In this document: positions 1-32,989 of the stretch, one piece after another | How positions within the stretch are numbered: position 1 is the first letter of the stretch | Layout of the letters: the number at the start of each line of letters is the position of its first letter | Assembly: GCA_024404275.1 (NCBI GenBank) | Contig: JAKSQG010000001.1 | Location: forward strand, 3,851-36,839 | Length of the DNA: 32,989 nucleotides | Origin: Clostridia bacterium | Lineage (GTDB): Bacteria > Bacillota > Clostridia > Christensenellales > Aristaeellaceae | Direction: 5' to 3' | The notes under the pieces: model-generated | What the model saw: the letters and a program-made list of their open reading frames with translations, nothing else | What the model was told of the DNA's origin: nothing | Databases searched by the model: none | Program-made: the position numbers and the translations under genes

Positions 1-1001
1 CCGATATCAATGAATTTATTAATATCAAATTTCATGCGGGTCGGAATCAGAAAATGGCCGTTTTGAAGCATTCGCCAATGGATCGCATCCAGAACCGCTG
101 CCATCGATTCGCGTGTTCCTTCAGCGCCCAGCCGGTGAATCGCTGCTTCAACTTGTTCATTGCCCTTCAGAAAGCAGTCCGGCTCATCCGCCGCCGGACG
201 GTTCAGCGTCCGATCAAACCGATTCAGCACTTCCAGCATATCGGGTTTCACGCGGTTTCTCACTTCCGCCTGAAGAATGGCCGGCATGCCGTAAAAGGCT
301 TCCGCCATCGCGGCGGCAATGTCCGTCAGCGTATCGCAGTCGCCGCCGAGAGAAACAGCAGTACGAACAACATCCTCAAAGCTATCTCCCTCCATAAAGG
401 CCGTGATGGCTTCGGGGACGGTCTCCTGACAGCTTTCAACATGATGATAATACGGACGGATTTCGTCAATGGTACGATTCAGCCTGTAGTGAAACTCCCG
501 GCACACATACTCCCTGATCTCTTCTTTCCTTTTGCCGTTTCGCGCCAGATAGATAACGCTTGCAACCGCTTCAGCGCCTTTGATGCCTTCCCGATGATTG
601 TGCGTTACCTCGGCAGTTGCCCGGGCCACAGCGCGAGTGCGTTCAAGGGAGTCATACAACCATCCGGCCGCAGAGACACGCATCGCAGAGCCGTTGCCAT
701 AGCTTCCGTACGGCTGCGGGTCGGACGCTTGCAGCCAGTATCTGAAACGGCCTCCATAGCCGGCATGGGGATATTTGCGTCCCCACTGCTGCATCGCTTG
801 AACGACATTCTGCCGGATCATCTCCAAAGGCGCATCCTTTCCGGCGTTCAGGAGTGCTTCTGCCACAGCCACCGTCATCACAGTATCGTCTGTAAACGCA
901 GCACCCTCGGCGAACAATTCAAATTCCTTCTTCTTGTGCCCGCGGTCAAACTCATAAGGACTTCCGATGATATCTCCGGCAATTGCTCCATACATGATCA
1001 T
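1..1001 (-). CDS. ADP-ribosylglycohydrolase (ARH/DraG) family protein with extra C-terminal region; 3'-partial (runs off left edge)
   Basis: Own translation of the minus strand from ATG 1001-999 (RBS GGAAAGGAAG upstream) gives MIMYGAIAGDIIGSPYEFDRGHKKKEFELFAEGAAFTDDTVMTVAVAEALL...AVSLGGDCDTLTDIAAAMAEAFYG. It is open for 333 codons to position 3 with no stop. Absent from the ORF track because no stop lies in the window; the 54..1208 + ORF is its antisense mirror. Confidence 0.8.
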   Translation of the reverse strand, partial: MIMYGAIAGDIIGSPYEFDRGHKKKEFELFAEGAAFTDDTVMTVAVAEALLNAGKDAPLEMIRQNVVQAMQQWGRKYPHAGYGGRFRYWLQASDPQPYGSYGNGSAMRVSAAGWLYDSLERTRAVARATAEVTHNHREGIKGAEAVASVIYLARNGKRKEEIREYVCREFHYRLNRTIDEIRPYYHHVESCQETVPEAITAFMEGDSFEDVVRTAVSLGGDCDTLTDIAAAMAEAFYGMPAILQAEVRNRVKPDMLEVLNRFDRTLNRPAADEPDCFLKGNEQVEAAIHRLGAEGTRESMAAVLDAIHWRMLQNGHFLIPTRMKFDINKFIDI

Positions 1002-1094
1002 GCACTTCCTTTCCTTGATTACGGAAGCAGTGTATCATATCCCGGTTTGCACAAGGTCGCCTCTCGGGCGACAAATAAAAAAACGCCGGAAGCG

Positions 1095-2180
1095 TTATGC
1101 TCCCAGCGTCGGCTGATTGTATTTGAACAAAACCGGATTGATCGCCCAGAGAATGTCATAGTTCTTGTTCTGAATAAAATAAGAAACGATGATGTCAAAC
1201 TTGCTTGACGACGACAGGGCCCATTCCGCTTTGGACAAAAGCTCCACCGTCTCCTCCATGCTCAGCTCCAAAGCAATCGCAAGCGCCACGGCGGTTTTCT
1301 TTTTCGGGTGGTAATCCGGATTGCACCGGATTTTTGAAAAGTGTTTTCTGTCGATGTTTGCCTTGGTGTATACATCCGAATCCTTCAACCCGCGCTCATC
1401 GATCATGCGGAACAGACACTGTTGGAATGTCTCATTCTTCTGGTCAAGCAGCTCTTCCAGGTTCATCTCCATCATGCTGCAGCAGGGAGCCGGCGGCATC
1501 CTGTCCGTTTCTGAAGATGCCTCCGACATACGGAGCGATTGTTTCAATCTTTCCTGCTCCGTAAGCTCCTGACGCCGGAGCATTTCAATGCGCTGCAGAC
1601 TCCGCTCATCTTCCGGGAATCTATCCCCATACTCAAAAGCGTGTTGTTTGCGTACCGAGGCATCATCGATCAGCGCGGCAACATTTTCAAACACCTTGCC
1701 GGAAAGCTCAAAGGAAGCCCTGTCAAACACCACCAGATAGACGACCAGTTCATGTCCCAGCAAAAAAGAACTGATTTCACGGATGGCAATCTGCAGTGCC
1801 TGATCCTTTGGGAAACCGTAAACCCCCGTTGCCATCAAAGGAAAAGCAATGCTCCCGCATCCCAGTTCAAATGCTTTACTCAATGATTTTCGGTAGCAGG
1901 ATGCCAGAACATCAAACTCGCCTGATTTTCCATCCTTCCATACAGGACCGACAGCGTGAATAATATATCGGGCCTTCAACCCGAAGGCGTCTGTCACCGC
2001 GATCTCTCCACGCTCAATGGCACCGATCTTTTTCCGTTCTGCCAGAAGTGCTTCAGCACCGGCGGCCTCGTATACCGCACGGTCGGTACCGCCGGCGTAG
2101 ACGGGCTCCGGGTTTGCGGTGTTGACGATCACGTCAGCCTTTACTTTGGTGATATCATTCCGGATAATCTGAAAAGGCAT
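1095..2180 (-). CDS. Macrodomain (ADP-ribose binding/hydrolase) protein fused to a C-terminal HTH-like domain
   Basis: Track ORF 1095..2183 starts at TTG; the ATG at 2180 sits 6 nt after AGGAGGGG. The N-terminal ~170 aa has macrodomain motifs (ADVIVNTAN, GGTDRAV, IIHAVGP, IAFPLMATGVYGFP). The C-terminal ~110 aa (NIDRKHFSKIRCNPDYHPKKKTAVALAIALELSMEET) resembles a helix-turn-helix module. Stop TAA. Confidence 0.8.
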   Translation of the reverse strand: MPFQIIRNDITKVKADVIVNTANPEPVYAGGTDRAVYEAAGAEALLAERKKIGAIERGEIAVTDAFGLKARYIIHAVGPVWKDGKSGEFDVLASCYRKSLSKAFELGCGSIAFPLMATGVYGFPKDQALQIAIREISSFLLGHELVVYLVVFDRASFELSGKVFENVAALIDDASVRKQHAFEYGDRFPEDERSLQRIEMLRRQELTEQERLKQSLRMSEASSETDRMPPAPCCSMMEMNLEELLDQKNETFQQCLFRMIDERGLKDSDVYTKANIDRKHFSKIRCNPDYHPKKKTAVALAIALELSMEETVELLSKAEWALSSSSKFDIIVSYFIQNKNYDILWAINPVLFKYNQPTLGA

Positions 2181-2275
2181 CAAACCCCTCCTTCCTTCAC
2201 CCTTCGATACGATTCTTTTCCACCCTGATTGCCTTTTTCAGCACGCTGTGTGTACTCAAACGAACGCAAAAAACT

Positions 2276-3073
2276 TCACTTTGCCCCATCGGCCTTCGGC
2301 AGCGGAGCTCTCTCCAGCGCGCCGATAAAATCGCGGATATAGTCCGCCATCGCATCCAGCATTTCCACGCCCCATTCGCGGGTGGCATTCGTCGGCACAT
2401 CGCTTCCCATGCCGTGCGCCAGCCAACCGTTATCCGTAATGCTGTTCACATGACGCGGCACCGTAACCATACCGCCTTTGAATTCCACACTCGTCCATGA
2501 AGTGCTGGGCAATTCATCCGAGATATCATTACGGATGCACTCGCCAAGGGTCAGATACTCACTGTGGATCAGCGTGGGATCTACTGCCATCACACCCGCA
2601 GTTTCTTCGGCGCCGCCGTGGCCGCCCTTCCATTCCGGACGGATCTGCCCCGCGATCAGCCACCAGTTGACGATGGCGAGATAGCCGCCGCGCTCAAACA
2701 CTTTGATGCCCACCTGCTCGATGGATTTGACGTTGCCGCCATGACCATTCAGAATGATGAAACGACGGAAGCCGTATTCAAACAATTGGTCGCAGATAGT
2801 CTGCAGAACTGCCCGCAATCCTTCCACACCCAATGACACGGTACCGGCAAAGCCGCGCAGATCATCGGTCGCACCATACGGCAGCGTCGGGGCGATCACC
2901 ACATCGGGAAAACGCTCCTCCAGCAGCTCCGCGATACGGTTCGGTATGATCGTATCCGTTCCCAAAGGCATGTGTTTTCCGTGGCTTTCGAGGCTGCCGA
3001 CAGGGATGACGACAGTATCCTTCCGTGAAAGATATTTTTCCACATCCGGATAGCTCATTCTTTCCAGAAACAT
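2276..3073 (-). CDS. Creatininase-family metal-dependent amidohydrolase
   Basis: 265 aa with family motifs VIPVGSLESHGKHMPLGTD, IILNGHGGN, GGHGGAEET. RBS AGAGAGGAA upstream. Stop TGA. Confidence 0.75.
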   Translation of the reverse strand: MFLERMSYPDVEKYLSRKDTVVIPVGSLESHGKHMPLGTDTIIPNRIAELLEERFPDVVIAPTLPYGATDDLRGFAGTVSLGVEGLRAVLQTICDQLFEYGFRRFIILNGHGGNVKSIEQVGIKVFERGGYLAIVNWWLIAGQIRPEWKGGHGGAEETAGVMAVDPTLIHSEYLTLGECIRNDISDELPSTSWTSVEFKGGMVTVPRHVNSITDNGWLAHGMGSDVPTNATREWGVEMLDAMADYIRDFIGALERAPLPKADGAK

Positions 3074-3091
3074 CGCTATTCCTCTCTTTGC

Positions 3092-4450
3092 TTACAAGGA
3101 TGCGCCGTTGCTTTCAATCACTGTGCGGTACCATGCCGCGCTGTCCTTGGGAATGCGGCGGCAATCATCCGCATAATCCACATAGACCAGTCCAAAGCGG
3201 TCATTATAACCGTTTGCCCACTCGTAGTTATCCATCAGGCTCCAGGCAAAATATCCACGCACATCCACGCCGTTTTCCGCCGCACGGCGCAAAGCCAGCA
3301 GATAGCGGTTCATATAATCCTGACGGTTCGGATCATGCACTTTTCCGTCCAGCGAGATGGCATCGTGACAGGACATGCCGTTTTCGCTGATGACGATCGG
3401 CGTATGGTACCGCTCATACAGGAAATACGGTCCCCAATACAGGGCATCCGGCTGCACCGACCACTGAATACCGGTCTTGGGATGACCGCGCTGCGGCAGC
3501 AGCATTTCCCAGCCCTCGGCGTTATCCGCGGCACGAATGACATCACCATTATAAATATTCTGGCAATAATAATCCAGCGGCTGACAGATCTCCTTCAGGT
3601 CTTTCTCCCAACCACGGGGCAGGTATTTTTCCAGGCGGCGCAGTCCATCTTCAGGATAGGAACCAAGCAGCGCAGGATCGCTCCACCAGGAAGTCGACCA
3701 TGTCCAGTCACCGGAACCCGCATTGAAATAACGGCGGCGCGCCGCGGCAATATCTTCCGCGCTGCTGCTTGCGGGAATGGCTGCGTTTCCGCACGGTGCG
3801 TAGCTGACACGGGCATCGGGCACATTGGCACGGATGATTTGAACAGCACGTCCATGAGAAAGCAATACATGGTGGCTCATCGGCACAAGGGATGCGTCAT
3901 AGAGCTTCAGACCCGGCGCATGCGCACCGATGCCGTAGCCAAGACCGATAAAGCACTGCGGCTCATTGAACGTAATGTAGTCCTTTACACGATCCCCGAA
4001 ATGTTTGGTGACCGCATCCACATAGTCACAGAACCACTTGCTGCTGTCAGGGTTCTCCCAAGCGCCCTTTGCCTGCAGGGCAGAAGGATAATCCCAATGG
4101 AAAAGGGTCATGAAGGGACGAATATTCCACTTCAGCAGTTCATTGACCAGCTTGTCATAAAACGCCAAACCACGGGGTTCCATGCGTCCCGTTCCTTCCG
4201 GAAAGAGGCGGGACCAGGAAACGGAAAAGCGATAATTGCGGATGCCCAGATCATGCATCAGCTTTACATCCTCTTCCACCCTGTGGTAATGATCGCAGGC
4301 AACATCACCGTTATGATCCTGAAAAACCTTCCCGGGCGTGTGTGAAAAATCATCCCAGATGGAACGGCCGCGGCCGTCTTCATTCCAGGCACCCTCGATC
4401 TGATAAGAAGCCGTGGCGGTGCCCCAGATAAAACCATTTCTGAAACCCAT
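3092..4450 (-). CDS. GH1 beta-glucosidase / 6-phospho-beta-glucosidase family
   Basis: 452 aa with GH1 signatures FIWGTATASYQIEG, acid/base ITFNEP, nucleophile VISENG. RBS GGGAGGAAAA. Stop TAA. Confidence 0.9.
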   Translation of the reverse strand: MGFRNGFIWGTATASYQIEGAWNEDGRGRSIWDDFSHTPGKVFQDHNGDVACDHYHRVEEDVKLMHDLGIRNYRFSVSWSRLFPEGTGRMEPRGLAFYDKLVNELLKWNIRPFMTLFHWDYPSALQAKGAWENPDSSKWFCDYVDAVTKHFGDRVKDYITFNEPQCFIGLGYGIGAHAPGLKLYDASLVPMSHHVLLSHGRAVQIIRANVPDARVSYAPCGNAAIPASSSAEDIAAARRRYFNAGSGDWTWSTSWWSDPALLGSYPEDGLRRLEKYLPRGWEKDLKEICQPLDYYCQNIYNGDVIRAADNAEGWEMLLPQRGHPKTGIQWSVQPDALYWGPYFLYERYHTPIVISENGMSCHDAISLDGKVHDPNRQDYMNRYLLALRRAAENGVDVRGYFAWSLMDNYEWANGYNDRFGLVYVDYADDCRRIPKDSAAWYRTVIESNGASL

Positions 4451-4470
4451 AGTGTTTTCCTCCCTTTTAC

Positions 4471-4510
4471 GGAAAAGGCAGGAAGCCCTGAAACACAGGT
4501 GCTTCCTGCC
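4471..4510 (-). terminator. Intercistronic hairpin with short U-run between permease and GH1 gene (attenuator/partial terminator)
   Basis: GGCAGGAAGC(4477-4486) / GCTTCCTGCC(4501-4510), a 10-bp perfect stem with a 14-nt loop, followed on the minus strand by TTTTCC. Confidence 0.4.
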
Positions 4511-4525
4511 GTGCTTGATACTATA

Positions 4526-6385
4526 TTACTCTTTTACGCCGCCGAGTGCAACACCGCGGATGATGAATTTGCTCAGGCACAGATACACGATGATCACAGG
4601 CAGAATGGACAGTGCGATCATCATATAGGTCATGCCCTGGTCCAGACTGGCGGGATCCTTGCCGCGCAGCGTGGCAATCAGGATCGGCAGGGTCTTCTTG
4701 GTCGGGTCAGAACCGGGAATAACAATGGCGGGAACGAAGTAGTTATTCCAGGAGTTGACAAAACTGAAGATGGCCTGCACGGCAATGGCGGGTTTGGTAA
4801 TGGGCAGCACGATGCGGTTGAAGGTGCCAAACTCGCTGCAGCCGTCAATGCGGGACGCTTCAACGATCGCCATCGGCAGTGCGGAATCCATGTATTGCTT
4901 CATGAAGAAGAATACAGTCGGAGCCGCCATGGCAGGCAGAATCAGCGCAAGATAGGATGTGTACCCTTCCGTCCAGCCAAAGCCGCGGATCAGATCGATG
5001 AAACCGAGGGTGCTGACCTGGGTCGGAATCATCATCACCAACAGGATGAAGCTGAACACAAAGTTCTTGAGCTTAAAGTCATAGGCGTGGATGGCATAAG
5101 CCGTCAGAGCGGAAACGTAGGTCGACAGGCCGGCCACGCTCAGTGAAATGATCAGGCTGTTCAGCATACCGTACCAAACCGGCAGATCCTGCTGCGCCAT
5201 CAGCTTATCCCAGTTGGCCTTGAAGTTGGTACCGGGCAGAAGGCTGATACCGCCGATGATCTCGTTATTGGTGCGGGTGCAGTTGATCATCAGCAGATAG
5301 AAGAAGAACAGGCACAGGAAGGACAGAATGCCAAGGACAGCATAAGCCAGAATGCGGCGAACATGGATGAAGCCCGCCAACAGCGTGATGCCTGTCATGA
5401 CCGCTACGATACTCAGGATCAGACCGACGATGAGAATCGTGGAGACGGTAGATGCACTTGCGGAAACTGCCTCATCCAAAGCAGCAAAGGCTTCAGAATA
5501 GCTTTCCGCTCCGTTCTTGCTTTTGAATGCATCAAGCTCTTCGGCGGCTTTTTTGCCGGATTCAACGGCGGTCACCACGGCAATATCCGCTTTATCCGCT
5601 TGCTTGGCCATCGAGGTATAAGAGGTGGTGATACCGACATCGCAGTCGCTCTTGGTGAAGCCGGCGGCGTTTGCATACACAACCGCGGTAATAAACGCTG
5701 CCAGAGCGGCAACGGCGATGATAATCTGCAGAGCGGCAATGCCCTTTCGTTTTTTCTCATCCGCTTTGCCGACAAAGAACGCCGAGATTCCCAGCAGCAC
5801 AGCCAGCACAGCCGCAACTACTGCCATGATGACCACTTTGCTGCTGCTATCCTGTTTTTCAGCCAGGTTTTCTTCCCCGAACTGTTTGAAGGATACGCTG
5901 CTTTCTTCAATCTTCTTCAGCTTGTTGGTTGCAATGGTCAAAGCACTGTTATCTTTTTTGATCACGCCCGCCAGGTTGCCAAAGGCTGCTTCGGCGTCCT
6001 GATCGTTTTCGAAGAAACCGCGAACTGCCTGCTCCGCTTCTGCAATGGCTGCGGCAAAGCCGTTCTTTTCTTCTTCGGTTGCAGCGGCATCACGATTGGC
6101 ATACAGCTGAAGCAGTGCATTCTCAGCTGCCATTTTGCCGTTATTGAATTCAATCGTAGCCCGATAGGCCGCCGCATCGCTGTCATTGCGCGCATCGCTG
6201 AAGACCGCCAGATTGGTCAGAAAATCGGTGGTTTCTCCCGCAAGGAGGCCCCGGACGCTGATACCGGCCATCACCGCGCAAATGAGCATCAGCACAGCAA
6301 CGACTGCCAGTACGGCACGGCAGGAGCGTACGCGTTTACGTTCTGCCTGTGCGGAGGAGGAAACGACATCTGTAAGTCTGCCCAT
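4526..6385 (-). CDS. CUT1-type sugar ABC transporter permease (MalG-like) with ~335-aa N-terminal extension
   Basis: 619 aa. The C-terminal ~280 aa is a standard permease core with EAA loop EASRIDGCSEFGTFNRIVLPITKP. The N-terminal part is Ala-rich with additional hydrophobic helices. Its ATG shares one base with the upstream TAA (TAATG). Stop TAA. Confidence 0.85.
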   Translation of the reverse strand: MGRLTDVVSSSAQAERKRVRSCRAVLAVVAVLMLICAVMAGISVRGLLAGETTDFLTNLAVFSDARNDSDAAAYRATIEFNNGKMAAENALLQLYANRDAAATEEEKNGFAAAIAEAEQAVRGFFENDQDAEAAFGNLAGVIKKDNSALTIATNKLKKIEESSVSFKQFGEENLAEKQDSSSKVVIMAVVAAVLAVLLGISAFFVGKADEKKRKGIAALQIIIAVAALAAFITAVVYANAAGFTKSDCDVGITTSYTSMAKQADKADIAVVTAVESGKKAAEELDAFKSKNGAESYSEAFAALDEAVSASASTVSTILIVGLILSIVAVMTGITLLAGFIHVRRILAYAVLGILSFLCLFFFYLLMINCTRTNNEIIGGISLLPGTNFKANWDKLMAQQDLPVWYGMLNSLIISLSVAGLSTYVSALTAYAIHAYDFKLKNFVFSFILLVMMIPTQVSTLGFIDLIRGFGWTEGYTSYLALILPAMAAPTVFFFMKQYMDSALPMAIVEASRIDGCSEFGTFNRIVLPITKPAIAVQAIFSFVNSWNNYFVPAIVIPGSDPTKKTLPILIATLRGKDPASLDQGMTYMMIALSILPVIIVYLCLSKFIIRGVALGGVKE

Positions 6386-7347
6386 TATTTGTTTCCTCCT
6401 TTCATGGACGCCAGCTGACGCTGCTTCTGCATTTGACGGGAATCCTTATTGAGATAGTTGAACATGAACATGCTGATGACGGCGGTAATGACAAACAGGA
6501 TCACCGACAGCGCGCCGCCCATGCCGTAGTTCTTGGACTTGCTGATGTAGTTGTTCAGCAGCATGATGAGCGTCATGCTCTCACGGTTGGGGTTGCCAAC
6601 GCCGTTGGTCAGAATCTGCGGAACGTCAAACATCTGCAGACCGCCGATCATTGAGGTGATCAGCATATAGCTGAGAATCGGCTTGATCATCGGCACGGTG
6701 ATGCGCCAGAAGGTATCCCAGGCATTTGCACCGTCGATCTGTGCCGCTTCAAACATGCTGTTGTCAATGCCCATCACACCGGCCATCAGGATGATGGTGG
6801 TATTGCCGAACCACATCATGAAGTTCATGGAGCCAACCAGACCGCGTACCGTTCCGGTATAGCTGAGGAAGCGCACGCTGTCGATACCGACCGAGTTGAG
6901 CACGCTGTTCACCGGTCCGCGATCAGAGAAAAGCGCGAAGAAGAGCATGGCAAACGCCGAGGCCATGATCATGTTCGGCAGATAGATCACCGTTTTGAAA
7001 AAGGCCTGTCCCTTGATTTTGAGGGTCAGATCGGTAAACCACACCGCCAGCAGCATGGAAATCACCAGCTGCGGCACAAAGCCGATCAGCCACATCACGG
7101 CGGTATTGCTGATAAACTTCAGCAGGTCATAGCGAGTGAAGATATCAACAAAGTTCTGGATGCCCACAAAGTTAGGGCCTACTGCCTTCAATCCGCCTTC
7201 GAAATAGTATTCAAAGAAGGAATAATAGAAGGTTTTCACCAGCGGGATGAGCGTGAACACCGCAAATGTTGCAAAGAAGGGAATCAGGAAAATGTATCCC
7301 CATTTTGCATAGCTGACGGATTTTCTCTTTCGGGTTAGTTTCGACAT
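6385..7347 (-). CDS. CUT1-type sugar ABC transporter permease (MalF-like)
   Basis: EAA loop FEAAQIDGANAWDTFWRITVPMIKP and multiple TM helices. The track start is GTG 7359; the ATG at 7347 (MSKLTRKRK...) is better spaced from GAAGGTGG. Stop TAA. Confidence 0.85.
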   Translation of the reverse strand: MSKLTRKRKSVSYAKWGYIFLIPFFATFAVFTLIPLVKTFYYSFFEYYFEGGLKAVGPNFVGIQNFVDIFTRYDLLKFISNTAVMWLIGFVPQLVISMLLAVWFTDLTLKIKGQAFFKTVIYLPNMIMASAFAMLFFALFSDRGPVNSVLNSVGIDSVRFLSYTGTVRGLVGSMNFMMWFGNTTIILMAGVMGIDNSMFEAAQIDGANAWDTFWRITVPMIKPILSYMLITSMIGGLQMFDVPQILTNGVGNPNRESMTLIMLLNNYISKSKNYGMGGALSVILFVITAVISMFMFNYLNKDSRQMQKQRQLASMKGGNK

Positions 7348-7391
7348 GCCATTAGCCACCTTCTCTTCGTGTTGGTCAAATTCCGTTCTTC

Positions 7392-7492
7392 AGGCTGAAA
7401 GATTCAGCCTCTCACCGGAACTCCCGCATGCGGAAGCTCCGGCGAGAGGCCGTTTTTTCTCCGTGGGGGAGCCGCGAAATCCGCGGCTCCCC
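7392..7492. other. Cluster of three stem-loops in the binding-protein/permease intercistronic spacer
   Basis: AGGCTGAA/TTCAGCCT (7392-7410). GCCTCTCACCGGA...TCCGGCGAGAGGC (7408-7450, one mismatch, inner palindrome CCGCATGCGG). GGGGAGCCGCG/CGCGGCTCCCC (7466-7492, 11-bp perfect stem). Confidence 0.5.
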
Positions 7493-7532
7493 GCACGAAG
7501 CGATTCAGTTATCTGAGTGGATCCTCTGATAA

Positions 7533-8786
7533 TCAGAAGGACAGCTCGGGATGCTTTTCGAGCATCACGGTGTAGAAGTTGTTCCAGGCGGTGTCCAGAT
7601 CAACGATACCGTTGAAGTAGTCATGCATGGCGTTCTGGATCTGCTCGGTGCAGGTCTGATCATACATGGTGGACTTGGCGCGGTTGATGTTCTGAGCATT
7701 GGCCAGCAGCACGCTCACGTAGTTCTGGCCGCCCAGGAACGCATCACCGAAAGCGGGATCGTTGGCGAAGCCTTCCATAACGGAAACGCTGTTGGTGAAG
7801 TCGGACTTTTCCTTGACGATGGTGGTCAGAACGTCCTTGTCGATGGTCATGGTCTTGATGATGTCAGCAACCAGAGCTTCGTTATCGGTGCCCTTGGCAG
7901 CGCAGATCCAGGTGCCGCCCCAGGAGAAGCCAACGGGGCCTTCGCAGACAGCCCAGTCACCGGCAGTACCGGCGCCCATGGAGTAGTCGAAGAACCAGGC
8001 GGGTCCGAAGTAGCAGAAGACCTTGGAATCATGAGCCATGTCAGCGGACCAGTCGGGATCCCACAGCTTGGTGCCGTTGTTCCAGCCGTTTTCGGTGAAC
8101 TTTTTGGTCTGGGCGATCCAGGCTTCCACGGCGGCGTCCTTCTGAATCTTGCCGTCGACGACCCAGGAGGTGCTCATGTTGTCGGTGAAGGTACGATAGG
8201 TGTCATCATAACCGGAAACCATCTTGATGCCGGCATCGGCCATCATTTCGGCCACAGCTTCGAAGGACTCCCAGTCGCACAGCATTTCCTGCACAGTCTC
8301 GGGATCATCGGTGCCCAGCACTTCCAGAGCCAGGTCACGGCGATAGATCAGACCGGCGGGGCAAGCCTGCCAGGACAGACCCTTGATCTTGCCTTCGGCG
8401 TCAGTCATGATGTCCAGGGTGTACTGATACATATCGGCGATGTCTTCGGCGGTGATGCCCAGATCGGCGATATCATAAGCCAGATCCATGTACTTCACAG
8501 CGTAGTCGGCTTCCACCAGGAAGATGTCGACCTTCTTGTCGGCGGGAGCAGAATCCTGAGCCTGCAGAGCGGCATCCAGCTTGTTCTGATAGTTGTTCTC
8601 GGCGTTGGGCTCTTCGATCCAGTTGACGGTCACGCCTTCGGGAACGGTGTAGTAATCGGTGAAGCGGGTCTTCCATTCATCGTTCCAAACGAAGATGTTC
8701 AGAACAGTTCCTTCGTCAGCGAAGGCCACAGCGCACAGGCTGAGCATCATCGCAGCGATCAGGAGAGCGGAAATGAGTTTCTTCAT
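7533..8786 (-). CDS. ABC transporter extracellular solute-binding protein (sugar, family 1)
   Basis: 417 aa with signal peptide MKKLISALLIAAMMLSLCAVAFA (possible lipobox LSLC). Sits upstream of the two permeases. RBS AAGGAGG. Stop TGA. Confidence 0.8.
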   Translation of the reverse strand: MKKLISALLIAAMMLSLCAVAFADEGTVLNIFVWNDEWKTRFTDYYTVPEGVTVNWIEEPNAENNYQNKLDAALQAQDSAPADKKVDIFLVEADYAVKYMDLAYDIADLGITAEDIADMYQYTLDIMTDAEGKIKGLSWQACPAGLIYRRDLALEVLGTDDPETVQEMLCDWESFEAVAEMMADAGIKMVSGYDDTYRTFTDNMSTSWVVDGKIQKDAAVEAWIAQTKKFTENGWNNGTKLWDPDWSADMAHDSKVFCYFGPAWFFDYSMGAGTAGDWAVCEGPVGFSWGGTWICAAKGTDNEALVADIIKTMTIDKDVLTTIVKEKSDFTNSVSVMEGFANDPAFGDAFLGGQNYVSVLLANAQNINRAKSTMYDQTCTEQIQNAMHDYFNGIVDLDTAWNNFYTVMLEKHPELSF

Positions 8787-8825
8787 GGTTTTTCCTCCTT
8801 TTATAATTATCCCATTTTCGGGATA

Positions 8826-9836
8826 TTATTCATGATTGGGGGCTGCCAGCGTCTGCCCAGGCAGGTAGCAGCAGGGAACGGTCTCGATCTCGGGGAAGGT
8901 CACTTCCGGGTGTTCCACCAACTCGATCAGTTTTTGGGCTGCCGCTGCACCGATGGCTTCGGTATCCTGACGGATGGTGGTAAGCGCCGGGCGGGTTCGC
9001 TGCAGCAGCGGCACACCGTCGTAACCGACAATGGAGATATCCTACGGAATGCGCAGACCTTTTTCACGTATGGCTTCAATGCCGCCCAGTGCGGCGTAGT
9101 CGTCCGGCATGAGGATGCAGGTGGGCGGTTCGGGAAGCTCCAGCATTTTTCTTACCTGATGACGGGTGCGAGCCGGGTTGTGATACTCGCTTTCGATCAG
9201 ATAACCATCGGGAATGTCCAAACCGGCATCTATCATCGCCTTGCGGTAGCACTTTACGCGGGCTGTGGAGACTGATTTTTCCGCGCCGTGGACATAGCCG
9301 ATCTTTTTGTGACCCATTGCAAGAATGTTCTGCATCAGCAGCTCCATACCCTGACGGTTGTCAGAACGGACGCAGCTGCGTTCCTGAAACAGATAGTCAA
9401 CGGTGACCAGCGGAATCTCGCTGCGTAAAAGCTCCTGTACCTGCGGATCTTCAAAGTGGCAGCATACGATGCATACACCGTCAAATTTCCGGCTCCGGCA
9501 ATGCTCCAGGATGGTACTGCCTGTGCTTGTTCTTTGGGAAATGAAGGTGATGTCATATCCGCGGGCTTCAGCCCCCATGCGGAACGCCTGCAGGATGGGA
9601 GAAAAGTAGCTGTGCGTCAAACCGCTTTCGGAGTCATCCGCATAGAGAACGCCAAGCGTGTAGGTTTTGCCGCTTCTGAGTCCCCGCGCAGCAGCATTGG
9701 GGTTATATCCCAGCTGAGCGGCCTTTTCCTTAACAATCCTGCGGGTCTCTTCATTCACGTCCGAGTAACCATTCAGGGCTTTGCTGACCGTGGATACCGA
9801 TAATCCGCAGGCAGCGGATAGTTCCTTGAGTGTCAT
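8826..9836 (-). CDS. LacI/GalR-family transcriptional regulator containing one in-frame TAG (9042-9044)
   Basis: Track pieces 9042..9893 and 8826..9014 are in the same frame. Direct reading gives ...AIREKGLRIP-TAG-DISIVGYDGVPLLQRTRPALTTIRQD... N-terminal HTH MTLKELSAACGLSVSTVSKALNG starts at ATG 9836. Read-through length is 336 codons, normal for the family. Stop TAA. Confidence 0.85.
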
Positions 9837-9856
9837 CTGAACTCCGCTTCCGTTTC

Positions 9857-9868
9857 TAAATCGTTTTC
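9857..9868. promoter_or_regulatory. Imperfect LacI-type operator upstream of the lacI-family gene
   Basis: Minus-strand GAAAACGATTTA matches 10 of 12 positions of the perfect palindrome at 10001-10012. It lies 9 nt downstream of the putative -10 box. Confidence 0.4.
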
Positions 9869-9877
9869 GTTGAACAT

Positions 9878-9906
9878 AATATAACACACTCAAAATCAGA
9901 ATGCAA
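9878..9906 (-). promoter_or_regulatory. Putative sigma-A promoter of the lacI/ABC operon
   Basis: Minus strand: TTGCAT (9906-9901), 17-nt spacer, TATATT (9883-9878). Confidence 0.45.
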
Positions 9907-9961
9907 GTACTTTTTTTATTTTTTTTGATAATATTTCAACCATTTTTTCCTTTATAGATAG

Positions 9962-9990
9962 TTGATTTATCCTTTCCAATGCATTATAAT
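9962..9990 (+). promoter_or_regulatory. Putative sigma-A promoter of the GH94 phosphorylase gene
   Basis: TTGATT (9962-9967), 17-nt spacer, TATAAT (9985-9990). Confidence 0.55.
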
Positions 9991-10000
9991 AACTCTATTC

Positions 10001-10012
10001 GAAAACGTTTTC
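10001..10012. promoter_or_regulatory. Perfect palindromic LacI/CcpA-type operator
   Basis: GAAAACGTTTTC is a perfect 12-nt palindrome with a central CG, 10 nt downstream of the TATAAT box. It resembles the cre/LacI-family core consensus AANCGNTT. Confidence 0.6.
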
Positions 10013-10079
10013 TTTGAGAAAAGGCACTCTTCGCACCGTGCTTTTCGGTTATTCTTTCTTATCAGGAGGTAAAACCACA

Positions 10080-12503
10080 GTGGAATACGGTCATTTTGAC
10101 GATGCCGCCCGGGAGTATGTCATCACCCGGCCGGATACGCCTTCTCCCTGGATCAACTATCTGGGCAGCGAAGCCTTCTTCACCCTGATGAGCAATACCG
10201 GCGGCGGCTATTCCTTCTATAAAGATGCCCGCATGCTGCGCATCACGCGCTATCGCTATAACAACGTACCGCTTGACGCCGGCGGTCAGTATTTCTACAT
10301 TAACGACCATGGCACCGTCTGGACTCCCGGCTGGATGCCCGTACGCACCCCATTGGACCATTATGAATGCCGTCATGGTCTTGGCTACAGCAGTATCACC
10401 GGCGAGAAGAACGGCCTTTGTGTCAAGGAAACAGCCCTCGTCCCGCGCGGAAAGAATGCCCTGGTCACCCGGGTCGAACTGAAAAACGCTTCTGCTGAAA
10501 GCAAATGCTTCACCCTGACCAGCTTTGTGGAATTCTGTCTGTGGAATGCCCAGGACGATTCCACCAACTTCCAGCGCAATTTTTCTACCGGCGAGGTTGA
10601 AGTGGAAGGCAGCGCCATTTATCATAAGACCGAGTATCGTGAACGCCGCAACCATTATGCAGTGTATGCCGTCAATGCCCCGATCGACAGTTTTGAGACG
10701 GACCGTGACAGTTTCCTCGGCGCATACCGAGGATTCAACGATCCCCGTGCCGTTCTGGAAGGTGCAGAGAACAGCATGGCCAGCGGTTGGGCTCCCGTGG
10801 GCAGCCACCAGCTGAAGGTATCCCTCGCTCCTGGAGAAGAGCGTTCCTTCATCTTTGTGCTGGGCTATTGTGAAAACCCGCAGGAAGAAAAGTTCATCGC
10901 TCCCAATGTGATCAACAAAGCGCCCGCTGATGCGCTGCTCGCCGCTTTCCGTACCGATGATGATTTCGAAGCCGCTCTGGCGGAAATGAAAGCATACTGG
11001 AACGAGCTGCTTTCCATCTATCAGGTGCAGACCGGTGAATCCCGTTTCGATCGCATGGTCGGCATCTGGAATCAGTACCAGTGCATGGTCACCTTCAACA
11101 TGTCCCGTTCCGCCAGCTATTATGAAAGCGGCATCGGTCGAGGCATGGGTTTCCGTGATTCCACGCAAGACCTGCTCGGCTTTGTTCACCTGATTCCCGC
11201 CCGTGCCCGTGAGCGTTTGCTGGACATCGCCGCCACCCAATTCCCCGACGGCAGCGCTTATCACCAGTATCAGCCGCTGACCAAGCGCGGTAACTTTGAC
11301 GTTGGTTCCGGCTTCAACGATGACCCGCTGTGGCTCATCTTCGGCGCGGCTGCGTACATCAAGGAGACCGGCGATCTGTCGATCCTGCACGAATCCGTCC
11401 CCTTCGATAATGACGAATCGCTGGCGCAGCCTTTGATGGAGCATCTTCGCCGTTCTATCCACTATACTCTGGAGCACCTCGGTCCGCACAAGCTGCCGCT
11501 GATCGGCCGTGCGGACTGGAACGACTGCCTCAACCTGAATTGCTTCTCCGCTACGCCCGGTGAAAGCTTCCAGACGACCGCCAACTTTGAAAGCGGCATT
11601 GCCGAAAGCCTCTTTATCGCCGGCATGTTCATCGGTGTCTGTCCCGACTACGAAAAGCTGTGCCGTCTCTATGGCTGGAACGAGGAAGCCGATCAGGTCG
11701 CCGGTTGGAAGAAAGCCATGACCGAAGCCGTTCTGAAAGATGGCTGGGACGGCGAATGGTTCCTGCGTGCCTACGATGCCTACGGCAACAAGATCGGTTC
11801 TGACAGCTGTGAAGAGGGCAAGATCTTCATTGAACCGCAGGGCTTCCTGGTTATGGCCGGCGTTGGCGTTCAGGAAGGCTATGCTGTACGTGCCATGGAT
11901 TCCGTCCGTCATCACCTGCTCGGCGAGCACGGCGTGGCCATCCTGACGCCGCCGTACACACGTTATCATCTGGAACTTGGTGAAATCAGCTCCTATCCCC
12001 CGGGATACAAGGAGAATGGCGGCATTTTCTGCCACAACAACCCCTGGATCGTCATCGGTGAAACGGTGCTGGGCCGCGGCGGCAACGCATATGATGTGTA
12101 TGTACGCACCTGCCCCGCCTTCATCACCGATCAGAAGCTGCACCACACTGAACCGTATGTATACAGCCAGATGGTAGCCGGTCCCTATGCGCCGCGCAGC
12201 GGTCAGGCCAAAAACAGTTGGTTGACCGGTACCGCTGCCTGGACCTTCTACGCCGCCAGCCAGTCCATTCTTGGCATCAAGCCTGACTATGACGGACTGA
12301 TGATTGATCCCTGCCTGCCTGGAAATCTGACGGATGTGTCCATTACCCGCCGTTTCCGTGACAGCGTATATCATGTGCATATTGTCAACAAAGCCGGCAA
12401 CACCAAAGGTCAAATGAGCATGACCATGGACGGCATCGCCGTCAATGGCAATGTGCTGCCTGCCGTTCCCGGAGAGCATCAGGTAGAAGTCATCATGGCC
12501 TGA
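10080..12503 (+). CDS. cbp: GH94 cellobiose phosphorylase (or closely related beta-glucan disaccharide phosphorylase)
   Basis: Motifs typical of characterised cellobiose phosphorylases: [62 protein letters not shown]. The track start TTG 10014 is replaced by GTG 10080, 9 nt after AGGAGG, giving 807 aa. Stop TGA. Confidence 0.9.
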
Positions 12504-12518
12504 AAGGCATAACAAAAC

Positions 12519-12562
12519 GCGTCCTGCACTCTGTCAGTTTCAGAGGCAGGACGCACTTTTTA
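12519..12562. terminator. Bidirectional intrinsic terminator between convergent cbp and mscS genes
   Basis: GCGTCCTGC-A-CTCTG ... CAGAG-GCAGGACGC stem followed by ACTTTTTATT on the + strand. Confidence 0.65.
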
Positions 12563-12576
12563 TTCTGTTTCTTATC

Positions 12577-13389
12577 TTACTTATCCAGGTGGACATCCAT
12601 CTGCGGATAAGGAATGGTGATGTTCTTGTTCTGGAAGGCCTTTGTCATCTCCTCCAGCAAATCAAAGTGCACATCCCAATAATCCGCCGTCTTTACCCAT
12701 ACACGCAGCGTGTATACCAACGCACTGTTATCCTGTTTGGAGAGGCGTACAAAAGGTGCCGGATCACGCAATACCTTTTTGTGGTTCTGTGCCACGGTCA
12801 TAATGGTCTCTTTGACCACCTGAACCGGAACATCGTATCCCGCGCTGAATGTCATATCCACGCGGCGGTTGCCGTTATTGGAAAAATTGGTAATTGTCGC
12901 GCTGGTGATGCTGCCGTTTGGCACCGTGATGGTTTTGTTATCCGGGGTATTGATGATCGTGGAAAACAAACCGATTCCTTTGACGGTGCCGCCGATGCCG
13001 GTTACCTCCACATAATCCCCCACATGGAACGGATGCAGCGCCAGCAGCATCAGACCGCCGGCAACATTGGACAGAGCTCCTTGCATGGCCAGACCGACGG
13101 CTACGCCGCAGGAAGCCAGCACGGTGATGAGGCTTGCAGTATCAACGCCGATGATGCCGCAAACGATCATAATCAGCAGCGTATATACAACAATGCTGAC
13201 GCTGCTTTGCAAAAATCCCCTCAGGTTGGTATCCAGCTTATCAAAAAATTTGGCGTCCCCGACCCATTTGGTCAGCCATCTGGCAAAGCGAACGCCGAGA
13301 AAGACAGCAACCGCAGCTTCCAGAAGCTGCAGCCCCACCGTCATCACAAAAGTGGCGGCCGCCTGCGCCATCGAATCAAAAAAGCCCAT
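12577..13389 (-). CDS. mscS: Small-conductance mechanosensitive channel (MscS family)
   Basis: TM helices followed by the MscS beta-domain region (LALHPFHVGDYVEVTGIGGTVKGIGLFSTIINTPDNKTITVPNGS). Start moved to ATG 13389, 6 nt after GGAGGG. The track's longer 13599 start overlaps a terminator and the upstream gene. Stop TAA. Confidence 0.85.
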   Translation of the reverse strand: MGFFDSMAQAAATFVMTVGLQLLEAAVAVFLGVRFARWLTKWVGDAKFFDKLDTNLRGFLQSSVSIVVYTLLIMIVCGIIGVDTASLITVLASCGVAVGLAMQGALSNVAGGLMLLALHPFHVGDYVEVTGIGGTVKGIGLFSTIINTPDNKTITVPNGSITSATITNFSNNGNRRVDMTFSAGYDVPVQVVKETIMTVAQNHKKVLRDPAPFVRLSKQDNSALVYTLRVWVKTADYWDVHFDLLEEMTKAFQNKNITIPYPQMDVHLDK

Positions 13390-13534
13390 CGAATGCCCTC
13401 CACGGAAAGAATGAACAAAGCACGTTTCTATGCCCTTCTGTTGTAACATAAAAATTCCGTCAGAGCAAGTCATTTTATGAAGTAAAAAGGCTTGTTTCTG
13501 TTTTTTCGCAAAGATGCCTTCTGATATATCGAAA

Positions 13535-13563
13535 CAGGCCTGTCCCGACAAAGGACAGGCCTG
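13535..13563 (-). terminator. Hairpin downstream of the 13583..14029 ORF
   Basis: CAGGCCTGTCC / GGACAGGCCTG, an 11-bp perfect stem with a 7-nt loop, followed on the minus strand by TTTC. Confidence 0.5.
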
Positions 13564-13582
13564 CGCATAAAAGTATGGCTGA

Positions 13583-14029
13583 TTATTGAATGACGCCAAA
13601 GGCCATCAGGAAATCACGCACTTCGTTGAACTCGGCTTCGTTCGCCGGCATAGCCATTCCATATTCCGCAAGAACGGAGCAGAACTGATCATAAGTGACC
13701 AAGCTCGGTGTATAACTGCCATCCGCCTGCATGACGCTCATCTTCAGCATTTCGCCGCTTTCCGCCTTCAAAAGCAGTTCGTTCAGTGTGGACGGAAAAG
13801 CATCGTCTGCTGCTCCCGATGTATTTGCGTCAGCAGAAGCCGCCGCGGATGCAGAAGCATTTCCGGAAGAAACGATTTTCAGATCGGCAGGAAGCTTGTC
13901 AATTTCCACCCACATGACCGGGCGCACGCCAATGCTGCCGCAGCCGCCCTGCATGATAGAAGCACCCTTAAAGATGTTGCTCTGATAAACCATCGTCATG
14001 CAATACGTATCGCCCGCATCGCGAAGCAC
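13583..14029 (-). CDS. Hypothetical protein; possibly a 5'-truncated remnant
   Basis: The ORF starts at a GTG inside a WVLRD...GVRPVMWV-type motif. The same frame stays open upstream (PDITKKKLREPIAFHHCFAYNINAFDSYVHW) with no ATG/GTG/TTG back to a TGA. An Ala/Ser-rich linker and a C-terminal domain without a recognisable family follow. Stop TAA. Confidence 0.35.
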   Translation of the reverse strand: MLRDAGDTYCMTMVYQSNIFKGASIMQGGCGSIGVRPVMWVEIDKLPADLKIVSSGNASASAAASADANTSGAADDAFPSTLNELLLKAESGEMLKMSVMQADGSYTPSLVTYDQFCSVLAEYGMAMPANEAEFNEVRDFLMAFGVIQ

Positions 14030-14144
14030 CCAATGAACGTACGAATCGAAGGCGTTGATATTATACGCAAAACAATGATGAAAAGCAATCGGTTCACGTA
14101 GTTTCTTTTTTGTAATATCTGGGTGTATATTTTCCCGTATACAT

Positions 14145-14181
14145 CACTCTACTGTCGGTAGAGTGGCATTTTTTCTCTTTT
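14145..14181 (+). terminator. Orphan intrinsic-terminator-like hairpin on the + strand
   Basis: CACTCTAC-TGTCG-GTAGAGTG followed by GCATTTTTTCTCTTTT. No + strand CDS lies upstream of it. Confidence 0.4.
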
Positions 14182-14254
14182 GACAGGAGAATCGGCATTC
14201 TTTGATGCGGAGATACCAAGTCCGCAGTTCGTAGAACACGAAACCGCGTTCTAC

Positions 14255-14263
14255 TGCTATACT
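14255..14263 (+). promoter_or_regulatory. Possible extended -10 promoter element for the SGNH hydrolase gene
   Basis: TGCTATACT (TGn + TATACT) about 29 nt upstream of ATG 14292. RBS GGAGGG at 14279-14284. Confidence 0.35.
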
Positions 14264-14291
14264 GGTTTTACAACAAACGGAGGGAAAGAAC

Positions 14292-15035
14292 ATGCTTAAC
14301 AATCAGCTTTGCATTTTTGGCGATTCCATTTATTGCGGTGTCACCTTTGACGAAACCTTTGGACGCTATACCCTTTGCCGCAATACCTTTGATAAGAAAC
14401 TTCGTTCCTTCGGCGTGACCGTCCGCAACAACGCCCGTCCCGGCTGCACCACCGACATCGCGCTGAATCATCTGGATGAAGCGCGTGTACTTCCCGGAGC
14501 TGTTTGCCTCATTTCCTTTGGCGGCAATGATTCTGATCTTGAGTGGGAAAAGGTCGCAGCCGATCCAGACCATTATCACGAGGGAAAAGTCTCCCTGGCG
14601 CAGTTCAAGGAAAACATACGGGAACTGATTCTTTTTGCAAGGGAGAAACAGATGCAGCCGGTCGTGTGCACACCCCTTCCCGTGGCAGCGGAACGCTATT
14701 TTGAAACTTTCTCCAAAGGACTTGACCGCAGTGCCCTGATGCGCTATCTGCATAACACCGAATACATCTATCGTTGGCAGGAGCGTTACGCGCTGGGAGC
14801 ACAGCAGGTTGCCTGCAGCATGAATTGTGAAGTGTTTGACCTGCGCAGTATCTTTCTTTACCAACGGGACTTTTCAGCGCTCATGTGCCGGGACGGCATC
14901 CACCCGAGCGCAGCCGGATATACGCTGATGACGCAAGCCTTCTGCAGTTTCTGGGGAGTCGAAAGCGCATCTGATACACAGTCACAGCGTGTGTTTCATC
15001 CCTTCTTCAACCCCGCATCCGCCTTCTCCTTCTGA
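14292..15035 (+). CDS. SGNH/GDSL-family hydrolase
   Basis: 247 aa with block I FGDSI, block III GGND and block V DGIHP. Stop TGA. Confidence 0.8.
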   Translation: MLNNQLCIFGDSIYCGVTFDETFGRYTLCRNTFDKKLRSFGVTVRNNARPGCTTDIALNHLDEARVLPGAVCLISFGGNDSDLEWEKVAADPDHYHEGKVSLAQFKENIRELILFAREKQMQPVVCTPLPVAAERYFETFSKGLDRSALMRYLHNTEYIYRWQERYALGAQQVACSMNCEVFDLRSIFLYQRDFSALMCRDGIHPSAAGYTLMTQAFCSFWGVESASDTQSQRVFHPFFNPASAFSF

Positions 15036-15046
15036 AAGAAAATAGC

Positions 15047-15088
15047 AAAAGGGCCACCGTTCAAAACGATGGCCCTTATTTTTGTTTG
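15047..15088. terminator. Bidirectional terminator between the SGNH gene and ftsZ
   Basis: AAGGGCCA(15049-15056)/TGGCCCTT(15070-15077) followed by ATTTTTGTTTG on the + strand and TTGCTATTTTC on the minus strand. Confidence 0.65.
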
Positions 15089-15090
15089 TA

Positions 15091-16425
15091 TTACTTTTTG
15101 CGGCGCAGATAGGCAGGAACACCCAGATCGTCCTTTTCAACGCCGGAGGGCTGCTGAGGAGCGGCCACAGGGGCGACAGGAGCCTGCTGAACGGGAGCCG
15201 CAGCAGGAGCTGCGGGAGCCTGTACAGGAGCCGCCACAGGGCTCTGGAAGGCAGGCGCCGTAAAGGTGGGAGCAGTATAGAAAGGCGTCTGAGGCGCGGG
15301 CTGCTGAGCGGCAGGACGCGCGCTGCCGGTGGCAAAGGTATCCGGGTCAAAGCTCATGGGAGCGGGAGCGCTCTCATAAGGATTGACACTGGCATTTGCG
15401 GCACCATAAGGAGCGGAGACCGGACGGGTGCCGGGCTTGCGCTTGGGGGCCGCTCCGAAGGAATTCTTATCAAAGCCGGTGGCAATCACCGTGATGCGAA
15501 CTTCTTCGCCCAAGGATTCATCCACATTGGCGCCAAAGATGATGTTGGCTTCGCTGTCGGAAGCCTGCATGATCAGGCTGGCCGCCTCATTGACATCCAT
15601 GATGTTGAGGTCGCTGCCGCCGGACACATTGATCAGCACAGAGCGGGCGCCATCGATCTTGGTCTCAAGCAGCGGGCTGGAAATGGCTTCCTTGGCGGCA
15701 TTGACCAAACCGTTTTCGCCGCGGCCCACGCCGATGCCCATATGGGCCATGCCGCCGGCTTCCATGACCGTGCGGACATCCGCAAAGTCCAGGTTGATGA
15801 TGGCGGGAACGGCGATGAGATCGCTGATGCCCTGAATGCCCTGACGCAGCACGTCATCAGCCTTGCGGAAGGCTTCCAGCATCGTGGTGCCCTTGCTGAC
15901 CACCTGCAGCAGACGATCATTGGGGATGACCACCAGCGTATCCACATTCTGCTTCAGCTCATTGATACCGGCATCGGCATTCTTCATGCGCTGCTTGCCT
16001 TCAAACAGGAAAGGCTTGGTCACCACGGCAATGGTCAGGCAGCCCAGCTCACGGGCGACCTGAGCCACCACAGGAGCCGCGCCCGTACCGGTGCCGCCGC
16101 CCATACCGGCAGTAACAAACACCAGGTCGGCGCCCTTCAGCACCGCTTCGATATCTTCGCGGCTTTCCTCGGCGGCACGGCGGCCCACATCGGGGACGGC
16201 ACCGGCGCCCAGACCCTTGGTCAGCTTTTCGCCGATCTGAATCTTGGTTCCGGCCTTGGAAAGGTTCAGAGCCTGATGATCCGTGTTGACGGCAATAAAT
16301 TCAACACCGCGCAGCCCGGCTTCCACCATGCGGTTGACAGCGTTGCTGCCGCCGCCGCCGCATCCGACAACACGGATAGCGGCAAAACCCTTGTTATTTT
16401 CATTTTCCATCTGGACTTCCAGCAT
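15091..16425 (-). CDS. ftsZ: Cell division GTPase FtsZ
   Basis: Motifs [13 protein letters not shown] and [15 protein letters not shown], a long Pro/Ala-rich linker and the C-terminal peptide [22 protein letters not shown]. Stop TAA. Confidence 0.97.
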
Positions 16426-16456
16426 ATTAGCCTCCCGATTTCTGTCGTCGTTCTTC

Positions 16457-17638
16457 TCAGCCGCCGAAAAGATTTCTCAGCATGCCGCGAAGTCCGCGAG
16501 GTTGATTGGTCATTTCAGAATTCTCAAGCACAGTATCCATCAGACCCAGCACGCTGGTATACAGCGGACTGGACAGCTTGTTGGTCTTGCGGGGGAAATC
16601 CCGTACCGTGCGATCCAGCTTTTTGCTCATCATTTCACGCGCGCCGCGGTTGAGCGCCAGGCCGCCGCCCGTAATGAAAACCACGCTCTGGTTGGAAAGG
16701 CGTACGCCGCTGCCCTTGATGGTGTCATGGATCTTTTCGCAGATCTCTTCCACGCGGGGCTCCAGCACTTCCGCCACTTCCTCACGGGTGAAGGTGCGCG
16801 TCACATTATCGCGATCCGGCACATCATAGGTTTCTTCCTCATCGGCGTAGGTACCGAAGGTGTAGGAGCGTTTGATGGTCTCGGCGGATTCCAGCGGAAT
16901 CTTGAGGCCATATGCCAGATCGGCAGAGATATAGCCGCCGCCCACAGGCAGCACCTGCTGATAAATGATGGCGTCGCCTTCGATCACCATGACCTCGGTA
17001 TTCAGGTAACCGATATCCACCGCCACAGCGGTATTGACTCTCTCCTCGATGGGCACATACATCATGGACTGCCCCACGGAGGTAGAGAAGAAACTCGCCA
17101 CCTGCACATTGATGGCGCGGAAGCGTTCGCTTACATCGTTCAGGAAAAACTCATCCGCCACCACATAGGATACTTTGGCGCGCAGTGAATTGCCGCGCAC
17201 GCCCATGGGCTCCAGCGTCTTTTTGCCTTCATCCACCTTGAACCAGGCGGGACCGCGATGAATGATTTCACCCTGAACAGCACCCAGCTGGCGGTTGGCC
17301 TCATTAAAAAGCTCCCTGACGTCATTCTGGGTCACATGCGGATCGGTCCCCTGCAGGTCTACCCGTGCTTCCACCGTATAAACGCGGCAGAATTCGCCGG
17401 GCACGCCGACGCTGACTTCACGGATGCGGATGCCCGACTGCTCCTCCGCCTTATGAACAGCCTCGCTCATGCGGCCAATCAGATTATCGGGATCATTCCA
17501 CTGACCATCGGTATAGCCGGCATATTCCACATAACCGGCACCGAGTATATCACAGTTGCGCTGGCGATTGCCGCTGTCCGCCACGAGCACACTGATCTTG
17601 CTCGTTCCAAAGTCGACCGCCGTAAGCGTGTTCTTCAT
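16457..17638 (-). CDS. ftsA: Cell division protein FtsA (actin-like ATPase)
   Basis: 393 aa, starting [20 protein letters not shown], with [10 protein letters not shown] and ITGGGLAL motifs. Located immediately upstream of ftsZ. Stop TGA. Confidence 0.9.
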
Positions 17639-17725
17639 AATCGTTCATCCCCTGTTCGTTGCAAAAGGTGCCCTCCGTTACTGTCATGGGCAGGCAGAAT
17701 ACACCTAATAATCATAGGATACTTC

Positions 17726-17754
17726 ATTTTACCCTTTTTACGGCGGAATGGCAA
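17726..17754 (-). promoter_or_regulatory. Putative sigma-A promoter upstream of ftsA-ftsZ
   Basis: Minus strand: TTGCCA (17754-17749), 17-nt spacer, TAAAAT (17731-17726), inside the 168-bp ftsQ-ftsA spacer. Confidence 0.5.
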
Positions 17755-17806
17755 GCGTTTTTAAGGCATATATGTAATTTTTTTGGACGAATGGACTATT
17801 TTTTCG

Positions 17807-18541
17807 TCACCGGGGCAGATAACTGGCCTCGCCCGGCACAGTCGCCTCAATGGTGCCGCCCTGAAGCCCTCTGGCGCGAAGTTCCATCAGTACAGCCCGC
17901 ACCGTACCCAGCTTGCCCCGAAGGGACTGCGCGTTGCCGATCCGGATGGTATGGCCATCCCGGGTGGTCAATGTCAGGCTTTCTGTGCGGGACGCGTCCA
18001 TTGAGGCAATTTCCGTGACCCAACCCTGCGCCCGAAGCTCTTCCACCACGGCTGTTACGCTGTCAAACTGCCCTTCTTCCATGCAGACAACCCGGGAATG
18101 CTCCCTGATATCACGGATGTTGAGCCCGTTCACATAGATGCAGCCGTTATCCTCATCCAGGACATTGCTGACAGAAAGCACCACGCCGGAGGAGGAGGTG
18201 ACAAACCGCCGTCCCCCACCCCCTTCCTGGATGTTCAAAGCCGGTGTCTGCTCCTGTACATACAGGACGACTGTATCCGGCCAGATCTTTTCCAGGCTTT
18301 GATAGACATAGTGATAATCGCTGTTGATGCCCTTTCGGATGGTGTTCTCATCGACATCAAAATAGCTCATGCCTGTTTTGAGACCGCTGAGGTTATACAC
18401 CTTAAGCAGATTTTCATCACTGACACCGGCCAGCAGCACATGCTGAATGACCGCCACTTTTTCGTGTATGACAAAGGCGGCTGAAAGCAGCAATACTGCC
18501 GCCACAGCCGCGATCATGATGGTTTTCATTCCCTTTCGCAT
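17807..18541 (-). CDS. ftsQ: Cell division protein FtsQ/DivIB (short form)
   Basis: 244 aa with a single N-terminal TM helix followed by a POTRA-like region (VYNLSGLKTGMSYFDVDENTIRKGI...VVLYVQEQTP). dcw synteny. RBS GGAGGG. Stop TGA. Confidence 0.8.
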   Translation of the reverse strand: MRKGMKTIMIAAVAAVLLLSAAFVIHEKVAVIQHVLLAGVSDENLLKVYNLSGLKTGMSYFDVDENTIRKGINSDYHYVYQSLEKIWPDTVVLYVQEQTPALNIQEGGGGRRFVTSSSGVVLSVSNVLDEDNGCIYVNGLNIRDIREHSRVVCMEEGQFDSVTAVVEELRAQGWVTEIASMDASRTESLTLTTRDGHTIRIGNAQSLRGKLGTVRAVLMELRARGLQGGTIEATVPGEASYLPR

Positions 18542-18556
18542 CGGGATCCCTCCGCT

Positions 18557-19933
18557 TTATTCCAGGGCATTGACCAATTGTTTAAAGATTCTGCCGCGCT
18601 GTTCATAATCGCTGAACTGATCAAAGGAAGCACACGCCGGGGATAAAAGCACATTTCCGCCGTTCACCGCCAGCTTTCTGCAGAGCTGCACGGTTTCGGG
18701 ATAATTTTCAGCGTGATAGAGCGCCGTGTATCCCGCCTTGACCAGTGAAGCCTCGATCTGCGGAGCGGTCGCGCCGCACAGCACGATCTTGTCAATCATA
18801 CCGCTCTTCATGATCTCCTCGGACAGCGCGTCGAAGGAAACATGCTTGTCCGATCCGCCGAGAATCAGCACCGTGGGCACGCGCATGGTCTGCACTGCCT
18901 TGATGGTGCTGTCCACATTGGTGCCCTTGCTGTCATTGTACCACTTGACGCCGTCCAGCTCACGCACAAACTCAATGCGATGCTCCACACCCTTGAAGGT
19001 CTTGAGCGCCATACGGATCACCGGTGCCGGTACGCCCGCGGCAAAAGCCATCATGGCCCCCGCCAGCGCGTTCTACAGGTTATGCGGTCCGGGGATATAG
19101 ATTTCTTCCGTTGCACAGATGAGGGTTTCCTCGCTCTTCCAGCGGATGAACATTTTTCCATCATGGACAAAAGCGCCGTTCTCCACTTCGTGCTTGGAAC
19201 TGAACCAGGCAACCTGGGAAGGAATCTTCTCCGCCATCGCGCGGCACCAGCTGTCCTCATAGTTGAGCACCGCCGTATCCTTTTCGGTCTGACGATCAAA
19301 AATGTGCTGCTTCACAGCGGCATAATTGTCCATCGTGTAATGACGGTTCAGATGGTCCTCCGTCACGTTCAGCACAGCCGCCACCGTGGGATGGAAGGTA
19401 TCCGTGGTTTCCAGCTGAAAGCTGGATACCTCCGCCACCAGCACATCCTCCGGCTTGCTCAGCATAGCCGCTGCCGACATCGGATAACCGATGTTGCCGG
19501 CCACATAAGCGATCTTGCCGAAGCCGCGGAAGATCTCCCCCAGCAGCGACACCGTGGTGGTCTTGCCGTTGGTGCCGGTCAGCGCCACCAGCGTTCCCTC
19601 CGCCAGCTGCGAAGCAACCTCGAGCTCGCCGGTCACGGAAATGCCCTTCGCCTTTGCCGCAAGTACAATGGGAGCATCAATGGCGATGCCGGGGCTGATG
19701 AGCAGCACATCGGTCTTGTCCAGCAGTTCTTCCGGCTTCTGACCGAGATACCATTCGCAGGGCAGGGCCTTGAGCGTACGGATGCTCTCCCCCAGCTGTT
19801 CTTCCGTCTTGCGGTCATTCAGCATGGGAACAGCGCCAAAGCGGCACAACAGTTCTGCCACAGCGACACCACTGCGCGCCATGCCGATGATCAGCACCCT
19901 TTTCCCTTGCCAATACTGTTTCAAATCGCTCAT
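18557..19933 (-). CDS. murD: UDP-N-acetylmuramoylalanine--D-glutamate ligase MurD containing one in-frame TAG (19073-19075)
   Basis: Track pieces 19073..19951 and 18557..19054 are in the same frame. Direct reading gives ...EEIYIPGPHNL-TAG-NALAGAMMAFAAGVPAPVIRMALKTFKGVEHRIEF... P-loop GTNGKTTT is present. Start ATG 19933 follows GGAGGATAAG. Read-through gives 458 codons. Stop TAA. Confidence 0.9.
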
Positions 19934-19947
19934 CTTATCCTCCGGAA

Positions 19948-20973
19948 TCAAAACCAGGCCAGCACGCTCAGCACGGCAATAACGCTGAGTACCAGCGTAA
20001 CCGCCGCGTACATCATCACAATCTGATTCTCATTCATGCCGCTCATCTCAAAGTGATGATGGATGGGCGTCATCTTGAAAATGCGCTTGCCATGGGTCAG
20101 CTTGTAGTAGGTTCTTTGCATGATGACAGAAACAGAGCTCATCACGCAGGTAAAGCAGATCAGCAGCAGCAGGAATTCCAACCGCAGCAGCACAGCAATG
20201 CCAACCATGACGCCGCCGATGAACATGCTGCCGGTATCGCCCATAAAAATCTTGGCAGGATGGCGGTTGAATTTGAGGAATCCCAGACACGCGCCCGTCA
20301 GTGCAAAAGCCACAGCGGCACTGCATTCACCCGCGTTGAGCAGGCTGCTTCCCGCGGATGCCATCAGCAAGCCCATTGCACCGAATGCAATCATGCCCAC
20401 CGCGGTCACGCTGGACAGAATGCCGTCAATGCCATCCTGCAGGTTGGCACTATTGGTCATGAACAGCACTGTCAAGGTAAGCAGCGGGATATAGAACACA
20501 CCCAGATTCCAGGTACTGTGGGTAAAGGGCAGAATGACCTCGCTGCCGAGCGTAAAATACGCCCAAACAGAGAACAACAGACCCACGATCAACTGACCCG
20601 CAATCTTTTGCTTCGGCTTCAGTCCCTCGTGATTCTTTTTGACATCCTTGATATAGTCATCGGTAAAGCCCACAGCCATGGAACCGATGGCCACAAACAG
20701 CAGCGCCCACAGGGTATTCTGCAGCGACCAGAAGGGTACCGCAGCACCTTTTTTACGCATGAGGCACACCACCAGTACGGTAATCATCACCGTGACAGGG
20801 CCTGTGACCACACCGCCCATGTTGGGCGTGCCCTTTTTGTTGAGGTGGCTCTGCGGTCCCAGTTCGTACATGGTCTGGCCGAATTTGAGGGCACGCAGTT
20901 TTTTGATACACACCGGCATCAGAAGCATCATCAGCGCAAAGCTCATTACCACGGCTTCAGCGGCATACAACAT
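19948..20973 (-). CDS. mraY: Phospho-N-acetylmuramoyl-pentapeptide transferase MraY
   Basis: 341 aa polytopic membrane protein with motifs GTPNMGG, DDYIKD, NLQDGIDG and PIHHHFE. RBS AAGGAG. Stop TGA. Confidence 0.93.
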   Translation of the reverse strand: MLYAAEAVVMSFALMMLLMPVCIKKLRALKFGQTMYELGPQSHLNKKGTPNMGGVVTGPVTVMITVLVVCLMRKKGAAVPFWSLQNTLWALLFVAIGSMAVGFTDDYIKDVKKNHEGLKPKQKIAGQLIVGLLFSVWAYFTLGSEVILPFTHSTWNLGVFYIPLLTLTVLFMTNSANLQDGIDGILSSVTAVGMIAFGAMGLLMASAGSSLLNAGECSAAVAFALTGACLGFLKFNRHPAKIFMGDTGSMFIGGVMVGIAVLLRLEFLLLLICFTCVMSSVSVIMQRTYYKLTHGKRIFKMTPIHHHFEMSGMNENQIVMMYAAVTLVLSVIAVLSVLAWF

Positions 20974-20985
20974 AACAGCAGCTCC

Positions 20986-22440
20986 TTATTGCTTGATTTC
21001 CTGCAAAAGTTCTTTTACGATCTGCTTTTCGTCAAAGGGATATTTCTTTCCACAGATCTCCTGATAGGTTTCGTGTCCTTTGCCCGCCAGAATGACGATA
21101 TCATTGGGCTGCGCGGTTTCCAGCGCGTGACGTATGGCGGCACGGCGGTTTTCAATCACCGTATATGGCCCCGTCGTCTGCTTGATTCCCTCTTCAATGC
21201 TCTGAAGAATCGCAAAGGGATCCTCACTGCGGGGATTGTCGCTGGTCAGCACACAGTAATCGGCCATTCTGCCGCCGATTTCGCCCATGATGGGGCGTTT
21301 ACCATGGTCGCGGTCACCGCCGCAGCCAAACACAGCAATGACCCGTCCTTTTGCAAACTGACGGACCGCTTTCAGGATATTTTCCAGCGCATCGGGAGAA
21401 TGTGAATAATCAAGCAGCACCTTGTAGGGAGTATCGGTGTCCAGCATCTACGCGCGTCCGGGAACTGCCCTGACCGCCTCCAGACCCGCGGCAATGGCTT
21501 CCAACCCGACGCCAAGTGCGGCCGCGGCCGAAGCCGCGGTCAGCGCGTTATACACATTAAAAATGCCGGTCATGTGCATATGCACATCACACTCACCAAG
21601 CTCGCCCATATGCAAGCAGAAGGCTACACCCTGCTCACTGATCTCAATATCACGCGCATAGCAATCCGCATTTGCGCGGATACCGAAAGTATGATAGGGC
21701 AGCACCGTATCACGGAGAATCTGCGCCGTGGTCTCCTCATCGGCATTCAGCACAGCATTGCGTGCATAAAAAGGCGTGAAGAAGATCTTCTTCGCCTCAA
21801 AATACTGCTCCATGGAACCGAAATAATCCAGATGATCCTGCGACAGATTGGTATAGCAGGCTACATCATACACCACGCCGTCCACACGGTGCATGGCAGT
21901 GGCATGAGCGGAAACCTCCATCACAACAGCATCCACCTGCTCATCCGCCATGCGGCGCAACAGGGACTGCAGCTCATCCGCCTCGGGCGTTGTCATATTG
22001 CCATGAATGGGACGATCGCCGATCATGTTGCCCGTCGTACCGATCAGGCCGCACTTCATACCGGCATGTTCCAGAATGGATTTGATCAGATAACTGGTCG
22101 TCGTTTTGCCCTTGGTGCCGGTGATGCCGACCATTTTCATACTGCGGGACGGATGACCGTACAACGCGGCACAGATGGGACCAAAGGCTTCACGCATATT
22201 TTTTACGCGGATCTGCGGCACATCGAGCGGCAGAAAGCGTTCCACTGCCAACGCCACAGCGCCGTTGGTCACTGCCTGCGCAGCAAAATCATGCGCATCA
22301 AAACGAGCGCCGGAGATACAGCAGAACAAGCCGTTTTCATTCTTCACACGGCTGTCCATCACCGGCAGTTTTACATCGGTATCGCCCTTCCGTTCCAGAA
22401 TCAGGGAACCGCATTCCTTTTCCAGATCGCTGAGTTTCAT
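20986..22440 (-). CDS. murE: UDP-N-acetylmuramoyl-tripeptide synthetase MurE containing one in-frame TAG (21448-21450)
   Basis: Track pieces 21448..22440 and 20986..21447 abut in the same frame: ...LEAVRAVPGRA-TAG-MLDTDTPYKVLLDYSHSPDALENIL... P-loop GITGTKGKTTT is present. Read-through gives 484 codons. Stop TAA. Confidence 0.92.
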
Positions 22441-22474
22441 GTCGGACCTCTTTCCGTCTGTTTGCGCACAAGCA

Positions 22475-22510
22475 GGCTGATGAATCTGCCTTATCTCGTG
22501 TTCATCAGCC
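22475..22510 (-). other. Stem-loop in the murE leader
   Basis: GGCTGATGAA (22475-22484) / TTCATCAGCC (22501-22510), a 10-bp perfect stem with a 16-nt loop, about 35 nt upstream of the murE ATG. Confidence 0.4.
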
Positions 22511-22521
22511 GCTTGATTCAG

Positions 22522-22556
22522 AAAAAAACAGCCGACCGGTGCCTTGCAGGCACCGG
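22522..22556 (-). terminator. Intrinsic terminator after the ftsL-like gene
   Basis: CCGGTGCC/GGCACCGG (22536-22556) followed on the minus strand by TCGGCTGTTTTTTT. Confidence 0.7.
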
Positions 22557-22571
22557 AAGGCGCATCAATGA

Positions 22572-23069
22572 TTACTTTGAAGCCTGCATGCTGGCGCCGT
22601 TCAGTGTGGTGCCGGGCCGTGTCGCAGGAGCATAGATATAATTGACTTCCATGGCATCCGCCTTGGTCATACCAAGATTCACAGCAAGCTTATCGATCAC
22701 ATTTTCCGCCGTTGCGTCGGCAATCTGCTGCTTCATGCCGTTGATCTGCCTCTACGCCGATTCTACCTCGGCATACAATGTACGGCCATCCTGAAGCAGA
22801 TGACCCTTTTTTTGCACCGCCCCGGCATAGAACATCAGCATTACCACTGCCAGCAGTCCTGCCGCAATCAAAAGCAGACGCAGCGGAACACGCCGTGCCT
22901 CGGCGGGACGGTTGGGCGCGACATAGGTGCTGCGCTCATCCATATCGCAGCACACATCGCCGCCCGGCATATAGACGTTTGAGCGTATGGTCATTTTTCT
23001 GCGGTCGGCGTTCCAGTAGCCTGCCTTTGTGTATGTATGCGTGCTGCCGGCCAGAGACATATGAATCAT
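22572..23069 (-). CDS. ftsL: FtsL/DivIC-like septum formation protein containing one in-frame TAG (22752-22754)
   Basis: Track ORF 22752..23069 ends at TAG. The same frame continues for 59 codons to TAA 22572-22574: ...TLYAEVESA-TAG-RQINGMKQQIADATAENVIDKLAVNLGMTKADAMEVNYIYAP... One TM helix (LRLLLIAAGLLAVVMLMFYAG), a coiled coil and the ...LGM... tail typical of FtsL. Start could be ATG 23069 or 23060. Confidence 0.7.
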
Positions 23070-23084
23070 ACCCTTTCTTTATTA

Positions 23085-23603
23085 TTATCTGGCGGCGATC
23101 TCCGCCTCAAAACTCAAAATATCGGGAGTTTCTTCCAGGATCTTTTCTTCTTCAAGGTCGGCTTCTTCCTGCTTCTTGATGCAGATATGAGAGCCGCAGC
23201 CCGATACATCAACGTCCCGGGCATCCTGCAAAAAGCGGGTGCGCAGTTTCTGCGGCAGCAGGATACGTCCCTGACCGTCGCACTCACAATCCTCGTAGGT
23301 ATACTTTGTAAAAAGATTGATGATTTTGATCATCCGCATATCCTTCTCCGCCAGCTCCAGCAGAGAGCAGTAGTACAGCTCCCATTCGCGGCGGGGATAT
23401 ACGGCAATGGCCTTGAAATCAGGCGTCATGCAGATGCAGAAGGAATCTCCCAAAGCATTTCTGAAAGGCGCGGGAACAATTAATCTTCCCTTTGCATCCA
23501 ATCCGTGCTGGTAGTCGCCGCGGAAGCCGCCACGCAGCAGATGGGCGTATTTCTGCAGAAGAGCATTCTGCCGCTCGCCCAGCTGTTCCAGCTTTTCGCT
23601 CAC
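23085..23603 (-). CDS. mraZ: Transcriptional regulator MraZ (with ~30-aa N-terminal extension)
   Basis: GDYQHGLDAKGRLIVPAPFR and the second half-repeat CDGQGRILLPQKLR. The nearest start upstream of the first motif is GTG 23603 after AAAGGTGGTGG (alternative GTG 23636). Ends with a triple TAA. Confidence 0.8.
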   Translation of the reverse strand: MSEKLEQLGERQNALLQKYAHLLRGGFRGDYQHGLDAKGRLIVPAPFRNALGDSFCICMTPDFKAIAVYPRREWELYYCSLLELAEKDMRMIKIINLFTKYTYEDCECDGQGRILLPQKLRTRFLQDARDVDVSGCGSHICIKKQEEADLEEEKILEETPDILSFEAEIAAR

Positions 23604-23664
23604 ACGCCCACCACCTTTCCGGTTTAAATCCACCACTTGGCTCTACTTTTTGGGATTTGCAACC

Positions 23665-23693
23665 ATTATAACCCACCAAAATCGGGAACGCAA
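23665..23693 (-). promoter_or_regulatory. Putative sigma-A promoter of the dcw cluster (P-mraZ)
   Basis: Minus strand: TTGCGT (23693-23688), 17-nt spacer, TATAAT (23670-23665). Confidence 0.5.
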
Positions 23694-23985
23694 CTTTTCA
23701 GTTATTACGATTTTTTAATATTTTGCATCTTGTGCGAAAATTTGTTCGCTTATTTGAAAATGTCTTTTTTACAATCTGTCTTTTAACAAAATCCTGCGTT
23801 TTATAAATTCGTCATTTTAACCATATTTTTGCTTTCGGTTTTGGGCATTATTGCCTTCTAACTGTTACAAAAACTTAATATATTGTTTTTTACAACTTTT
23901 GGGACGAGTTTTTCCCTGATTCATGGCTGTTTTCTGCGATTTTGTACCGCAATCTCCACATTCTGCGTTTTCCACTCCACCGACA

Positions 23986-24014
23986 CAAAAAAAGAGCGGC
24001 CTTTCGGCCGCTCT
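23986..24014 (-). terminator. Intrinsic terminator after the metallophosphoesterase gene
   Basis: AGAGCGGCC/GGCCGCTCT, a 9-bp stem with a 4-nt loop, followed on the minus strand by TTTTTTTG. Confidence 0.8.
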
Positions 24015-24040
24015 TTGCCACTATTTCATATTTTTGAAGT

Positions 24041-24760
24041 TCAAATCTGGTTCTGTTCCCCACTTTCGGGTTCATCGATTCTCTTCAGCCTGAATCCAAG
24101 GGCGTCGCAAGACACCAGATGATAGCGAACCCCGCCTTGCACGCCGCTGAAGCCCGTGCGGATGGACGCGCCATGAAGGTGTCCATACACGCAATCGCGC
24201 ACACCATAACTGCTCAGCAGTTCGGAGACCTCTGTCGCTTCTCCATTTTCCGCCACCGGCGGATAATGAGTCATGGCTACCAGCGGTGCATCGGCATCCA
24301 GCGATCTGGCTTTGTCCAGCGACATTTTGAGCCGCATCAGTTCGCGCCGGTAGAGCCGCACATTTTCGACGTCCTTCTCACTGGACGGAAGCGTCCAGCC
24401 GCGGGAGCCGCAGAACAGCACGCCATTCAGTCTGACAGCGTCATTCTGTACCACGACCATCCCCGGTCCGACAATCTACCGTACCCTTGTCAGCGAACTC
24501 CACCAGTAGTCATGGTTGCCGCGAAGCATCACTTTCGTGCCGGGCAGCTCTGCAATCTCTTCCAGATCGTTCCGGGCATGCTCAAGCTGCATCGCCCAGC
24601 TGATATCGCCGGGAATCAGCACAACATCTTCTCCGGTCACTCGTTCGCGCCAGTCTGTGCGGATCTTGTCCCAGTGCCCTTCCCAGTGGGAACCGAACAC
24701 ATCCATCGGTTTATCGTCTCCCCCGGGGAGATGCAAGTCGCCAATGGCATAGATACTCAT
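24041..24760 (-). CDS. Metallophosphoesterase (calcineurin-like) containing one in-frame TAG (24476-24478)
   Basis: Track pieces 24476..24760 and 24041..24460 are in the same frame: ...GNHDYWWSSLTRVR-TAG-IVGPGMVVVQNDAVRLNGVLFCGSRGW... Motifs GDLHL, GDISW, GNHDYW and GHLH span both pieces. Read-through gives 239 codons. Stop TGA. Confidence 0.85.
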
Positions 24761-25188
24761 TTTATTCTTTTTCCGTTCATCTGGTCATAATCATCGTCTT
24801 CGTCACTGTCAAAGGCGTCCATGTCCTCGCCGTCCTCTTCCTCACCCATGGCTTCCAAAGACATTTCACCATTCTCTTCCTCATCGGAATCGGGAATGAT
24901 CTCGTCCATGGTGCTGATGGGATCGATGCTGATGGCATCCTCTTCGGAAACCGGCACATTCTCATCTCCGTTTTCCGCTGACTTTTCGTTATTGCGGTCG
25001 TCCATTTCCTTGAAGCAGAACAGGCAAACGTCCTTGCCGGGCATCACAGGATGCTCACCGCAGGCGGAGCACATCTCCAGCTCCTCACGGATGCCTTCGC
25101 CCTTCATTTCCATGCGGCAGATTTTGCAGTATTTTCCCCCGTCCAGAATATAATTCAGTTCGCAGCGGGGACATTTGGTCAGTGCCAT
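24757..25188 (-). CDS. Double zinc-ribbon protein with polyacidic C-terminal tail
   Basis: 143 aa with CPRC...CKIC and CSAC...CLFC pairs, then a D/E-rich tail. RBS GGAGGA. Its TGA overlaps the ATG of the downstream phosphoesterase (ATGA). Confidence 0.65.
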   Translation of the reverse strand: MALTKCPRCELNYILDGGKYCKICRMEMKGEGIREELEMCSACGEHPVMPGKDVCLFCFKEMDDRNNEKSAENGDENVPVSEEDAISIDPISTMDEIIPDSDEEENGEMSLEAMGEEEDGEDMDAFDSDEDDDYDQMNGKRIK

Positions 25189-25346
25189 ATTGGTTTATCC
25201 TCCAGATCGTTGCATTATTCCTTCGCGGATCCGGCATCCGCGTTATTTGTTCTTTTCTGTTTCGCCTTCGGCGTACAGCATGCGGATTATACTACTGTTT
25301 ATCATCATACGCAAGCCCTATCTGTCAAAAACAGCCTGTTTTTTGC

Positions 25347-25372
25347 AAAAAAGACGCGCATTTCTGCGCGTC
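25347..25372 (-). terminator. Intrinsic terminator after the esterase gene
   Basis: GACGCGCA/TGCGCGTC stem with a 4-nt loop, followed on the minus strand by TTTTTTGC. Confidence 0.75.
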
Positions 25373-25423
25373 CTGCTGTCAGTTGTTTTTCAAAAAGGCA
25401 ATGATACGCTCTGCGATCGCTTC

Positions 25424-26125
25424 TCAGGCACCCGTATGCACGGTACAGGCATGCGGATAATCCTGCAATTCCATGTATTCTGCCTTCACCTGCTTGGCGC
25501 CGTTCATGATGATGCCGGCACTCTCCTGACGAATGGTACGATCCCCTGTGCTCTGTATCACCAGCAGCGGACAGCAGATCTTTTTCAGTCCGGAACGCGC
25601 CATCATCATCAGATGATGCAGGTCGCCCGAACTCTTGGTGGGAAAAGTCCGATAGCCCATGGCATAATCCTTCATCAGGGTAGGGGCTGCGGGACCATGC
25701 GACCTGAAAGAGACCGTCGGTTTGATAATCGCCAGTACCTTGGCTACGCTCATCCCCGGTGTATGCACTTTCATCGGTGCGGAGATGGCCACGCAGCTGT
25801 CCGCCCCCATGCGCTCTGCCGCCAGCAGGGACAATACGCCGCCCATGGAAAGGCCGGCTGCCGTCACGGTAGCGTATTCCTTTTTCAGCTTCTCCATGGC
25901 TTCTTTTTCCTGCCGCAGCCAGTCCCGCCAATTGGCCTTGAGCATATCCTCCATCACGGTGCCATGACCCTTGAGACGAATGCCCATCACTGTATATCCT
26001 GCCTCATTGAGCAGGCGTGCCAGCGGAAGCACGGAAGCCGGCGTGGAAGTGAAGCCATGCGTCAGCAGAATGGCATGATCGCCGCCCGGCAGAAAGAACG
26101 GCTGCGTCAGTTCTTCATTTTTCAT
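25424..26125 (-). CDS. Alpha/beta-hydrolase carboxylesterase (Est-like); possibly extends to 25379 through an in-frame TGA
   Basis: HGFTSTP, nucleophile elbow GLSMGG and a C-terminal catalytic His region YPHACT. Start ATG 26125 (MKNEELTQPFFLPGG). Ends at TGA 25424-25426, but the same frame continues as EAIAERIIAFLKNN to TGA 25379-25381. Confidence 0.8.
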   Translation of the reverse strand: MKNEELTQPFFLPGGDHAILLTHGFTSTPASVLPLARLLNEAGYTVMGIRLKGHGTVMEDMLKANWRDWLRQEKEAMEKLKKEYATVTAAGLSMGGVLSLLAAERMGADSCVAISAPMKVHTPGMSVAKVLAIIKPTVSFRSHGPAAPTLMKDYAMGYRTFPTKSSGDLHHLMMMARSGLKKICCPLLVIQSTGDRTIRQESAGIIMNGAKQVKAEYMELQDYPHACTVHTGA

Positions 26126-26138
26126 GTGGTTTTTCCTC

Positions 26139-26798
26139 TCATTCCATGTCGCCGAGGTCCTCAGTCGCTTCCTCATTGCCAATCAGCAAAAGAACATCCC
26201 CGGGCTCCAGCTCGGTGTCGGCATTGATATCGGAAATCACGCGGTCCCCCCGGCGGATGGTCAGCAGTGTAACGCCGTAGCGCCGGCGGATGTTGATGGA
26301 GCCGATGCTCTTATGGCTCCACCCCGCAGGAACGCTTCGCTGCACCAACCGCAGGTCGCGGCCCAGTTCCCCCATATCCACAACATTCGGCCGCACCAGT
26401 TTGTTGGCAAGGCGCACCGCCATATCCCGCTCGGCATAGACCACACGATCCACCCCCAGCTTTTCCATCACTCTGGCATGCAATGCATCATTCACTTTGG
26501 CGATGACCATCGGCACACCGGCTTCCTTGCACTGCATGGCAATGAGCACAGAATCGCGGATGTTCTCGCCAATGGCAATGATCGCGACGTCAAACTGCTG
26601 CACCTCCAGCCGACGGAAAGAAGCTTCCTCGGTAGCATCCGCGCAGACAGCATTGGTCACAAAATCGCTGATCTCTTCCACGCTTTCCATGCGGCTGTCC
26701 ACCGCCAGCACTTCCTGATCCTGCTCTGCCAGTTCCCTGGCCAGCGAAGAACCGAAGCGGCCCAGACCGAAAACCACAAACTGCTTTTTGTTTTTCAT
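26139..26798 (-). CDS. trkA: Trk/Ktr potassium uptake system NAD-binding (RCK) subunit
   Basis: FVVFGLGRFGSSLARELAEQDQEVLAVD Rossmann motif plus a C-terminal RCK_C region. Start ATG 26798. Stop TGA. Confidence 0.88.
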   Translation of the reverse strand: MKNKKQFVVFGLGRFGSSLARELAEQDQEVLAVDSRMESVEEISDFVTNAVCADATEEASFRRLEVQQFDVAIIAIGENIRDSVLIAMQCKEAGVPMVIAKVNDALHARVMEKLGVDRVVYAERDMAVRLANKLVRPNVVDMGELGRDLRLVQRSVPAGWSHKSIGSINIRRRYGVTLLTIRRGDRVISDINADTELEPGDVLLLIGNEEATEDLGDME

Positions 26799-26805
26799 AG
26801 TCCCC

Positions 26806-28122
26806 TCATCCAATCAGAATATGCTCTTCAGGATAGTTCAGTCCTTTACTCTCCCGTTTGGGCGAGCCGCTGAGCAGCAGCATCACCGTCATGGGGCCGA
26901 CCCTGCCGATATACATCAGAGCCACCAGTAAAAGCCGTCCCGCCAAGGTAAAATGGGGTGTTCCGGAGGCAGTCAGACCCACAGTAAACAGGGCGGAGGC
27001 AGTTTCATACATCAAGTCGATCAGGCTGACACCACGGCCAGCCTCTGTGACCGTCATGACCAGCGTTGCCGTCAAAAGCAAAAACAGGTCCGCCATCACG
27101 ATACAAACAGCCGTGCGCACAGTGGTCAGCGAAAGCCGTCTTCCGAAAACGGTGATATCTCTTTGTGCCTTGACGGTGGAAACCACCACCAGAAGCAGCA
27201 TCAGCACCGTTGTCGTTTTGACACCGCCGCCCGTAGAAGCAGGAGAAGCACCGATGAACATGAGCACAATGCCGATCAGCTTGCTGCCATCGGTCAGTTC
27301 TCCCTGATCGATCATGCTGAAACCCGCCGTACGCGTGGTCACCGACTGAAACAGGGCATCCAGAATGCCGGTACCGGTGTAATTGCCCTCGAGCAGCAAA
27401 AACAGCACAAAGCCCACAAGCAGCAGGGCGCCGGTGGCAATCAGTACCAGTCGGGTATGCAGCTGCATCCGGCTGAAGTTGAAGTGCTGACGAACGGTAT
27501 CGGCCAGCACCGCGTAACCGATGCCGCCAAAGATGATCAGCAGGGACAGCACCAGTGTCATATAGGCACTGCCGTGAAAGATCGCCATCCCCCCGCTTTT
27601 GCCAAGCAGGTCAAAACCGGCGTTGCAGAAGGCGCTGACCGAATGAAAAACAGCATACCAGGCGCCGGTTGCCCAACCGAAGCGGGGCACAAACGCCGCC
27701 AGCAGCAGCAAAGCACCCACGCCCTCCACCGCCAGGGTCACACGCGCCATGCGCAGCATATCCCGCCAGGTGGCGGCAATGCCGTCCGCACCGGCGCTTT
27801 CACTGATCAGCATGCGGCTTTTCAGCGAAATACGGCGCCCCAGCGCTTTGAGTAAAAAGGTGGCAAACAGCATGAAGCCCAAGCCGCCCACTTGAATGAG
27901 CAGCAGAATGATGGCTTGTCCTGCCACAGTAAAGGCCGATGCTGTATCCAGTACGGTCAGACCCGTCACGCAGACCGCGGAGGTAGCGGTAAACAGGGCC
28001 TCCGGCAAACCGACGGGGGCAGTAACGCTGAAGGGCATCAGCAAAAGCAGCGTACCCAATATGATCAGCGCGGCAAAGCCCAGAGAAAGTACCTGCGCGG
28101 CATTCCATTGATGTTTTTTCAT
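26806..28122 (-). CDS. trkH: TrkH/KtrB-family potassium transporter membrane subunit
   Basis: Polytopic protein with repeated selectivity-filter-like motifs (CVTGL, CNAGF, RTAGF, FTVGL). Start ATG 28122 (MKKHQWNAAQ), because the track's longer start runs through the upstream terminator. Stop TGA. Confidence 0.88.
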   Translation of the reverse strand: MKKHQWNAAQVLSLGFAALIILGTLLLLMPFSVTAPVGLPEALFTATSAVCVTGLTVLDTASAFTVAGQAIILLLIQVGGLGFMLFATFLLKALGRRISLKSRMLISESAGADGIAATWRDMLRMARVTLAVEGVGALLLLAAFVPRFGWATGAWYAVFHSVSAFCNAGFDLLGKSGGMAIFHGSAYMTLVLSLLIIFGGIGYAVLADTVRQHFNFSRMQLHTRLVLIATGALLLVGFVLFLLLEGNYTGTGILDALFQSVTTRTAGFSMIDQGELTDGSKLIGIVLMFIGASPASTGGGVKTTTVLMLLLVVVSTVKAQRDITVFGRRLSLTTVRTAVCIVMADLFLLLTATLVMTVTEAGRGVSLIDLMYETASALFTVGLTASGTPHFTLAGRLLLVALMYIGRVGPMTVMLLLSGSPKRESKGLNYPEEHILIG

Positions 28123-28137
28123 GTTTATTATTACCGT

Positions 28138-28167
28138 AAAAAAGGCCATCCTTACGGATGGCCTTTT
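28138..28167 (-). terminator. Intrinsic terminator after the acidic zinc-ribbon gene
   Basis: AAAAGGCCATCC-TTAC-GGATGGCCTTTT, a 12-bp stem, followed on the minus strand by a T-run. Confidence 0.8.
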
Positions 28168-28180
28168 CATGGTCCGTCAA

Positions 28181-28597
28181 TCAGGCTTCAGGCTCATCCT
28201 CGCCGTCGGCGGGAAACAGGGGTTTTCCGCAGGCAGGGCAAAGATTTTCCTCTTCAAAATCAAAGCCGTCAATATCGAAGGTGACTTCGTTGCCGCAATG
28301 GGGGCAGGTGTATTCCACCACTTCGCCCTCTTCGTCTTCGTCATCCTCTTCATCGTCGTCGTCTTCATCTTCGTCATCCAGCAGCAGGTCTTCCATATCC
28401 GCCAGATCGTCGTCGATGCTTTCGACATACTCATTCAGCTCGTCGTAGTCCTTACGAAGCTCGGTCAGCTCATCGGCCATCTGCTCCAGCACATCCAGCG
28501 CCTTGAGGAACAGCTTGCCCTCGTTGGTTTCATCGCTGATCTTCATGCCTTCAGCCAGGCCCTTGAGATAGGCCACGCGGTCATTGATGCTGTTCAT
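28181..28597 (-). CDS. Acidic protein with N-terminal helical domain, poly-D/E tract and C-terminal zinc ribbon
   Basis: 138 aa with DDEDEDDDDEEDDEDEE followed by CPHC...CPAC. Located directly downstream of efp. Stop TGA. Confidence 0.65.
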   Translation of the reverse strand: MNSINDRVAYLKGLAEGMKISDETNEGKLFLKALDVLEQMADELTELRKDYDELNEYVESIDDDLADMEDLLLDDEDEDDDDEEDDEDEEGEVVEYTCPHCGNEVTFDIDGFDFEEENLCPACGKPLFPADGEDEPEA

Positions 28598-28607
28598 GGT
28601 TTACTCC

Positions 28608-29165
28608 TCAGGCTCTGGACAGATATTCGCCGGTGCGGGTATCGATCTTGATCTTGTCGCCGATGTTGATGAACAGGGGCACCTGCAGCTCATAGCCGGT
28701 CTCAACGGTGGCGGGCTTGAAGTTGTTGGTGGCGGTATCACCCTTGAAGCCGGGTTCGGTCTTGGTGATCTCCAGATCCACAAAGTTGGGAGCGGAAACG
28801 GAGAAGGCGCTGCCCTTGAAGAACATGATGGTCACGTTGGTGTTTTCCTTCACGTACTTGATGGCGTCTTCCACCTGGCTGTAGTTCAGGGGCATCTGCT
28901 CGAAGGTCTCGGGATCCATGAAGTAGTACAGCTCACCGTCGTTGTACAGGTATTCCATTTCCTTGGTCTCGATGACCGCTCTGGGGAACTTGGCGGTGGG
29001 GTTGAAAGAGGTTTCGACCACAGCACCGGTCATAACATTCTTCAGCTTGGTACGGACGAAAGCCGCACCCTTGCCGGGCTTAACATGCTGGAAATCAACG
29101 ATCGTCCAAACGCCGTTTTCCCATTCAACAGTAACGCCCTTTTTGATATCGCCAGCAGTAATCAT
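28608..29165 (-). CDS. efp: Translation elongation factor P
   Basis: 185 aa containing [17 protein letters not shown], with the modifiable Lys loop KPGKG. RBS GGAGGAATGAACA. Stop TGA. Confidence 0.96.
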
Positions 29166-29219
29166 TGTTCATTCCTCCATTAAATTGATTTCAGGGATTT
29201 ATTTGCAAAAGGACGGCGC

Positions 29220-30281
29220 TCACAGAACGCGCAGTTCCTTGGATGCACTGCACAGCGGACGACCGCCGTCTTCAGTAACGACACAGGTGTTCTCGATTCG
29301 GACACCGCCAAGACCGGGTACATAGATGCCGGGCTCAATGGTGATGATGTGACCGGGCTCCAGCACATCATTGCTTCTGGAGGAGACTCGGGGCTCCTCA
29401 TGGATATCAATGCCCACGCCATGGCCCAGGCTGTGACCAAAGCACTCACCGTAGCCGGCTTCGGCAATGATGTCACGGGCGATTTTATCCAGCTCACAGC
29501 CGGTCATGCCGGGCTTGATGGCCGCCTGAGATACTTCCTGCGCCTTCAATACGATCTCGTAGATGCGGCGCATCTCTTCCCCGGGCTGACCCACCGCCAC
29601 GGTACGGGTCATATCGGCGTCATAGCCGTGATAACGGGCGCCGAAATCCATGGTGACCATGTCACCGGCCTGCACCACACGGTCGCCGGGCACAGCGTGC
29701 GGCAGAGAGCCGTTTTCGCCGGAAGCCACGATGGTGTTGAACGCCAGCTTCTCAGAGCCGAGCGACAGCATTTTGTGATCCAGCTCCAGCTGAATCTGAC
29801 GCTCGGTCATGCCGGGACGAATGTACGTGCAGATGTACTCAAAGGCCTCGCAGGTCATCTCACAGGCACGTTCGATGCAGCGGAGCTCCTCGGCATCCTT
29901 CACGCGGCGCAGCTGCTCGGGCTTGAAATCCAGCGGAACAAACTCCACACCGGGCATATCGCGTTCCATGTCCTTCATGGCGCGCACGGTAATGATGTTG
30001 TCCTCGATCGCCAGCTTTTTGATGCCGGCCTGTTCCAGCAGTTCCATGGCCACCTTGACATGACCAACGCCGGGACGGATGGCATGAATCTTGAATTCGG
30101 GGCACTGCTTTTCGGCAGCCTCGACATAACGGAAGTCGGTGATGACGGCACGGATGCCCGCTGCGACCAGCAGCAGACCCTCGCCGGTATAACCGCTCAG
30201 ATAAAAAATGTTGGACGAATTGTGGATCAGGGCTGCCGTATCGCTGTCAAGCAGCGCCAGCAGGTTTTCGCTTCTGTCCAT
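29220..30281 (-). CDS. pepP: M24B Xaa-Pro aminopeptidase/dipeptidase
   Basis: 353 aa with pita-bread metal ligand context (DFGARYHGYDADMTRT, GHSLGHGVGIDIHE, TIEPGIY, VRIENT). Sits upstream of efp, a gene order I recall from other Firmicutes. Stop TGA. Confidence 0.88.
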   Translation of the reverse strand: MDRSENLLALLDSDTAALIHNSSNIFYLSGYTGEGLLLVAAGIRAVITDFRYVEAAEKQCPEFKIHAIRPGVGHVKVAMELLEQAGIKKLAIEDNIITVRAMKDMERDMPGVEFVPLDFKPEQLRRVKDAEELRCIERACEMTCEAFEYICTYIRPGMTERQIQLELDHKMLSLGSEKLAFNTIVASGENGSLPHAVPGDRVVQAGDMVTMDFGARYHGYDADMTRTVAVGQPGEEMRRIYEIVLKAQEVSQAAIKPGMTGCELDKIARDIIAEAGYGECFGHSLGHGVGIDIHEEPRVSSRSNDVLEPGHIITIEPGIYVPGLGGVRIENTCVVTEDGGRPLCSASKELRVL

Positions 30282-30346
30282 CTTTCTCCTCCAATACAGT
30301 CATTCAATAGATAACCTTTATGATTTTATCACAAAAATTCGCCGAA

Positions 30347-30379
30347 ATAAAGAGGCAATCTTACGTTTTGCCTCTTTAT
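30347..30379 (-). terminator. Hairpin downstream of dapF
   Basis: ATAAAGAGGCAA / TTGCCTCTTTAT, a 12-bp stem with a 9-nt loop. The minus-strand tail is ATTTCGGCGAATTTTT, followed by a TGaTAAAAT extended -10-like element for pepP. Confidence 0.5.
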
Positions 30380-30418
30380 CTGCAAAAAATCTTTAATTTT
30401 CTGCCTGTCGGATTGCTG

Positions 30419-31255
30419 TCAGCCGTTCCACTCGCCGTCAAAAACAAACTCCGCGGGTCCCTGCTGATAGACATGATTGTCCTCTCCGCTCCAGGTCACA
30501 CGCAGATTGCCGCCCGCGAGACGCACCTCGGCATTGCGGTCTGCATTGCCGCACAGCACCGCCGCCACCAGTGAGGCGCAGGCGCCCGTACCGCAAGCCA
30601 GCGTTTCCCCGCTGCCGCGTTCCCACACGCGCATCTGCAGCGTTCCGCGGTCAATGACGCGTACAAACTCCACATTGGTACGGTTGGGAAACAGCTCATG
30701 ATGTTCAAACACCGGTCCGATGGTCTCCAGGTCGAGCACCTCGGGATCGCGCACAAACATGACGCAATGGGGATTGCCCATGTTGACACAGGTCATGAAC
30801 CACAATTGACCCATCACCTGAATGCGCTGCTTAAGCACCATGTTGCCCGTCAGGTTCACGGGGATCTTTTCGGGGGTCAGCTCCGGCGTACCCATATCCA
30901 CACGAACGCTGAGTACCTTGCCGTTCTCGACCTCCAGACCGATGGAGCGGATGCCGCTCTTGGTATCGAGGTTGAACTCGGTCTCCTGCGTCAGACCGCG
31001 CTCGTACACATACTTGCCGATGCAGCGGCAGGCATTGCCGCACATTTCGGCTTCGCTGCCGTCCCGGTTGAAGATGCGCATGGCAAAGGGCGAAGTCTCG
31101 CCCGGCTCAATGAGCACGATGCCATCAGCGCCAACGCCGTAATGCTCGCGGCACATCTGCTTTGCCAGCGCGCCGGGATTGGGCACATACTGGTCGAAGC
31201 AGTTGATATACAGATAATCATTGCCGATGCCTTGCATTTTTGTAAAACGCAGCAT
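30419..31255 (-). CDS. dapF: Diaminopimelate epimerase
   Basis: 278 aa starting MLRFTKMQGIGNDY, with the two catalytic Cys contexts MCGNACRC and LACGTGACA. Stop TGA. Confidence 0.95.
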   Translation of the reverse strand: MLRFTKMQGIGNDYLYINCFDQYVPNPGALAKQMCREHYGVGADGIVLIEPGETSPFAMRIFNRDGSEAEMCGNACRCIGKYVYERGLTQETEFNLDTKSGIRSIGLEVENGKVLSVRVDMGTPELTPEKIPVNLTGNMVLKQRIQVMGQLWFMTCVNMGNPHCVMFVRDPEVLDLETIGPVFEHHELFPNRTNVEFVRVIDRGTLQMRVWERGSGETLACGTGACASLVAAVLCGNADRNAEVRLAGGNLRVTWSGEDNHVYQQGPAEFVFDGEWNG

Positions 31256-31279
31256 ATTATCTTCCGTCCTTCCGCGGCT

Positions 31280-32989
31280 TTACATTCTTTCGGGGGCTTC
31301 CATACCAATCAGGTACAAACCGGTCCTGATCACCGCACGCACGGCTTCCGTCAGCTGCACGCGGGCGGCAATCTCATTTTCGCCGCCGTCCAGAATACGG
31401 TGCTCGTAATAATACTTATTATAAGCCTTGGCCATCTCGGTCACCGCGCGGGTGATCATGAAGGGCTCGTTGGTACGGCAGGCGGCACGCACATCCTCGG
31501 GGAAGCGCACCAGCAGACGGATGATCGCCTGTGCTTCATCATCGCACAGCGCCGCATAATCGGGCTCGGCAGTCACTTCGCCGGCCTTGCGCAGCAGCGA
31601 GCAGCAGCGGGCGAAGGTATACTGGACATAAGGACCGGTCTCGCCTTCAAAGTTCAGCGCACGATCCCACCAGAAGTCGATGTCCTTGATGCGGCTGGCC
31701 GACAGATCGGAATAGACCACCGCGCCGATACCGACCTGACGGGCGACTTCGGCCTTATTTTCCAGTTTGGGATTCTTTTCCTCAATGATGGCCAGTGCCT
31801 TGTCCTGCGCGCGCTGCAGCAGCTCCTGCAGATAGACCACGTGCCCCTCGCGGGTGGAAAGCGTCTGTCCCTCGTAGCTGACCATGCCGAAGGCAACATG
31901 CTCCAGCTCGTCCTTCGCCCAGTCATAGCCCATCATTTCCAGTGTTTTGAACCACTGACGGAAATGCAGGTCCTGCTGATATGCCACGATATACAGCGCC
32001 TTGTCAAAGTTGTAGGTATCCTTGCGGTACAGCGCCGCGGCGATGTCGCGGGTGGCATACAGGGTAGCGCCGTCACGCTTCAGGATGAGGCAGGGCGGCA
32101 TCTTGTAGGCTTCCAGATTGACGATCTGCGCGCCGTCGGATTCCTCGAGCAGACCCTTATCCTTCAGTTCGTTGACCACACGGTCCATTTTATCATTATA
32201 GAAGCTCTCACCGGCATAGCTGTCAAACTTGACGCCCAGCATATCGTAGACCTTCATGGCATCGCGGAGGGTGACCTCCTTGAACCAGGTAAAGATCTCC
32301 ATGGCTTCGGCATCGCCGTCCTCGATCTTTTTGAACCAGGCACGGCCTTCATCCTCCAGCTCGGGATGCTCCTTGGCTTCCTCATGGAAACGGACATACA
32401 GGCGGGTCATGCCGTCCACGCCCTCACGTTCCACTTCTTCCTTGTTGCCCCAGTGCTTGTAGGCGCAGATCATTTTGCCAAACTGCGTTCCCCAGTCGCC
32501 CAGATGGTTGATGGAGACCGTCTTCCAGCCCAGGAAATCATAGATGCGGCACAGCGCGTTGCCGATCATGGTGGTGCTCAGATGACCGATGTGGAAGCGC
32601 TTGGCAATGTTGATGCTGGAATAATCCAGCACCACCGTGTGACCATTGCCCTCCGTGCCGCCGCCCCACTTTTCGGGCGCAGCCATGACAGCTCCCAGCG
32701 TTTCACGGGCAAAGTTGGCACGGTTCAGATAGAAGTTCAGATATCCGTTGACCGCCTGCGCGGTGCAGAAATCGGGATCATCGATCACAGACGCCAGCTT
32801 CTGGGCAATCATGGGAGGACCCATGCGCAGCGCTTTGGACAGCTTGAAGCAAGGGAAGGCATAGTCGCCCATTTTGCTGTCCGGCGGCACTTCCAGCACC
32901 GCGGCATAATCCAAACCGGTATCAACGCCGGCATACGCTTTTGCCACCGCATCACTTACCACAGCGGCAATCCTCTGTCTGATGTCCAT
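31280..32989 (-). CDS. argS: Arginine--tRNA ligase
   Basis: 569 aa with a HIGH-like FHIGHL motif, class I architecture and a C-terminal anticodon-binding domain ending GMEAPERM. The ATG is the last three bases of the window, so the upstream region is not visible. Stop TAA. Confidence 0.93.
   Translation of the reverse strand: MDIRQRIAAVVSDAVAKAYAGVDTGLDYAAVLEVPPDSKMGDYAFPCFKLSKALRMGPPMIAQKLASVIDDPDFCTAQAVNGYLNFYLNRANFARETLGAVMAAPEKWGGGTEGNGHTVVLDYSSINIAKRFHIGHLSTTMIGNALCRIYDFLGWKTVSINHLGDWGTQFGKMICAYKHWGNKEEVEREGVDGMTRLYVRFHEEAKEHPELEDEGRAWFKKIEDGDAEAMEIFTWFKEVTLRDAMKVYDMLGVKFDSYAGESFYNDKMDRVVNELKDKGLLEESDGAQIVNLEAYKMPPCLILKRDGATLYATRDIAAALYRKDTYNFDKALYIVAYQQDLHFRQWFKTLEMMGYDWAKDELEHVAFGMVSYEGQTLSTREGHVVYLQELLQRAQDKALAIIEEKNPKLENKAEVARQVGIGAVVYSDLSASRIKDIDFWWDRALNFEGETGPYVQYTFARCCSLLRKAGEVTAEPDYAALCDDEAQAIIRLLVRFPEDVRAACRTNEPFMITRAVTEMAKAYNKYYYEHRILDGGENEIAARVQLTEAVRAVIRTGLYLIGMEAPERM

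Follow-up and report, generated by a model that had tools for sequence, protein, structure and literature searches.

UAG as a probable glutamate codon in a lineage of uncultured Christensenellales-like Clostridia

Comparisons at the sequence level make it likely that a lineage of uncultured gut/rumen Christensenellales-like Clostridia reads UAG as glutamate and not as a terminator. Genes of this lineage do not end in TAG and some of them carry in-frame TAG codons where relatives have Glu, therefore glutamate is the most likely meaning of UAG. A first-pass annotation of the stretch of DNA analysed here (32,989 nucleotides, hereafter the window) had proposed a sense reassignment of UAG or obligate amber suppression, and this proposal is supported by the recurrence of the sites, by selection on the genes that contain them, by their alignment with Glu and by the missing TAG stops. 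The sense reading may amount to full reassignment or to efficient suppression alongside release factor 1 (RF1). On a broader scale, we consider it probable, if a little less so, that a family-level clade abandoned UAG termination, presumably by RF1 loss, and that at least one lineage within it recaptured UAG as Glu. Among bacteria, such a code would be the first natural one in which UAG stands for a standard amino acid, and it would be a case of early codon capture with TAG-free relatives as apparent intermediates. The recapturing lineage would consist of this metagenome-assembled genome and its sister species GCA_045599485.1, and probably also of GCA_017432765.1 and L004.

In-frame TAG codons in conserved genes

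All five in-frame TAGs reported earlier are present on the minus strand, each in the frame common to both flanking open reading frames (Table 1). The read-through lengths were reproduced, and neither a frameshift nor a further stop was found in any of the five genes, as the first-pass annotation had claimed. In the read-through LacI-family protein, the Pfam domain Peripla_BP_3 occupies residues 172-329; the MurD TAG is flanked by Mur_ligase_M and then Mur_ligase_C, and in MurE the Mur_ligase_C domain (328-455) encloses the TAG at 331. The product of the gene that had been called ftsL-like has no Pfam match; its TAG and its length stand, while the label itself is tentative, taken from where the gene lies and from its L001 homolog (36% identity over 132 residues).

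Table 1. In-frame TAG codons of the window and the genes that contain them
Feature	Position	Strand	Observation
TAG codon 265, LacI-family regulator	9042..9044	-	TAG in strain L117; GAG in sister species L118
LacI-family regulator gene, 336 codons, TAA stop	8826..9836	-	Pfam LacI, Peripla_BP_1, Peripla_BP_3 across TAG
TAG codon 286, MurD, motif HNL-X-NALA	19073..19075	-	TAG also in L081
murD, 458 codons, TAA stop	18557..19933	-	Pfam MurD-like_N, Mur_ligase_M, Mur_ligase_C
TAG codon 331, MurE, motif VPGRA-X-MLD	21448..21450	-	E in L001-L006
murE, 484 codons, TAA stop	20986..22440	-	Pfam Mur_ligase_M, Mur_ligase_C
TAG codon 106, FtsL-like protein	22752..22754	-	TAG also in L081; E in L001 homolog
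Small membrane protein at ftsL position, 165 codons, TAA stop	22572..23069	-	
TAG codon 95, metallophosphoesterase	24476..24478	-	TAG also in L081; GAG in sister species L092
Metallophosphoesterase gene, 239 codons, TGA stop	24041..24760	-	Pfam Metallophos 1-197 across TAG at 95

The same codons persist in other strains, and the genes remain under selection beyond them. A Logan assembly (L081/L117, from SRR27361835) with 95.9% DNA identity to the window has all five TAGs, and at least five independent contigs, drawn from NCBI, ENA and Logan, carry MurE in the same two pieces (330 and 153 aa). Between the window and L081, synonymous and nonsynonymous differences stand at 108:16 upstream of the TAGs and at 54:9 downstream. 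The upstream and downstream counts are 38/2 and 21/1 for murD and 48/7 and 11/2 for murE, and 3' of the TAG there are 7 synonymous differences to 1 nonsynonymous in the FtsL-like gene, 15 to 5 in the metallophosphoesterase gene and, against L117, 15 to 4 in the LacI gene. Beyond the window, RarA shows 104 synonymous to 19 nonsynonymous differences between L092 and L116 with the TAG kept at codon 98, and the macro-domain gene of L118 shows 19 to 1 in the part 3' of its TAG. These counts indicate that purifying selection downstream of the TAGs equals that upstream, and, judged by them and by the recurrence in independent assemblies, the TAGs are neither artefact nor gene decay. In-frame TAGs were found inside conserved, selected genes at 13 sites in 10 genes, and GAG and TAG are polymorphic within species. 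GAG in sister genomes, which had been named beforehand as evidence against recoding, is indeed seen, but it is what synonymous turnover predicts and, given that conspecific strains retain the TAG, no sign of error.

Ordinary nonsense mutations, leaving either pseudogenes or two polypeptides made by re-initiation after the stop, would be a very improbable source of this pattern, even though the NCBI annotation divides murE into two CDS (one called a truncated synthetase, the other a "hypothetical protein"), an ATG lies directly 3' of the murE TAG (TAG-ATG) and truly decaying genes exist in related species. All 13 sites are TAG, none being TAA, TGA or a frameshift, and they are Glu-specific. Assuming random first-position G-to-T changes and the codon counts of the window, GAG makes up 38% of the codons that such a change turns into a stop (GAG, GAA and GGA), so that five TAGs out of five have P ~0.008. 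Furthermore, diverged strains share the TAGs, dN/dS is low on either side of them, and murD and murE are normally essential. Split proteins with re-initiation were rejected because a start codon directly after the TAG is absent at the other four of the five window sites, and because Glu specificity and the missing TAG stops would stay unexplained. Genome decay was discarded as well: instead of a mix of lesions, relaxed downstream selection and lineage-private lesions, we found the 54:9 ratio downstream and shared sites. A 661-aa gene that is split in strains L104-L113 was considered as a further case of recoding and dismissed as genuine decay, as it is interrupted by TGA, TAA, a frameshift or a CAG-to-TAG change depending on the strain. 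The "internal TAG" calls in the outgroup loci L026, L031, L045 and others were interpreted as probable neighbouring genes that share a frame and are separated by a genuine TAG stop (the open reading frame of L026, for instance, spans the PBP and murE positions), and in L119 and L120 such calls fall 5' of the actual start codon.

In-frame TAG is very rare in the window, with five occurrences in 9,763 codons; read as Glu, it makes up ~0.8% of Glu codons. The shared local context noted in the first-pass annotation is also there, GTAGA at four window sites and GTAGG at one, and over 11 sites a G precedes TAG at nine and a purine follows it at ten. Such a G-TAG-purine context could point to inefficient decoding or to competition with RF1. 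Its presence at all five window sites, in a sequence that comes from a metagenome-assembled genome, might also suggest a sequencing, assembly or binning artefact, such as systematic G-to-T changes at GGAG or contamination with a phage in which TAG is recoded, yet we give this explanation hardly any credence at all. The same TAGs appear at 96% identity in independent assemblies from other samples and pipelines, and the genes concerned are housekeeping genes, among them the dcw cluster of the chromosome, in synteny with relatives. GGAGA and GGAGG are still abundant in the window (122 copies), therefore no wholesale conversion of GGAG took place, and an artefact could not remove TAG terminators. 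On the same grounds (abundant GGAGR, agreement of independent assemblies), both a systematic GGAG-to-GTAG error and a methylation motif were rejected. As a separate observation, CTAG has no copies in the window and TTAG is rare, a scarcity that was rejected as part of the finding, as outgroup Clostridia that use TAG stops display the same pattern.

The residue at the TAG sites

The 13 verified in-frame TAG sites come from the window species, the sister species and two relatives. Whereas the first-pass annotation had left the residue at Glu or Gln, alignments with homologs narrow it to Glu: the closest TAG-free homolog has Glu at 10 sites, Asp at two and Gln at one, a convergence on one amino acid. 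Where the codon of close relatives is given, it is GAG at seven sites, GAA at one and CAG at one, and by window codon counts only ~20% of the codons one step away from TAG are GAG. Six of six relatives have E at the MurD site, and six of six at the MurE site, encoded for MurD by GAG in L001 and GAA in L002-L006, and the MurE position is also E in three solved MurE structures. P0047, the closest full-length homolog of the LacI-family regulator, has E at TAG codon 265, and the metallophosphoesterase site reads E, D, E, D and E in L001 to L005, respectively. Outside the window, the LacI of L118 has a TAG site of its own where the window has GAG, and in PepP of L099 the TAG site is GAG in four conspecific assemblies with an otherwise identical protein. 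The TAG site in the metallophosphoesterase of L004 corresponds to E in the window protein. Of the RarA sites, the nearest TAG-free homolog has GAG at position 240 and GAA at 383, and at position 98 the closest homolog has D and others E and Q. The remaining two are the second metallophosphoesterase of L092 (D in the closest homolog) and the macro-domain gene of L118 (CAG in the nearest homolog).

Could UAG be read through as something other than Glu? Glutamine via a supE-like tRNA-Gln(CUA), pyrrolysine as in the archaeal Code 34, or a near-cognate mixture after RF1 loss (in RF1-free E. coli, near-cognate tRNAs insert mostly Gln, Tyr, Lys and Trp at UAG) would each be conceivable, one TAG being derived from CAG, Q being tolerated at several sites in more distant homologs and genome-wide pyrrolysine reading being known in archaea. 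We regard these options as unlikely, as Glu occupies 10 of the 13 positions in the closest relative, GAG seven of the nine with close codon data, and no residue but E is seen at the MurD and MurE sites of all six close relatives. Under a Gln reading, CAG-to-TAG transitions should dominate, CAG being as common in the window (258) as GAG (286), and a preference for a single residue is not expected from pyrrolysine or mixed decoding. Pyrrolysine is disfavoured also since the sites are Glu-specific and GAG-derived, and thus tied to one standard residue. The phage code 15 (TAG = Gln) was discarded as the TAGs lie in chromosomal housekeeping genes in synteny with relatives and Gln is found at only one of 13 sites. 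Glutamate thus stays the preferred reading.

Termination at TAG and candidate decoding machinery

Direct counting gave the same result as the first-pass annotation, i.e., 13 TAA, 16 TGA and no TAG among the 29 gene ends of the window (called with a codon-usage-trained gene caller), a stop-codon count that covers ~33 kb of this genome. In outgroup Clostridia loci, TAG makes up 93 of 526 stops (17.7%), a rate at which 0 of 29 has P = 0.0035, and in the nearby Christensenellales genome GCA_050952845.1 it makes up two of 13. The surrounding clade has no TAG stops in ~180 genes, counted over L001-L004, L081, the L082/L104 species, L092/L118, the L093 species and L119, and several clade relatives have TAG in no role at all. 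Nonsense mutations would leave this clade-wide lack of TAG terminators unexplained. Among the genes examined, TAG thus ends none in the window or the clade. Two relatives have one possible TAG stop each, L005 (one of 22 genes) and the L098 species (one of 11), in which a gene ends at TAG with a short extension after it. Based on these two, the limits given here for the clade are provisional, and some UAG termination may persist. UAA is still a terminator, as it ends 13 of the 29 window genes.

We postulate that UAG would be decoded by a dedicated tRNA with the anticodon CUA charged with Glu, for which the simplest origin would be a tRNA-Glu(CUC) with one anticodon change. RF1 would be lost or no effective competitor, with RF2 left to read UAA and UGA. 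In the order expected from codon capture, TAG stops would first have vanished across the clade, and TAG would then have come back as a rare Glu codon via GAG-to-TAG changes, the TAG-bearing genes being assumed to be lowly expressed. The statement that the window holds no suppressor tRNA or release-factor gene agrees with our searches, as ARAGORN found no tRNA in it and no open reading frame with a GGQ motif was present in the window or, in six frames, in the fetched loci. A tRNA(CUA) was not found by ARAGORN in the window and ~45 clade loci; only L082 and L083 yielded tRNAs (Arg, Cys, Gly, Phe, Asp and Val). A tRNA-Glu-like anticodon arm with CUA (CACCKCCYTCTAAYGGMGGTAAC) had one match in metagenome contigs, which falls within a coding sequence and is no tRNA, and a shorter CUA anticodon-arm pattern had two matches in viral contigs, neither of them a tRNA; these matches are attributed to chance.

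Implications and comparison with known codes

If true, a bacterial code with UAG = Glu would be a new entry in the list of genetic codes: in the literature searched, no bacterial sense reassignment of UAG was found, and the only natural UAG sense codon of a cellular prokaryote was that for pyrrolysine in archaea. The clade seems to hold both TAG-free species and species with rare TAG = Glu, and would therefore offer a natural series for weighing codon capture against ambiguous-intermediate models. Gene callers and table predictors limited to tables 4, 11 and 25 miss such a change because coding density barely shifts, and completeness estimates and protein databases are likely to be affected too. 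A host without UAG termination would also alter which phages and plasmids can express their genes there, and TAG-recoded phages are common in the same habitats. A natural tRNA(CUA)/GluRS pair in an RF1-independent bacterium would be of interest to the genetic-code-expansion field.

Glutamate as the meaning of reassigned stops has eukaryotic parallels. Peritrich ciliates (NCBI table 30) read UAR as Glu. The same assignment is stated for Blastocrithidia (NCBI table 31) in PMC12153298. In both, stop codons that include UAG are reassigned to glutamate, but these codes are eukaryotic and nuclear, change UAA and UAG together and involve eRF1 and eukaryotic tRNA-Glu, whereas here UAG alone would be affected, in a bacterium. 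The archaeal Genetic Code 34, in which all TAG codons are pyrrolysine (Kivenson et al., bioRxiv 10.1101/2024.09.30.615893), is alike in being a prokaryotic, genome-wide use of TAG as a sense codon in housekeeping genes, easily missed as coding density is barely altered. It needs the pyrrolysine machinery and methylamine metabolism, unlike the Glu-specific sites described here, and was not observed in bacteria according to its authors (bioRxiv 10.1101/2024.09.30.615893).

Gut phages with code 15 (TAG = Gln) share the TAG sense codon and the ecosystems; their suppressor tRNAs are usually phage-encoded, as stated in 10.1101/2021.08.26.457843. In that code the recoded genomes are those of phages in standard-code hosts and the residue is Gln, while the TAGs described here lie on a bacterial chromosome (dcw cluster, argS, efp) and correspond to Glu. 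Known bacterial stop reassignments all involve UGA (Codetta paper), typically accompanied by RF2 loss and by a tRNA whose anticodon matches; codes 4 (UGA = Trp) and 25 (UGA = Gly) are similarly bacterial stop-to-sense changes confined to one clade, but with another codon and another release factor than in the UAG case. Lastly, in engineered RF1-free E. coli, UAG was assigned by a suppressor tRNA and TAG stops were removed from essential genes (Mukai et al. 2010, PMC3001078), so that UAG is likewise freed from termination and given an amino acid. RF1-free and genomically recoded E. coli are synthetic, whereas the lineage described here would be their natural counterpart, with TAG stops gone clade-wide.

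In-frame TAG codons in intact genes

Five genes of the window (G+C 54%, nearly all genes on the minus strand) carry an in-frame TAG. As the first-pass annotation had proposed, direct reading of the minus strand confirmed that each TAG is in frame with its flanking ORFs and that none of these genes has a second lesion.

In-frame TAG codons of the window, in window coordinates, and the genes that contain them
Gene	Gene span	TAG	Strand	Codons, TAG read through	Pfam domains
LacI-family regulator		9042-9044	-	336	domains span TAG
MurD		19073-19075	-	458	Mur_ligase_M 5' of TAG, Mur_ligase_C 3' of TAG
MurE	20986-22440	21448-21450	-	484	TAG is codon 331, within Mur_ligase_C (328-455)
Small membrane protein, ftsL position		22752-22754	-	165	no match
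Metallophosphoesterase		24476-24478	-	239	Metallophos (1-197) spans TAG

Logan contigs of another strain (SRR27361835, loci L081 and L117) share 95.9% identity with the window over 13.9 kb, and all five TAGs are conserved in them. The two strains differ by 108 synonymous and 16 nonsynonymous changes 5' of the TAGs and by 54 and 9, respectively, 3' of them; LacI, compared separately with L117, has 15 and 4 changes 3' of its TAG, and in the macro-domain gene of a sister species (GCA_045599485.1, loci L092 and L118, ca. 92% DNA identity) the part 3' of a further TAG shows 19 synonymous differences and a single nonsynonymous one. Given that differences downstream of the TAGs are overwhelmingly synonymous, the post-TAG parts are translated and under selection. 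The in-frame TAGs are neither an artefact nor a product of gene decay. Decay looks different in a 661-aa gene without a Pfam domain, located beside ABC permease genes in strains of one human-gut species (L104-L113, e.g., L105 15283-17268, minus strand). It was inactivated independently in different strains, by a TGA (codon 157), a TAA (codon 93), a CAG-to-TAG change (codon 94) or a 1-bp frameshift, and three strains have it intact; the pattern looks like recurrent selection for loss.

TAG is rare in the window (5 of 640 Glu-type codons) and also clustered, with four of the five sites inside 18.5-24.8 kb (18557-24760, ca. 6 kb); the sister-species rarA (L092 4000-5295) has three, and ftsZ, efp, argS and ABC transporter genes have none. 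Such clustering suggests either that TAG is tolerated only in lowly expressed genes, as we would expect the TAG-bearing genes to be (their expression is assumed here), or that it was imported locally by recombination.

Exact protein matches assign the window to the MAG GCA_024500545.1 ('Clostridia bacterium', locus tags MJ136_, contig of 36,839 bp). Its NCBI annotation cuts murE in two, a UDP-N-acetylmuramyl-tripeptide synthetase of 330 aa (MCQ2452978.1) and the hypothetical protein MJ136_00105 of 153 aa (MCQ2452977.1), and MurE pieces of the same lengths recur among the members of five or six clusters (NCBI, ENA, Logan). Large protein collections list the fragments of TAG-split genes as separate clusters. 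An ATG stands directly 3' of the murE TAG (21445-21453, GCG TAG ATG CTG), where termination followed by re-initiation could occur; the remaining four window sites are without an adjacent start codon. The dcw cluster around this gene (17807-23636: mraZ, ftsL-like, murE, mraY, murD, ftsQ-like, ftsA, ftsZ) is unusually compact, with rsmH, ftsI/PBP, murF, ftsW and murG all missing in between; a PBP of ca. 715 aa lies between the ftsL position and murE in the relatives L002 and L003.

TAG terminators across the clade

A gene caller trained on the codon usage of the window bore out the earlier stop-codon count, i.e., 13 TAA, 16 TGA and no TAG for 29 genes. In outgroup Clostridia, 93 of 526 stops (17.7%; same gene caller, 74 loci) are TAG, and at this rate the absence of TAG among the 29 window stops has a probability of 0.0035. 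TAG stops are also absent from the sister species (0/26), the relatives L001-L004 (0/52), the human-gut species represented by L082 and L104 (0 of ca. 44), the L093 species (0/10) and L119, a locus on an 852-kb JGI contig (0/19). Single TAG ends occur in L005 (1/22) and in the L098 species (1/11), followed by tails of 32 and 13 codons, respectively. The Christensenella-labelled MAG L006 (MraY 55% identical to that of the window) terminates mraY with TAG, and the Christensenellales assembly GCA_050952845.1 (RarA 71% identical) has two TAG stops out of 13. Judging from these counts, terminator loss is a property of a clade and not of a single genome. The nearest species representatives by MraY are uncultured rumen or gut Clostridia (L001 at 71% identity, L002-L005 at 61-63%), and RarA homologs at 71-73% identity carry the names Christensenellales and Candidatus Ventricola.

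In-frame TAG is patchier than the loss of TAG stops, as L001-L003 have none in ca. 37 genes, the window has five and the sister species six. At L005 12415-13392 and L098 4220-8512 (likewise in L099-L101) the conserved gene ends at the TAG and a short, poorly coding tail follows; these ends are either residual terminators or C-terminal extensions made when TAG became readable. Elsewhere, in the human-gut species, locus L083 (11900-20558) diverges from the same-species strain L082 right after an esterase gene, and the sequence there, which adjoins a tRNA-Arg(ACG) and encodes an HsdM fragment, two large serine recombinases and small ORFs, resembles an integrated mobile element. An ORF in this stretch has a TAG 59 codons upstream of its end.

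The residue specified by UAG

Glutamate is the prevailing residue where TAG-free homologs can be aligned. The MurD and MurE TAGs each face E in all six closest species (for MurE also in three solved structures), with GAG as the L001 codon at both sites; the FtsL-like TAG faces E in L001, and at the metallophosphoesterase site the six closest species show E, D, E, D, E and A. The sister species has GAG at the metallophosphoesterase and LacI sites of the window, and its own lacI has TAG at another codon, where the window has GAG. Its three rarA TAGs correspond to TAG, GAG and GAA in the diverged relative L116, and the single TAG of its second metallophosphoesterase to D in homologs at 66% identity. 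Furthermore, pepP of L099 (GCA_017432765.1) contains a TAG that is GAG in four assemblies of the same species, the encoded protein being identical at all other positions, and the L004 metallophosphoesterase has TAG where the window has E.

Over the 13 sites, the nearest TAG-free homolog has Glu at ten, Asp at two and Gln at one. This preference cannot be a mutational accident because GAG accounts for just ca. one fifth of the codons that a single step separates from TAG (window codon counts). With UAG read as Gln, most changes should be synonymous CAG-to-TAG transitions, yet only the macro-domain gene of the sister species, where the window has CAG, provides a site derived from a Gln codon. 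Pyrrolysine or mixed near-cognate reading, on the other hand, predicts no single residue, contrary to Glu at 10 of 13 sites. The sense reading of UAG proposed in the first-pass annotation thus holds, and the tally narrows its choice of Glu or Gln to Glu. As far as comparative sequence evidence can establish, UAG is translated, acts as a synonym of GAG and is not used for termination, and we consider it likely that it is decoded as Glu. Some ambiguity in the completeness and age of the change comes from the one Gln-derived site and from the TAG ends of L005 and the L098 species, which may be residual stops.

A putative decoder and comparison with known codes

A G precedes TAG at 9 of 11 sites (31% for GAG codons) and a purine follows it at 10 of 11 (59% for GAG codons). 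In E. coli, a purine 3' of UAG favours suppression, and so the context may reflect a weak or competed decoder, compatible with RF1 being either present or absent. CTAG and TTAG are strongly avoided in the window (0 observed against ca. 24 expected and 7 against ca. 40, both strands). We rejected this avoidance as a trace of recoding; outgroup Clostridia that use TAG stops share it, so it is generic.

The decoder would be a Glu-charged tRNA with the anticodon CUA, for which a single anticodon change in tRNA-Glu(CUC) would suffice, and RF1 would be absent or ineffective. The order of events would be that of codon capture, i.e., the loss of TAG terminators came before the return of TAG as a Glu codon. 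The visible sequence spans ca. 33 kb of the window genome and ca. 20 kb per relative. Searches of the window for tRNA genes and for release-factor-like ORFs were negative, in agreement with the earlier remark that it holds no suppressor tRNA or release factor gene, and a scan of metagenome contigs for the candidate decoding tRNA gave one chance match only.

This is probably a new bacterial form of stop-codon reassignment. In the literature searched up to mid-2026, whose journal coverage is incomplete so that a report may have been missed, no bacterial UAG=Glu code is described. Over the same literature, bacterial stop reassignments concern UGA only and sense-codon changes concern Arg codons, ACA and CGG; UAG as pyrrolysine is reported from archaea alone, and phages read TAG as Gln. 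UAR is known to encode Glu in Blastocrithidia. In peritrich ciliates, too, UAR encodes Glu.

Follow-up and report, generated by a model that had tools for sequence, protein, structure and literature searches.

A TAG codon inside the reading frame of a LacI/GalR-family transcriptional regulator raises the question of whether the repressor ends there, whether its gene is decaying, or whether the codon is translated. This question came from a stretch of 32,989 nucleotides (the window) of an uncultured Clostridia bacterium, which is represented by a metagenome-assembled genome (MAG) that is 75% complete and is referred to here as G000. The regulator gene is located on the minus strand at 8826-9836, with its ATG at 9836-9834 and a TAA at 8828-8826, giving 336 codons plus the stop. 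The initial annotation had placed the TAG at 9042-9044, within KGLRIP-TAG-DISIVGYDG, and this was confirmed as codon 265 on the minus strand, where it is found as CCG-TAG-GAT (Pro-X-Asp; CTA on the plus strand). The translation reads IREKGLRIP up to the TAG and DISIVGYDGVPLLQRTRPALTTIRQD after it. Gene calling with translation table 11 cuts the ORF off at codon 265, and the earlier estimate that truncation would cost about 72 amino acids was also correct, as 72 residues are removed if translation is terminated there.

The TAG is the sole lesion in the regulator gene. When the TAG was read through, residues 2-47 of the protein matched the LacI helix-turn-helix (HTH) domain (PF00356), and a match to Peripla_BP_3 (PF13377) extended up to residue 329, so that the alignment to LacI-family HMMs proposed in the initial annotation gave a domain architecture spanning the TAG. 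The read-through protein also aligned across the TAG to the solved, full-length CcpA, PurR and RbsR (query residues 2 to 308-322), covering positions 4-310 of the 332 residues of CcpA and 3-323 of the 330 residues of RbsR. The residue in the TAG column is Asn in CcpA, Gln in PurR and Glu in the closest ortholog, which was found in a sister species (JAZRWA01, a MAG that is 81% complete, referred to as G006). In the profile search, the regulator protein did not reach any equivalog cut-off.

The comparison with the sister species was informative for the whole locus, which is collinear between both genomes with 89% DNA identity over 7 kb. The G006 ortholog also has 336 codons, has no indels, shares 87% amino acid identity and stops at the same position. 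By the Nei-Gojobori method, dN/dS was 0.09 for the whole gene (dS of about 0.8). It was 0.07 before the TAG (codons 1-264) and 0.23 after it (codons 266-336), the latter value being based on only 71 codons. The higher value after the TAG (0.23 vs 0.07) fits a less constrained C-terminal subdomain, and the 71 codons downstream of the TAG are under purifying selection. Neither relaxed selection nor an accumulation of lesions after the stop, which are signs of a pseudogene, was seen against G006 (dN/dS of 0.23 and no indels). It had been suggested that a clearly decayed ortholog in close relatives would indicate ordinary pseudogenisation, and the opposite was observed, with an intact ortholog of equal length and a dN/dS of 0.09. 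The gene, predicted to encode a β-glucoside or cellobiose regulator, thus appears to be intact, neither truncated nor a pseudogene.

Codon 265, TAG in G000, is GAG in G006. At codon 140 the situation is reversed, with GAG in G000 and TAG in the G006 ortholog (contig C45 of G006; ELLHS-TAG-IPLV compared to ELLRSEIPLV in G000). One repressor gene therefore gives reciprocal TAG/GAG evidence in two species. Since the sisters differ in the position of the TAG, its behaviour is that of a neutral, drifting alternative to GAG and not that of a conserved control element.

Three other genes in the window, all on the minus strand, carry an in-frame TAG. These are murD (18557-19951; TAG at 19073-19075, codon 293), a gene for a MurE/MurF-type ligase (20986-22440; TAG at 21448-21450, codon 331) and a gene for a calcineurin-like metallophosphoesterase (24041-24760; TAG at 24476-24478, codon 95). 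In each of them, Pfam domains flank the TAG on both sides, and in the metallophosphoesterase the Metallophos domain (residues 1-197) spans it. At both Mur positions, G006 also has TAG, and the codon is GAA in G007, a congener that uses the standard code, is 97% complete and carries release factor 1 (RF1). Among the recognisable genes of the window, 11 of 22 end in TAA and the other 11 in TGA, and none of the 22 ends in TAG.

The two Mur genes belong to a dcw cluster in which the gene order is mraZ, a 165-aa ORF, the Mur ligase gene, mraY, murD, ftsQ, ftsA and ftsZ (including 20986-23636). The 165-aa ORF, located at 22572-23069 on the minus strand, had no family match and has a TAG in frame. 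Between the dcw cluster genes of the window, rsmH, ftsI, ftsW and murG are absent.

The pattern seen in the window extends to the whole genome. Using a codon-usage model trained on G000 to score the frames past stops, 62% of ORFs ending in TAG were followed by 50 or more further codons without a stop and with a coding-like score, compared to 7.6% after TGA and 17% after TAA. A second in-frame stop was found within 2 codons of none of the 106 TAG-ended ORFs, and within 5 codons of 3 of the 106, compared to 31% of TGA-ended ORFs with another stop within 5 codons. At most about three candidates for a genuine TAG terminator were present genome-wide, so TAG essentially never ends G000 genes. As an in-frame codon it is rare, with about 166 occurrences among 388,627 codons compared to 12,456 for GAG and 13,053 for GAA, corresponding to about 0.65% of Glu codons and about 0.04% of all codons.

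A set of 73 well-supported in-frame TAG sites is spread over about 48 contigs. In 71 of them, both flanks carry a coding signal, and the other two are the sites in the Mur ligase and LacI genes. They are found in genes of every functional class, including essential ones such as those for MurD, the Mur ligase and FtsY-, ClpB- and Mfd-like proteins. The sites were searched as 61-residue segments in G006 and G007. In the 42 that aligned in G007, the residue was Glu in 30, Asp in seven, Lys in two and Arg, Tyr and Ile in one each, with neither Gln nor TAG at any of them. In the 65 aligned in G006, the codon was TAG at 21 and a Glu codon at 32 (22 GAG and 10 GAA), the remainder being Gln at six, all of them CAG, Asp at four, and Pro and Lys at one each. 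Amino acid identity did not drop after the TAG, being 94.0% upstream and 94.5% downstream against G006, and 69% and 71% against G007. Identifiable motifs at the sites also agree with Glu, such as the DEEQRFG box of the Mfd type (LLIIDE-X-QRFG), the GRDxEIR motif of the ClpB type and the histidine-kinase motif GIAPEDLPRVF.

The codons around the TAG sites are not random. Pro precedes 18 of 71 TAG sites, compared to 5.4% before GAG and GAA (p = 3e-8), Leu precedes 15 of 71 (7.7% expected) and the next residue is Asp at 14 of 71 (5.2% expected). The LacI site (9039-9047, CCG TAG GAT) is an exact Pro-TAG-Asp. This bias could be due to mutational context, to slow decoding that is tolerated after Pro, or to a trace of an ambiguous stage. 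In G007, TAG ends 3 of 91 sampled genes, a small and non-random sample consisting of orthologs of TAG-bearing genes. It is possible that TAG was used sparingly as a stop even before it was captured.

A decoder for TAG was found in the form of a single tRNA with the anticodon CUA, detected by ARAGORN on contig C117 of G000 at 5836-5911. The gene is 76 nt long with an encoded CCA, stands alone and is followed by a terminator hairpin. It is 100% identical in G006 and was not found in the other 39 relatives searched. Its closest match is a tRNA-Glu(CUC), and it agrees with the tRNA-Glu(CUC) of the genus in the D-arm, the anticodon loop, the variable loop and the length. With the augmented D-arm of the Glu type and a G1-C72 pair, it does not resemble the tRNA-Gln of the genus. 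Its discriminator base is G73. An origin by point mutation from the resident tRNA-Glu(CUC) was considered and rejected. All of the stems differ from those of the resident tRNA (about 70% identity), and G006 retains the normal Gln(CUG)-Glu(CUC) tRNA pair, which together point to a diverged or acquired extra tRNA of the Glu type and not to a fresh point mutant. Upstream of the gene, synteny between G000 and G006 is kept (86% over 1.6 kb) and it breaks directly past the terminator, where a gene for a DUF3427 protein is located in G000.

Two other sources of a UAG decoder were examined. A phage origin of the tRNA was rejected, as IMG/VR held no Glu-type tRNA(CUA) matching the search pattern. Pyrrolysine was also rejected, with the best match to the PylS model reaching 23.8 bits against a cut-off of 178 and the tRNA being of the normal 76-nt Glu type; the 'Pyl' label given to it by ARAGORN reflects the anticodon only.

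A pattern scan for the tRNA over 185,579 species genomes, a set that may leave out the records of G000 itself, returned no genomes other than G006 and one MAG of the Anaerolineae, apart from an archaeal match that proved false. The Anaerolineae MAG (DAOTVV010000020.1, 4380-4455) has a Glu-type tRNA(CUA) with a similar acceptor stem (GGCGCAT, compared to GGCGCGT here). It was considered as another recoded genome and rejected, as the flagellin and FliS genes near the tRNA still end in TAG, which makes a plain suppressor tRNA likelier on that contig. Eleven metagenome contigs carried other Glu-type tRNA(CUA) genes, the best of which matched 51 of 76 bases, and several of them were without an encoded CCA. 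Their hosts may include eukaryotes with codes in which UAR encodes Glu.

The second half of the system is the release factor. RF1 (TIGR00019) was not found in G000 or G006, where the only hit to the model was a cross-match to RF2 of about 226 bits. It was detected in all 14 of the other congeners, with full-length matches of at least 480 bits, over the cut-off of the family, in 12 of them and with fragments at contig ends in the other two. The corresponding region of G007 contains geneB, then prfA, then about 800 bp and a topoisomerase gene. In G000 (contig C79, 19025-19047) and G006, geneB is followed by about 20 bp and then the topoisomerase gene, with an identical junction in a region that is collinear between both genomes (92.8% over 2,052 bp). 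The deletion took out prfA together with the spacer of about 800 bp, in which no convincing ORF was seen (contig C40 of G007, approximately 2821-3752). As the syntenic junction is clean in both genomes, the absence of prfA is not an assembly gap, and as it is identical, the deletion is placed in their common ancestor. RF2 is a normal SPF/GGQ factor.

The synthetase side shows no corresponding change. GluRS is missing from the 75%-complete assembly of G000. The single GluRS of G006 still has the Arg with which the Thermus enzyme reads C36 (the Arg358 equivalent), indicating no visible adaptation to A36. An adapted GluRS was therefore rejected as a component of the system, since a second GluRS was absent in G006 and the Arg358 equivalent is unchanged. 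A second, weaker synthetase match is probably a GlnRS-like gene.

Taken together, codon 265 is very probably an ordinary Glu sense codon, meaning that the repressor is made at its full length of 336 aa and that the genetic code has changed in both G000 and G006. The common ancestor of both would have lost prfA, leaving no release factor that recognises UAG, and the stand-alone Glu-type tRNA(CUA) is presumably charged by the single GluRS. With UAG lacking a release factor and having a Glu-type decoder, codon 265 would be translated, most probably as Glu, giving the expected sequence GLRIPEDISIVGYDGVPLLQR around the site, and TAG would come and go in genes as an infrequent alternative to GAG. 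The translation of TAG and the charging with Glu are deduced here from genome sequences, and Glu is assigned because the comparative alignment and the type of the tRNA both point to it. There may be a minor share of Gln insertion at TAG. The initial annotation had left both termination and decoding open. Decoding is the part that stood, given the purifying selection, the GAG in G006, the tRNA(CUA) and the loss of RF1, and termination is not supported.

Ordinary pseudogenisation, by which the repressor is truncated at residue 264 and the sugar locus derepressed, has in its favour the end of the table 11 ORF at codon 265 and a codon-usage score of the regulator slightly below that of typical genes (0.09 vs a cut-off of 0.12), but it is scarcely credible given a single lesion, an ortholog of equal length and the low dN/dS (0.09, and 0.23 after the TAG) at a dS of about 0.8. 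Essential genes carry TAGs likewise, and with RF1 deleted, normal release of a truncated product at UAG is impossible. The deregulation of the locus that had been predicted in case of termination is therefore not supported, the repressor being intact by comparison with G006. An artefact, whether from sequencing or assembly errors or from contamination of the bin with DNA of a recoded phage or eukaryote, is just as hard to believe. The bin has an estimated contamination of 3.6%, and contamination is a known hazard in the inference of stop codon usage from MAGs (preprint 10.64898/2026.04.02.715157). Against this, the independently assembled G006 shares 21 of the TAG positions and also the junction left by the prfA deletion. 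The TAGs occur in housekeeping genes of the chromosome, those of the dcw cluster among them, over about 48 contigs, and the tRNA was not found in IMG/VR. Another explanation is a regulatory device, in which slow or limited decoding of UAG tunes the dosage of the repressor, as the initial annotation had also considered by coupling the repressor level to amber decoding. The rarity of TAG (about 0.04% of codons), the single tRNA gene and the non-random Pro/Asp context would suit such a device, but it is very improbable with the TAG at codon 265 here and at codon 140 in G006, and with TAGs in all functional classes.

A translation of TAG as Gln, or as a mixture of Glu and Gln, by mischarging through GlnRS or in a manner similar to code 15, is also unlikely, although somewhat less so. 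E. coli GlnRS favours G73 and C34-U35, which are both present in the tRNA(CUA), and amber suppressor tRNAs are prone to mischarging with Gln. A GlnRS-like gene is probably present in the genus, based on the second, weaker match, the C36-reading Arg of GluRS has not changed, and 6 of 65 sites are CAG in G006. However, Gln was found at none of the 42 aligned sites in G007, compared to 30 with Glu and seven with Asp, and in G006 Glu (32 sites) outnumbers Gln (six sites), even though CAG and GAG are equally common and C-to-T changes occur more readily. The tRNA(CUA), with its Glu-type D-arm and G1-C72 pair and its lack of resemblance to the tRNA-Gln of the genus, also speaks for Glu. Recoding of TAG to Gln by a code-15 phage was rejected on the same count (Gln at 0 of 42 sites in G007), on the chromosomal nature of the genes and on IMG/VR being without a matching tRNA.

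If codon 265 is read as Glu, the full-length repressor would act on the sugar locus surrounding its gene. Divergent from the regulator, on the plus strand at 10014-12503, is a gene for a GH94 phosphorylase of the cellobiose/cellodextrin phosphorylase type (Glyco_hydro_94, 1e-148; GH94 supersandwich). Translation probably begins at a GTG located about 60 nt inside this ORF, as the RBS and the GTG are kept in G006. On the minus strand, 40 nt downstream of the regulator gene, starts a gene for a 417-aa putative lipoprotein, possibly the solute-binding component of an ABC transporter (7533-8786), which has a signal-like N-terminus. Since this protein had no match in Pfam or NCBIfam, its solute-binding role is a putative assignment. 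It is followed by two genes for ABC sugar-transporter permeases (6385-7359 and 4526-6385, BPD_transp_1 in both) and by a gene for a GH1 β-glucosidase (3092-4450; TIGR03356 BGL, 524 bits, over the cut-off), the last sugar gene of the same-strand cluster. The locus looks like an uptake system for cellobiose or β-glucosides.

Between the regulator and the GH94 gene, a perfect 12-bp palindrome, GAAAACGTTTTC, is located at 10001-10012 as a candidate operator, and it is kept in G006 inside an otherwise variable spacer. An imperfect copy with two mismatches, TAAATCGTTTTC, lies in the leader of the regulator gene at 9857-9868 and is a candidate autoregulatory operator that is also kept in G006. With up to two mismatches, three matches to the palindrome were found compared to 1.4 expected, which is not above chance, and the copy at 9857-9868 is not significant alone. 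Position and conservation in G006 are what suggest an operator function for both. The GAAAACGTTTTC palindromes are the most likely binding sites of the repressor, which would thereby control the divergent GH94 phosphorylase gene and its own operon, consisting of the regulator, the binding protein, the two permeases and the GH1 β-glucosidase. It resembles the LacI/GalR repressors such as CcpA, PurR, RbsR and those of the CelR type in its N-terminal HTH, its type-I periplasmic-binding-protein fold and the position of its gene beside sugar genes, and the candidate operator, if functional, would share their palindromic, CG-centred form. Unlike its relatives, it has one Glu encoded by TAG.

The genome as a whole can be compared to several known cases of codon reassignment. 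In bacteria, UGA is reassigned to Trp in Mycoplasmatales, some endosymbionts and some Eggerthellaceae, and to Gly in Gracilibacteria/Absconditabacteria (tables 4 and 25). These reassignments are confined to clades, and in them the stop is captured by a matching tRNA and the specific release factor is lost (PMC13462651). The same logic of a cognate tRNA and release factor loss in a restricted clade applies here, but it concerns UAG, with RF1 lost instead of RF2 and Glu as the amino acid, and the genome is not AT-rich (57% GC) and not obviously reduced. Peritrich ciliates (table 30) and Blastocrithidia (table 31) likewise read UAG as Glu by means of a tRNA-Glu with an anticodon complementary to the stop (PMC12153298). 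Those codes are eukaryotic and nuclear, UAA is reassigned too and eRF1 is altered, not deleted. Unlike in such UAR codes, only UAG has changed here, and UAA is still a major stop (11 of the 22 window genes).

Gut phages that use code 15, such as crAss-like and Lak phages, also combine in-frame TAGs with a suppressor tRNA, in the gut ecosystem of Bacillota and Bacteroidota (PMC9523058, PMC10879173). In these phages TAG encodes Gln and recoding is stage-specific, whereas here housekeeping genes of the chromosome are concerned, the amino acid is Glu and the cellular RF1 is deleted. In archaea in which every TAG encodes pyrrolysine, TAG has likewise been lost as a stop genome-wide, which is hard to see from coding density (bioRxiv 10.1101/2024.09.30.615893, cited in PMC13695967). 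That code requires the Pyl machinery, and here PylS was not found in the model search and the tRNA is of the Glu type. An engineered parallel is the recoded, RF1-deleted E. coli (PMC11903333), in which RF1 is likewise absent and UAG can be assigned by means of a CUA tRNA. That strain was engineered, and here a natural lineage is concerned, in which the ancestral TAG stops were purged or are read through.

The literature to late 2026 describes UGA reassigned to Trp or Gly in bacteria, TAG to Gln in phages and all TAGs as Pyl in some archaea. Up to 2026, we found no UAG reassignment in a bacterial chromosome in the literature or in large screens, and a screen of about 2.7 million assemblies does not list a bacterial TAG reassignment. 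The logic of release factor loss with a cognate tRNA is known, and the combination of UAG, RF1, Glu and a bacterial chromosome with 57% GC is new.

To summarise, it is likely, with nearly the same confidence as for codon 265 itself, that G000 and G006 represent a natural clade of free-living (gut-type) Clostridia in which RF1 has been deleted and UAG reassigned to Glu by a diverged tRNA-Glu(CUA). As only about 0.65% of Glu codons are TAG and the sisters have one third of the sites in common, this would be a young case in which the order of events in codon capture can be studied. The strong Pro-TAG-Asp bias may reflect the way in which new TAGs come to be tolerated during an ambiguous intermediate stage. 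Gene calling with table 11 splits or truncates dozens of genes in the recoded genomes, such as those of the repressor and the Mur ligases, and the public protein sets for the clade are wrong as a result. At present, three codes are recognised in bacteria (tables 11, 4 and 25). If true, the code described here would be the fourth, with the first reported sense reassignment of UAG in a bacterial chromosome, and would be a natural counterpart of the engineered, RF1-deleted E. coli.

Follow-up and report, generated by a model that had tools for sequence, protein, structure and literature searches.

Is a TAG codon inside the reading frame of an essential Mur ligase gene the mark of a broken gene, or is it translated and, if so, as which amino acid? 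The question arises in a stretch of 32,989 nucleotides (the window) from an uncultured gut/rumen Clostridia lineage, where such a codon lies within a conserved motif of MurD. The gene and the codon are as follows.

18557..19933, minus strand: murD (UDP-N-acetylmuramoyl-L-alanine--D-glutamate ligase), one gene of 458 codons, with its initiating Met at 19933 and its stop codon TAA at 18557-18559
19073..19075, minus strand: in-frame TAG, murD codon 287, in the HN-x-E-N motif, probably read as glutamate

The murD gene and its in-frame TAG

The plus-strand CTA at 19073-19075 is a TAG on the minus strand, in the frame of murD. Sequence and frame agree exactly with the sequence-only reading, which had placed a TAG within the HN motif of MurD at this position. 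The translation around the codon is ...EEIYIPGPHNL-TAG-NALAGAMMAFAAGVPAPV... (at codon 287, ...IYIPGPHNL-TAG-NALAGAMMAFAAGVP..., or GPHNL-TAG-NALAG in short form), and the peptide across the TAG, if this is read as Glu or Gln, would be ...IYIPGPHNL[E/Q]NALAGAMMAFAAGVPAPVIR. Close relatives have GPHNLENALAA or GPHNTENALAA here and E. coli MurD has HNYTN, in agreement with the motif given for these proteins. The C-terminal part does continue in frame to a TAA, as had been claimed, but the length of 165 aa given for it is that of the ATG-started ORF at 18557-19054; the real open stretch downstream of the TAG is 171 codons.

The product has the domain order of MurD (PF21799, PF08245, PF02875). The Pfam domain Mur_ligase_M (residues 119–295) crosses the TAG and is followed by Mur_ligase_C (residues 318–434), and solved MurD structures align through the TAG with an E-value of 3e-19. 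The gene is part of a dcw-type cluster with the order murE-mraY-murD-ftsQ-ftsA-ftsZ, and the ftsQ product carries an FtsQ-type POTRA domain. In the NCBI annotation of the MAG GCA_024500545.1 ("Clostridia bacterium"), whose proteins match those of the window, murD is split into MCQ2452975.1 (286 aa, "MurD") and MCQ2452974.1 (165 aa, hypothetical).

Other TAG-bearing genes of the window

The window has a G+C content of ∼54% and carries the majority of its genes on the minus strand. In-frame TAGs were exposed by re-reading it with TAA and TGA as the only stop codons. Five were found in ∼9,500 codons (∼0.05%), all in genes with clear homologues or signatures of selection, and in-frame TAA or TGA codons numbered zero in the same ∼9,500 codons. 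In addition to murD, the genes and codons concerned are listed below.

20986..22440, minus strand: murE, one gene of 484 codons with the stop codon TAA
21448..21450, minus strand: in-frame TAG, murE codon 331, occupying the glutamate position of the GR-x-E motif (VPGRA-TAG-MLD)
22572..23069, minus strand: gene for an FtsL-like membrane protein, named by its position and topology, with no Pfam match
22752..22754, minus strand: in-frame TAG, codon 106 of the FtsL-like gene, kept in contigs L033, L081 and L167
24041..24760, minus strand: metallophosphoesterase gene, in which the Pfam domain Metallophos (residues 1–197) crosses the TAG
24476..24478, minus strand: in-frame TAG, codon 95 of the metallophosphoesterase gene, GAG (Glu) in the sister species and TAG in L081 and L167
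8826..9836, minus strand: LacI-family regulator gene, whose solved homologues align unbroken through the TAG
9042..9044, minus strand: in-frame TAG, codon 265 of the LacI-family gene (GLRIP-TAG-DISIVGYD)

The murE codon bears out the remark that a second Mur ligase of the cluster is interrupted in the same way. TAG stands at conserved coding positions in several essential genes that are unrelated to one another, both in the five genes of the window and in a second group of genomes described below. The murD TAG is thus no peculiarity of Mur ligases but probably reflects a new meaning of TAG throughout the lineage, which goes beyond the first reading of the locus. An Rfam search of the window gave no matches, including none to a PYLIS or SECIS-type element, and the 80 nt 3′ of each TAG fold no better than shuffled sequences (z from -1.4 to +1.65). 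Since there is neither an Rfam match nor unusual downstream structure, no local (cis) recoding signal is indicated.

Recurrence of the TAGs in related genomes

The TAGs of murD and murE recur in five further assemblies, which are independent, come from different samples and show 91–98% nucleotide identity to the window. The contigs used here are L081 (Logan SRR27361835, 95.9% nucleotide identity to the window), L167 (ENA ERZ27247129, 98.1%), L168 (Logan SRR21150819, 96.9%), and two contigs, L001 and L033, of a sister species (GCA_045599485.1, 91–92%). The murD TAG is kept in L081, L001, L167 and L168, and the murE TAG in L033, L081, L167 and L168. Inheritance within the clade is therefore seen in six assemblies of the window lineage, sister species included. 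Related genomes also have TAG at positions where the window has an ordinary codon:

19598..19600, minus strand: murD codon 112, where the window has GAG and contig L001 of the sister species has TAG
19796..19798, minus strand: murD codon 46, where the window has CAG and contig L001 of the sister species has TAG
18254..18256, minus strand: ftsQ codon 96, where the window has CAG and contig L001 of the sister species has TAG
25910..25912, minus strand: codon 72 of an alpha/beta-hydrolase gene, where the window has CAG and strain L167 (98% nucleotide identity) has TAG

Metagenomes were scanned for closer relatives with the ArgS of the window as the query. The best match, L084, has an ArgS 80% identical to that of the window and uses the standard code; its real genes are free of in-frame TAGs, and one probable TAG terminator is present. 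The clade nearest in MurD (76% identity) also looks standard, with Glu codons at the murD site and few TAG terminators. The same scan led to L141 as well, with an ArgS 66% identical to that of the window and an in-frame TAG in argS, in a column occupied by Glu in 77 of 80 relatives. The L141 organism is also represented by a 164.8 kb ENA contig, of which 41 kb were analysed (L164–L166); this portion holds eight in-frame TAGs. Related contigs (L169 and L170–L174) have TAGs at other positions. Genes with an in-frame TAG in this second group include argS, clpC, mcsB, DUF1846, a PBP5-like gene and others. At each of the three TAG positions of DUF1846 (columns 75, 302 and 352), the other two lineages have GAG or GAA. 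The clpC of L169 contains three TAGs, two of which align to glutamates of B. subtilis ClpC (GRSKEIQR and EVPEILR).

The probable meaning of TAG

The alignment of the murD TAG column that had been proposed as a check was carried out. All 12 of the closest relatives (76–77% identity) have GAG or GAA at this site, and Glu is found in 71 of 78 relatives overall; three, from MAGs labelled Christensenella, have Gln. The TAG column of murE is Glu in 41 of 48 relatives and in all five solved MurE or MurE-like structures for which alignments were shown (GRxE), and a few relatives have Gln at the TAG columns of both genes. Other columns are mixed: the FtsL-like column has Gln in seven sequences and Glu in three, the FtsL-like and FtsQ columns both leaning slightly to Gln, and that of the metallophosphoesterase has Glu in seven, Ala in seven and Asp in three. 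Two columns were dropped as evidence on the amino acid, that of the LacI-family regulator (N/D/Q, variable among solved homologues) and that of hydrolase codon 72 (A/T/L). A Codetta-style likelihood based on column frequencies at 15 sites from both groups gave a log10 likelihood ratio of 9.0 for Glu over Gln, and of 3.5 for the window lineage by itself.

It is quite probable, from these comparisons, that UAG in this uncultured gut/rumen Clostridia lineage would be a rare sense codon and not a stop, with Glu as its most probable meaning wherever it is present. If UAG is sense, murD, murE and the other three window genes are intact single genes, and the reading through of a functional murD that the earlier reading implied is supported both by the alignment of the TAG column and by the dN/dS values given below.

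One alternative is Gln, which UAG encodes in the gut-phage code 15, and which would here require a tRNA-Gln(CUG) changed to CUA. In Clostridia, such a tRNA-Gln would first receive Glu, which GatCAB would then amidate. Among the recent TAG differences within the window lineage, the partner codon is GAG at murD codon 112 and metallophosphoesterase codon 95, and CAG at murD codon 46, ftsQ codon 96 and hydrolase codon 72, with no other codon involved; thus, three of five pair with a Gln codon. These three gains, the FtsL-like column and the Gln tolerated at the HNxEN column in the Christensenella-labelled MAGs all favor Gln, as does the fact that TAG to Gln is the commonest known UAG reassignment (PMC8629427, PMC9523058). 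However, the strongly conserved columns, in murD, murE, argS and, twice, in clpC, are those of Glu and not of Gln as in code 15. The three DUF1846 sites pair with GAG or GAA only, and the likelihood ratio over 15 sites stands against Gln.

Both codes imply the same mutations, and what differs between them is the filter of selection. If TAG is Glu, changes from GAG are silent and changes from CAG are Gln-to-Glu replacements at variable columns. If TAG is Gln, on the other hand, many Glu-to-Gln replacements must have been fixed at strongly conserved glutamates in genes with ω ∼0.05. Gln is thus an improbable meaning for UAG here. Nevertheless, the CAG partners, the Gln-leaning FtsL-like and FtsQ columns and the Gln of some relatives lead us to keep Gln, or a mixed Glu/Gln decoding, as a possibility beside the preferred reading as Glu.

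An all-against-all screen of TAG-containing ORFs was also tried, but antisense ORFs of G+C-rich genes dominated its output and were filtered out. The apparent TAG=Gln signal in that screen arises because the antisense of the Leu codon CTA (TAG) pairs with the antisense of CTG (CAG).

Termination and the proposed decoding of UAG

None of the ∼27 genes of the window ends in TAG; all end in TAA or TGA, with TAA at 13 of 27. The same is true of ∼33 genes on the 41 kb of the L141-lineage contig, where TAG terminators number zero. Among orthologues in relatives, TAG ends 33 of 287, and in the nearest standard-code clade (76% MurD identity) 3 of 86; relatives of the second group share too little gene order for a baseline of this kind. 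Given the latter frequency, the probability of finding zero TAG among 27 terminators is 0.38, and the absence of TAG terminators from the window is weak evidence by itself because the nearest clade already ends few genes in TAG. On this small sample, TAG is not used as a terminator, with two ambiguous cases in second-group relatives, where a TAG near the C-terminus may be the stop codon (L169, 4864-5550; L170, 8643-8978). To judge from the sequences compared, UAG is translated heritably wherever it occurs and is not seen as a terminator.

In bacteria, RF1 reads UAA and UAG, and RF2 reads UAA and UGA (PMC13462651). From these established rules of termination (PMC13462651), we infer a tRNA with a CUA anticodon that would decode UAG, together with an RF1 that would be lost, disabled or blind to UAG, so that UAA and UGA would be left to RF2. 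The simplest source of the tRNA would be a tRNA-Glu(CUC) in which C36 has changed to A and which is still charged by GluRS; alternatively, Glu could be supplied by a suppressor derived from tRNA-Gln that escapes amidation by GatCAB. New TAGs would then arise from GAG by a G-to-T change, silent under TAG=Glu, or from CAG by a C-to-T change, as a conservative Gln-to-Glu replacement. The sequence at hand comprises 33 kb of this genome and ∼100 kb from relatives. ARAGORN detected no tRNA(CUA) in the window and all 174 loci (roughly 2 Mb), and a tblastn search of all fetched loci with a fragment of the GGQ region of RF1 gave no release-factor gene.

The base that follows the TAG is a purine in 22 of 23 in-frame TAGs, compared with a background of 64% (P = 5e-4). 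A purine after UAG is the context of efficient amber suppression in E. coli. The bias therefore suggests a tRNA-based decoding that is under selection for efficiency. It would also suit an intermediate stage of reassignment, in which RF1 is kept alongside an amber suppressor tRNA and UAG is both stop and sense. The rarity of TAG (∼0.05% of codons) and the two near-C-terminal TAGs of the related contigs, which could terminate, are also consistent with such partial suppression. Nonetheless, TAG is stably retained from one species to another in the essential, single-copy genes murD, murE, argS and clpC, a burden if there were appreciable competition from termination, and no clear TAG terminator was seen in the ∼60 genes of the two lineages examined most deeply. 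We therefore regard an ambiguous UAG as unlikely, and consider full reassignment to Glu to be the better description.

Pyrrolysine, which UAG is reported to encode genome-wide in some archaea, would account for the same codon in a prokaryote that has no TAG terminators, as in the archaeal case cited in 10.64898/2026.05.24.727570. The residues found at the TAG columns are nonetheless Glu, Gln or Asp and not Lys-like, AAG is never the partner codon in close relatives, and a bulky residue is implausible at the glutamate of the MurE GRxE motif or at those of ClpC. The 33-kb window contains no pyl genes and no PYLIS element. On these columns, the partner codons and the 33 kb of the window, pyrrolysine is a very improbable reading.

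Selection on both sides of the TAG

Values of dN/dS were calculated by the Nei-Gojobori method, separately upstream and downstream of each TAG. For murD, they are 0.048 upstream and 0.052 downstream in comparison with the sister species (L001), and 0.014 and 0.012, respectively, in comparison with strain L081. Relaxed selection downstream, named beforehand as the result that would speak against translation through the TAG, is not seen. Given this selection and the conservation of the codon, the conclusion does not depend on the other condition named beforehand, the presence of another complete murD. The values for murE compared with L033 are 0.037 upstream and 0.033 downstream, and the FtsL-like gene is under purifying selection 3′ of its TAG (ω 0.04–0.15). 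The TAG has been held at the same codon across a dS of ∼0.4–0.5.

These results bear on the view that the genes are truly interrupted, either as decaying pseudogenes or as two polypeptides made by termination and re-initiation. Annotation with the standard code does yield fragments, and an ATG lies 7 codons 3′ of the murD TAG. However, a restart at this ATG would lose the NALAGA of the HNxENALAA motif, and the breaks fall within single domains and conserved motifs. With ω ∼0.05 on both sides, no frameshifts and no other stops, the genes do not behave as pseudogenes, and we reject this explanation on the equality of dN/dS before and after the TAG. The interruptions, in five genes here and many in the second group, are always TAG and never TAA or TGA. 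Interrupted genes have, in our estimate, a very low probability, and translation of the TAG, as Glu, is preferred. A sequencing or assembly artefact, such as systematic G-to-T errors of the oxidative library-damage type, by which GAG could become TAG in a single step, is scarcely credible and is refuted by replication, since identical TAGs in five other independent assemblies, the six in all spanning different samples and assemblers (two NCBI MAGs, Logan contigs and MEGAHIT contigs from ENA), cannot be due to chance or sequencing error, and some of the TAGs pair with CAG and not GAG.

Comparison with known genetic codes

All known changes of stop codons in bacteria involve UGA (Shulgina and Eddy, PMC8629427). 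UGA encodes Trp in Mycoplasmatales, some endosymbionts and Eggerthellaceae, and Gly in Absconditabacteria and Gracilibacteria (tables 4 and 25). The capture of a stop codon as sense is thus already known in bacterial lineages for UGA, but the reassignment of UAG in a bacterium appears to be new: we found none in the searchable literature, nor in surveys and tools dated up to mid-2026, among them the gTranslate and KACI preprints of 2026 and a paper on Actinomycetota from the same year. The lineage described here resembles those with UGA codes in the proposed lineage-wide change from stop to sense, in having stops in frame where essential genes are conserved and in its fragmented annotation. 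The expected logic is also the same, namely a tRNA with the matching anticodon and the loss of the codon-specific release factor (PMC13462651). It differs in that the codon is UAG, specific to RF1, and not UGA, specific to RF2, in that the amino acid is probably Glu, and in that the genome has ∼54% G+C and is not AT-rich.

The known cases of UAG reassignment are from phages (Gln, code 15), archaea (Pyl) and eukaryotes (UAR to Gln or Glu). Code 15, of crAss-like and other gut phages, likewise has UAG as sense in gut microbiomes, with a suppressor tRNA in the phage system (PMC9523058). However, it is a phage code set against a host with the standard code and it specifies Gln, whereas here cellular housekeeping genes are affected and the columns are those of Glu. 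The archaeal Pyl code (Kivenson et al. 2025, as cited in 10.64898/2026.05.24.727570) is similar in its genome-wide loss of UAG as a stop in a prokaryote. It depends on dedicated Pyl machinery for a derivative of lysine, in contrast to the Glu positions and the GAG, GAA and CAG partners seen here. Genome-wide reassignment of UAG is also hard to detect by coding density (10.64898/2026.05.24.727570).

The closest match in meaning is found in eukaryotes, where UAR is Glu in peritrich ciliates (table 30) and Blastocrithidia nonstop (table 31), and UAG is read by a tRNA-Glu with a mutated anticodon (PMC12153298). These are nuclear codes in which UAA has changed along with UAG; here, TAA ends 13 of 27 genes and is never found in frame. 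The proposed end state is the same as that of E. coli engineered to lack RF1 (PMC3001078, PMC4434889; recoded organisms, PMC11903333). Those strains are man-made, and this lineage would be a natural counterpart.

If the reading as Glu is correct for these free-living Clostridia, the list of genetic codes would gain one more entry, and the models of codon capture and of an ambiguous intermediate could be tested beyond reduced, AT-rich genomes. It also predicts a natural tRNA-Glu(CUA)/GluRS pair and a bacterium independent of RF1, both useful for genetic-code expansion. Mis-annotation in the databases, such as the MurD split into 286-aa and 165-aa proteins, would be explained; splits of this kind bias gene counts, the quality scores of MAGs and the make-up of protein families. 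Expectations of phage-host compatibility would also change in gut communities, where TAG-recoded phages are common.

Distribution and origin of the proposed recoding

In a neighbour-joining tree of ArgS, the first node that unites the window with L141 takes in 81 of the 82 tips. This node includes six lineages in which argS ends in TAG at the homologous C-terminus. As the two recoded lineages are far apart with TAG-terminating lineages between them, the recoding would have originated twice, or the decoding machinery would have been transferred. The tree suggests one or the other of these histories, on the basis of a single protein and the neighbour-joining method. Taking the two groups together, we think it reasonably likely that they represent the first natural bacterial code with UAG as a sense codon for Glu, present in at least two distant uncultured gut/rumen Clostridia lineages through separate origins or transfer of the machinery, and operating with no release factor that reads UAG.

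Gene cluster and annotation of murD and murE

The dcw cluster of the window is compact, with the following extent and gene content:

15091-25188, dcw cluster comprising mraZ, an FtsL-like gene, murE, mraY, murD, ftsQ, ftsA and ftsZ

None of rsmH, ftsI/PBP, murF, ftsW, murG or murC lies between the genes of this cluster, and the mraZ-murE interval is ~3 kb longer in relatives than in the window. Both Mur ligase genes with an in-frame TAG, murD (18557-19933) and murE (20986-22440), are fragmented in the public annotation. At NCBI, murD is represented by MCQ2452975.1 (286 aa, MurD) and MCQ2452974.1 (165 aa, hypothetical protein), while gene calls split murE into 330 and 153 aa in every assembly.

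Two contigs of the sister-species MAG GCA_045599485.1 (L001 and L033) overlap at window positions 19326-19998, part of murD, yet differ in sequence; codons 46 and 112 of murD are TAG in L001 and not in L033. The presence of two unlike sequences over one murD stretch indicates that this bin contains two strains.

Further lineages with in-frame TAGs

Metagenome contig R14__coassemble_269 (L141), with an ArgS 66% identical to that of the window, represents a second, distant group. The same organism is represented by ENA ERZ27234651 k141_53543, a 164.8 kb contig of which positions 114411-155657 were read (L164-L166). Its real genes with an in-frame TAG are argS, DUF1846, a PBP5-like gene (two TAGs), a YabN/MazG-like gene and the genes for an ABC transporter and two large proteins; among the ~33 genes in the 41 kb read, none uses TAG as a terminator. 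The PEPCK of this organism clusters at ≥90% identity with proteins labelled Lachnospiraceae or Blautia.

ENA ERZ27234668 k141_96847 (L169) is a further recoded relative, notably in this region:

7750-10338 of L169, clpC, with three in-frame TAGs

Two of these three TAGs fall on glutamates conserved in B. subtilis ClpC, and standard-code gene calls break the gene into three "proteins". The mcsB, DUF1846 and a hydrolase gene of the same contig each contain one in-frame TAG.

A third sub-lineage is found in five samples (L170-L174; ENA ERZ27234640 to ERZ27234664) and has a higher TAG density, ~7 per 10 kb. The affected genes include those encoding an AraC-family regulator, a 7TM sensor kinase and a large fn3/LRR protein. 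The set of TAGs within the fn3/LRR protein differs between strains L170 and L171. One TAG of L170 (8643-8978) might be a real terminator.

TAG usage and sequence context

In the standard-code clade nearest to the window lineage (L002-L011 and L026, ~76% MurD identity), TAG terminates 3 of 86 orthologues, compared to 33 of 287 for all relatives, a count that includes these 86. Such scarcity of TAG stops is background of the kind expected ahead of codon capture.

Taking the in-frame TAGs of the window (9042-9044, 19073-19075, 21448-21450, 22752-22754 and 24476-24478) together with those of related loci, 23 sites in total, the next base is a purine at 22, compared to 64% in the background (P = 5e-4). 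A G directly precedes the TAG at most sites of the window lineage, which is not the case in every lineage.

Long antisense ORFs overlie real genes in this G+C-rich DNA, both over argS in many loci and at window positions 10062-12515 (-), where the real gene encodes a GH94 phosphorylase and lies on the + strand (10014-12503). In such ORFs, TAG (the antisense of Leu CTA) is aligned to CAG (the antisense of CTG), a pairing that can mimic TAG=Gln in automated screens.

Follow-up and report, generated by a model that had tools for sequence, protein, structure and literature searches.

The locus analyzed here raises the question of whether a TAG codon lying in the frame of the cell-wall gene murE terminates translation or is translated, and, in the latter case, into which amino acid. 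The window, i.e. the whole stretch of 32,989 nucleotides that was analyzed, comes from a 36.8-kb contig of the MAG GCA_024500545.1, which carries the GenBank label 'Clostridia bacterium'. It is a segment of an ordinary bacterial chromosome with a GC content of 54% and contains the genes mraZ, ftsL, murE, mraY, murD, ftsQ, ftsA, ftsZ, efp, dapF and argS, as well as trkAH, a sugar ABC transporter, GH1 and GH94. Exact-protein look-up of MraY, ArgS, EF-P and creatininase returned matches in the source MAG only, and no exact protein is on record for the first ORF of the window. Two long minus-strand ORFs, 10062-12515 and 14268-14864, were rejected as antisense artefacts based on Pfam profiles and counts of synonymous and non-synonymous changes, which support the following genes:

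10014-12503, plus strand: GH94
14292-15035, plus strand: GDSL lipase

The murE gene and its in-frame TAG

The interrupted gene and the codon in question are located as follows:

20986..22440, minus strand: murE (UDP-MurNAc-L-Ala-D-Glu:meso-DAP ligase), 484 codons with one TAG read through
21448..21450, minus strand: in-frame TAG of murE, codon 331, at the Glu position of the GR-x-E motif

Positions 21448-21450 are CTA on the plus strand, i.e. TAG in the murE frame on the minus strand. This frame is composed of 330 codons (from the ATG at 22440 to AVPGRA), the TAG, and 153 codons that open MLDTDTPYKVLLDYSHSPDALENIL, end EIKQ and are followed by a TAA at 20986-20988; the sequence around the TAG is ...AVPGRA-TAG-MLDTDTPYKVLLDYSHSPDAL, with the codons GCG TAG ATG. 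The 484-aa read-through product, with X at the TAG, matches two Pfam domains as one protein:

residues 106-305: Mur_ligase_M, E 7e-51
residues 328-455: Mur_ligase_C, E 1e-32

The gene is identified as murE by the presence of both domains, the GKT P-loop (GITGTKGKTT) and the DNPR motif of meso-DAP-adding MurE (TSDNPRSEDP), and by its location in the dcw cluster with mraZ, mraY, murD and ftsQ/A/Z as neighbours. The product also contains the motif DYSHSPDAL, and its best PDB matches are MurE structures. In the PGAP deposit the gene is split into MCQ2452978.1 (ligase) and MCQ2452977.1 ('hypothetical protein'), and the cluster of the 330-aa fragment has six members, contributed by NCBI, ENA and Logan.

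A sequence-only reading of the window had placed the TAG in the Glu slot of GR-x-E and had described the 153-aa C-terminal domain as open and conserved in frame. The frame confirms the former, and the latter is borne out by the Mur_ligase_C match and by the purifying selection described below. It had also proposed to examine this column in relatives, where we find it conserved, with Glu as the prevailing residue and Gln as a minority. MurE relatives at 72-79% identity read GRAEMLDTDTPYKVLLDYSHSPD, the context of the window with E for TAG. The column is Glu in 85/85 motif-parsed proteins among the 120 closest database proteins; of 53 loci of species-representative genomes, 39 have Glu there and 11 have Gln. 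Among solved chains, Glu is found in 4bub of T. maritima, 2wtz of M. tuberculosis and the E. coli-type 7b6o, and Gln in 7d27; a plastid MurE-like protein has Glu.

In-frame TAG codons in other genes of the clade

Five in-frame TAG codons, all in minus-strand genes, were detected in the window by a single-stop frame scan and by a scan for ORFs ended by TAA and TGA only. Full-length coverage of the Pfam profiles requires read-through of the TAG. In addition to murE, the affected genes are:

18557..19933, minus strand: murD, one TAG read through, Shine-Dalgarno sequence ggagg before the ATG at 19933
19073..19075, minus strand: in-frame TAG of murD, motif PGPHNL-TAG-NALAGA
24041..24760, minus strand: calcineurin-like metallophosphoesterase, one TAG read through
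24476..24478, minus strand: in-frame TAG of the metallophosphoesterase, WWSSLTRVR-TAG-IVGPG
22572..23069, minus strand: ftsL-like gene for a small membrane protein, between mraZ and murE, one TAG read through
22752..22754, minus strand: in-frame TAG of the ftsL-like gene, YAEVESA-TAG-RQINGMK
8826..9836, minus strand: LacI-family regulator, LacI HTH and Peripla_BP_3/Peripla_BP_1 profiles spanning the TAG
9042..9044, minus strand: in-frame TAG of the lacI gene, GLRIP-TAG-DISIVGYDG

The TAG of murD is located inside the central domain, at residue 287 of a domain match covering residues 119-295, and coverage of the Metallophos profile from 1 to 190 of 191 positions needs read-through of the phosphoesterase TAG. 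The ftsL-like protein is poorly conserved and has no match to a Pfam family.

The TAG codons were followed through related assemblies. The TAG clade comprises the MAG of the window, the strains in ERZ27247129 and SRR27361835, and a sister species:

L186, ENA ERZ27247129: 98.1% nucleotide identity to the window
L054, Logan SRR27361835: 95.9% nucleotide identity to the window
L001, MAG SGB_3710, GCA_045599485.1, sister species: 90.9% nucleotide identity to the window

A further locus of the sister species on a 45-kb contig (L187), found by an ArgS homology search, represents 10 kb beyond the window. Table-11 gene callers split the TAG-bearing genes in every clade assembly.

The TAGs of murE and the ftsL-like gene are present in L186, L054 and L001, and those of murD and the phosphoesterase in L186 and L054. 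Both of these strains have therefore kept four of the five window sites, the lacI gene lying beyond the reach of their contigs; a Logan fragment at 96% identity (P0121) stops exactly at the lacI TAG, ...GLRIP. Since the same TAGs recur in independent assemblies, an error of sequencing or assembly is ruled out. The codons persist over a synonymous divergence of about 0.5 and a DNA divergence of at least 9%. At murE codon 331, relatives have GAG (L055, L002, L003) or GAA (L056), and in the ftsL-like gene they have CAG (L055) or AAG (L056). The phosphoesterase codon reads TAG in the window as in L054 and L186, GAG in L001, L056 and L002, and GAT in L003; the presence of GAG in L001 and in the outgroups shows that TAG codons are still arising from GAG.

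Selection on both sides of the TAG was estimated by the Nei-Gojobori method, comparing the window with L054 and with L001:

murE 5' of the TAG: dN/dS 0.048 versus L054, 0.037 versus L001
murE 3' of the TAG: dN/dS 0.045 versus L054, 0.033 versus L001
murD 5' of the TAG: dN/dS 0.015 versus L054 (L001 does not extend past the TAG)
murD 3' of the TAG: dN/dS 0.012 versus L054 (not covered by L001)

For the ftsL-like gene, dN/dS 3' of the TAG is 0.04-0.16. Neutral drift of the downstream piece of murE, which the sequence-only reading had named as an outcome that would count against it, is contradicted by the values on the two sides of its TAG.

These data bear on the explanation that the TAGs result from nonsense mutation or sequencing error in genes undergoing decay, or that they separate split genes encoding two polypeptides. 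The annotation of two ORFs by PGAP and other callers agrees with it, and the ATG that follows the murE TAG (GTG in L001) could in principle restart translation. However, four independent assemblies show identical TAGs, the interruptions are TAG alone and never TAA, the sole in-frame TGA being in a hydrolase gene described below, and purifying selection is equal 5' and 3' of the TAG. Ordinary genes in this region usually have a Shine-Dalgarno sequence of the GGAGG type; no such sequence follows any of the five TAGs of the window, and only the one in murE is followed by a start codon, whose Met is ancestral, given that relatives read GRAEM. A split gene with translational restart was rejected on these grounds, to which the location of the murD TAG within a domain can be added. 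As judged from the constraint on their sequence, the parts of murE and murD 3' of the TAG appear to be translated and functional, which removes the explanation by decay.

Further TAG codons were found elsewhere in the clade. In L187, the MgsA/RarA gene contains three in-frame TAGs, with conserved sequence after each of them, and a second metallophosphoesterase gene contains one, again with conserved sequence beyond. The alpha/beta hydrolase gene of L186 has an extra TAG where the window has CAG (Gln). The clade total is thus ten TAG sites in 8 genes. In the window copy of the hydrolase gene, an in-frame TGA takes the place of a conserved Cys codon. This gene may be decaying, and since its window copy has the TGA, its TAG is doubtful evidence either way on the encoded amino acid. 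The lesions of the hydrolase gene differ between the two strains, as would be expected of nonsense mutations, and it might be the only gene to which the pseudogene class applies; for the TAG genes that class was rejected. Overall, we regard decay, error or splitting as a highly improbable explanation of the TAGs.

Stop-codon use and the meaning of UAG

Taken together, UAG is very probably translated in this clade, to judge from the sequence comparisons. The proposal of the sequence-only reading that the TAG is a translated Glu codon is supported in substance; its scale, limited to MurE, was too small, and the genetic code itself is concerned. A second murE copy may exist beyond the window and the short related contigs covered here, but it is not needed, since like TAGs occur in murD, in the ftsL-like gene and in three further genes. 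We conclude that UAG is most likely a sense codon genome-wide in the clade, with Glu as its probable meaning, a candidate tRNA(CUA) and loss of RF1, and we assign this reading a probability of roughly 0.7.

After removal of the antisense artefacts, the 29 genes of the window end in TGA (16) or TAA (13) and never in TAG. None of 19 genes in L187 ends in TAG, nor does any gene among roughly 40 distinct genes of the clade. As a sense codon, TAG accounts for 5 of 9,853 codons in the window, versus 286 GAG and 353 GAA (639 in total). Among relatives, TAG terminates 1/22 genes in L056, 1/11 in L183, 1/22 in L184 and 3/8 in Ca. Limiplasma (L003), and no in-frame TAG was found in L056, L183 and L184, which have 72-73% MurE identity, or in L003. 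In the relatives at 72-73% MurE identity, TAG terminators amount to 3/55 genes (about 5%). With relatives already this TAG-poor, zero TAG terminators in the clade has a chance expectation of about 1 in 7, and the absence of TAG terminators is therefore weak evidence by itself. The TAG trait is common to assemblies at 98%, 96% and 91% nucleotide identity and is missing from the outgroups; as the relatives at 72-73% MurE identity still end some genes in TAG, the code change is confined to a genus-sized clade.

The sequence context of the ten TAGs is biased compared with that of Glu codons: the preceding nucleotide is G at 9/10 sites (P about 7e-4) and the following one is a purine at 10/10 (P about 0.02). 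This G-TAG-purine bias may stem from selection for efficient decoding, possibly to counter residual termination, or from a mutational context, and it could mean that decoding is inefficient or in competition with termination. Suppression of amber codons in E. coli works best when a purine follows. Both the context bias and the great rarity of TAG as a sense codon are what one would expect if UAG were ambiguous, with RF1 kept, some genes ending at UAG and a natural suppressor tRNA reading selected TAGs. We consider such ambiguity unlikely, since it is at odds with the lack of any TAG-terminated gene among the clade genes surveyed, with the need for read-through in three essential cell-wall and division genes, and with the gene carrying three TAGs, where partial suppression would cause a multiplicative loss of yield.

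The residues found in relatives at the ten sites are as follows:

murE: E
murD: E, never Q
phosphoesterase: E/E/E/D, with TAG/GAG alternation between sister species
lacI: 55 Q and 52 E among 119 orthologues, the three closest being E
ftsL: Q/K (relatives only 25-40% identical)
hydrolase (L186): Q in the conspecific window, A in relatives
mgsA site 1: Q/E
mgsA site 2: E/T
mgsA site 3: G/G/N
second phosphoesterase: E/R

Glu occurs in relatives at seven of the ten sites, a small sample; the three sites that do not point to Glu are ftsL, mgsA site 3 and the hydrolase of L186. In murD the closest relatives read PGPHNLENA, with GAA or GAG, and the column contains 17 Glu and no Gln among 46 Mur-ligase matches in the loci, of which some low-identity ones are probably paralogues. 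As a crude measure, the BLOSUM62 log-odds summed over the 10 sites are 13.5 bits for E, 9.0 for Q, 3.6 for D and 3.2 for K, with at most 3.6 for the others, which under a flat prior corresponds to a probability of about 0.95 for Glu versus 0.04 for Gln. Allowing for a prior that favours Gln and for the small sample, and given that UAG has a single meaning, Glu remains its strongly favoured meaning.

The competing assignment is that UAG is a sense codon genome-wide and means glutamine, decoded by a tRNA-Gln(CUA) as in amber-recoded gut phages or in supE-type suppression. Elsewhere, reassigned UAG most often means glutamine; this residue is found in relatives at 4/10 sites (lacI, ftsL, mgsA site 1 and the hydrolase) and in the minority of distant MurE loci noted above (11/53), and the sole change observed within the species is CAG to TAG. 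On the other hand, all close relatives have Glu (GAG/GAA) at the murE, murD and phosphoesterase sites, and with dN/dS of 0.01-0.09 in these genes, three E-to-Q changes exactly at the TAGs are unlikely. One TAG alternates with GAG, and the log-odds of Gln are 4.5 bits below those of Glu. A glutamine meaning is accordingly given a low probability.

Pyrrolysine is the sole genome-wide meaning of reassigned UAG reported in prokaryotic cells, recently described in some archaea, and some Clostridia carry pyl genes. The TAGs considered here fall on conserved columns of acidic Glu and alternate with GAG, the score of Lys is 10 bits lower than that of Glu, and no pyl gene or methylamine methyltransferase was found in the sequence examined, so that a genome-wide pyrrolysine code is the least probable of the readings considered.

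Candidate decoding machinery and known recoded systems

Translation of UAG as Glu would depend on a dedicated tRNA with the anticodon CUA that is charged with Glu, plausibly derived from a duplicated tRNA-Glu with a mutated anticodon. Charging could be carried out by a GluRS accepting the anticodons of both tRNA-Glu and tRNA-Gln, as in Clostridia that lack GlnRS. Most Clostridia have no GlnRS, and their non-discriminating GluRS tolerates variation at anticodon position 36; a tRNA-Glu body is not amidated by GatCAB. Mischarging of a Glu-type tRNA(CUA) with Gln is not expected, because GlnRS is absent in most Clostridia. Release factor 1 (prfA) would be missing or inactive, with UAA and UGA recognized by RF2, in a mirror image of the RF2 loss in UGA-reassigned bacteria. 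The change may have followed a codon-capture route from a standard-code background in which TAG terminators were already rare (about 5%); the low usage of TAG stops in standard-code relatives fits this route.

Scans for tRNA genes found none in the window, L001, L054, L186 and L187, and an Rfam scan of the window was empty. The release-factor motif GGQ[HN]VN was unmatched in all loci examined. A metagenome scan with a degenerate pattern of the murE TAG site gave a single match (L182), a chance match on an unrelated high-GC contig. In IMG/VR, a search for the anticodon arm of the tRNA-Glu type with CUA returned four matches, and its TTC control at least 120 tRNA-Glu-like matches, which confirms that the pattern detects such tRNAs. 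The four comprise one tRNA(CUA) predicted by ARAGORN, one that is tRNA-like by eye and two that are not tRNAs; none of them is Glu-like or linked to the clade.

No published bacterial reassignment of UAG to a canonical amino acid was found in the literature searched. According to the authors of Codetta (eLife 2021, PMC8629427), all known bacterial stop reassignments concern UGA, and papers of 2026 list only UGA to Trp or Gly in bacteria (Microb Genom 2026, PMC13462651; gTranslate preprint 2026). Bacteria with UGA reassigned gain a tRNA whose anticodon matches the codon and lose the corresponding release factor (PMC13462651). The gTranslate preprint (2026) cites Kivenson et al. 2025 for UAG to Pyl in archaea, and PMC12153298 gives UAG or UAR as Glu in peritrich ciliates and Blastocrithidia. 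It is likely that this genus-sized clade of uncultured gut Clostridia represents the first bacterial lineage with a genome-wide reassignment, of recent origin, of UAG to the canonical amino acid Glu.

If true, this assignment would add a further entry to the genetic codes known from bacteria and would make RF1, not RF2, the dispensable release factor. The clade would be nature's equivalent of the E. coli strains engineered to lack RF1, and a naturally evolved tRNA(CUA)/GluRS pair might be obtained from it. A young reassignment with close, TAG-poor relatives that use the standard code would allow one to test codon-capture and ambiguous-intermediate models. It would also expose an annotation problem, as table 11 splits essential genes, turning murE into a ligase and a 'hypothetical protein', and such lineages are invisible to coding-density heuristics. 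Finally, it raises the question of how this code interplays with the amber-recoded phages that are common in the same habitat.

The closest bacterial parallels are the UGA codes 4 and 25 of Mycoplasmatales, Hodgkinia, Gracilibacteria/Absconditabacteria and some Eggerthellaceae. The clade resembles them in i) the probable genome-wide change of a stop codon to a sense codon, ii) in-frame stops at conserved positions, iii) restriction to a clade, and iv) relatives whose stop usage is already skewed. The differences are that UGA is read there as Trp or Gly and RF2 is lost, whereas in the clade UAG is the codon concerned, Glu the probable amino acid and RF1 the factor expected to be dispensable. 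Unlike the UGA-reassigned bacteria, the clade genome is not AT-rich (54% GC).

Gut phages with code 15 (crAss-like and Lak) share with the clade the UAG codon, the animal gut and an expected tRNA with the anticodon CUA. Phage tRNA(CUA) genes are present in IMG/VR. Code 15, however, belongs to phage genomes in standard-code hosts and specifies Gln, whereas the TAGs described here are in chromosomal housekeeping genes and the amino acid is inferred to be Glu; the recoded region comprises mraZ-ftsL-murE-mraY-murD-ftsQAZ, argS and efp. Recoding of the phage type was rejected for the clade, given the log-odds preference for Glu over Gln and the location on a bacterial chromosome.

Peritrich ciliates (code 30) and the nonstop Blastocrithidia read UAG as glutamate, as the clade probably does. 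Their codes are nuclear, involve eRF1 and reassign both UAA and UAG, whereas TAA is a normal terminator here (13/29 genes). The archaeal reassignment of UAG to pyrrolysine, a prokaryotic case, has lost the UAG terminator genome-wide, as the clade may have, and is likewise hard to detect, since the coding density under table 11 is barely changed; it differs in using the 22nd amino acid and dedicated pyl genes, whereas the residues aligned with the TAGs of the clade point to a canonical acidic residue. The clade works like these known systems, and none of them equals its combination of codon, amino acid and host.

Sequence context of the sense TAGs

The bases flanking the TAGs read as sense were counted at 10 sites: five in the window (9042, 19073, 21448, 22752 and 24476), four in the sister-species locus L187 (6026, 6452, 6881 and 8758) and one in strain L186 (864-866). 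G stands directly 5' of the codon at nine of them and a purine directly 3' at all ten (A at six, G at four), a bias that could arise from decoding efficiency or from mutational context. Three in-frame TAGs fall within a single gene of the sister species, and the aligned column of the third is Gly/Asn (LG-x-G), not Glu:

L187 5735-7030, MgsA/RarA gene

Among the standard-code relatives L056, L183 and L184, TAG accounts for ~5% of terminators (3/55 genes), and for 0/9 in L002, another standard-code relative; this scarcity of TAG stops is a possible pre-adaptation to the loss of UAG as a stop. Public annotation under table 11 breaks the TAG-containing genes into pieces, one of them labelled 'hypothetical protein', and in protein databases the fragments of these split genes cluster on their own. 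The annotation of murE is of this kind:

window 20986-22440, murE as annotated, split into GenBank MCQ2452977.1 and MCQ2452978.1

An in-frame TGA and long antisense frames

The alpha/beta hydrolase gene contains an in-frame TGA:

window 25424-26182, minus strand, hydrolase gene, ending at the in-frame TGA
window 25424-25426, minus strand, in-frame TGA at a Cys codon
window 25379-25381, minus strand, real stop, past the in-frame TGA

The codon is TGC in L186, the Cys is kept across relatives, and 14 conserved codons (EAIAERIIAFLKNN) separate the TGA from the real stop. The TGA is either a nonsense mutation private to the strain or an error. The gene may be decaying, since in L186 it also carries a TAG that is private to that strain.

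Three long antisense ORFs were rejected as genes and are composition artefacts facing real genes; one of them has 0 synonymous against 8 non-synonymous differences between strains:

window 10062-12515, minus strand, opposite GH94
window 14268-14864, minus strand, opposite GDSL lipase
window 7551-9275, plus strand, opposite lacI and the next gene listed
window 7533-8786, putative sugar-binding-protein gene, named by position only

Phage tRNA(CUA) genes and the dcw cluster

Candidate tRNA(CUA) genes were found on two IMG/VR phage contigs:

L060 803-875, minus strand
L058 about 700-775

Their anticodon arm (CCCTCTAACGG) is tRNA-Glu-like and the remainder of the tRNA is unlike tRNA-Glu; as far as can be told, they have no apparent relation to the TAG clade.

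The dcw cluster (window 17807-23636) was compared with those of L056 (6669-20041) and L184. Relatives at 72% identity have genes for a PBP (ftsI), ftsW and murA in the interval from ftsL to murE and downstream of murD; the cluster of the TAG clade is without them. In the 79% relative L055, murE comes immediately after ftsL, as in the TAG clade.

Follow-up and report, generated by a model that had tools for sequence, protein, structure and literature searches.

According to Shulgina and Eddy (2021), every known stop-codon change in bacteria concerns UGA. A 2026 report on the UGA-to-Trp change in Actinomycetota discusses UGA alone, and a 2026 preprint based on a screen of 2.7 million assemblies lists known as well as new bacterial reassignments, none of them for TAG. 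The translation-table tool of GTDB (October 2026) covers tables 4, 11 and 25, and the sole UAG case mentioned with it is the archaeal UAG-to-Pyl code. Table 4 (UGA to Trp) is used by Mycoplasmatales, some endosymbionts and Eggerthellaceae (PMC13462651), table 25 (UGA to Gly) by Absconditabacteria and Gracilibacteria; in these reassignments a cognate tRNA goes together with the loss of the matching release factor, and the change is confined to a clade. A report of bacterial UAG-to-Glu was not found in the literature searched (open papers and preprints).

UAG as a sense codon is known from other systems. In the eukaryotic UAR-to-Glu codes (table 30, peritrich ciliates; table 31, Blastocrithidia; PMC12153298) UAG is read by a tRNA-Glu with changed anticodon, UAA is reassigned too, and eRF1 is altered, not lost. 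Gut phages with code 15 (crAss-like, Lak) read in-frame TAG as Gln by means of a tRNA(CUA). For archaea, UAG-to-Pyl with UAG as sense throughout the genome has been reported (Kivenson et al. 2025, as cited in PMC13695967), a code that needs PylS, tRNA-Pyl and Pyl biosynthesis. Finally, in engineered E. coli such as the one-stop-codon strain (PMC11903333) deletion of prfA together with a CUA tRNA frees UAG, these strains having been built in the laboratory after removal of all TAG stops.

The locus described here lies in a window of 32,989 nucleotides (the whole stretch of DNA that was analysed), which belongs to a metagenome-assembled genome (MAG) of an uncultured Clostridia bacterium, 1.57 Mb in 173 contigs, 75% complete, called the source genome below. 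An FtsL-like gene in this window is interrupted by an in-frame TAG. Judged from sequence comparison, this TAG is very probably a sense codon in a genome-wide UAG-to-Glu code, with RF1 lost and a Glu-type tRNA(CUA) gained. Like the UGA reassignments the proposed code combines a cognate tRNA with the loss of a release factor within one clade, but it concerns UAG and would insert Glu, and RF1 has been lost instead of RF2. In contrast to recoded genomes that are AT-rich or strongly reduced, the G+C content is 54% and the sister species reaches about 2.1 Mb at 81% completeness. An anticodon-changed tRNA of the Glu type is shared with the eukaryotic codes, whereas UAA stays a stop. In-frame TAG, a tRNA(CUA) and an apparent gut habitat are shared with the code-15 phages, from which the bacterial chromosome and the Glu-type tRNA set the present case apart. 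Compared to the archaeal code, PylS was not found in the two genomes and the tRNA belongs to the Glu family. Compared to the engineered strains, the state has evolved, in a lineage in which TAG was already a rare stop.

The FtsL-like gene and its product

The FtsL-like gene occupies positions 22572..23069 on the minus strand (165 codons from ATG 23069, plus the TAA stop). Read with table 11, ATG 23069 starts an ORF of only 105 codons (22752..23069) with the end ...LYAEVESA-TAG. Beyond this TAG (22754-22752; codon 106) the same frame stays open for 59 codons, starting RQINGMKQQIADATAENVIDKLAVNLGMTKADAMEVNYIYAP... (also given as RQINGMKQQIADATAENVIDKLAVNLGMTKADAMEVNYIYAPATRPG...), until it reaches the TAA at 22572..22574, the real stop of the gene, which is conserved as TAA in the sister species. 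An earlier note on this DNA had described the ORF stop at AEVESA-TAG and the 59 open codons, and the minus-strand reading bears this out; the note, however, treated the TAG as a feature of a single gene, whereas this codon is one case of a change in how TAG is read throughout the genome. Chance does not account for the open frame, since the TAG-ending ORFs of this genome run on for a median of 131 more codons. As the homologues begin with MSLAR..., their alignment suggests ATG 23060 as the true start, which would give a product of 162 aa.

The sister species ('Clostridia bacterium ... SGB_3710') has a TAG at the identical codon. While this TAG is kept, codons 104, 105 and 107 differ between the two species, and the 59 codons beyond it show six synonymous and four non-synonymous changes, no indel and no stop. 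The truncated reading has already entered the databases: a word-indexed protein search with the read-through product returned as its sole match a 102-aa truncated protein of the sister MAG.

All 12 homologues from non-recoded genomes of the genus are stop-free, 168-173 aa long and align across the TAG to residues 4-158. They do not end where the 105-aa product ends, an outcome that would have spoken for the truncated protein as the complete one. Eight of the 16 invariant columns of the 12-homologue alignment lie past the TAG (G133, M134, I145, A147, P148, T150, R151 and P152). The claim that the functional extracytoplasmic part lies beyond the TAG is thereby supported, and the LGM tail expected there is present as G133-M134, followed by the conserved IYAP-TRP tail. 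At the TAG itself the relatives have Q in six, E in four, D in one and R in one case. Since Q outnumbers E, this alignment column cannot by itself tell Glu from Gln.

FtsL and DivIC of B. subtilis and E. coli (TIGR02209, PF04999, PF04977) are bitopic, N-in proteins with a TM helix, a coiled coil and an LGM tail. The product of the read-through frame has the same architecture: an N-terminal tail is followed by a single N-in TM helix (about residues 61-85) that runs into a coiled coil, and the chain closes with the short conserved LGM...IYAP-TRP region. An AlphaFold2 model calculated on the family alignment contains one single helix, 63-131, passing through residue 106, with pLDDT values of 79-93 over residues 61-120; no structure is predicted for the two ends, as would be expected if the protein folds together with its partners. 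The hydrophobic core positions 91, 98, 102, 105, 109, 112 and 116 follow the same heptad register before and after the TAG, so that the coiled coil is unbroken and residue 106 is located at position e. Position e of a heptad is usually polar or charged. The heptad region had been assigned to the part after the TAG; it does continue there, but it begins upstream, within the helix that runs through.

In profile searches the read-through product matched DivIC (E = 0.018), ftsL_broad (E = 0.036; 79 of 85 profile positions) and FtsL_Actino (E = 0.042), whereas neither half of the protein alone matched an FtsL or DivIC profile. The proposed comparison of read-through and truncated protein thus turned out in favour of the former. 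Across the family, FtsL_Actino was matched by 11 of 14 members (best E = 2.6e-7), ftsL_broad and DivIC by nine of 14 each. The scores of the read-through product, 14-15 bits, stay under the curated cut-offs of 29-55 bits (TIGR02209, NF053549, PF04977, PF04999). They support a distant kinship to FtsL/DivIC, not a curated membership, and since all scores seen for the protein are under these cut-offs we call it FtsL-like. Compared to known FtsL and DivIC proteins it is very divergent and carries an N-terminal tail of about 60 aa. Because the protein diverges fast, 60 genomes taken from across the order yielded almost nothing, and the homologues came from a search at genus level; a profile search of PDB sequences gave generic coiled-coil matches only. 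Taken together, the gene is most likely intact and encodes a full-length FtsL-like protein of 162-165 aa with Glu106.

Downstream of the TAA a terminator-like hairpin, CCGGUGCCU-GCA-AGGCACCGG, with spacer and U7 is found at 22522..22556 on the minus strand. The G+C-rich stem of 9 bp (hairpin 22556-22536) begins 15 nt past the TAA, and a 7-nt spacer separates it from the U7 run at 22528-22522. With an MFE of -27.9 kcal/mol the fold has z = -2.8, and one of 200 shuffled sequences folds equally well. The sister species retains the hairpin with changes in the loop. A strict consensus terminator scan did not report it because of the 7-nt spacer. An intrinsic terminator shortly after the TAA, noted earlier at a distance of 16 nt, is accordingly present at 15 nt, and transcription would probably pause or end there ahead of murE.

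TAG codons in the window and in the genome

The gene order in the window is mraZ, FtsL-like gene, murE, mraY, murD, POTRA (FtsQ-type) gene, ftsA, ftsZ. With mraZ (23085..23636, minus; MraZ E = 1.4e-19) directly upstream at the head of the dcw cluster and murE downstream, the FtsL-like gene has the position in the cluster that is expected of ftsL, that is, after mraZ and before class B PBP and murE. The usual dcw order is modified, since rsmH is missing between mraZ and ftsL and no PBP gene comes next in this species. In the control congener introduced below (segment G008:C7:55776-59249) the order is mraZ, ftsL-like, class B PBP, murE, the PBP gene encoding PBP_dimer and transpeptidase domains. 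Several more congeners resemble this arrangement, judged by spacing. In the source genome, the sister species and two further genomes (G015, G016) murE follows about 130 nt after ftsL (window 22441-22571). The sole PBP of that type found in the 75%-complete source assembly is located on contig C111 and is 31% identical. Between murD and ftsA an ORF of 244 aa (17807-18541, minus) contains a weak FtsQ-type POTRA domain (E = 7e-5); its product is probably the DivIB/FtsQ partner of the FtsL-like protein.

The TAGs of the window were first seen on a stop-to-stop map and then counted inside called genes. Five genes, all on the minus strand and including the FtsL-like gene, contain an in-frame TAG, and in all four others a Pfam domain spans it. 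In murE (20986..22440) the TAG at 21448-21450, codon 331, lies inside the Mur_ligase_C domain and aligns to the invariant E of the VPGRAE motif in 10 of 10 non-recoded relatives; the sister species has TAG here as well. The gene for a murD-type ligase (18557..19951) has its TAG at 19073-19075, inside Mur_ligase_M, where the sister species has TAG and the control congener GAA (Glu). In a metallophosphoesterase gene (24041..24760) the TAG at 24476-24478 is spanned by the Metallophos domain (residues 1-197) and corresponds to GAG in both the sister species and the control congener. The last one, at 9042-9044, is found in a gene for a LacI-family regulator (8826..9893), spanned by Peripla_BP_3, with GAG in the sister species and CAG in the control congener. 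TAA or TGA is the stop of each of the 30 gene-like frames in the window. Two more TAGs (23643-23645 and 14232-14234) are in frame upstream of likely starts, namely those of mraZ and of a plus-strand ORF at 14268-15035. They are probably non-coding and part of untranslated leaders; the one ahead of mraZ is conserved as TAG in the sister species.

For the genome as a whole, ORFs were called under the standard code and the sequence after each stop was rated with a codon-usage score obtained by iterative self-training. Coding-like sequence goes on in frame after 83% of the 180 TAG-ending ORFs, compared to 9% for TGA and 13% for TAA. Beyond a TAG, the next TAA or TGA is a median of 131 codons away, and beyond TGA and TAA stops 16 and 30 codons, respectively. 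The same procedure was applied to an RF1-positive congener as control (G008, 726 kb). There, 25 of 627 ORFs have TAG as their stop, followed by coding-like sequence in only 8% of the cases; TAG in this genome is a rare but true stop. Orthologous gene ends point in the same direction. Only one of 263 reaches a TAG first in the source genome, and the frame there runs on for 70 codons; six of eight control genes that end in TAG end in TGA in the source genome. Since coding continues past TAG and orthologous ends avoid it, TAG no longer acts as a terminator in the source genome. TAA remains a stop, with 639 ORF ends. Only 46% of the TAG codons are common to the source genome and the sister species.

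Release factor, tRNA and amino acid

RF1, the product of prfA, is the only bacterial factor known to read UAG. Of 17 genomes of the genus, 13 contain an RF1 that passes the cut-off of the family model, and in two more the gene is cut at contig ends. In the source genome and the sister species, alone among the 17, RF1 was not found, and these are the same two genomes that carry the murE TAG. As absence from MAGs is weak evidence, the locus was checked by synteny. The control congener has prfA between a lepA-like gene and a topoisomerase gene. On contig C79 of the source genome the stop of the lepA-like gene and the start of the topoisomerase gene are 20 nt apart, with no prfA between, and the sister species is colinear with this junction at 93% identity. 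Judged from the common junction, prfA was deleted in the common ancestor of both. The sole PCRF-domain gene in the source assembly carries the SPF motif and is RF2.

ARAGORN found one tRNA with the anticodon CUA in the source genome (G000:C117:5836-5911), with all four stems fully paired. The sister species has a 100% identical copy, whereas the flanks are diverged or have lost synteny; in the 15 other genomes of the genus this tRNA was not found. A comparison to 300 genomes of the order gave 76-nt tRNA-Glu(CUC) for every one of the 29 best matches; these align gap-free to the tRNA(CUA) and have in common with it the D-arm, a variable region of 4 nt and the G1-U72 pair. The anticodon loop reads CUCUAAA in the tRNA(CUA) and CUCUCAC in tRNA-Glu(CUC). 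As the tRNA-Glu(CUC) of the genus is still present in the sister species, beside tRNA-Gln(CUG), the tRNA(CUA) is an extra paralogue. Its identity to the genus tRNA-Glu(CUC) is 62-64%, compared to up to 74% for tRNA-Glu(CUC) of other families, and its sequence may go back to an old duplication or to a transfer.

The tRNA(CUA) gene stands alone. In a comparison of G000:C117:4336-7411 with contig C50 of the sister species it is syntenic on one side, with a gene for a small membrane protein; on the other side synteny breaks about 60 nt beyond the tRNA end, where the source genome has a large gene. An exact copy was not found in JGI metagenomes. A phage origin found no support, as no Glu-type CUA tRNA was found in IMG/VR. 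Four short JGI contigs (Ga0102944_1022418, Ga0194116_10087771, Ga0209918_1045771 and Ga0102944_1024379) contain other CUA tRNAs with a Glu-type D-arm, three of the four without encoded CCA. They are not close to the tRNA described here and may stand for Glu-type amber suppressors, or reassignments, that arose independently in other organisms.

The amino acid was addressed by two tallies. In orthologues of the source genome and the control congener (Test A), 28 TAG columns align to E in 15 cases, Q in three, D in three and single others. Of the TAG columns 54% align to E; the corresponding shares of GAG and GAA are 65% and 59%. With log-likelihoods of -53 (Glu) and -78 (Gln), Glu is favoured by 25 units. 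Codon pairs of the source genome and the sister species (Test B; 106,509 codons) comprise 32 TAG/TAG, 40 TAG/GAG, 11 TAG/GAA, 12 TAG/CAG and three TAG/AAG, with at most two for each remaining TAG pair, and the log-likelihoods of -136 (Glu) and -186 (Gln) differ by 50 units, again in favour of Glu. TAG/GAG, a transversion, is more than three times commoner than TAG/CAG, a transition (40 vs 12), the pattern expected of synonymous exchange between TAG and GAG. TAG/CAG nevertheless makes up 15% of the TAG differences between the two species, against 3% expected for a pure Glu codon. This excess may be explained by the distance of a single transition between TAG and CAG. On the basis of both tallies TAG as Glu is well supported, with a minor share of Gln possible.

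Concerning the charging enzymes, the sister species has a single-copy GluRS, which is why duplication of GluRS was rejected as a charging mechanism. GlnRS was found, GatB was not. Glu on the tRNA(CUA) would therefore not be turned into Gln, and a non-discriminating GluRS with GatCAB transamidation was rejected on the same grounds. The tRNA(CUA) has a weak G1-U72 pair, G73 and A36. G1-U72 and G73 favour GlnRS in E. coli, the GlnRS of which readily mischarges amber suppressors; GluRS enzymes often read C36. The GluRS of the sister species (G006:C71; L127:316-1776, minus) shows ten conservative changes at positions that are invariant in 12 congeners. Five of these cluster at 380-411 in the C-terminal part (E380D, M381L, A401S, E403D and V411I). 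From the sequence, the changes could be an adaptation to the A36 tRNA or plain drift.

Proposed code and alternative explanations

These observations are best accounted for by a natural bacterial code with UAG = glutamate, which probably, though with slightly less certainty than for the single codon in the FtsL-like gene, evolved within a small group of gut Clostridia of ordinary G+C content in three steps. These would be the gain of an extra tRNA of the Glu(CUC) family with the anticodon CUA, a clean deletion of prfA and the replacement of the few ancestral TAG stops. TAG would now spread by synonymous exchange with GAG. Among the ORF ends of the non-recoded control congener TAG is already rare (4%); such rarity would have lowered the cost of losing RF1 and is in keeping with a codon-capture-like route. 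We infer that the single GluRS charges the tRNA(CUA) with glutamate. The ribosome would insert Glu at codon 106 of the FtsL-like gene and go on to the TAA, and the product would be a bitopic FtsL-like divisome protein with Glu106 at the solvent-exposed e position of a continuous coiled coil.

Glutamine, or a mixture of Glu and Gln, would be read at TAG if GlnRS charged the tRNA(CUA). The genus does possess GlnRS, the FtsL column is Q in six of 12 relatives, 12 TAG/CAG pairs occur between the two species, and G1-U72 and G73 are features that favour GlnRS in E. coli. Against this, both tallies favour Glu by 25 and 50 lnL units, the TAG/GAG transversion pairs outnumber the TAG/CAG transition pairs with 40 to 12, and the TAGs of murE, murD and the phosphoesterase gene align to Glu. 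The body of the tRNA, moreover, is that of the tRNA-Glu(CUC) family, throughout which the G1-U72 pair occurs. We therefore regard this reading as improbable, albeit the strongest of the alternatives. Code 15 of phages, in which TAG is likewise Gln, was rejected, since the window carries a dcw cluster of bacterial type and the tallies favour Glu over Gln. Pyrrolysine comes to mind because ARAGORN labels any CUA tRNA 'Pyl' and because Pyl-using Firmicutes exist, as does a genome-wide UAG-to-Pyl code reported for archaea (as cited in PMC13695967). It is hardly conceivable here: the best PylS match in the two genomes, in neither of which the enzyme was found, has 24 bits against a cut-off of 178, the tRNA(CUA) has a normal D-loop and the architecture of a tRNA-Glu, and TAG aligns to Glu.

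Two further explanations keep TAG as a stop or question the data. If TAG still terminated and a suppressor tRNA gave partial read-through, the gene would yield mostly the 105-aa FtsL and little of the full-length form. Natural amber suppressor tRNAs do exist, and RF1 might be hidden in the unassembled 19-25% of the two MAGs. However, prfA is deleted at the syntenic locus in both, no orthologous gene clearly ends at TAG (about 263 compared), and murE and murD, essential and single-copy, carry TAG at invariant positions of their catalytic domains. With a TAG-GAG flux that resembles synonymous turnover in addition, partial read-through appears very unlikely. Pseudogenes, errors of assembly or sequencing, or contaminating DNA of a recoded phage or eukaryote could also place TAGs inside genes, and contamination is a known cause of false calls of stop reassignment in MAGs (Shulgina and Eddy 2021; Melnykov 2026 preprint). 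The TAG codon is, however, common to two independent MAGs, the genes of the window form a bacterial dcw cluster whose products are about 73% identical to those of congeners, the signal of TAG is genome-wide, and the frame is not disrupted after the FtsL TAG, which leaves next to no room for an artefact.

If the proposed UAG-to-Glu code is correct, it would be the first UAG reassignment and the first change from stop to Glu in a bacterial chromosome, and the lineage would be a living counterpart of the engineered amber-free strains. It would offer a test case for the codon-capture and ambiguous-intermediate models at ordinary G+C, and possibly a natural tRNA(CUA)/GluRS pair. If annotated with table 11, each genome of this lineage has roughly 180 genes truncated or split. 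With TAG as a sense codon, the cell-division gene is no longer seemingly broken, and the paradox disappears.
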